DNA from: a virus
Taxonomy: Duplodnaviria > Heunggongvirae > Uroviricota > Caudoviricetes
IMG/VR virus record: IMGVR_UViG_2859827302_000011
Length of the DNA stretch: 10,910 nucleotides
Strand: one strand, 5' to 3'
This document shows, piece after piece, positions 1 through 10,910 of the stretch (positions within the stretch are counted from its first letter, which is position 1; each line of letters starts with the position of its first letter). Under the pieces are notes generated by a model. That model did no database searches. It saw nothing but the letters and a program-made list of their open reading frames with translations, and was not told the origin of the DNA. Both the position numbers and the translations under genes were made by a program.

Positions 1-504
1 TTACTGATAGTGTTTTATGTTCAGATAATGCCCGATGACCTTGTCATGCAGCTCCACCGATTTTGAGAACGACAGTGACTTCCGTCCCAGCCTTGCCAGA
101 TGTTGTCTCAGATTCAGATTATGTCGCTCAATGCGCTGAGTGTAACGCTTGCTGATAACGTGCAGCTTTCCCTTCAGGCGTGATTCATACAGCGGCCAGC
201 CATCCGTCATCCATACCACGACCTCAAAGGCCGACAGCAGGCTCAGAAGACGCTCCAGTGTGGCCAGAGTGCGTTCACCGAAGACGTGCGCCACAACCGT
301 CCTCCGTATCCTGTCATACGCGTAAAACAGCCAGCGCTGACGTGATTTAGCACCGACGTAGCCCCACTGTTCGTCCATTTCAGCGCAGACAATCACATCA
401 CTGCCCGGTTGTATGCGCGAGGTTACCGACTGCGGCCTGAGTTTTTTAAGTGACGTAAAACCGTGTTGAGGCCAACGCCCATAATGCGTGCACTGGCACG
501 ACAT
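1..504 (-). CDS. insB: IS1 InsB reading frame (transposase moiety, expressed as InsAB' fusion by -1 frameshift)
   Basis: ORF track 167-aa translation ends ...[15 protein letters not shown], characteristic of IS1 InsB; the stop codon is the reverse complement of bases 1-3. Confidence 0.85.
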
Positions 505-698
505 CCGACGCCATTCATGGCCATATCAATGATTTTCTGGTGCGTACCGGGCTGAGAGGCGGTGTAAGTGAACTGTAGTTGCCATGTTTTACGGCAATGA
601 GAGCAGAGATAGCGCTGATGTCCGGCAGTGCTTTTGCCGTTACGCACCACGCCTTCAGTAGCGGAGCAGGAAGGGCATCTGATGGAAATGGAAGCCAC
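423..698 (-). CDS. insA: IS1 InsA (transposition inhibitor / DNA-binding protein)
   Basis: 91-aa translation [43 protein letters not shown]... matches IS1 InsA, including its zinc-finger Cys pairs. Confidence 0.9.
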
Positions 699-833
699 GC
701 AAGCACCTTAAAATCACCATCATACACTAAATCAGTAAGTTGGCAGCATTACCGTAATTTTCGAATTAATAATAAATCAACATATCATTTCACGCTCCGA
801 TTTTCTGTCGGAGGCGAAACTGCGGCTATTCAT

Positions 834-1139
834 ATGCACGAAAAAGAGAATCTTGCTGGAGCGTTCTGGCTCGTTTTGCTGATCATCGCAGGTTGGGGCG
901 GTCTGGTCCGCTACCTGATAGATGTGAAGCAGAGTAAAGCAACGTGGAGTTGGATAAATGCTCTGGCTCAGATAGTGGTATCAGGATTCACCGGTGTTAT
1001 TGGTGGCCTGATCAGCATCGAAAGTGGATTCAGTATTTACATGATTCTCGCGACAGCGGGGATTAGTGGTGCGATGGGTTCGGTTGCACTGACGTACTTC
1101 TGGGAACGACTGACAGGGGTGAAAAATGCAAAATCTTAA
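834..1139 (+). CDS. Putative phage holin (about 101 aa, three predicted transmembrane segments)
   Basis: ATG at 834 is the first start codon after the IS1 end. Hydrophobic stretches AGAFWLVLLIIAGWGGLV, WINALAQIVVSGFTGVIGGLI and FSIYMILATAGISGAMGSVALTYF. The stop at 1137-1139 overlaps the endolysin start at 1126, the usual holin-endolysin arrangement. No recognisable similarity to lambda S. The 579-833 part of the track ORF is read-through into IS1. Confidence 0.55.
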   Translation: MHEKENLAGAFWLVLLIIAGWGGLVRYLIDVKQSKATWSWINALAQIVVSGFTGVIGGLISIESGFSIYMILATAGISGAMGSVALTYFWERLTGVKNAKS

Positions 1140-1382
1140 TCCTCAGCGTAAAGCTTTCCTCGATATGGTGGCATGGTCAGAAGGAACGGATAACGGGCGA
1201 CAACCGACACGTAACCACGGTTATGATATTATTGTCGGTGGTGAACTCTTCACTGATTACTCCGATCACCCTCGCAAACTTGTCACGCTAAACCCCAAAC
1301 TCAAATCAACAGCTGCAGGCCGTTATCAACTTCTTTCACGCTGGTGGGATGCTTACCGCAAGCAGCTTGGGCTGAAAGACTT
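1126..1382 (+). pseudogene. R: Lambda R-type endolysin (lytic transglycosylase), 3' truncated by IS911 after about codon 86
   Basis: MQNLNPQRKAFLDMVAWSEGTDNGRQPTRNHGYDIIVGGELFTDYSDHPRKLVTLNPKLKSTAAGRYQLLSRWWDAYRKQLGLKDF closely matches the N-terminal half of lambda R as I recall it. The frame then runs into the IS911 left end (tgaagtgg... from 1383) and stops at 1398, so about 70 C-terminal residues are missing. Confidence 0.85.
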
Positions 1383-1454
1383 TGAAGTGGCACACTGAAT
1401 TTGGCCACCTGAACAGAGGTGATATGCTCACCTCAGAACAACACAGGTGCTCCA

Positions 1455-2623
<1,169 letters not shown>

Positions 2624-2948
2624 CCACTTCAGGTCGGTCATGAGCACTAAATTAACCGGCTATGTATGGGATGGTTGCGCTGCATCAGGCATGAAGTTAT
2701 CCAGCGTGGCAATTATGGCCCGCCTGGCTGATTTCAGTAATGACGAAGGTGTGTGCTGGCCATCAATTGAAACCATTGCCCGTCAGATTGGCGCGGGGAT
2801 GAGTACCGTCAGAACGGCTATCGCACGGCTGGAAGCAGAAGGCTGGTTAACGCGTAAGGCGCGTCGCCAGGGTAACCGCAATGCGTCGAATGTTTATCAG
2901 CTTAACGTTGCGAAGCTTCAGGCAGCGGCATTTTCTCAACTGTCAGAT

Positions 2949-3008
2949 TCTGACCCGTCAAAATCTGACGCATCAAAATCTGACCCGTCAAAATTTGATG
3001 CGTCGAAA
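2949..3008 (+). repeat. Four tandem 15-bp direct repeats (tctgacccgtcaaaa / tctgacgcatcaaaa / tctgacccgtcaaaa / tttgatgcgtcgaaa) inside the replication gene; putative origin iterons
   Basis: Direct reading of the sequence; the repeats encode the pentapeptide reiteration SDPSK-SDASK-SDPSK-FDASK. Further CCGTCAG motifs occur at 5482, 5503 and 5527 beyond the IS, followed by an A-rich stretch. The analogy is to the lambda origin, which lies as iterons inside gene O. Confidence 0.5.
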
Positions 3009-3014
3009 TCTGGC

Positions 3015-3022
3015 AAAAAAGC
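3015..3022. repeat. 8-bp target-site duplication (aaaaaagc), left copy, of the IS66-family insertion
   Basis: Identical octamer at 5464-5471 immediately outside the other IS end; 8 bp is the IS66-family duplication length. Confidence 0.85.
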
Positions 3023-3093
3023 GTAAGCGTACAGCCTGAACCGTCTGGTCAGAATCTGACGAATTAGACAAAGTGGTGTCCACCAAATAAGTA

Positions 3094-3495
3094 GTGGGAA
3101 CCAAAGTGTCAGATATGCAGAAAAATGTGAATCCCGGCAGGCGAAAAGGCTGCCCTAATTATCCTCCCGAATTTAAACAGCAGCTCGTTGCTGCCTCCTG
3201 TGAACCCGGGATATCCATCTCAAAACTTGCTCTTGAAAATGGCATTAACGCCAATCTGTTGTTCAAATGGCGACAACAATGGCGCGAGGGAAAGCTGCTA
3301 TTACCTTCTTCAGAGAGCCCCCAGCTACTTCCTGTGACTCTCGATGCAGCTGCCGAACAGCCAGAATCGCTCGCAGAGGATCCGGAAACCCTCAGTATCA
3401 GCTGTGAGGTAACGTTCCGGCACGGGACGCTCCGCTTCAATGGCAATGTCAGCGAAAAGCTCCTGACTCTGCTGATACAGGAACTGAAGCGATGA
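3094..3495 (+). CDS. tnpA: IS66-family TnpA (orf1 accessory protein)
   Basis: First ORF of the IS66-type triplet, with a helix-turn-helix-like segment (PEFKQQLVAASCEPGISISKLALENGINANLLFKWRQQW); its stop overlaps the tnpB start (ATGA at 3492-3495). Start uncertain: GTG at 3094 or ATG at 3115. Confidence 0.75.
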   Translation: MGTKVSDMQKNVNPGRRKGCPNYPPEFKQQLVAASCEPGISISKLALENGINANLLFKWRQQWREGKLLLPSSESPQLLPVTLDAAAEQPESLAEDPETLSISCEVTFRHGTLRFNGNVSEKLLTLLIQELKR

Positions 3496-3839
3496 TCCCG
3501 TTACCTTCCGGGACCAAAATTTGGCTGGTTGCCGGTATCACCGATATGAGAAATGGCTTCAACGGCCTGGCGGCAAAGGTGCAGACGACGCTGAAAGACG
3601 CTCCGATGTCAGGTCACGTTTTTATCTTCCGTGGGCGTAATGGCAGTCAGGTAAAGCTCCTCTGGTCTACCGGCGATGGACTGTGTCTGCTGACCAAACG
3701 GCTGGAGCGCGGCCGCTTCGCCTGGCCGTCAGCCCGGGATGGCAAAGTGTTCCTCACACCGGCACAGCTGGCGATGCTCCTTGAAGGTATCGACTGGCGG
3801 CAGCCTAAAAGACTGCTTACGTCCCTGACTATGTTGTAA
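3492..3839 (+). CDS. tnpB: IS66-family TnpB (orf2)
   Basis: MIPLPSGTKIWLVAGITDMRNGFNGLAAKVQTTLKDAPMSGHVFIFRGRNGSQVKLLWSTGDGLCLLTKRLERGRFAWP is the highly conserved IS66 Orf2 signature. Confidence 0.9.
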   Translation: MIPLPSGTKIWLVAGITDMRNGFNGLAAKVQTTLKDAPMSGHVFIFRGRNGSQVKLLWSTGDGLCLLTKRLERGRFAWPSARDGKVFLTPAQLAMLLEGIDWRQPKRLLTSLTML

Positions 3840-3887
3840 GCCTCTTTATCCTGGTCGACGCTGAATGAGCCTGGTAATATACCCGGT

Positions 3888-5426
3888 ATGAGCAGCTCAC
3901 TTCCTGACGATATCAATGCACTGAAACGTCTCCTTGCCGAACAGGAGGCGCTGAACCGTGCCCTGCTGGAAAAGCTGAACGAGCGTGAACGCGAAATAGA
4001 CCATCTGCAGGCACAGCTGGATAAGCTGCGCCGGATGAACTTCGGCAGCCGCTCCGAAAAAGTCTCCCGTCGTATCGCACAGATGGAAGCTGACCTGAAG
4101 GCACTTCAGAAAGAAAGTGATACCCTTACCGGTCGGGTTGACGACCCGGCCGTGCAGCGCCCGCTGCGTCAAACCCGCACCCGCAAACCGTTCCCCGAAT
4201 CACTCCCCCGCGATGAAAAACGGCTGCTGCCGGCAGCGTCATGCTGCCCGGAATGTGGAGGCTCACTGAGCTATCCGGGTGAGGATGCCGCCGAACAGCT
4301 GGAGTTGATGCGCAGCGTCTTCCGGGTTATCCGGACTGTACGTGAAAAGCATGCCTGTACTCAGTGCGATGCCATCGTGCAGGCCCCCGCGCCTTCACGG
4401 CCCATCGAGCGGGGTATCGCAGGACCGGGGCTGCTGGCCCGCGTGCTGATCTCAAAGTATGCAGAGCACACCCCGCTGTACCGCCAGTCTGAAATGTACG
4501 GCCGCCAGGGCGTGGAGCTGAGTCGTTCACTGCTGTCGGGCTGGGTGGATGCATGCTGCCGGCTACTGTCACCGCTGGAAGAAGCGCTTCAGGATTATGT
4601 GCTGACTGACGGTAAGCTCCATGCTGATGACACGCCTGTCCCGGTGCTGTTGCCAGGCAATAAGAAAACGAAGACCGGGCGGTTATGGACCTACGTTCGT
4701 GACGACCGTAACGCCGGGTCAACGCTGGCGCCGGCGGTGTGGTTCGCTTACAGCCCGGACAGAAAAGGCATCCATCCGCAGACCCATCTTGCGGGGTTCA
4801 GTGGTGTACTGCAGGCGGATGCATACGCCGGGTTCAACGAGCTGTACCGGGATGGCCGGATAACGGAAGCCGCCTGTTGGGCTCACGCCCGCCGTAAAAT
4901 CCACGATGTGCACGTTCGCACCCCGTCAGCCCTGACGGAGGAAGCGCTGAAACGGATCGGCGAACTGTACGCCATCGAGGCAGAGATAAGGGGAATGACG
5001 GCGGAGCAGCGCCTTGCCGAACGTCAGTTGAAAACGAAACCGCTGCTGAAATCCCTGGAAAGCTGGCTGCGTGAAAAGATGAAAACCCTGTCGCGACACT
5101 CAGAACTGGCGAAAGCGTTCGCATACGCCCTGAACCAGTGGCCGGCGCTGACGTACTATGCAGATGATGGCTGGGCTGAGGCGGACAATAACATCGCTGA
5201 AAATGCGTTGCGGATGGTCAGTCTGGGCCGCAAAAACTACCTGTTCTTCGGTTCGGATCATGGAGGAGAGCGGGGAGCGCTGCTGTACAGCCTGATCGGG
5301 ACGTGCAAACTGAACGGAGTGGAGCCAGAAAGCTACCTCCGCTATGTCCTTGACGTCATAGCCGACTGGCCGATAAACCGGGTCGGCGAACTGCTCCCCT
5401 GGCGCGTAGCACTGCCGACTGAATAA
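3888..5426 (+). CDS. tnpC: IS66-family transposase TnpC (orf3)
   Basis: 512 aa with an N-terminal coiled-coil/leucine-zipper region, a CPECGG...CTQCD zinc-finger motif and a DDE-type catalytic region; length and order match IS66 transposases. Confidence 0.9.
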
Positions 5427-5463
5427 CACATCCCCGTCAATACGGTTCTTGCTGCACGCTTAC

Positions 5464-5471
5464 AAAAAAGC
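5464..5471. repeat. 8-bp target-site duplication (aaaaaagc), right copy, of the IS66-family insertion
   Basis: Identical to 3015-3022. Confidence 0.85.
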
Positions 5472-6030
5472 GGGTTTTCACCCGTCAGAATCTGGCGGGG
5501 ATCCGTCAGTAAAATCAAAACATGATCCGTCAGATAAAAAACCTTCTCGTCCGGACGCTTCGCAACCGGACACGCAGACGGCTGAACAGGATTTTTTAAC
5601 TCGCCATCCTGATGCGGTTGTATTCAGCCCTAAAAAGCGCCAGTGGGGGACGCAGGATGATTTGACCTGCGCACAGTGGCTCTGGAAAAAAATCATCGCC
5701 CTGTACGAGCAGGCTGCCGAATGTGACGGCGAGGTGGTTCGTCCCAAAGAACCGAACTGGACAGCCTGGGCAAACGAAATTCGCCTGATGTGTGTACAGG
5801 ATGGCCGTACTCACAAACAAATCTGCGAGATGTACAGCCGCGTCAGCCGCGATCCGTTCTGGTGCCGTAACGTGCTCAGCCCGTCGAAGTTGCGGGAAAA
5901 ATGGGATGAGCTTTCCCTGCGCTTATCGCCGTCCGTCAGCACGCACACAGAAAAACGTGAAGACCCGTACTTCAAAGCCAGTTACGACAACGTGGACTAC
6001 AGCCAGATCCCGGCAGGATTCAGGGGGTGA
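5464..6030 (+). pseudogene. Phage replication initiator (O-like), 3' fragment downstream of the IS66-family insertion
   Basis: Removing 3023-5463 plus one copy of the 8-bp duplication joins ...SGKKA in frame to GFHPSESGGDPSVKSK..., giving one uninterrupted 313-codon ORF (2640..3022 + 5472..6030). The track ORF start at 5449 is a TTG inside the IS66 end and is not a real start. Confidence 0.7.
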
Positions 6031-6032
6031 GC

Positions 6033-6521
6033 ATGAGTCTTTTGAATGACGTTCAGAAATTCATTGAAGCCCATCCGGGGTGTACTTCCGGAGACATTGC
6101 GGATGCTTTTGCAGGTTACTCACGGCAGCGCGTTCTGCAGTCTGCAAGCAAGTTACGTCAGAGTGGGCGTGTGGCTCACCGTTGTGAAGGAGATACACGC
6201 AGACATTTCCCGCGCCTGACTGAGAGAGCGCAGGAACCGGGACCACAATCAGTTCGAGAAACCAGACCTGTGCGCAATTTCTATGTCGGCACTAACGATC
6301 CCCGGGTGATTTTGTGCCTGACCCGCCAGGCTGAAGAACTGGAGTCCAGGGGCTTATACCGTCGTGCTGCAACGGTGTGGATGGCGGCATTCCGTGAAAG
6401 CCACTCCCAGCCAGAACGAAACAATTTTCTGGCGCGTCGTGAGCGGTGCTTACGGAAAAGCAGCAAGCGCGCTGTATCGGGTGATGAGTGGTATCTGTCA
6501 GGGAATTACGTGGGGGCTTAA
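6033..6521 (+). CDS. Hypothetical protein (162 aa), unassigned; sits in the slot after the replication initiator
   Basis: ATG at 6033 preceded by AGGGGG (6022-6027); its stop overlaps the next start (TAATG, 6519-6523). The N-terminal roughly 50 aa (MSLLNDVQKFIEAHPGCTSGDIADAFAGYSRQRVLQSASKLRQSGRV) look winged-helix-like. I do not recognise the family. Confidence 0.5.
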   Translation: MSLLNDVQKFIEAHPGCTSGDIADAFAGYSRQRVLQSASKLRQSGRVAHRCEGDTRRHFPRLTERAQEPGPQSVRETRPVRNFYVGTNDPRVILCLTRQAEELESRGLYRRAATVWMAAFRESHSQPERNNFLARRERCLRKSSKRAVSGDEWYLSGNYVGA

Positions 6522-7174
6522 TGAGTAATAAATATTGCCAGGCGCTGGTGGAGTTGCGAAACAAACCAGCCCATGAACTGAAGGAAGTGGGCGATCAGTG
6601 GCGCACACCGGACAACATTTTCTGGGGAATTAACACCCTGTTTGGCCCGTTTGTTCTGGATCTGTTTACTGACGGTGATAACGCCAAATGTGCCGCGTAT
6701 TACACGGCGGAAGACAACGCGCTGGCGCATGACTGGTCAGAACGTCTTGCGGAGCTTAAAGGTGCTGCCTTTGGAAATCCTCCATACAGCCGCGCCAGTC
6801 AGCATGAGGGGCAATACATCACCGGCATGCGTTACATCATGAAACATGCCAGTGCCATGCGTGATAAGGGCGGGCGCTATGTTTTCCTGATCAAAGCTGC
6901 CACCAGCGAAGTGTGGTGGCCGGAAGATGCGGATCATATTGCTTTTATTCGCGGGCGTATTGGTTTTGAACTGCCTGCCTGGTTTATCCCGAAAGACGAG
7001 AAGCAGGTGCCAACCGGTGCTTTCTTCGCTGGTGCTATTGCCGTTTTCGACAAGACCTGGAAGGGACCGGCAATCAGCTACATCGGGCGCGATGAACTTG
7101 AGGCATGTGGTGAGGCCTTTCTGGCGCAAGTTCGCCAGCAGGCAGAAAAACTTGTCAGGGAGATGGCGGCATGA
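6521..7174 (+). CDS. Phage DNA N6-adenine methyltransferase (Dam-like)
   Basis: Contains the amino-methyltransferase catalytic motif NPPY (AFGNPPYS); size and position match the methyltransferase commonly found in lambdoid nin regions; start overlaps the upstream stop and its own stop overlaps the next start (ATGA at 7171-7174). Confidence 0.7.
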   Translation: MSNKYCQALVELRNKPAHELKEVGDQWRTPDNIFWGINTLFGPFVLDLFTDGDNAKCAAYYTAEDNALAHDWSERLAELKGAAFGNPPYSRASQHEGQYITGMRYIMKHASAMRDKGGRYVFLIKAATSEVWWPEDADHIAFIRGRIGFELPAWFIPKDEKQVPTGAFFAGAIAVFDKTWKGPAISYIGRDELEACGEAFLAQVRQQAEKLVREMAA

Positions 7175-7497
7175 CGACGTTAACTCAATGCCAGCAGCAG
7201 GTGCTGGATATGCTGATTTCTTACCAGAAAGAACGTGGCTTCCCGCCAACCAATCAGGAGGTGGCAACCATGCTGGGATACCGTTCAGTGAATGCAGCGG
7301 TGGAGCATCTTAGAGCACTGGAGAAAAAAGGCGTCATCACGATAAAGCGTGGTGTGGCCCGTGGTATCACTCTTCATACCGCGGTGAAGGACGACGACAG
7401 CGAGGCGGTCGGGATTATCCGCTCACTGCTTGCCGGTGAGGAAAACGCCAGGCTGCGTGCAGCCCACTGGTTACATGAGAGGGGCCTGAAAGTATGA
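7171..7497 (+). CDS. LexA N-terminal DNA-binding-domain homolog lacking the S24 peptidase/dimerisation domain (108 aa)
   Basis: LTQCQQQVLDMLISYQKERGFPPTNQEVATMLGYRSVNAAVEHLRALEKKGVITIKRGVARGITL aligns by eye with the E. coli LexA N-terminus ([65 protein letters not shown], from memory). The protein ends about 40 residues later, with no Ala-Gly cleavage site or Ser/Lys dyad region. Confidence 0.8.
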   Translation: MTTLTQCQQQVLDMLISYQKERGFPPTNQEVATMLGYRSVNAAVEHLRALEKKGVITIKRGVARGITLHTAVKDDDSEAVGIIRSLLAGEENARLRAAHWLHERGLKV

Positions 7498-7883
7498 AGC
7501 TAATACTGCCTTTTCCGCCCAGCGTGAACACGTACTGGCGACACCCCAACAAAGGGGCGTTTGCTGGTAAGAGCCTGATAAGCGCAGCGGGGCGCAAATT
7601 CCAGAGCGCGGCGTGTGCAGCAATAGTTGAGCAGTTACGTCGTCTGCCAAAACCAACGTCGGCACCTGCTTCAGTGGAGATCGTGTTGTTTCCTCCGGAT
7701 AACCGGATCCGCGATCTGAACAACTATAACAAGGCGCTGTTTGACGCCCTGACCCACGCGGGTGTGTGGGAAGACGACAGTCAGGTGAAAAGAATGCTGG
7801 TGGAGTGGGGACCGGTTATCCCGGAAGGGAAGGTCGAGATCACTATCAGTAAGTACGAGAAACCGGCGGGTGCAGCAGCCTGA
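7494..7883 (+). CDS. rusA: RusA-family Holliday junction resolvase
   Basis: LILPFPPSVNTYWRH and RDLNNYNKALFDALTHAGVWEDDSQV match the RusA motifs (ITLPWPPSNNRYYRH ... [26 protein letters not shown], from memory); start overlaps the upstream stop (ATGA). Confidence 0.9.
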   Translation: MKLILPFPPSVNTYWRHPNKGAFAGKSLISAAGRKFQSAACAAIVEQLRRLPKPTSAPASVEIVLFPPDNRIRDLNNYNKALFDALTHAGVWEDDSQVKRMLVEWGPVIPEGKVEITISKYEKPAGAAA

Positions 7884-7902
7884 TTAAGAGGAGAAACGAA
7901 GT

Positions 7903-8700
7903 ATGAATAATCTGATGGTTATTGATGGAATTGAAGTTCGTCGTGATGCTTATGGGCGTTACAGCCTGAACGATCTGCACAGGGCTGCTGGTTCTCTGGA
8001 TAAGCATAAGCCTGCATTCTGGCTCCGCAATGAGCAAACTGAACGTTTAATAAGCGAGTTGCAGATTTGCAACTCGGTCAATATAGAACCAGTTAACGTT
8101 ATTCGTGGCGGAAATAACCAAGGGACGTATGTCTGCAAAGAACTGGTGTATGCCTATGCAATGTGGATCAGCCCGTCATTCCATCTGAAGGTGATCCGTA
8201 CTTTCGACATGGTAACCAGTGCACCGGAAAAATTATCCGGACAGGCTGCTGACAAGATGCAGGCTGGTGTGATTCTGCTGGACTTTATGCGCCGGGAATT
8301 AAACCTGTCTAACTCTTCAGTGCTTGGAGCCTGTCAGAAACTCCAGGAGGCTGTTGGCTTACCGAATCTGGCACCGCGCTATGCCATTGATGCTCCTGCT
8401 GACGCGCCTGATGGCTCAAGCCGCCCCACGCTGTCACTGAGTGCACTGCTGAAGCAGTATGGTATCCGCCTTACGGCTAATCAGGCATATCACCAGATGG
8501 CGAAGCTGGGGATCGTCGAACAGCGCGAACGATACAGCCGTACAGCGATTAACAACATCAAAAAATTCTGGTCGCTGACAGCGAAAGGCTGCATGTTCGG
8601 CAAGAATATCACCAGTCCCGCAAATCCGCGTGAGACGCAGCCGCATTTCTTCGAATCCCGATTCCCTGAGCTGTTAAAGCTGCTCGATACCGTTCATTGA
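7903..8700 (+). CDS. KilA-N domain protein (Roi/antirepressor-like), 265 aa
   Basis: The N-terminal region (MVIDGIEVRRDAYGRYSLNDLHRAAG...KPAFWLRNEQTERLISEL...YVCKELVYAYAMWISPSFHLKVIRTFD) has the KilA-N fold signature; an AGGAG ribosome-binding site precedes the ATG at 7903; this is the usual position for a roi-like gene in a lambdoid nin region. Confidence 0.7.
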   Translation: MNNLMVIDGIEVRRDAYGRYSLNDLHRAAGSLDKHKPAFWLRNEQTERLISELQICNSVNIEPVNVIRGGNNQGTYVCKELVYAYAMWISPSFHLKVIRTFDMVTSAPEKLSGQAADKMQAGVILLDFMRRELNLSNSSVLGACQKLQEAVGLPNLAPRYAIDAPADAPDGSSRPTLSLSALLKQYGIRLTANQAYHQMAKLGIVEQRERYSRTAINNIKKFWSLTAKGCMFGKNITSPANPRETQPHFFESRFPELLKLLDTVH

Positions 8701-8701
8701 G

Positions 8702-9697
8702 GTGACCGTGAGAGCACTACTGCCCCCTGAAATTGCCCCGCGTATGGGGATCGTATTGTTCAGACCAGGTTCAGAGCTGATGCCCCTGTTTATGCAGGGG
8801 CGTGTCCTGCTGGAGCCTGAGCCGGAACGTTATTCATCTTTCGCCAGTGGTGCTGTTCCGGCGGCATCACAACCGCTGGCGGATGATCCTGACGTTCGGG
8901 CCGTGTTCCGCAATGAGGCAGTGATCCGTCGTGCTGGTGGCGTGGAATGTCTTGAAAGCTGGTTACTTCGTGAAAAAGGCTGCCAGTGGCCTCATTCCGA
9001 CTGGCACAGCGAGAACATGACAACAATGCGACACGCGCCGGGCGCAATCCGTCTGTGCTGGCACTGCGATAACCAGCTGCGCGATCAGTTCACGGAACGG
9101 CTGGAATCAATGGCAACGGATAACTGTGCCCGCTGGGTGTTGTCTGTTGTGCGTCGGGATCTCGGTTTTGATGATAGTCACGTTGTGACAATGCCGGAAC
9201 TGTGCTGGTGGCTGATTCGTAATGACCTGGCGGATGCCTTACCGGAAAGTGCAGCCCGTAAGGCACTGAGATTACCGAAGCCTGTTGTGCCGTCTGTCAC
9301 CCGGGAAAGTGACCTTGTGCCTTCGGTTCCTGCCACCAGCATCATCCAGGATAAGGTGAAAAAGGTGCTGGCGCTGAAAGTGGATCCGGAGTCGCCGGAG
9401 TCTTTTATGTTACGCCCAAAACGTCGCCGCTGGGTTAATGAAAAGTACACACGCTGGGTTAAGACACAGCCGTGTGCATGTTGTGGAAAGCCTGCTGATG
9501 ATCCCCTCCACCTGATAGGCCACGGTCAGGGGGGAATGGGTACAAAAGCGCATGACCTCTTTGTGTTGCCTTTGTGCAGAAAGCATCACGACGAGCTGCA
9601 TGCGGATACCGTGGCATTTGAAGAGAAGTATGGTTCCCAGCTGGAGCTGATATTTCGTTTTATCGATCGTGCGCTGGCAATAGGCGTACTGGCGTAA
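8702..9697 (+). CDS. DUF968-like prophage protein with a C-terminal HNH-like Cys/His motif
   Basis: The C-terminus carries CACCGKPADDPLHLIGHGQGG...LPLCRKHHDELHAD, an HNH-like metal-binding arrangement, and resembles the prophage protein family that includes Qin YdfU (recollection, not searched). Start ambiguous: GTG at 8702 or 8708, or ATG at 8744. Confidence 0.6.
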   Translation: MTVRALLPPEIAPRMGIVLFRPGSELMPLFMQGRVLLEPEPERYSSFASGAVPAASQPLADDPDVRAVFRNEAVIRRAGGVECLESWLLREKGCQWPHSDWHSENMTTMRHAPGAIRLCWHCDNQLRDQFTERLESMATDNCARWVLSVVRRDLGFDDSHVVTMPELCWWLIRNDLADALPESAARKALRLPKPVVPSVTRESDLVPSVPATSIIQDKVKKVLALKVDPESPESFMLRPKRRRWVNEKYTRWVKTQPCACCGKPADDPLHLIGHGQGGMGTKAHDLFVLPLCRKHHDELHADTVAFEEKYGSQLELIFRFIDRALAIGVLA

Positions 9698-9710
9698 GTG
9701 GAGAACGAGC

Positions 9711-10463
9711 ATGAACCTTGAAGCCTTACCGAAATATTACTCCCCGAAATCTCCAAAACTGAGCGATGACGCACCGGCGACAGGCTCTGGTGGTTTAACG
9801 ATTACGGATGTGATGGCTGCGCAGGGGATGGTGCAGTCGAAAGCACCGCTTGGGTTTGCCTTATTCCTGGCAAAAGTTGGTGTTCAGGATCCTCAGTTTG
9901 CGATTGAAGGTCTGCTCAATTACGCGATGGCACTGGATAACCCGACATTGAATAAATTGAGTGAAGAAACCCGGCTACAGATCATTCCTTACCTTGTGAA
10001 TTTTGCCTTTGCTGATTATTCTAGGTCTGCGGCAAGTAAGGCTCGCTGTGAGCATTGTGCTGGTACTGGATTTCATAATGTATTGCGCGAGGTGGTGAAA
10101 CACTCCAGAAGCGGGGAATCTGTTATCAAGGAAGAGTGGGTGAAGGAACTATGTCAGCATTGTCATGGTAAGGGAGAAGTCAGCACAGCGTGCAGAGGGT
10201 GTAAGGGTAAAGGTATTGTCCTGGATGAAAAAAGGACCCGGCTTCATGGCACGCCTGTTTATAAGATTTGTGGGCGTTGCAATGGAAACCGGTTTAGCCG
10301 TTTACCAACTACACTGGCACGACGTCATGTCCAGAAGCTGGTTCCAGACCTGACTGATTATCAGTGGTACAAAGGATATGCAGACGTAATTGATAAACTA
10401 GTAACAAAGTGCTGGCAGGAAGAAGCATATGCTGAAACACAATTGAGAAAGGTGACGAGATAA
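9711..10463 (+). CDS. Q: Late-gene antiterminator Q, phage 82 / QuuQ type (250 aa)
   Basis: The N-terminus (KYYSPKSPKLSDDAPATGSGGLTITDVMAAQGM) and C-terminus (LTDYQWYKGYADVIDKLVTKCWQEEAYAETQLRKVTR) match phage 82 Q as I recall it; central Cys-rich zinc-binding region; ribosome-binding site GGAGAA upstream; followed by a promoter-terminator pair in the expected late-promoter position. Confidence 0.85.
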   Translation: MNLEALPKYYSPKSPKLSDDAPATGSGGLTITDVMAAQGMVQSKAPLGFALFLAKVGVQDPQFAIEGLLNYAMALDNPTLNKLSEETRLQIIPYLVNFAFADYSRSAASKARCEHCAGTGFHNVLREVVKHSRSGESVIKEEWVKELCQHCHGKGEVSTACRGCKGKGIVLDEKRTRLHGTPVYKICGRCNGNRFSRLPTTLARRHVQKLVPDLTDYQWYKGYADVIDKLVTKCWQEEAYAETQLRKVTR

Positions 10464-10494
10464 GTGATTTTCGCCGAAGATGGCGACATGAAGC

Positions 10495-10523
10495 TTGCAT
10501 TTTTCAAAAAACATGGATAAGAT
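10495..10523 (+). promoter_or_regulatory. Putative Q-dependent late promoter pR' (-35 TTGCAT, 17-bp spacer, -10 TAAGAT)
   Basis: Sigma70-like hexamers at 10495-10500 and 10518-10523, directly after Q; the downstream string ctcaacgatggg resembles the initial transcribed region of the phage 82 late promoter as I recall it. Not verified. Confidence 0.45.
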
Positions 10524-10569
10524 TTTCTCAACGATGGGCTTTGTATGTCTGCCGTTGATAATTTTCACG

Positions 10570-10596
10570 AACCCGCTGTTGAGCGGGTTTTTATTT
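10570..10596 (+). terminator. Rho-independent terminator (putative tR')
   Basis: Perfect 8-bp stem aacccgct / agcgggtt (10570-10577 and 10582-10589) with a 4-nt loop, followed by tttttattt. Confidence 0.7.
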
Positions 10597-10601
10597 ACTT
10601 G

Positions 10602-10910
10602 GGTAATGACTCCAACTTACTGATAGTGTTTTATGTTCAGATAATGCCCGATGACCTTGTCATGCAGCTCCACCGATTTTGAGAACGACAGTGACTTCCG
10701 TCCCAGCCTTGCCAGATGTTGTCTCAGATTCAGATTATGTCGCTCAATGCGCTGAGTGTAACGCTTGCTGATAACGTGCAGCTTTCCCTTCAGGCGTGAT
10801 TCATACAGCGGCCAGCCATCCGTCATCCATACCACGACCTCAAAGGCCGACAGCAGGCTCAGAAGACGCTCCAGTGTGGCCAGAGTGCGTTCACCGAAGA
10901 CGTGCGCCAC
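10602..10910 (-). mobile_element. IS1: IS1 insertion sequence, copy B (only the first 309 bp are in the window), same orientation as copy A
   Basis: Starts with the IS1 terminal repeat GGTAATGACTCCAAC (10602-10616); 10617-10910 is identical to 1-294. Confidence 0.95.
10617..10910 (-). CDS. insB: IS1 InsB reading frame, 3' portion (cut by window edge)
   Basis: The 97-aa translation is identical to the C-terminal part of the InsB frame of copy A. Confidence 0.85.

Follow-up and report, generated by a model that had tools for sequence, protein, structure and literature searches.

Interruption of a probable lambda-O-type replication initiator gene by ISEc22 in a Shigella prophage remnant

One close counterpart of the locus analysed here is the O gene of bacteriophage lambda with ori-lambda. 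In both, the initiator has two domains, repeats lie within its gene in the part that encodes the linker between them, an A+T-rich stretch follows the repeats, and the C-terminal domains are homologous. Phages SfII, SfIV and Kati carry an orthologous gene followed by the same genes in the same order through Q; the gene is intact there, whereas it is split by ISEc22 here. In SfIV, orf41-45 have been termed the replication module (PMC3851460), and 8-bp target duplications have been reported for IS66 (PMC6778807). The window, i.e. the whole stretch of 10,910 nucleotides that was analysed, is 100% identical to CP026828.1, the source of which is labelled S. dysenteriae and clusters with S. boydii (PMC10501659). 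We propose, with a probability of about 90%, that ISEc22 transposed into a lambda-O-type initiator gene and duplicated the 8-bp target AAAAAAGC. The gene would have belonged to a lambdoid prophage resembling SfII, SfIV and Kati, of the type to which yfdO-yfdN of E. coli K-12 CPS-53/KpLE1 also belongs.

Only two copies of the octamer AAAAAAGC are present in the 10,910-base window, one at 3015-3022 and the other at 5464-5471, and the minus strand has none. The two copies flank a 2441-bp element exactly as the earlier note had placed them, to the base. The match between the flanks is exactly 8 bp long and breaks down at 9 bp or more, and an 8-mer would agree by chance between two given sites with a probability of 4^-8 = 1.5e-5. 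Both the window scan and the comparison with other ISEc22 copies identify these unstranded octamers as the left and right copies of a target-site duplication. In-silico excision, in which 2640-3022 is joined to 5472-6030, restores a frame of 942 nt, i.e. 313 codons and a stop codon, and the join contains FDASKSGKKAGFHPSESGGDPSV just as the earlier note had written it. With the IS and one octamer removed, the product is 99.8% identical to a single uninterrupted allele among complete E. coli genomes. Phage Kati represents the empty site. Its sequence is 100% identical to window 2631-3023 and 97% identical to window 5463-9693, and on the Kati sequence these two flank matches share 10 nt (1606-1615), corresponding to a single octamer and one shared base per end; the octamer is present once in this uninterrupted gene.

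Five other ISEc22 copies, all 2441 bp long, share the ends GTAAGCGT...ACGCTTAC and differ in the duplications that flank them (GAAAAGCT, AATCAACC, AAACAATT(A), AGATATTC and AAATGACC). These duplications are perfect over 8 bp in four of the five copies and 9 bp long in the remaining one. Because the same ends are kept while the flanking duplications differ, the octamer is a target-site duplication. It had been raised in the earlier note that the octamer might belong to the IS termini; in that case, or if it were a chance match, the element would have other boundaries and no clean excision could be made. Nothing beyond this prior possibility speaks for it, and it is refuted by the identical terminal bases of the five other copies and by the count of octamers, only two in the window and one in the uninterrupted gene, so that its probability is practically nil. 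Another explanation is that two ISEc22 copies lying in different O genes or loci recombined homologously and thereby joined the gene halves, the octamers being coincidental or secondary. IS-IS recombination is indeed rampant at this locus: the ISEc22 copy has later recombined in six of the eight large related assemblies, leaving hybrid flanks (left ATTGGAAA, right AAAAAAGC), and a second ISEc22 copy in a sister assembly has no matched duplication. However, the flanks in the window form a perfect 8-bp direct repeat, the octamer occurs once at the Kati empty site, and excision restores the 942-nt frame with near-complete identity to one allele, so that a recombinant would have had to re-create the original configuration. 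We consider such joining highly improbable and favour direct transposition into the gene.

The inserted element (3023..5463, plus strand) is 99.6-99.7% identical over 2441 bp to RefSeq-annotated ISEc22 copies, as against about 90% to ISEc8, and has intact tnpA, tnpB and tnpC genes. The name is that of the RefSeq label, 'IS66-like element ISEc22 family', on the transposases of near-identical copies. Its terminal inverted repeats of about 22 bp are imperfect (GTAAGCGTACAGCCTGAACCGT at 3023-3044 and GTAAGCGTGCAGCAAGAACCGT at 5442-5463, 19/22 matching), and both begin with GTAAGCGT. GTAAGCG termini are typical of the IS66 family. The accessory protein gene tnpA (3094..3495, plus strand) encodes 133 aa from GTG or 126 aa from ATG at 3115 and matches Pfam HTH_Tnp_1 and, above cutoff, NCBIfam NF047595. 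The second accessory protein gene, tnpB (3492..3839, plus strand, 115 aa), matches Pfam TnpB_IS66 (E 9e-38) and, above cutoff, NCBIfam NF033819. The DDE transposase gene tnpC (3888..5426, plus strand, 512 aa) is intact and matches Pfam DDE_Tnp_IS66 (E 7e-107), zf-IS66, LZ_Tnp_IS66 and IS66_C as well as NCBIfam transpos_IS66 NF033517 (465 bits, above cutoff). Three genes with an IS66-type DDE tnpC, GTAAGCG-type termini, the 8-bp duplication and near-identity to known copies place the element in the IS66 family, in agreement with the earlier note, and more precisely identify it as ISEc22. With ISEc22/ISEc8 of E. coli and Shigella, the element in the window shares the length of 2441 bp, the tnpA-tnpB-tnpC order, the GTAAGCG... 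termini and the 8-bp duplication, and it is one more ISEc22 copy without substantive difference.

The insertion leaves two gene fragments. The 5' part, O' (2640..3026, plus strand), is translated into 128 aa that comprise a winged-HTH DNA-binding domain (Pfam HTH_36, residues 23-70, E 4e-11) and the repeat-encoded linker. Its 128 residues are followed by a TAA stop codon at 3024-3026, which the IS contributes, since its sequence opens with G followed by TAA. The 3' part, 'O (5472..6030, plus strand), encodes the remainder of the linker and a C-terminal domain homologous to that of lambda O, is 97% identical to Kati and has no start codon of its own; an ORF called mechanically from TTG at 5449-6030 starts within the IS. 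Full-length homologues that run uninterrupted across the junction are numerous. For the reconstructed gene, 14 phage records (Kati, SfII and SfIV among them) contain such orthologues, which align along the whole 942 nt and are 97.8-99.4% identical in nucleotide sequence. Among 5426 complete E. coli genomes, 1576 carry the gene, the best match being 99.8% identical.

The reconstructed protein (residues 1-313) matches the PHROG 391 'replication initiation O-like' profile over positions 1-298 of 298 (E 9.4e-136). Pfam PF04492 Phage_rep_O, which lambda O matches at residues 22-115, gives no match in this protein; Pfam finds HTH_36 instead, with weak DnaD_N and RP-C matches. The C-terminal domain matches no family in Pfam or NCBIfam, and the PDB sequence search returned generic MarR-type HTH matches only. 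Because Pfam, NCBIfam and PDB gave nothing specific, a direct BLASTP comparison was needed to show homology to lambda O. It aligns residues 70-277 with lambda O 78-270 (E 8e-26, 31% identity over 216 aa), and the conserved blocks are WGT..DLT..W, WAN.IRLM..DGR.H and FW..NVLSP.KLR.KW. The designation as an initiator gene thus stands and can be narrowed to the lambda-O type by the full-length PHROG match together with BLASTP. Judged from its sequence, the interrupted gene appears to be O-like in architecture and C-terminal domain, with a different DNA-binding module. No helicase-loader gene of the lambda P, DnaC or DnaB type lies beside O in the window or in the corresponding region as annotated in SfIV and Kati. 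The downstream PerC-family (yfdN-like) gene has no similarity to lambda P and was rejected as its analogue. Since phages of this group lack a loader gene after O, they may replicate by a mechanism that deviates from lambda's in detail. No sigma-70-like promoter was found in 2300-6100 against 1.7 expected, which lends no support to expression of either fragment but is a weak test.

Five iteron-like units with 13-bp palindromic cores GTCAnAnTCTGAC lie at 2942..3014, starting at 2942, 2957, 2972, 2987 and 3002, i.e. with 15-bp spacing. TRF describes the array with a period of 15, 4.3 copies and a score of 86, and a scan with the core pattern gives 10 matches against 0.12 expected, with none of 200 shuffles reaching this. 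Unit 4 (2987-2999, GTCAAAATTTGAT) has two mismatches and is backed by the repeat-family search and TRF only, not by the pattern scan. Unit 6, GTCAGAATCTGGC (5484..5496), was found by both the repeat-family search and the pattern scan and now lies 2.4 kb away from units 1-5 (none of the units is assigned a strand). The IS is therefore placed between units 5 and 6 of a six-unit array of 15-bp period in the inter-domain linker, and the earlier note was right that the linker/iteron region had been struck. Directly after the repeats comes the A+T-richest 40 nt of the gene (5509..5548, unstranded, GC 0.325), which equals Kati 1652-1691 and is a candidate unwinding region. The annotated iterons of lambda occupy the same relative place in O. 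Consistently, the repeats co-vary with the N-terminal domain in mosaic relatives: in mEp460 both the N-domain and the repeats are different and the C-domain is the same, and in phiNP both the N-domain and the repeats are the same and the C-domain is unrelated. Homology and architecture point to the repeats as candidate iterons and to the region as a predicted origin.

The gene could alternatively encode an HTH transcription regulator, with the repeats merely coding for a low-complexity linker (SDPSK/SDASK). Pfam recognises generic HTH families only (HTH_36, GntR and PaaX), NCBIfam gives nothing specific, the RefSeq name is only 'helix-turn-helix domain-containing protein', and there is no adjacent loader gene. 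However, the C-terminal domain is homologous to that of lambda O, the PHROG 391 match is full-length, and the O-like gene of intact relatives follows cro and cII-like genes and precedes Q. Furthermore, the repeats are palindromic in the DNA and switch with the N-domain, as expected of iterons and not of a mere linker. A regulator is thus quite unlikely, and we retain the lambda-O-type initiator. By analogy with lambda, its N-terminal winged-helix domain would bind the linker repeats, which would serve as iterons, the C-terminal domain would bring in the replication machinery, and the DNA would open at the A+T-rich stretch after the array. The insertion would cut the initiator down to a 128-aa DNA-binding stub, and the 2.4-kb IS would leave five iterons on one side and the sixth, with the A+T-rich region, on the other, destroying the origin in cis. 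Because the IS lies inside the linker repeat array, it may reasonably be expected on the lambda model that the protein and the origin within its gene are both lost, as the earlier note had thought probable.

There is, however, no prophage that the insertion could have left replication-defective, as had been concluded before. The host segment is a 7.9-kb O-to-Q prophage remnant in the Shigella chromosome, bounded by an IS911-like junction and IS1. In an intact lambdoid prophage, the modules for integrase/att, immunity, replication, Q, lysis and structure are contiguous; here the stretch from O to Q is all that is left. The IS911-like element of the IS3 family (1383..2631, plus strand) ends 8 nt before the O start codon and has no 3-bp duplication (CTT vs GGT), and its left neighbour differs in the sister assembly; it is a junction formed by recombination, through which the immunity/pR side was replaced. 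Because it replaced everything upstream from -8 of O, the remnant has no cI, cro, cII-like gene or pR, and it contains no integrase or structural genes either. A holin gene and a truncated endolysin gene lie out of place upstream. The rest of the remnant (6027..10463, plus strand) comprises the PerC-family gene and genes for a Dam methylase, a LexA-like protein, RusA, a KilA-N protein, a DUF968/HNH protein and the Q antiterminator, and is collinear with Kati and SfIV. One IS1 copy (1..753, minus strand) starts 15 nt before the window and is a direct repeat of a second copy (10602..10910, minus strand), which closes the remnant after Q; chromosomal genes are found on both flanks within 10 kb. 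At least four IS events belong to the continuing decay of the prophage, and the ISEc22 insertion is one of them.

The suggestion that the insertion is probably recent does not hold. The IS/'O (right) junction is common to at least 22 contigs from several Shigella-type assemblies. The carrier assemblies are CP026807, CP026825, CP026828, CP026832, CP026840, PSSQ01, PSST01, UYIT01, AKNG01 and AERM01. Because it is shared by several assemblies, some of which (six of the eight large ones) have recombined since, the insertion must be older than the split between those strains. Genome contigs, a set of species representatives that does not include the carrier strains, contain no exact match to the left junction (O'/IS) or to the IS911/O junction, and metagenome contigs contain none to the left junction. 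ISEc22 lies beside the O-like gene in none of the 5426 complete E. coli genomes, though 1576 have the gene. Contigs with the exact 128-aa product were rejected as independent insertions, since their ends show empty-site sequence (GCGG, GCGGG, GCGGT); contigs starting near the octamer have empty-site context as well and thus reflect assembly breaks, not IS junctions. Two contigs end exactly at AAAAAAGC, which may be an IS junction or an assembly break.

The sole item of potential wider interest is that the iteron core recurs without mismatch, as GTCAGAATCTGAC, in the left end of the IS (3048..3060, unstranded; IS nt 26-38), where the pattern scan found it; 4e-4 exact matches are expected in the IS. 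The same 13-mer occurs in ISEc8 too. The insertion site might then be non-random and link the IS66-family element to a phage origin, either if the array mimics a subterminal IS66 transposase/TnpA site and captures the transpososome or if the O N-domain or the 128-aa stub binds the IS end. We give such a link a small chance. None of the five other ISEc22 sites has an iteron-like motif within 300 nt, and these sites, together with the 5426 genomes, disfavour the idea of an insertion hot spot; the one event observed speaks for chance. If the 13-mer is not due to chance, it would bear on how IS66-family elements choose their targets, which is poorly understood. A preference for end-like targets has been described for IS30 and IS911, and the proposed mimicry by the iteron array would be comparable to it.

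The ISEc22 insertion is real and clean, but of an ordinary kind, and its meaning lies mostly in annotation. The 128-aa HTH protein and the 193-aa orphan ORF of gene callers are one pseudogene, properly labelled a lambda-O-type initiator interrupted by ISEc22, and the locus is a prophage remnant. The IS copies with hybrid flanks are a marker of inversion history among strains of the S. dysenteriae/S. boydii cluster. Compared with lambda, the protein has HTH_36 in its N-domain in place of Phage_rep_O, and no P-like gene follows the O-like gene. Where lambda has four iterons of 18 bp, the array here is made up of six palindromic cores of 13 bp, spaced 15 bp apart. E. coli K-12-type strains carry a 5'-truncated copy (query 234-942) adjoining yfdN, which we take to be yfdO in the cryptic prophage CPS-53/KpLE1, whereas the gene is split by ISEc22 here. 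The locus is a textbook instance, and a clean example to work through, of how insertion sequences drive the decay of prophages in Shigella: a prophage has been cut, truncated and rearranged by IS1, an IS911-like element and ISEc22, and IS copies without target duplications mark the recombination junctions.

Across both strands of the window, the octamer AAAAAAGC has just two copies, at 3015-3022 and 5464-5471. As the earlier note had claimed, the two copies flank a 2441-bp element (3023-5463). The repeated stretch measures 8 bp and no more: one further base on either side gives a mismatch. The element ends in imperfect terminal inverted repeats (19 of 22 bases matching), each starting with GTAAGCGT, and encodes three intact proteins that score above the curated Pfam and NCBIfam cutoffs: an IS66-type TnpA (tnpA, 3094-3495), TnpB (tnpB, 3492-3839) and a DDE transposase of 512 residues (tnpC, 3888-5426). 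Full-length identity to many E. coli copies, with the RefSeq transposase name "IS66-like element ISEc22 family", is 99.6-99.7%, in agreement with the proposed IS66-family assignment; ISEc8 is about 90% identical to the element. Five other ISEc22 copies are 2441 bp each with identical terminal bases, and each is surrounded by its own duplication, namely GAAAAGCT, AATCAACC, AAACAATT(A), AGATATTC and AAATGACC. Because these copies share the same ends but differ in their duplications, the octamer is a target-site duplication lying outside the IS and not a part of its termini. Consistently, a duplication of 8 bp has been reported for IS66 (PMC6778807). When AAAAAAGC, GAAAAGCT, AATCAACC, AAACAATT, AGATATTC and AAATGACC (the window and loci L011-L015 of the other copies) are compared in IS orientation, positions 1-3 are A-rich and the final base is a pyrimidine. 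ISEc22 may therefore have an oriented target preference, but six sites are too few to judge.

Joining 2640-3022 to 5472-6030 produces a 942-nt ORF of 313 codons plus stop, which contains the junction peptide quoted in the earlier note. At present, the 5' part of the gene (O') encodes 128 residues followed by a TAA made by the first bases of ISEc22, and the 3' part ('O), a C-domain fragment, lacks its own start codon. Escherichia phage Kati represents the empty site: window 2631-3023 aligns to it at 100% identity and window 5463-9693 at 97%, and the two matches share 10 nt of the Kati sequence, corresponding to a single octamer plus one common base per end. Full-length homologs across the junction are abundant. 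The excision product is 97.8-99.4% identical over 100% of its length to 14 phage records, among them Kati and Shigella phages SfII and SfIV, and is matched at 80% coverage or more in 1576 of 5426 complete E. coli genomes (best identity, 99.8%). In K-12-type strains, a 5'-truncated copy adjoins yfdN; we take this copy to be yfdO of the CPS-53/KpLE1 cryptic prophage.

The assignment as a replication initiator is borne out by an end-to-end match to PHROG 391, "replication initiation O-like" (E 9e-136), and by BLASTP against lambda O (E 8e-26, residues 70-277), in which the C-domain blocks are strongly conserved. The only Pfam domain in the reconstructed protein is a winged-helix HTH_36 (residues 23-70), and Phage_rep_O, a model limited to the N-domain of lambda, does not match it. 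Together, these matches argue for a protein that is O-like in its architecture and its C-domain but carries another DNA-binding module. The C-terminal domain of lambda O is its P-binding part. No helicase loader gene of the lambda-P, DnaC or DnaB type follows the O-like gene in this phage group, be it in the window, in the Kati locus or in locus L002; its place is taken by a yfdN-like gene (window 6027-6521; Kati locus 2176-2664; L002 6939-7433). The yfdN-like protein of 164 residues combines a winged helix at its N-terminus with a PerC-like C-terminal part, and shows no similarity to lambda P.

The insertion had been considered probably recent, a view that its distribution does not support. 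At least 22 contigs carry a 193-residue ORF that spans the right end of ISEc22 and 'O and is specific to this junction; they fall into 14 collection blocks having contigs longer than 1 Mb. The carriers include CP026832, S. dysenteriae 14 ATCC 49346 (PMC10132075). In six of eight large assemblies (L021, L022, L024-L026 and L028; IS at about 7575-10015 of each locus), the 'O-side ISEc22 has ATTGGAAA as its left flank in place of O' and AAAAAAGC on the other side, with no O' fragment within 10 kb. In the sister assembly PSSQ01, ATTGGAAA flanks a second ISEc22 copy in inverted orientation, and the 'O-side element has therefore recombined with another ISEc22 copy after insertion. The original O'-IS-'O order, complete with matching duplications, survives only in CP026828 and PSSQ01. 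Thus, the insertion is older than the divergence of its carrier strains, despite the intact element and the perfect duplication. The hybrid-flank ISEc22 could serve to mark rearrangements in this Shigella cluster. ISEc22 does not adjoin the O-like gene in any of the complete E. coli genomes. Many short-read contigs from unrelated samples (L005-L010, L016 and L017) end or begin 0-3 nt from the insertion point and carry the empty-site sequence; the "protein" of 128 residues is listed in 38 collection blocks. Apart from L005 and L006, which stop exactly at AAAAAAGC, these contig ends probably reflect assembly-graph forks where the N-domain/iteron module has a mosaic boundary.

CP026828.1 matches the window at 100% identity; its assembly, GCF_002950015, carries the label Shigella dysenteriae and groups with S. 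boydii (PMC10501659). The immunity region upstream of O is absent from the window. An IS911-like element of the IS3 family (1383-2631) stops 8 nt short of the start codon of O, has no 3-bp duplication at its flanks (CTT versus GGT) and connects O with a truncated endolysin and a holin. Because its left neighbour differs in PSSQ01, this element marks a recombination junction, not a simple insertion. An IS1 at the window start lies in direct orientation relative to the IS1 located 3' of Q, and chromosomal genes lie less than 10 kb away on both sides. From our reading of their Pfam domains, these are the folD-cysS-purEK side and the gcl-allR-allA side. The locus is a 7.9-kb O-to-Q remnant with 3.7 kb of IS, which would be incapable of replication, excision or lysis even if O were intact; the claim that the insertion left a replication-defective prophage is therefore not supported. 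Taken together, Q-IS1 on the right (9711-10910) and IS1-holin-endolysin' on the left (1-1398) have the same Q-IS1-lysis order as phage SfIV (PMC3851460). The lysis fragment therefore resembles a continuation of the right end after circular permutation. This is consistent with duplication and deletion, or with exchange between two related prophages. In several sister assemblies (L021, L022, L026, L028 and L029), the DUF968/HNH gene (equivalent to window 8702-9697) is shortened to 220-236 residues versus 329-331, and in L028 the ISEc22 transposase and the PerC-family gene are broken too. These changes are additional, independent decay events in the same remnant.

The linker of the O-like gene contains a 15-bp-period array (TRF score 86) of 13-bp palindromic cores, GTCAnAnTCTGAC. 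Units 1-5 lie at 2942-3014 and unit 6 at 5484-5496; a pattern scan found 10 matches against 0.12 expected, and none of 200 shuffles scored as high. Unit 5 directly precedes the first base of the duplicated octamer, placing the insertion in the linker/iteron region as proposed. Phage mEp460 has the same C-domain with a different N-domain and repeats, and Citrobacter phage phiNP has the same N-domain and repeats with an unrelated C-domain (Phg_2220_C). The repeats thus travel with the DNA-binding domain, which supports our reading of them as iterons. The same scan revealed an exact core, GTCAGAATCTGAC, at nt 26-38 of ISEc22 (window 3048-3060). By chance, 4e-4 exact matches are expected in the whole element, and none of 2000 shuffles gave a match with up to one mismatch in the first 200 nt. 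GTCAGAATCTGAC is also present in ISEc8 (L031 226-238), whose first 108 nt are identical, whereas a more distant member of the IS66 family lacks it. Because the motif is absent near the five other ISEc22 targets, nothing points to a general target rule, and no second ISEc22 insertion at the O-like gene was found in E. coli genomes. The core is a probable coincidence; it is also the sole lead with any novelty.

The feature is real, it was precisely described and its core interpretation is correct; that an already known IS sits in a gene of known type in a public Shigella genome is ordinary biology. The insertion splits the array 5 + 1, so that 2.4 kb now separate the putative unwinding region from the main cluster of iterons, and would leave the initiator as a DNA-binding stub of 128 residues. 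In lambda ori, origin function in cis is abolished by small deletions in the iterons or the A+T-rich region, and for this reason both the initiator protein and the putative origin should be dead. The C-domain is homologous to that of lambda O, whereas the Phage_rep_O N-domain belongs to lambda and HTH_36 to the protein of the window. Downstream of unit 6 comes the 40-nt stretch with the highest A+T content in the gene (GC 0.325), and lambda has four annotated iterons and an A+T-rich stretch in the same relative place in O.

Follow-up and report, generated by a model that had tools for sequence, protein, structure and literature searches.

Does the replication initiator gene in this phage DNA carry, within its own coding sequence, the origin at which its product acts? 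The question is raised by short repeats that lie on both sides of an insertion sequence (IS) in the window, the whole stretch of 10,910 nucleotides analyzed here. A preliminary description proposed a layout like that of phage lambda, with the origin inside the initiator gene and encoding the interdomain linker. This layout is textbook while the initiator family is less studied, and a literature search for a described origin in the family returned only work on lambda and Stx phages and the SfIV genome paper, in which the replication module is named and the origin is not.

The interrupted initiator gene and its repeats

The gene and the inserted element comprise the following features:

2640..3022, + strand: O-like initiator gene, 5' part, codons 1-127 plus 2 nt (open reading frame and restoration)
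2640-2939, + strand: winged-helix DNA-binding domain, codons 1-100 (Pfam HTH_36, AF2)
3015..3022: target duplication, left copy, AAAAAAGC, 8 bp, equal to the A6 tract of the I5-I6 spacer
3023..5463, + strand: IS66-family IS, ISEc22-like, 2441 bp, with tnpA, tnpB and DDE transposase, splitting the gene and candidate origin
3048..3060: iteron-like perfect palindrome GTCAGAATCTGAC, beginning 26 nt in from the left IS end; the element's own and not part of the phage origin
5464..5471: target duplication, right copy, AAAAAAGC, 8 bp
5472..6030, + strand: O-like gene, 3' part, with the linker remainder to ~5586, a lambda-O-like C-terminal domain at ~5584-5919 and a DnaT-like tail at 6001-6027

Removal of the IS and one copy of the duplication gives an in-frame open reading frame of 942 nt (313 codons), which is 98.7-99.4% identical to intact genes in phages Kati, SfIV and SfII. 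The restored protein matches PHROG 391, ‘replication initiation O-like’, over its full length (residues 1-313, E 9.4e-136), and its family includes 2374 database proteins at E <= 1e-5, most of them named just ‘helix-turn-helix domain-containing protein’. Residues 23-70 match Pfam HTH_36 (PF13730; E 4e-11, 42.9 bits against a cut-off of 25), and the AF2 model has a pLDDT of 75-87 over residues 1-100 with the helix and strand order of a winged helix. Foldseek ranked MarR-, PadR- and ArsR-type winged-helix regulators at the top, all of them weak matches (best E 2.8e-3, none <= 0.001), and a sequence search of the PDB returned weak MarR-type matches and nothing else. The C-terminal domain is homologous to lambda O (BLASTP E 8e-26, 31% over 216 aa; tblastn 39% identity over residues 166-277), and the C-terminus shares the tail of host DnaT (SEPDxxIPPGFRG). 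Genes next to the initiator in the window encode PerC-like, Dam, LexA-like and RusA proteins; many phages of this initiator family carry their own Dam beside the initiator gene.

The inserted element has the terminal inverted repeats (3023-3044 and 5442-5463), 8-bp target duplication and tnpA/tnpB/DDE transposase set of the IS66 family, with Pfam matches to HTH_Tnp_1, TnpB_IS66 and DDE_Tnp_IS66, and full-length copies elsewhere that are 99.7% identical to it are annotated as ISEc22 family. It entered at an AAAAAA (Lys-Lys) tract found in every homolog examined and cuts the reading frame short after codon 129; immediately next to the start codon lies an IS3-family element. None of the 5426 complete E. 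coli genomes has this junction, so the insertion is confined to the source lineage. Targeting of iteron-like DNA by the IS was considered and rejected, as 30 further insertion sites that could be read all lack the motif in the 70 bp upstream. The palindrome within the element is canonical in all 30 other IS copies long enough to read, and by our own estimate its resemblance to the phage repeats is a coincidence of roughly 1 in 10,000 per 2.4-kb element.

The repeats and the adjoining segment are arranged as follows:

2942..3014, no strand: putative iteron array I1-I5, five 13-bp palindromes with consensus GTCAGAWTCTGAC in exact 15-bp phase (Tandem Repeats Finder, repeat search, motif enrichment, recoding, codon bias)
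2942-2954: I1, GTCAGATTCTGAC
2957-2969: I2, GTCAAAATCTGAC
2972-2984: I3, ATCAAAATCTGAC
2987-2999: I4, GTCAAAATTTGAT
3002-3014: I5, GTCGAAATCTGGC
5484-5496: distal iteron I6, GTCAGAATCTGGC, beyond the IS; in the restored gene it starts 33 bp after the start of I5
5500..5535, no strand: two GATCCGTCAG boxes, with GATC at 5500 and 5524, 24 bp apart
5508..5547, no strand: AT-rich segment, 70% AT, higher than in any other 40-bp window of the gene; candidate unwinding element

Four 15-bp repeats had been described at 2949-3008. Tandem Repeats Finder reports the array there (15-bp period, 4.3 copies, 2949-3012, 81% matches, score 86; score 100 when taken as a 30-bp period), but the count has to be changed, with five palindromic units at this place. 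Three more CCGTCAG repeats had been placed at 5482-5533, and their positions are correct (5482, 5503 and 5527, with GATAAAAAACC at 5533), yet they are not equivalent: the first belongs to a full palindrome, while the other two are the GATCCGTCAG boxes. The total is therefore five plus one palindromic units instead of four plus three. Each is a 6+1+6 palindrome, and all six units of the restored gene show dyad symmetry and carry 0-3 mismatches to GTCAGAWTCTGAC. This symmetry is a DNA-level property without a protein rationale. Allowing up to two mismatches, the window contains five matches where 0.20 are expected, a number reached by none of 200 shuffles. The type C relatives L125 and L126 likewise have a solitary distal site, with the sequence proper to their subtype.

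The repeats occupy nt 303-408 of the restored reading frame. Between the winged-helix and helical domains, the AF2 model places a disordered linker at residues 103-166 (nt 307-498), inside which the iterons, the distal site and the AT-rich segment all lie. An A-rich stretch noticed after the repeats turns out to be part of the AT maximum of the gene, and both GATCC boxes fall inside these most AT-rich 40 bp. In 11 of the 12 genes scanned the AT maximum follows directly after the last repeat, the exception being EKP1. With the repeats in the predicted linker, the AT maximum behind them and lambda O homology in the C-terminal domain, the proposed lambda-like layout is supported, as is the placement of the IS in the middle of the candidate origin, where it sits between I5 and I6.

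Signs of selection on the repeat DNA

In the sequences compared, the repeats track the DNA-binding domain at the N-terminus rather than the C-terminal domain. Phages phiNP, Flotzy, YeP1 and EKP1 have the same N-terminal domain on unrelated C-terminal domains and keep the motif, while mEp460 and HannyBb join another N-terminal domain to the same C-terminal domain, lack the motif and have repeats of their own. Among 191 IMG/VR loci, a 15-bp array accompanies every N-terminal subtype and has a core particular to it, and from one subtype to another both arms of the palindrome change symmetrically:

STVRT subtype unit: core GTCARAWTCTGAC
STVK subtype unit: core GTCAAnnnTTGAC
STVIT subtype unit: core GTYCAGAWTCTGAAC

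The GATCC boxes behave differently. GATCC is retained across N-terminal subtypes (box 1 in 87/87 and box 2 in 82/83 distinct segments, at a spacing of 18-24 bp), and because these last two CCGTCAG repeats remain constant whatever the DNA-binding domain, they are probably not initiator sites. Among the 42 codons preceding the boxes, Asp is encoded by GAC in 56% of cases.

This constancy implies that the region is partly read by something else, and palindromes would suit many dimeric regulators. The sites could thus belong to another protein, either a host factor or the PerC-like or LexA-like regulator encoded nearby, and serve regulation instead of initiation. We consider this improbable, given that the palindrome follows the N-terminal subtype while the downstream neighbors vary, including PerC, Dam or another methylase, PAPS reductase, a toprim protein and a DnaC-like gene.

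We also looked among uninterrupted homologs for the pattern named beforehand as speaking against an origin, in which the protein is kept and the nucleotide repeats are lost. The opposite emerged, with the nucleotide repeats conserved more closely than the protein sequence demands. For the window gene and eight homologs with the same N-terminal domain (motif scored at 2 or 3 mismatches in the homologs), none of 2000 synonymous recodings reached the observed motif count. Codon choice in the array is correspondingly skewed, with TCA or TCT used for 99/118 Ser codons against 81/252 elsewhere, and AAA for 46/47 Lys codons against 110/154 elsewhere. The codon between iteron cores is free to vary (Pro, Ala, Thr or Gly). 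Near-identical genes differ by whole 15-bp units, resulting in proteins of 308, 313, 318 or 323 aa; copy number was compared among viral-contig copies that did not differ in the N-terminal domain, and divergence was drawn from subtype B and C queries.

Such variation in 5-residue steps is what replication slippage yields, and the segment is indeed translated into a predicted disordered linker. The repeats might then be no more than a low-complexity stretch of Ser-Lys-Ser-Asp units grown by slippage, in DNA with no cis-acting role. This explanation is very hard to reconcile with the recoding result, with a unit that is a DNA palindrome, and with synonymous sites that are fixed in the core, in contrast to the intervening codon, at which the encoded residue varies. 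Moreover, the same core is common to phages of Escherichia, Klebsiella, Citrobacter and Yersinia, while only ~40% of the conserved residues in the N-terminal domain have an unchanged codon between the window gene and its homologs. Homogenization by recombination can inflate the similarity of repeats within a gene, but it leaves the conservation between diverged lineages unexplained. Taken together, the recoding, the fixed core codons and the covariation with the N-terminal subtype point to selection on the DNA and not on the peptide.

Least probable of all is that the repeats act through nucleic-acid structure, as a cruciform, translation-modulating mRNA hairpins or a single-strand assembly site: the 176-nt restored linker, as single-stranded DNA, does have a folding energy of -28.4 kcal/mol (z = -4.4 relative to shuffles) and the symmetric subtype changes also preserve complementarity, but the single central base of each unit makes a full hairpin impossible, the half-site sequence is conserved and not merely its pairing, the window has no Rfam match, and the sequence follows the DNA-binding subtype of the protein. 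Structure may still make a secondary contribution, as proposed for the lambda iterons (bioRxiv 10.1101/2025.04.02.646746).

A candidate origin and its possible mechanism

We therefore regard it as likely that the repeats are the iterons of a lambda-type replication origin located within the coding sequence of its own initiator. The N-terminal winged helix is of the kind that binds palindromic DNA as dimers, and would bind the 13-bp palindromes GTCAGAWTCTGAC, of which the intact genes of SfIV, SfII and Kati have five to eight at 15-bp phase plus one set apart downstream. If the lambda O-some is a guide, this complex would strain and open the adjoining 40-bp, 70% AT segment with its two strictly conserved GATC sites, and the C-terminal domain, a homolog of lambda O, would recruit the host helicase. 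The same DNA is translated into the disordered Ser/Asp/Lys-rich linker. As the iterons also encode this linker, its length shifts in 5-residue steps when they are gained or lost.

Some features fit this scheme less readily. Sites of 13 bp at 15-bp spacing leave almost no room between adjacent dimers and are without parallel in lambda, which counts against the origin reading. In the window, SfIV, KpF5 and others, no P-, DnaC- or DnaB-like gene, and hence no P-type loader, comes after the initiator, leaving the helicase-loading step unexplained, while in one type B relative an IstB/DnaC-like gene does follow. Because the initiator ends in the tail of host DnaT, it might plug directly into the DnaT-dependent DnaB-DnaC loading of the host and bypass a P protein. 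It is doubtful, though suggested by three features, that the family constitutes a loader-less lambdoid replicon with steps after binding unlike those of lambda. These are the DnaT-like tail, the tight packing of the palindromes, which would yield an almost continuous initiator filament, and the two invariant Dam sites 18-24 bp apart in the candidate unwinding segment, which would suit methylation or SeqA control.

In this window the candidate origin is a fossil, now inactivated, and replication of the prophage is not possible. For the family, a probable origin is now located in an abundant group of prophage initiators, among them those of the serotype-converting Shigella phages SfII and SfIV. 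The natural pairings of subtype with iteron sequence, three or four in number, offer a ready specificity series for a winged-helix initiator. Origin positions are also worth knowing as defense systems can sense them, an example being Lamassu, which in the course of infection becomes enriched at the iterons of lambda (bioRxiv 10.1101/2025.04.02.646746).

Comparison with known replication systems

Lambda shares with this locus an origin that lies midway in the initiator gene and codes for the interdomain linker, several dyad-symmetric iterons followed by an AT-rich segment, and a homologous C-terminal domain. In both groups iteron number differs among relatives and alters protein length, with four iterons in lambda and six in the Stx phages 933W and P27 (PMC7466680). 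In contrast, the N-terminal DNA-binding domain of lambda O is unrelated in sequence to the HTH_36 winged helix found here. Lambda has four 17-bp cores with starts 20-24 bp apart instead of 13-bp palindromes at 15-bp phase with a distal site, and its AT-rich segment is stronger (80% at the equivalent place, against 70% over 40 bp) and lacks GATC, two of which are conserved here. Lambda also has a P gene where none follows this initiator, which is further set apart by its DnaT-like C-terminal tail. The Rac prophage oriJ was considered as a known relative and rejected, since YdaU of K-12 is a DUF1376 protein of another family.

Also close are the modular O-type lambdoid initiators, among them those of mEp460 and HannyBb, in which, as here, the N-terminal domain and the origin are exchangeable as one unit and the C-terminal module is joined just past the AT-rich segment. 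The C-terminal half of the mEp460 gene has 96.6% DNA identity to the gene studied here, with a different N-terminal domain and different repeats. Further members of this class are gene 15 of phi80 and gene 18 of P22. The iteron sequence and the N-terminal fold family differ between these initiators and the present one. Plasmid iteron replicons of the RepA, pi and TrfA class likewise combine a winged-helix initiator, repeated sites and an adjacent AT-rich region. In these plasmids the iterons lie outside the rep gene as direct repeats of ~17-22 bp, and Rep, a protein with two winged helices, binds them as a monomer, whereas the sites described here are palindromic and intragenic and the modeled initiator has one winged-helix domain, which places it outside the RepA/pi type.

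The interrupted initiator gene

The region analyzed here is part of a rearranged lambdoid prophage remnant. An open reading frame starting at 2640 and reading MSTKLTGYVWDGC... continues into an IS66-family element, where it ends at 3026. Deleting this element and one copy of its flanking duplication restores an uninterrupted gene of 942 nt (313 codons), with 99.4% identity to the phage Kati gene and 98.6-98.7% to those of Shigella phages SfIV and SfII.

Features of the initiator gene and adjoining elements (window coordinates; mismatches are to GTCAGA-W-TCTGAC)
1383-2631: IS3-family element, inverted repeats TGAAGTGGCACACTGAATTTGGCCACC and TGAAGTGGTCAACAAAAACTGGCCACC
2942 (start): iteron 1, 0 mismatches
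2957 (start): iteron 2, 1 mismatch
2972 (start): iteron 3, 2 mismatches
2987 (start): iteron 4, 3 mismatches
3002 (start): iteron 5, 3 mismatches
3015-3022 and 5464-5471: 8-bp flanking duplication AAAAAAGC
3023-3044 and 5442-5463: 22-nt terminal inverted repeats of the IS66-family element
5484-5496: distal (sixth) iteron GTCAGAATCTGGC, 1 mismatch, 33 bp past the fifth in the restored gene
5500 and 5524: two boxes, GATCCGTCAG, within 5500-5535 and 24 bp apart

The restored protein matches HTH_36 in Pfam (residues 23-70) and, over its full length, PHROGs family 391 ('replication initiation O-like', E 9e-136). BLASTP aligns it with lambda O (E 8e-26), and residues 166-277 share 39% identity with the lambda O C-terminal domain. 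AlphaFold2, run on a 17-sequence alignment, predicted a winged-helix fold for residues 1-100 (pLDDT 75-87) and a helical C-terminal domain at about 185-280 (pLDDT 80-90). Residues 103-166 are predicted to be a disordered linker (pLDDT <50), and the DNA encoding it contains the repeats as well as the distal site and AT-rich stretch. The nearest Foldseek neighbors of the N-terminal domain are MarR/PadR/ArsR-type winged-helix regulators, several with structures solved on operator DNA, in weak matches (E 2.8e-3 at best, with none reaching 0.001). The last nine codons (6001-6027) encode SQIPAGFRG, which matches SQIPPGFRG, the very end of E. coli DnaT, at 8/9 positions. This tail is nearly invariant across the family alignment, and a type B relative is identical to DnaT at 14 of its last 20 residues (pairwise E 1e-7). 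The review literature searched assigns no function to the DnaT tail, and a helicase-loader gene after the initiator is absent in most of these phages.

The IS66-family element codes for HTH_Tnp_1, TnpB_IS66 and DDE_Tnp_IS66 proteins (Pfam) and is 99.7% identical, over its full length, to copies annotated as ISEc22 family in other contexts. It is inserted in the A6 tract of the 20-bp spacer between iterons 5 and 6, which bears out its placement in mid-origin by the preliminary description; the distal iteron, GATCC boxes and AT-rich segment are thereby parted from the other five iterons, and the initiator protein is cut off after its N-terminal domain. A search of 5426 complete E. coli genomes did not find this junction. 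A perfect GTCAGAATCTGAC, the phage iteron palindrome, also lies inside the ISEc22-like element (3048-3060, starting 26 nt from its left end) and is canonical for it, being present in 30/30 other copies long enough to read. Targeting of iteron-like DNA by the element was rejected because no such motif lies near any of its 30 other readable insertion sites.

Other rearrangements are evident in the window. Bases 1-294 and 10617-10910 are identical, the same IS1 sequence in the same orientation, so that the window is either one 10,616-bp unit between IS1 copies or a wrap round a repeat or circular assembly. The IS3-family element, which presumably resembles IS911, has no matching target duplication around it and bridges a truncated phage lysozyme gene (1126-1382) and the initiator start (ATG 2640). 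Since the usual place of lysis genes is downstream of Q, this junction indicates IS-mediated rearrangement.

Palindromic units and the AT-rich segment

Tandem Repeats Finder detects 4.3 copies of a 15-bp unit (2949-3012), which is more aptly read as a 13-bp palindrome, GTCAGA-W-TCTGAC, with a period of 15 bp. We take the W-centred 13-mer as the unit because GTCAGA and TCTGNC half-sites mark the start and the end of the array, respectively, and because the sixth site is solitary. Allowing up to two mismatches, the window contains 5 matches against 0.20 expected, a count reached in 0/200 shuffles. The preliminary description had four tandem 15-bp repeats, of which the period stands and the number becomes five 13-bp palindromic units; its downstream CCGTCAG repeats are present at 5482, 5503 and 5527, with GATAAAAAACC at 5533. 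It had also proposed comparing repeat spacing and number among homologs: the 15-bp period is kept throughout, and copy number varies by whole units. Among 79 near-identical copies the gene has 308, 313, 318 or 323 codons, equivalent to -1 to +2 units, and more distant relatives have up to about 8 units.

The 40 bp of the gene richest in AT (5508-5547, 70%) lie directly past the last repeat, as does the AT maximum in 11 of 12 genes scanned, mEp460 and HannyBb among them and EKP1 being the exception. Single-strand folding of the restored linker DNA (z = -4.4) gives some support to a structural element, although the conserved property is the half-site sequence, each unit has just one central base, and there is no Rfam match.

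Covariation with the N-terminal domain and codon-level conservation

Judging from sequence comparison, the repeat is inherited with the N-terminal domain. The window motif is kept where the same domain joins unrelated C-terminal halves and other neighbors (phiNP, Flotzy, YeP1 and EKP1, the last with a toprim gene next downstream). It is absent from the mEp460 and HannyBb genes, which share the C-terminal half with the window (96.6% and 74% DNA identity, respectively), differ in the N-terminal domain and carry other repeats, TCCATYGGKTCAAAA. Across 191 IMG/VR loci of the HTH_36 family, subtypes differ in putative recognition-helix and wing residues, and each has its own 15-bp unit.

N-terminal subtypes: distinguishing residues and core of the 15-bp unit
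Subtype A: STVRTAIA / RRQGNRNASNVYQLN; core GTCARAWTCTGAC
Subtype B: STVK(A/S)AI / RKVGGRNxSNIYRLN; core GTCAAnnnTTGAC
Subtype C: STVITLI / RRxGQRSTSNLYTLN; core GTYCAGAWTCTGAAC
Fourth subtype: GISTIRN; core GTACAGATTCTGAC

The 15-bp period is constant across subtypes, and type C likewise keeps the solitary distal site. The array occurs in differing neighborhoods: YdaS/YdaT upstream and an IstB/DnaC-like gene downstream in type B relative L124 (Logan SRR13853430 contig), DUF1627 in type C relative L125, and NinG and Q in type C relative L126, the latter two with the solitary site. In Rac of E. coli K-12, the equivalent position holds YdaU, which belongs to a different family (DUF1376).

That the repeat tracks the N-terminal subtype contradicts a site for some other protein, with the exception of the GATCC boxes. 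These lie in the AT-rich part of the linker DNA, 18-24 bp apart, and are kept whatever the subtype (in 87/87 and 82/83 distinct segments), although GAC is the commoner Asp codon (56%) in the 42 codons upstream. Being unchanged across subtypes, they are a conserved DNA feature with a reader other than the subtype-specific domain, and are candidate sites for Dam methylation or SeqA binding. The same window carries a phage Dam methylase gene (6521-7174) two genes downstream of the initiator.

In a recoding test, each gene was rewritten 2000 times with synonymous codons sampled according to the usage of the genes themselves. At ≤2 mismatches the window gene shows 4 motif matches where its recoded versions average 0.14, and 0/2000 attain the observed count. 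KpF5, Klebsiella phage 1 LV-2017, ST101-KPC2phi6.3, vB_EcoS-733R5, phiNP, Flotzy, YeP1 and EKP1 pass equally at 2 or 3 mismatches, as do types B and C with their own motifs. In the N-terminal domain, the window and these eight homologs use the same codon at only 26-37 of 71-78 conserved residues (22/55 for EKP1). Serine is TCA or TCT at 99/118 positions inside the array versus 81/252 elsewhere, and lysine is AAA at 46/47 versus 110/154. TCA-AAA-TCT-GAC is constant, and the inter-core codon varies both in sequence and in the residue that it encodes (Pro, Ala, Thr or Gly). Recoding and codon use thus give the reverse of a conserved protein without nucleotide repeats, the outcome that the preliminary description had set against its lambda-like origin. 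Dyad symmetry (meaningless at the peptide level), recoding, fixed core codons and the variable inter-core codon point to a DNA feature and contradict a purely protein-level linker repeat.

A putative lambda-type origin

Given their anatomy, homology and covariation, the repeats are very probably a lambda-type origin. On the lambda model, dimers of the winged-helix domain would occupy the palindromes, the resulting complex would melt the adjoining AT-rich segment, and the C-terminal domain would recruit the helicase. The intragenic-origin principle is already textbook; our literature search found no description of an origin for this HTH_36 initiator family.

Five of six testable defining features of ori-lambda are found in the predicted window origin, the sixth, a P-type loader gene downstream of the initiator, not being found. 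Just to the right of the AT-rich region in the lambda locus (L092, nt ~1165-1190), TCGTCAGAGAATTCTGGCGAATCC resembles CCGTCAGAATCTGGCGGGGATCC in the distal iteron region of the window (5481-5504), a likeness that may be coincidental or reflect common ancestry of the linker. The number of iterons is 4 in lambda and 6 in Stx phages, whose O protein is longer by 13 residues (PMC7466680). The window differs from lambda in its N-terminal fold family and in iteron size and phase, with 13-bp units every 15 bp compared with 17-bp cores starting 20-24 bp apart. In addition, the lambda segment at the equivalent position is 80% AT and has no GATC, whereas the window segment, at 70% over 40 bp, has a conserved GATC pair, and the window initiator, unlike that of lambda, ends in a DnaT-like tail.

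Follow-up and report, generated by a model that had tools for sequence, protein, structure and literature searches.

The PerC domain has one mechanistically studied relative, Pch, which activates LEE1 strictly by relieving silencing by H-NS, StpA, Hha and YdgT and lowers H-NS binding both in vivo and in vitro (PMC4764244). The divergent PerC homologues PchD and PchE barely activate ler (PMC5931665), so the function of the PerC domain is not uniform. For workers on EHEC virulence regulation, yfdN is "the K12 unique PerC homologue", and they delete it from their reporter strains (PMC5931665). YfdN overexpression reduced glycogen in one screen (PMC2853380). In the literature, the direct data on YfdN that we found were overexpression screen phenotypes of this kind and placement in a predicted interactome only. 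[quoted passage not shown] Phage modules with an initiator alone are said to have been described by Weigel and Seitz (2006) as 'initiator-solo' modules.

The locus and its identity as yfdN

The stretch of DNA that we analysed, here called the window, is 10,910 nucleotides long. Pfam and PHROG scans show that this 10.9-kb window is a decayed lambdoid prophage with many insertion sequences. Its features are the following, with the strand given where it was assigned:

Within 1-698, minus strand: IS1 transposase ORFs
About 810-1398: LydA-type holin and truncated lysozyme gene
1419-2623: IS3-family element ORFs
2640-3022, plus strand: N-terminal part of the initiator (HTH_36 winged helix and repeat linker), cut by an IS; from Pfam, PHROG and the rejoined ORF
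2949-3012, plus strand: 15-bp tandem array inside the initiator gene, 4.3 copies of TCTGACCCGTCAAAA
3023-5463, plus strand: IS66-family element (TnpA/TnpB/TnpC ORFs), within the initiator gene
5472-6030, plus strand: C-terminal part of the initiator, with a lambda-O-C-terminal-like domain and the DnaT-type tail ...DYSQIPAGFRG
6027-6032, plus strand: alternative GTG start, which gives the 164-aa form of RefSeq YfdN and overlaps the initiator TGA at 6028-6030
6033-6521, plus strand: yfdN-type gene, 162 aa, with a winged helix (aa 1-60), a disordered linker (61-89), a PerC three-helix domain (90-148) and the conserved tail WYLSGNYVG (153-161)
6521-7174, plus strand: phage N6-adenine DNA methyltransferase Dam (PF05869), its start overlapping the yfdN stop
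7171-7497: LexA-type DNA-binding-domain protein
7494-7883: RusA
7903-8700: KilA-N protein
8702-9697: DUF968/HNH protein
9711-10463: Q antiterminator
10617-10910: second IS1

No helicase loader gene is present in the window. Pfam searches over all substantial ORFs gave other families only, namely IS1, IS3-family and IS66-family transposases, holin, initiator, Dam, LexA-type domain, RusA, KilA-N, DUF968/HNH and Q, in agreement with the original prediction that the window has no P-like or DnaC-like gene. The initiator gene is split by the 2441-bp IS66-family element, whose inverted ends start with GTAAGCG. The insertion is simple, with an 8-bp target duplication (AAAAAAGC at 3015-3022 and 5464-5471), and joining 2640-3022 to 5472-6030 gives a single initiator ORF of 313 aa. 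The gene at 6033-6521 had been described as the one after the initiator; it does adjoin the initiator stop, but the initiator is not intact, and only its IS66-split C-terminal half at 5472-6030 had been seen. The element lies 10 bp past the 15-bp array of 4.3 copies, and CCGTCARA motifs resume beyond it. By comparison with the lambda ori inside O, the array likely represents the origin iterons.

We note several other features of the window. The holin and truncated lysozyme genes lie upstream of the replication gene with only the IS3-family element between them, at the place of the cI-cro-cII region in intact relatives, and the lysis and replication regions have evidently been joined by an IS-associated rearrangement or deletion. 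IS1 sequences bracket the window (1-698 and 10617-10910) with their transposase ORFs on the same strand, and the stretch between them is therefore flanked like a composite element. The gene at 7171-7497 encodes a 108-aa protein with a LexA-type DNA-binding domain only (PF01726, 2.9e-19), without the S24 protease domain, and is kept at the same position in all relatives. Its product could occupy SOS boxes without being cleavable.

The yfdN-type ORF is intact and encodes 162 aa between the ATG at 6033 and the TAA at 6519-6521, with a Shine-Dalgarno sequence (AGGGGG) 6 nt 5′ of the ATG. The initiator stop (TGA, 6028-6030) lies 2 nt ahead of this ATG, and the TAA overlaps the ATG of Dam (6521-6523) as TAATG, so that the gene is coupled on both sides. 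Translational coupling to the methyltransferase, as originally predicted, is thus borne out by the overlap. Distant homologues all start with M-S-L, which favours the ATG at 6033, and the GTG at 6027 is probably not the true start. The dN/dS values between the window protein and four homologues are 0.16-0.34, indicating that the ORF is a real gene under purifying selection.

By its sequence matches, this gene is the prophage gene yfdN, of a two-domain subfamily of the PerC family (PHROG 1324), which is already annotated and very common. The Pfam PerC model (PF06069) matches aa 98-151 at model positions 5-58 of 90, with 38.1 bits against a gathering score of 22.6. PHROG 1324, annotated as 'transcriptional activator', matches over the full length with an E-value of 9.5e-78 (aa 1-161 against profile positions 15-166 of 172). 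YfdN of K-12 (b2357, cryptic prophage CPS-53) is identical at 158 of 164 residues (96%), and its neighbours match as well, with yfdO (initiator remnant) and yfdM (methyltransferase remnant) around yfdN. The statement that the protein could be placed in no family was therefore wrong, and the family that it clearly matches (PerC, PHROG 1324, YfdN) is a characterised one unrelated to replication.

Of 5426 complete E. coli genomes, 2674 carry a gene 95-99% identical to this one, and RefSeq uses the name 'yfdN: PerC family transcriptional regulator' for such genes, including those at 98-99% identity. Since about half of these genomes thus contain this K-12 y-gene, any function of YfdN would be widely relevant. 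Phage versions include orf40 of SfV (95.7% identity), gp44 of mEp460 (96.9%) and Sb43 of ST64B (68%), and the same gene is found in SfII, SfIV and many Stx2c and Stx2a phages. We also considered pchD or pchE of O157 and rejected both, as their primer and flank sequences, compared by eye, are unlike this locus, and pchE is followed by a terminator and not by dam.

Domain architecture and proposed function of YfdN

An AF2 model computed from a 29-sequence alignment has a mean pLDDT of 86, with both folded parts above 93. In this model, helices 3-13, 19-25 and 31-43 and a hairpin at 47-60 form an N-terminal winged-helix fold, which bears out the winged-helix-like N-terminus that had been described. 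The model shows residues 61-89 as a disordered linker, followed by PerC core helices at 90-105, 109-122 and 126-144 and by a tail of lower confidence. The protein is strongly basic (24 Arg, overall pI 10.1), including the winged-helix domain (pI 9.8), in which the recognition helix and the wing are basic, and residues 90-148 (pI 11.3); the Arg-rich C-terminus of the original description is real as well. Foldseek searches against the PDB and viral models gave only sub-significant matches for the winged helix and none for the PerC domain, and a sequence search found no solved structure for the PerC domain.

Of 1.84 billion cluster representatives searched with the profile, only 158 (clusters at 50% identity) matched. 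These clusters fall into three groups: two-domain proteins, short PerC-only proteins with the tail, and short PerC/Pch-like proteins with a different C-terminal extension. The two-domain group contains about 30-plus proteins of 133-165 aa with 24-47% identity to the window protein, and conserves the winged-helix motif MSL..(V/I)..FI..NPG.T..(D/E)IA, the PerC core motif A..LE..GL.RRAA..W...ER....RR..CL and the terminal motif (W/C).LAG(R/N)(F/Y).G. The core motif LE..GL.RRAA..W...(R)R..CL is kept across 29 diverse homologues. All of them have L103, R111, A112 and R136, and nearly all have A100 and C139; the short PerC-only proteins also contain LE..GL(Y/W/F)RRAA..W. The tail persists where a different methyltransferase gene overlaps it, indicating that it is conserved at the protein level. 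Four PerC-domain proteins of 77-90 aa (P0191, P0201, P0213 and P0220) have no winged helix and end in (W/C)YLAG.(F/Y).G, unlike the KRPP...MGI type. Since such short PerC-only proteins keep it, the YfdN-type tail travels with the PerC core and not with the winged helix.

We propose that the yfdN product is probably a DNA-targeted regulator or anti-silencer, accessory to the early operon and not a helicase loader, and that the modules in which it occurs have only an initiator. This proposal is made because Pch anti-silences and YfdN adds a basic winged helix to the PerC domain. The two-domain architecture thus suggests a route by which the enigmatic PerC domain could reach DNA. YfdN would be an accessory early-operon regulator of SfV/mEp460/ST64B-like lambdoid phages, and translational coupling would let it be made along with the initiator and the methyltransferase. 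Its winged helix would target the protein to DNA, and the PerC domain would modulate transcription, most plausibly by relief of H-NS-type silencing as for Pch. The helicase would be supplied by host DnaB-DnaC, possibly via the DnaT-like C-terminal tail of the initiator. The analysis shows the identity of YfdN, its family, its fold, its synteny and that natural variants can dispense with it; DNA binding and anti-silencing by YfdN, and its targets, are what we infer, and any activation of ler or other promoters by YfdN through relief from H-NS is putative. In the window, the initiator is disrupted by an IS and the upstream region is IS-replaced, so a role here would be in host or prophage gene regulation. 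The original prediction had named an unrelated regulator as its second option, and the PerC family match and the 'transcriptional activator' label of PHROG 1324 favour that option.

The same domains bear on a different reading, in which YfdN is a protein-binding modulator whose PerC domain and/or winged helix sequesters a host protein, without sequence-specific DNA binding. The effect of Pch is wholly H-NS-dependent (PMC4764244), and the ANR family model (NCBIfam NF033650) gives a sub-threshold match over the PerC core (aa 96-142, E 3.8e-5; it scores 23.4 bits, and its cut-off is 32), as this reading would have it. However, both folded domains are strongly basic, as nucleic-acid binding would predict, and the majority of fold matches are DNA-binding winged helices. 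The ANR match misses its cut-off, and assignment to the ANR family is not supported. We regard a protein-binding modulator as unlikely, and the same holds for the targets suggested for it, which are H-NS, an AraC-type activator (as for ANR) and an RNA polymerase subunit (as for the N-terminal domain of MotA).

Gene neighbourhoods of YfdN

The neighbourhood survey covered contigs encoding family members, and the contig profile scan with close alignment gave 6 loci. Most family members lie directly 3′ of, and overlap, an HTH_36-type initiator, and a loader-less initiator stands beside the family member in 8 of 11 informative contexts, metagenomic or genomic, of diverged members and in the five annotated phages examined. 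There are three exceptions. In locus L039, an initiator C-terminus with a DnaT DNA-binding domain is followed by a Phage_lambda_P protein (PF06992, 2.6e-53; PHROG 109 'P-like helicase loader') and then by P0200, a full-length PHROG 1324 member (9.7e-29). The other two exceptions are PHROG 1324 members in recombination or early-left regions: P0224 follows RecT (L026), and P0186 has an AlpA-type gene close by and ExoVIII and RecT downstream of it (L028).

Initiators also occur without the gene. Phage cdtI keeps the SfV-type initiator and Dam, and a frameshifting deletion of 395 bp takes out yfdN codons 27-158 (window 6111-6505; L005 5001-5093). The same type of deletion allele is found in other E. 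coli chromosomes, in 3 of the 31 full-coverage matches sampled (H186, H190 and H197, as contiguous matches). Phage cdtI reportedly transfers cdt-I to a recipient strain, as mentioned in PMC4606577 with reference to Asakura 2007. The deposited genome of Klebsiella phage Kp4872-1 has a window-type initiator (66% identity over the C-terminal half) and, directly overlapping it, a D12 methyltransferase gene; YfdN and a loader are both absent. That of mEp460_ev081 has a window-type initiator (62% identical) followed by an unrelated small protein that is neither YfdN nor a loader. YfdN is thus naturally dispensable in cdtI, and would be so in Kp4872-1 and mEp460_ev081 as well if these two phages are viable. 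Co-occurrence with this initiator type, the check proposed with the original prediction, is frequent (8 of 11 contexts and five phages) but not obligatory, given the three exceptions on the one side (L039, L026 and L028) and cdtI, Kp4872-1 and mEp460_ev081 on the other.

A small putative winged-helix protein, 'LygF', occupies the slot after the replication genes in mEp460_ev081 (L015 3988-4389) and in POCJ13 (L031 4403-4834), where it comes after DnaC plus one more gene. Compared with the YfdN winged helix, LygF gave a weak hhalign probability of 17%, and the YfdN winged helix had no match to DUF977.

A methyltransferase gene is next to YfdN in nearly all contexts, and its family differs between them (Dam PF05869, D12 PF02086, MT-A70 PF05063, or Dam plus a C5 methylase). 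The slot after YfdN, or after the initiator where YfdN is absent, holds a methyltransferase in the window (6521-7174) and in L007, L010, L024, L027, L029 and L037. The change of methyltransferase families at a fixed slot is non-orthologous replacement. Because a methyltransferase follows while its family changes, YfdN might control or accompany methylation. In such a reading, YfdN would be a dedicated controller of the downstream orphan methyltransferase, comparable to the C proteins of restriction-modification systems, or a coupler of replication and methylation, acting via a promoter near the 3′ end of its own gene. The overlapping start and stop codons are in line with this reading, and the SfV record places -35/-10 signals of dam inside orf40. 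However, cdtI and Kp4872-1 have a methyltransferase without YfdN, and no methyltransferase was detected next to the family member in L026, L028 or L039. Genes of a single early operon can be translationally coupled without a dedicated regulator, and the adjacency may simply go back to a gene order conserved within one lineage of phages, in which the methyltransferase slot is a swap hot-spot. We therefore doubt that YfdN is a dedicated methyltransferase controller.

The coupled position between initiator and methyltransferase is kept down to about 25-30% YfdN identity, with both neighbours swapped for non-orthologous versions. For a free-standing regulator one would expect a less persistent position, and this hints at some tie with replication or methylation. 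One could hold that YfdN-type proteins are not ordinary transcription factors but replication-associated accessory factors of initiator-only modules, non-essential and yet advantageous. Such a role would account for a gene that keeps its coupled place between initiator and methyltransferase even as the genes on either side of it are replaced. We consider this very unlikely, and would say the same of its mechanistic form, in which the winged helix binds near the origin and the tail or PerC domain tunes helicase recruitment, transcriptional activation of the origin or the timing of methylation.

The original prediction had suggested a compact helicase-recruiting factor. In its explicit form, YfdN would be an adaptor that bridges the initiator and host DnaB or DnaB-DnaC, with its C-terminal tail as a docking peptide. 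Several observations led in this direction. SfV is a viable phage, yet its complete genome encodes one 'replication protein', and neither a helicase nor a loader is annotated in it. In most contexts, a YfdN-type gene comes directly after an HTH_36-type initiator, to which it is coupled. The C-domain of the window-type initiator shares 39% identity with the C-terminal third of lambda-type O, and in other phages, initiators with these C-domains have P, DnaC or a helicase gene after them. Specifically, the window-type initiator precedes a lambda-type P in Klebsiella phage ST16-OXA48phi5.1 and Yersinia phage 210.17. The SfV-type initiator (PHROG 270) precedes DnaC in POCJ13, and in Stx2_EH1846 it precedes a gene annotated as 'DNA helicase' and a second replication gene. 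The tail motif is also invariant.

Other observations speak against an adaptor. A PHROG 1324 member (P0200) lies 3′ of a genuine P-like loader in L039, and other members lie away from any initiator (P0224 after RecT, P0186 near AlpA/ExoVIII). Initiators with neither YfdN nor a loader are found in cdtI, where YfdN is destroyed, in Kp4872-1 and in mEp460_ev081, and the cdtI-type deletion allele recurs in E. coli genomes. The gene and loaders are thus not mutually exclusive, nor is YfdN required beside its cognate initiator. Between the window and SfV, YfdN is 95.7% identical and the initiators are 31% identical; YfdN therefore does not co-vary with initiator type in the way of a bridging partner. 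YfdN resembles P, DnaC, DnaT and other loaders neither in sequence nor in fold. It gave no Pfam or PHROG match at E ≤ 0.1 or 0.01 to models of P (PF06992/PHROG 109), DnaC/IstB or DnaT, and the family profile aligned to a P protein with an hhalign probability of 0.3%. An ATPase motif is also lacking: Walker A, GxxxxGK(S/T), is absent from the 162-aa sequence, there is no AAA+ Pfam match, and the predicted fold consists of a winged helix and three further helices. Its own domain belongs to a transcription-regulator family. A helicase-recruiting adaptor is therefore highly improbable, and these observations argue that YfdN is an accessory gene placed after the replication genes and not a stand-in loader.

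Helicase supply and comparison with known systems

The initiators themselves hint at how the helicase may be supplied. All loader-less initiators examined except that of L027, with or without YfdN next to them, end in D/T-x-x-IP-x-GFRG (window 5995-6030; L001, L003, L006, L010, L013, L015, L024 and L029). This tail motif is the extreme C-terminus of E. coli DnaT (...EPDSQIPPGFRG; dnaT at L032 3979-4518, minus strand). DnaT is a primosome adaptor thought to bring in DnaB-DnaC (PMC4132743; PMC13377028), and dnaT adjoins dnaC in E. coli. The initiator of POCJ13 (L031), which has a phage DnaC next to it, also carries this tail, and initiators with a lambda-type P next to them lack it. A wider homology between the initiator C-domain and the C-terminal domain of DnaT was rejected, as hhalign aligned the last 12 residues only with a probability of 22%, and the claim is thus restricted to the tail motif. 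Going by this motif, the DnaT-like tail may serve to dock the initiator on the host primosome or DnaB-DnaC, and initiator-only modules presumably recruit host DnaB-DnaC themselves, possibly via the tail. SfV-type phages do replicate with a single initiator gene, and the DnaT-like tail offers a testable idea of how host DnaB-DnaC is recruited.

The outcome of this analysis is mostly housekeeping, in that a common annotated prophage gene has been re-identified and the idea of a gene in the loader slot has been corrected. Its residual value lies in an uncharacterised two-domain YfdN subfamily and in an initiator-only module with a DnaT-like tail.

Compared with known systems, the feature that YfdN shares with lambda P and DnaC-type loaders is its position only, after the initiator in the lambdoid early-right operon. 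ANR proteins (AraC negative regulators such as Aar) are also small, basic and helical and match weakly over the PerC core, but they are single-domain proteins. We know of no description that places the Pch genes in a replication module. PerC of the EPEC EAF plasmid, PchA/B/C of EHEC prophages and the PF06069 family share with YfdN the basic three-helix core with LE.(R/K)GL(Y/W)RRAA..W, and Pch and YfdN are both prophage-borne. The short PerC-only homologues of about 95-104 aa, which we take to be of the PerC/Pch type, have no winged helix, and a KRPP...MGI extension replaces the (W/C)YLAG.(F/Y).G tail. The closest counterparts are SfV Orf40, mEp460 gp44, ST64B Sb43 and K-12 YfdN, which likewise have an initiator upstream and a methyltransferase downstream. 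The window differs from them in that its initiator is split by the IS66-family element and its upstream early region has been replaced by insertion sequences.

Follow-up and report, generated by a model that had tools for sequence, protein, structure and literature searches.

In Escherichia coli LexA, the CTGT half-site is reported to be read mainly by residues S39, N41, A42 and E45 (PMC11442139). N41 and E45 contact bases, with the E45K replacement abolishing specific binding (bioRxiv 2020.07.14.201889), and E44 is also among the DNA-contacting residues (PMC3091678). These contact residues are drawn here from secondary sources, namely the three just cited. The S119A version of LexA is non-cleavable (bioRxiv 2020.07.14.201889), while fusions of LexA(1-87) to a dimeriser, as in LexA two-hybrid systems, repress LexA operators (PMC12369361). 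A phage-encoded LexA N-terminal domain lacking the protease is found in the Bacillus tectivirus GIL01, whose gp6 is made from the early operon after SOS induction, binds GaCACAnnTGTGaC and activates the late promoter (PMC6182141). No functional study of the short LexA-like prophage protein family considered here was found in literature searches; PMC9621596 deals with host LexA boxes at endolysin promoters rather than with this family.

The window, i.e., the whole stretch of 10,910 nucleotides of Caudoviricetes DNA that was analysed, contains a member of this family at positions 7171–7497, encoding 108 aa plus stop (ATG start, TGA stop; phrog_362). This and all other features given below with a coordinate range lie on the plus strand. 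Reading of the sequence revealed GGAG 8 nt 5' of the start codon. The gene had been described as part of an operon in which it is coupled with a methyltransferase and RusA, and indeed 4-bp ATGA overlaps are seen on both sides. The TGA of a phage Dam-type N6-adenine methyltransferase gene (6488–7174) overlaps the ATG of the LexA-like gene, the stop of which overlaps the ATG of the gene encoding the RusA Holliday-junction resolvase (7494–7883). The Dam partnership is not conserved in the family: about 50 of 76 related loci have it, and SfIV lacks it. The conserved partners are RusA, linked at 78 of 78 loci, a KilA-N domain gene (7903–8700) that begins 20 bp past RusA, and a DUF968/HNH-like gene (8702–9697) co-inherited with the LexA-like gene in every case; in the Klebsiella subfamily, RusA is absent downstream of the gene. 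A PerC-like (YfdN-type) gene (6027–6521) is linked in 73–75 of 76 loci, while the early-right operon ends with a Q-type late antiterminator gene (9711–10463), of which the same allele is present at 23 of 68 related loci and after which comes a strong intrinsic terminator (10569–10590).

In the family, the LexA-like gene occupies the early-right operon and precedes RusA, DUF968 and Q. Only window positions ~7200–9700 and the PerC-like gene make up the DNA inherited with it in every case; the coding sequences there are closely spaced, the gaps measuring 19, 1 and 13 bp, and neither a palindromic operator nor an internal promoter was found in the linked block of the window. Upstream of the LexA-like gene, no promoter-like site was found in the window. 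Since the gene lacks a promoter of its own and belongs to an early-right (PR-type) operon, the LexA-like protein would, in an intact phage, be made only after induction.

The gene is already catalogued and extremely common, and is not new as an object. The phrog_362 profile matches residues 1–108 over positions 1–106 of 106 (E=1.4e-59), and RefSeq clusters 97–98% identical to the window protein bear the name 'LexA family transcriptional regulator'. Of 5426 complete E. coli genomes, 2233 (about 40%) have the gene, and its phage carriers, Shigella serotype-converting phages among them, include SfIV, SfII, SfV and Stx2 phages. Proteins 100% identical to that of the window are encoded by IMG/VR loci, and 99–100% identical proteins occur in phages that differ in immunity, Q and virion modules, reflecting mosaicism.

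Residues 1–68 (7171–7374) correspond to a LexA-type winged helix-turn-helix, as assigned by Pfam (PF01726), an AlphaFold2 model and Foldseek (3jso). The preliminary description had aligned the first 65 or so residues with the LexA N-terminal domain, and this assignment is borne out. LexA_DNA_bind PF01726 matches residues 1–65 over profile positions 1–65 of 65 (E=2.9e-19; 69 bits, with a cut-off of 23.7), and the top sequence matches among solved structures were all LexA (1lea, E=7e-16; 1jhh and 3jso, E=1.6e-15). In the AlphaFold2 model of the 108-aa protein (mean pLDDT 81), helices span residues 6–22, 28–35 and 40–52 and strands residues 56–58 and 66–68. Foldseek aligned the model with DNA-bound E. 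coli LexA (3jso_B) with an rmsd of 1.0 Å over 68 columns, at 50% identity. A generic winged-helix resemblance is ruled out by the LexA-specific Pfam match, together with the position of generic winged helices far below LexA in the Foldseek ranking.

The recognition helix region, residues 39–52 (SVNAAVEHLRALEK; 7285–7326), was located by reading the sequence and by alignment. In both phmmer and MAFFT alignments, S39 (7285–7287), N41 (7291–7293), A42 (7294–7296) and E45 (7303–7305) are the same as in LexA, four of four. By contrast, V44 (7300–7302) stands in place of E44 and N28 in place of R28, a residue that in LexA makes a backbone contact. Conservation of the LexA DNA-contact residues, on which the preliminary description had made its case depend, is thus divided, with the four reading residues being kept and R28 and E44 being replaced in every family member. 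Matches with an SxNAAE[EDQ]H helix nearly always have R28 and E44, whereas relatives bearing the C-terminal tail described below have neither, without exception. S39, R64, G65, I66, K53 and Q8 do not vary across distant relatives, N41 hardly does, and conservation of the protein is highest on the surface that faces DNA. A base-reading residue is altered in 6 of 11 subfamilies (E45 to G, D, L or I; A42 to T or G; N41 to Y), the hosts of which have one SOS box in common. As such, SOS-box binding cannot be a family-wide rule. These changes would look like those of diversifying phage-specific operators, and so speak against the protein standing in for LexA.

The S24 peptidase/dimerisation domain, with its Ser119/Lys156 dyad, is absent, the protein ending at residue 108; no Pfam match to Peptidase_S24 was obtained, and 108 aa are too few to hold that domain. 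Because the autocleavage domain is missing, RecA*-driven self-cleavage is impossible, in agreement with the earlier view of a protein without an S24 domain and insensitive to RecA-stimulated self-cleavage. The accompanying statement that there is no cleavage site calls for one refinement. The phmmer alignment to LexA reaches residue 90 and places A88-G89 opposite LexA A84-G85, at what the AlphaFold2 model presents as a helix end and the start of the following loop. The counterparts in relatives are AN or VG (LLANEE, LLVGEE). A retained LexA cleavage site is accordingly not supported, as the aligned AG is unconserved in the family, and there is no catalytic domain.

Following the winged helix is an acidic linker of low confidence, residues 69–74 (7375–7392; pLDDT <50 for residues 71–74), and then a two-helix tail, residues 75–108 (7393–7494), with helices at 75–87 and 93–102 (pLDDT 86–89). 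This conserved tail of ~35 aa, which did not figure in the preliminary description, is kept in relatives down to 42–52% identity. The monomer model has a pTM of only 0.54, which leaves the placement of the tail against the domain uncertain. The tail is a candidate dimerisation or partner-binding module, taking the place of the LexA C-terminal domain.

The window does not contain an SOS box of the kind that the protein had been thought able to occupy; the only matches, each with one mismatch, numbered 6, with 4.3 expected, and none looked LexA-like. Neither an SOS box nor a promoter, as in a LexA-style autoregulatory promoter, lies 5' of the LexA-like gene in the window, and no box was found upstream of the KilA-N gene of the window, unlike the SfIV and PhiR49_1 alleles. 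Among related loci, near-consensus SOS boxes are present in 41 of 78, with three sites recurring, namely inside cI (TACTGTTTTTATATACAGTA), upstream of a KilA-N allele (TACTGTATTTATGAACAGT) and where a late methylase gene begins (TACTGTAAAAATAAACAGTG). No box was found in the flanks at 37 of the 78 loci, nor in those of three of four type-A loci of other subfamilies. A near-consensus SOS box precedes the operon that contains the gene in three divergent subfamilies, in one case with dinI also present, and relatives of the Klebsiella, Salmonella and Cedecea type have an SOS-box promoter of their own. These operons tie the family to SOS control. Moreover, since the co-inherited DNA leaves no space for a private operator, a host-type SOS box would be the only operator reliably available. 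An apparent enrichment of ACAG-N14-CTGT in four carrier phages (14 observed, 2.1 expected) was discarded, given that the hits recur at the same homologous positions within the coding sequences of yfdQ, ymfL and ymfM, each phage contributing one count, and so are not independent.

The explanation that we tentatively favour, assigning it a probability somewhat short of even, is that the LexA-like protein serves as a RecA-insensitive surrogate for LexA at SOS-type boxes after induction. Residues 1–68 would read CTGT with the four reading residues of LexA, and the helical hairpin of residues 75–108 would most likely dimerise the protein in place of the S24 domain. With translation being of the early-right (PR-type) kind, the protein would be present only post-induction, when host LexA has just been destroyed. 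The dimer would then occupy LexA-type operators (CTGT-N8-ACAG), i.e., the SOS boxes present in many of these prophages and those of the host SOS regulon, with the LexA-controlled genes of co-resident prophages as possible further targets. Repression, rather than activation, would in this manner be restored in a form that RecA* could not remove. Such a design of domain and dimeriser is functionally plausible, because LexA domains fused to unrelated modules repress LexA operators (PMC12369361), and the role of uncleavable SOS repressor is likewise plausible.

It is unlikely, in our estimation, that the protein goes so far as to act as a natural RecA-proof LexA that re-closes the SOS regulon and LexA-controlled loci once the prophage is induced. 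Were this so, possible targets would include the antirepressor operons of rival prophages and the SOS box inside the phage's own cI, and lysis would be committed to, competitors silenced and SOS mutagenesis curbed. In relatives with a non-cleavable main repressor, the protein would equip the LexA-controlled induction operon with a negative feedback of its own.

The main rival explanation, which we take to be possible though somewhat unlikely, holds that the protein, like GIL01 gp6, has moved away from SOS boxes to operators of its own in the phage genome, as a phage-specific transcription factor. Such a factor might time the RusA/KilA-N/DUF968/Q block or late functions, whether by repressing or by activating. 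In gp6 it has a precedent, namely, a truncated homologue of LexA acting from a non-SOS palindrome to activate a late promoter (PMC6182141), although the window-type protein keeps four of four LexA base-reading residues where gp6 changed three. In keeping with private operators, subfamilies from a single host family vary at the helix-3 specificity positions, no family member retains E44 or R28, the gene is invariably placed a short way upstream of the late regulator Q, and several carrier loci are without any SOS box. Yet, the always co-inherited DNA offers neither a conserved palindrome nor intergenic space, and phages whose immunity, Q and late modules are unrelated have near-identical versions of the protein. 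The gp6 operator GaCACAnnTGTGaC was also sought in the window, yielding two matches at two mismatches, one at an IS border and the other within the DUF968 gene; 15 of 200 shuffles did equally well, and the candidate was rejected. Likewise rejected was a second operator co-varying with helix 3, since the three promoters under SOS control in divergent relatives have nothing in common beyond the SOS box and the -35 region.

The setting of the window gene is the early-right region of a lambdoid prophage shattered by IS elements. The O-like replication gene is interrupted by IS3-family and IS66-family insertions, IS1 copies are found at the edges of the region, and the IS1 at 10617, past the Q terminator, cuts off the late region. 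The immunity region and PR are absent from the window, a holin gene and a fragment of an endolysin occupy out-of-order positions upstream, and the arrangement of the window was found in no complete E. coli genome. The window copy may, therefore, be silent, part of an IS-broken prophage and cut off from its early promoter. These features, and the lack of a promoter-like site before the gene, would also fit a passenger gene that is intact yet not expressed in a dead prophage, with no current function in the cell at this locus. We judge this to be quite improbable, as the ORF is intact, IMG/VR loci encode 100% identical proteins and outward transcription from the IS elements is possible. The passenger reading, moreover, bears on expression only and is compatible with every other mechanism. 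Finally, the domain might serve mainly in protein-protein contacts or as a decoy, with RecA filaments, host LexA or neighbouring repair proteins such as RusA as targets. The RusA linkage and translational coupling at 78 of 78 loci, the one relative adjoining dinI, a RecA-filament binder, and a tail that could be a partner-binding peptide would lend themselves to such a role. It is very unlikely, given that conservation is highest on the side of the protein turned to DNA, that no precedent is known for a DNA-independent LexA N-terminal domain and that the Klebsiella subfamily is without RusA downstream.

If SOS boxes are indeed bound, as favoured here, then a very common prophage gene would let phages switch the host DNA-damage response back off despite active RecA. 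This would bear on the induction dynamics of Shiga-toxin phages, on lysogens through mutagenesis driven by SOS and through antibiotic tolerance, and on competition among co-resident prophages that use LexA-controlled antirepressors. If private sites are bound instead, the protein would be another small phage regulator of ordinary interest.

Among known systems, the LexA-controlled dinI-antirepressor-irsA operon of Gifsy resembles the surroundings of relatives in Klebsiella, Salmonella and Cedecea/Enterobacter prophages, where the order is terminator, SOS box, optional dinI, a small GTG-start ORF and a third gene. At the two of these loci with a visible immunity region (L094 and L097), the phages have a short repressor lacking an S24 domain. 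The likeness is confined to operon layout, with GftA and phrog_1813 showing no BLASTP similarity. Moreover, the third gene of the Gifsy operon, IrsA, is unrelated to the LexA-like protein; the possibility that the two are the same was rejected, as Gifsy-2 STM1020 is a DUF1367 protein (E=4e-98) without similarity to it. The copy in the window itself lies outside such an operon.

With E. coli LexA (N-terminal domain, residues 1–84), the window protein shares the fold, ~50% identity over 68 residues, S39, N41, A42 and E45, and the wing residues R64-G65-I66, with homology continuing into the linker and cleavage-site strand of LexA. It differs in carrying a 35-aa two-helix tail rather than an S24 protease/dimerisation domain, in having N and V for R28 and E44, and in being phage-borne, with no promoter or SOS box of its own. 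The design, that of a LexA DNA-binding domain without an active S24 domain and indifferent to RecA*, is shared with non-cleavable LexA (Ind-) mutants and two-hybrid fusions. Those proteins, dimeric and able to repress LexA operators, are, however, lab-made, with wild-type DNA-binding residues, whereas the design in the window is natural, with R28 and E44 changed and dimerisation predicted. If SOS boxes are bound, the window protein would be nature's equivalent of the LexA-domain fusions engineered for two-hybrid systems.

GIL01 gp6, although also a LexA N-terminal domain without protease, is a tail-less protein of 66 aa with the recognition helix SHKTAHRY and an essential K38. Upon alignment, K, T and R occupy the positions of N41, A42 and E45, with the position of the essential Lys38 (PMC6182141) being N41 in the window protein, as in LexA. 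The two phage proteins are 35% identical by MAFFT and give no BLASTP alignment, their relationship resting on the common Pfam domain. The gp6 protein comes from a Bacillus LexA and is thus an independent capture relative to the window protein. Should the latter bind SOS boxes, it would represent a second, independently evolved phage capture of LexA's DNA-binding domain beside gp6.

The LexA-like gene at 7171-7497 of the window (+ strand) runs from an ATG to a TGA codon, encodes 108 residues and is preceded by GGAG 8 nt 5' of its start. The preliminary description had placed the gene in a coupled operon with those encoding a methyltransferase and RusA; indeed, ATGA overlaps are found at both ends, joining the TGA of the upstream gene to the ATG of the LexA-like gene and the stop codon of the latter to the ATG of the downstream gene. 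Residues 1-65 are covered by the Pfam LexA_DNA_bind model (PF01726) over positions 1-65 of 65 (E=2.9e-19; 69 bits, cut-off 23.7), and the significant PDB sequence matches were to LexA only (1lea, E=7e-16; 1jhh and 3jso, E=1.6e-15), with the alignment extending to residue 90. In an AlphaFold2 model (mean pLDDT 81), residues 6-22, 28-35 and 40-52 are helical, and residues 56-58 and 66-68 form strands. When compared by Foldseek, this model superposed on DNA-bound E. coli LexA (3jso_B; rmsd 1.0 Å, 68 columns, 50% identity), and generic winged helices of the MarR, GntR and DtxR types scored orders of magnitude more poorly. As Pfam, PDB and Foldseek matches all lead to LexA, the identity proposed from the sequence alone, namely, a LexA DNA-binding domain without the protease, is confirmed far beyond chance. 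Because Pfam detected no protease domain, S24 included, in the protein, LexA-type self-cleavage in response to activated RecA (RecA*) does not apply, as had been claimed.

Following a disordered stretch in the model (residues 71-74, pLDDT <50), residues 75-108 form a tail with two confidently predicted helices (75-87 and 93-102). The tail is retained even in the most distant relatives, with L86, A97 and L101 being invariant or almost so and an aromatic residue being usual at position 100. Within it, A88-G89 aligns with the A84-G85 cleavage bond of LexA, but since relatives present AN or VG here, the dipeptide is probably not a cleavage site, none having been noted in the preliminary description. 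Dimerization of LexA on DNA requires its C-terminal domain. When the LexA DNA-binding domain is combined with any interacting protein pair, repression at LexA operators is regained, the principle of the LexA two-hybrid (PMC12369361). Were the tail hairpin to dimerize, the LexA-like protein would, by analogy, be a natural counterpart of such constructs.

The protein is matched over its full length by phrog_362 ('transcriptional repressor'; E=1.4e-59) and carries the RefSeq name 'LexA family transcriptional regulator'. Fifty phage records contain copies sharing 97-98% identity, labeled 'transcriptional repressor', 'LexA-like protein' or 'repressor, lexA family'; among these records are Stx2a and Stx2c phages as well as PhiR49_1 and the Shigella phage SfIV. 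With a distant member (P0172) as the protein query, SfII, SfV, mEp460 and phage cdtI were also matched. Of 5426 complete E. coli genomes, 2233 carry the gene, with a single genome having as many as four copies, and it is present in no fewer than 576 IMG/VR stretches. The family being thus already catalogued and extremely common, the object is not new, and no functional study was found in the literature searched for this prophage family. An exhaustive HMMER search revealed tail-sharing relatives at 42-52% identity from Enterobacteriaceae only (Cronobacter, Kosakonia, Enterobacter, Cedecea, Klebsiella, Salmonella and Citrobacter). Among the hits, P0132, P0148, P0186 and P0211 (220-350 aa) contain two LexA_DNA_bind stretches with a distinct helix motif, SPNGVMCH, and, judging by sequence, seem to form a family of their own in which LexA-type domains occur in tandem.

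E. coli LexA reads CTGT chiefly via S39, N41, A42 and E45 (PMC11442139), with E44 being added in an older summary (PMC3091678). A single-molecule study lists base contacts by N41 and E45 and a backbone contact by R28, and refers to previous work in which specific binding was lost in the E45K mutant (bioRxiv 2020.07.14.201889). The expectation that the DNA contacts of LexA would be conserved was borne out for S39, N41, A42 and E45, all identical in the window protein, but not for R28 and E44, replaced by N28 (codon 7252-7254, + strand) and V44 (codon 7300-7302, + strand). R28 and E44 occur together in nearly all top HMMER hits with the LexA-type helix SxNAAE[EDQ]H, and every tail-bearing relative lacks both (28/44 pairs N/V, Q/T, Y/F, Y/F, M/A, T/A, V/A, L/L and I/F). 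This pattern suggests a coupled change from a polar pair to a mostly non-polar contact, that is, probably a family signature and not a change in base readout. All four reading residues are kept in five of eleven subfamilies (the window type, P0129, P0131, P0137 and P0159), and at least one is altered in the other six (A42T with E45G; E45D; A42G; E45L; A42T with E45I; N41Y). The named hosts are Enterobacteriaceae in all cases, and these share one common SOS box. As such, judging by these residues, the family as a whole has not been constrained to SOS-box recognition.

SOS boxes, raised earlier as possible targets, are not evident in the window, where no exact CTGT-N8-ACAG was found and the six one-mismatch hits, with GC-rich spacers, are at chance level (4.3 expected). 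In related phages, near-consensus boxes recur at three places, as revealed by a spacing scan covering four whole carrier genomes together with 78 IMG/VR loci, 41 of which have at least one such box. The first, TACTGTTTTTA[CT]ATACAGTA, falls within the coding sequence of cI, where the HTH and S24 domains are linked, and lies 2.9 to 4.5 kb upstream of the LexA-like gene in 24 of the 67 loci with enough upstream flank; it is also seen at 6410-6425 in Stx2a_1447 and at 836-855 in L099, the locus of a relative. This box (TACTGTTTTTATATACAGTA) is carried by one cI allele family. A cI of about 70% identity keeps the core despite different residues (TVYKNS vs. TVFINS), which suggests selection acting on the DNA; a roadblock, or control of an internal or antisense promoter, are candidate roles. 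The second, GATACTGTATTTATGAACAGT (five loci), occupies the 160 bp that separate rusA from a variant KilA-N gene, as in SfIV (32641-32656) and PhiR49_1 (9939-9954). This boxed allele has its own upstream region directly after rusA, whereas the window allele, which is 68% identical and differs in its N-terminal part, begins 20 bp past rusA and lacks a box. The third, AATACTGTAAAAATAAACAGTG, overlaps the position where translation of a late-region N6/N4 DNA methylase starts, downstream of Q; it occurs in 18 of the 78 loci (5454-5473 in L014) and is shared by E. coli and Salmonella prophages (for the latter, L094, 10739-10758). Separately, three carrier phages (SfIV, 30219-30248; PhiR49_1, 6867-6896; L005, 29155-29184) have an extended palindrome, CCCACAGC-N12-GCTGTGGG, inside a ymfM-like gene that lies just 5' of the replication gene, and a similar CCACAG-N14-CTGTGG is found at 7650 in Stx2a_1447.

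Two operon architectures were seen. In type A, a cleavable CI with Peptidase_S24 serves as the phage repressor, and the LexA-like gene, its start and stop codons overlapping those of its neighbors, lies inside the early-right operon; the window and the E. coli type belong here, as do the Enterobacter, Citrobacter, Cronobacter and L099 loci. Type B is that of the Klebsiella, Salmonella and Cedecea/Enterobacter subfamilies. Here, the gene encodes an N-terminal extension and is preceded by a terminator and then a promoter, whose near-consensus SOS box is located 440-508 bp 5' of the gene start. In this conserved operon, the box is followed by dinI (Klebsiella only), a GTG-start ORF of 75-82 aa (phrog_1813) and the LexA-like gene (L093, 513-1518; L094, 7561-8357; Cedecea/Enterobacter prophage L097, 5560-6408). 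In L094 and L097, for which the immunity region can be seen, a short repressor without S24 is present. As the three type-B promoters have only the SOS box and -35 region in common, the boxes look like host-LexA sites. This layout resembles the LexA-controlled dinI-antirepressor-irsA operon of Gifsy prophage induction (PMC3121763). By its place in the operon, phrog_1813 corresponds to the Gifsy antirepressors and is thereby a candidate for such a role, with no BLASTP similarity to GftA; IrsA was considered as a counterpart of the LexA-like protein and rejected, being DUF1367. Even so, the family is repeatedly wired into SOS control. Elsewhere in L094 (11794-13390, - strand), adjoining genes with Cas1 (PF01867) and AcrVA2-like (PF26125) Pfam hits lie between the late methylase and lysis genes, and in L097 (3863-5232, - strand) an insert directly 5' of the SOS-controlled operon encodes a toxin of the bacterial RNase A-like type and, in a gene with a faint CdiI_2 hit, a possible immunity protein.

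Where an operator might reside was considered by comparing neighbors across the 78 loci, using proteins 99-100% identical to that of the window. The Q allele of the window is found in 23 of 68 loci, with other alleles elsewhere, Dam accompanies the gene in only about 50 of 76, and virion modules differ among the four fully fetched carrier phages. Always co-inherited is window 7200-9700 (LexA-like, RusA, KilA-N and DUF968), with the PerC-like gene joining in 73-75 of 76 loci. Because this block is solid coding, its gaps measuring 19, 1 and 13 bp, and has no palindrome, a private operator has no obvious place to travel with the gene. A host-type SOS box is at hand in every host and in many of the phages. 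By this argument from absence, action as a RecA-proof surrogate for LexA, with predicted SOS-box binding, is favored for the window type, if only tentatively and at less than even confidence: the changed R28 and E44, the altered specificity residues in about half of the subfamilies and the box-free window all weaken it. Regulation through a private operator, as by gp6, the truncated LexA homologue of Bacillus tectivirus GIL01, is rather unlikely; the gp6 site, GaCACAnnTGTGaC, was not found in the window. A role not involving DNA is improbable. The interpretation in the preliminary description, an uncleavable SOS repressor, is partly supported, with the missing protease, the LexA-like reading residues and the SOS-linked relatives in its favor.

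Whatever the mechanism, there is a real chance that the window copy is silent in a dead prophage. The region is the early-right (nin-type) part of a lambdoid prophage, with genes encoding a PerC-like protein (6027-6521), a phage Dam methyltransferase (6488-7174), RusA (7494-7883), KilA-N (7903-8700), a DUF968/HNH-like protein (8702-9697) and the Q antiterminator (9711-10463), followed by a strong terminator (10569-10590). This prophage has been wrecked by insertion sequences. IS1 lies at both window ends, 1-6030 and 10617-10910 being the disrupted parts; an O-like replication gene is broken into 2553-3026 and 5449-6030 by IS3-family (1419-2623) and IS66-family (3094-5426) elements; and a LydA-type holin and truncated endolysin (579-1398) lie upstream, out of order. 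The arrangement is absent from every complete E. coli genome searched, and no promoter-like site precedes the LexA-like gene in the window. In an intact phage, the gene would be transcribed from the early-right promoter; expression of the window copy is uncertain. The function bears some relevance to Stx-phage and SOS biology and is cheap to test.

To our knowledge, gp6 is the only experimentally studied phage-encoded truncated LexA. It comprises 66 residues, needs K38 of its recognition helix and is an activator of a late promoter, with GaCACAnnTGTGaC as its binding site (PMC6182141). Unlike the window protein, gp6 has no tail, and at LexA positions 41, 42 and 45 presents K, T and R where the window protein keeps the LexA residues. 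The window protein is nearer to E. coli LexA (about 50% identity) than to gp6 (35%). Each of the two phage proteins represents a separate acquisition of the LexA domain from a host.
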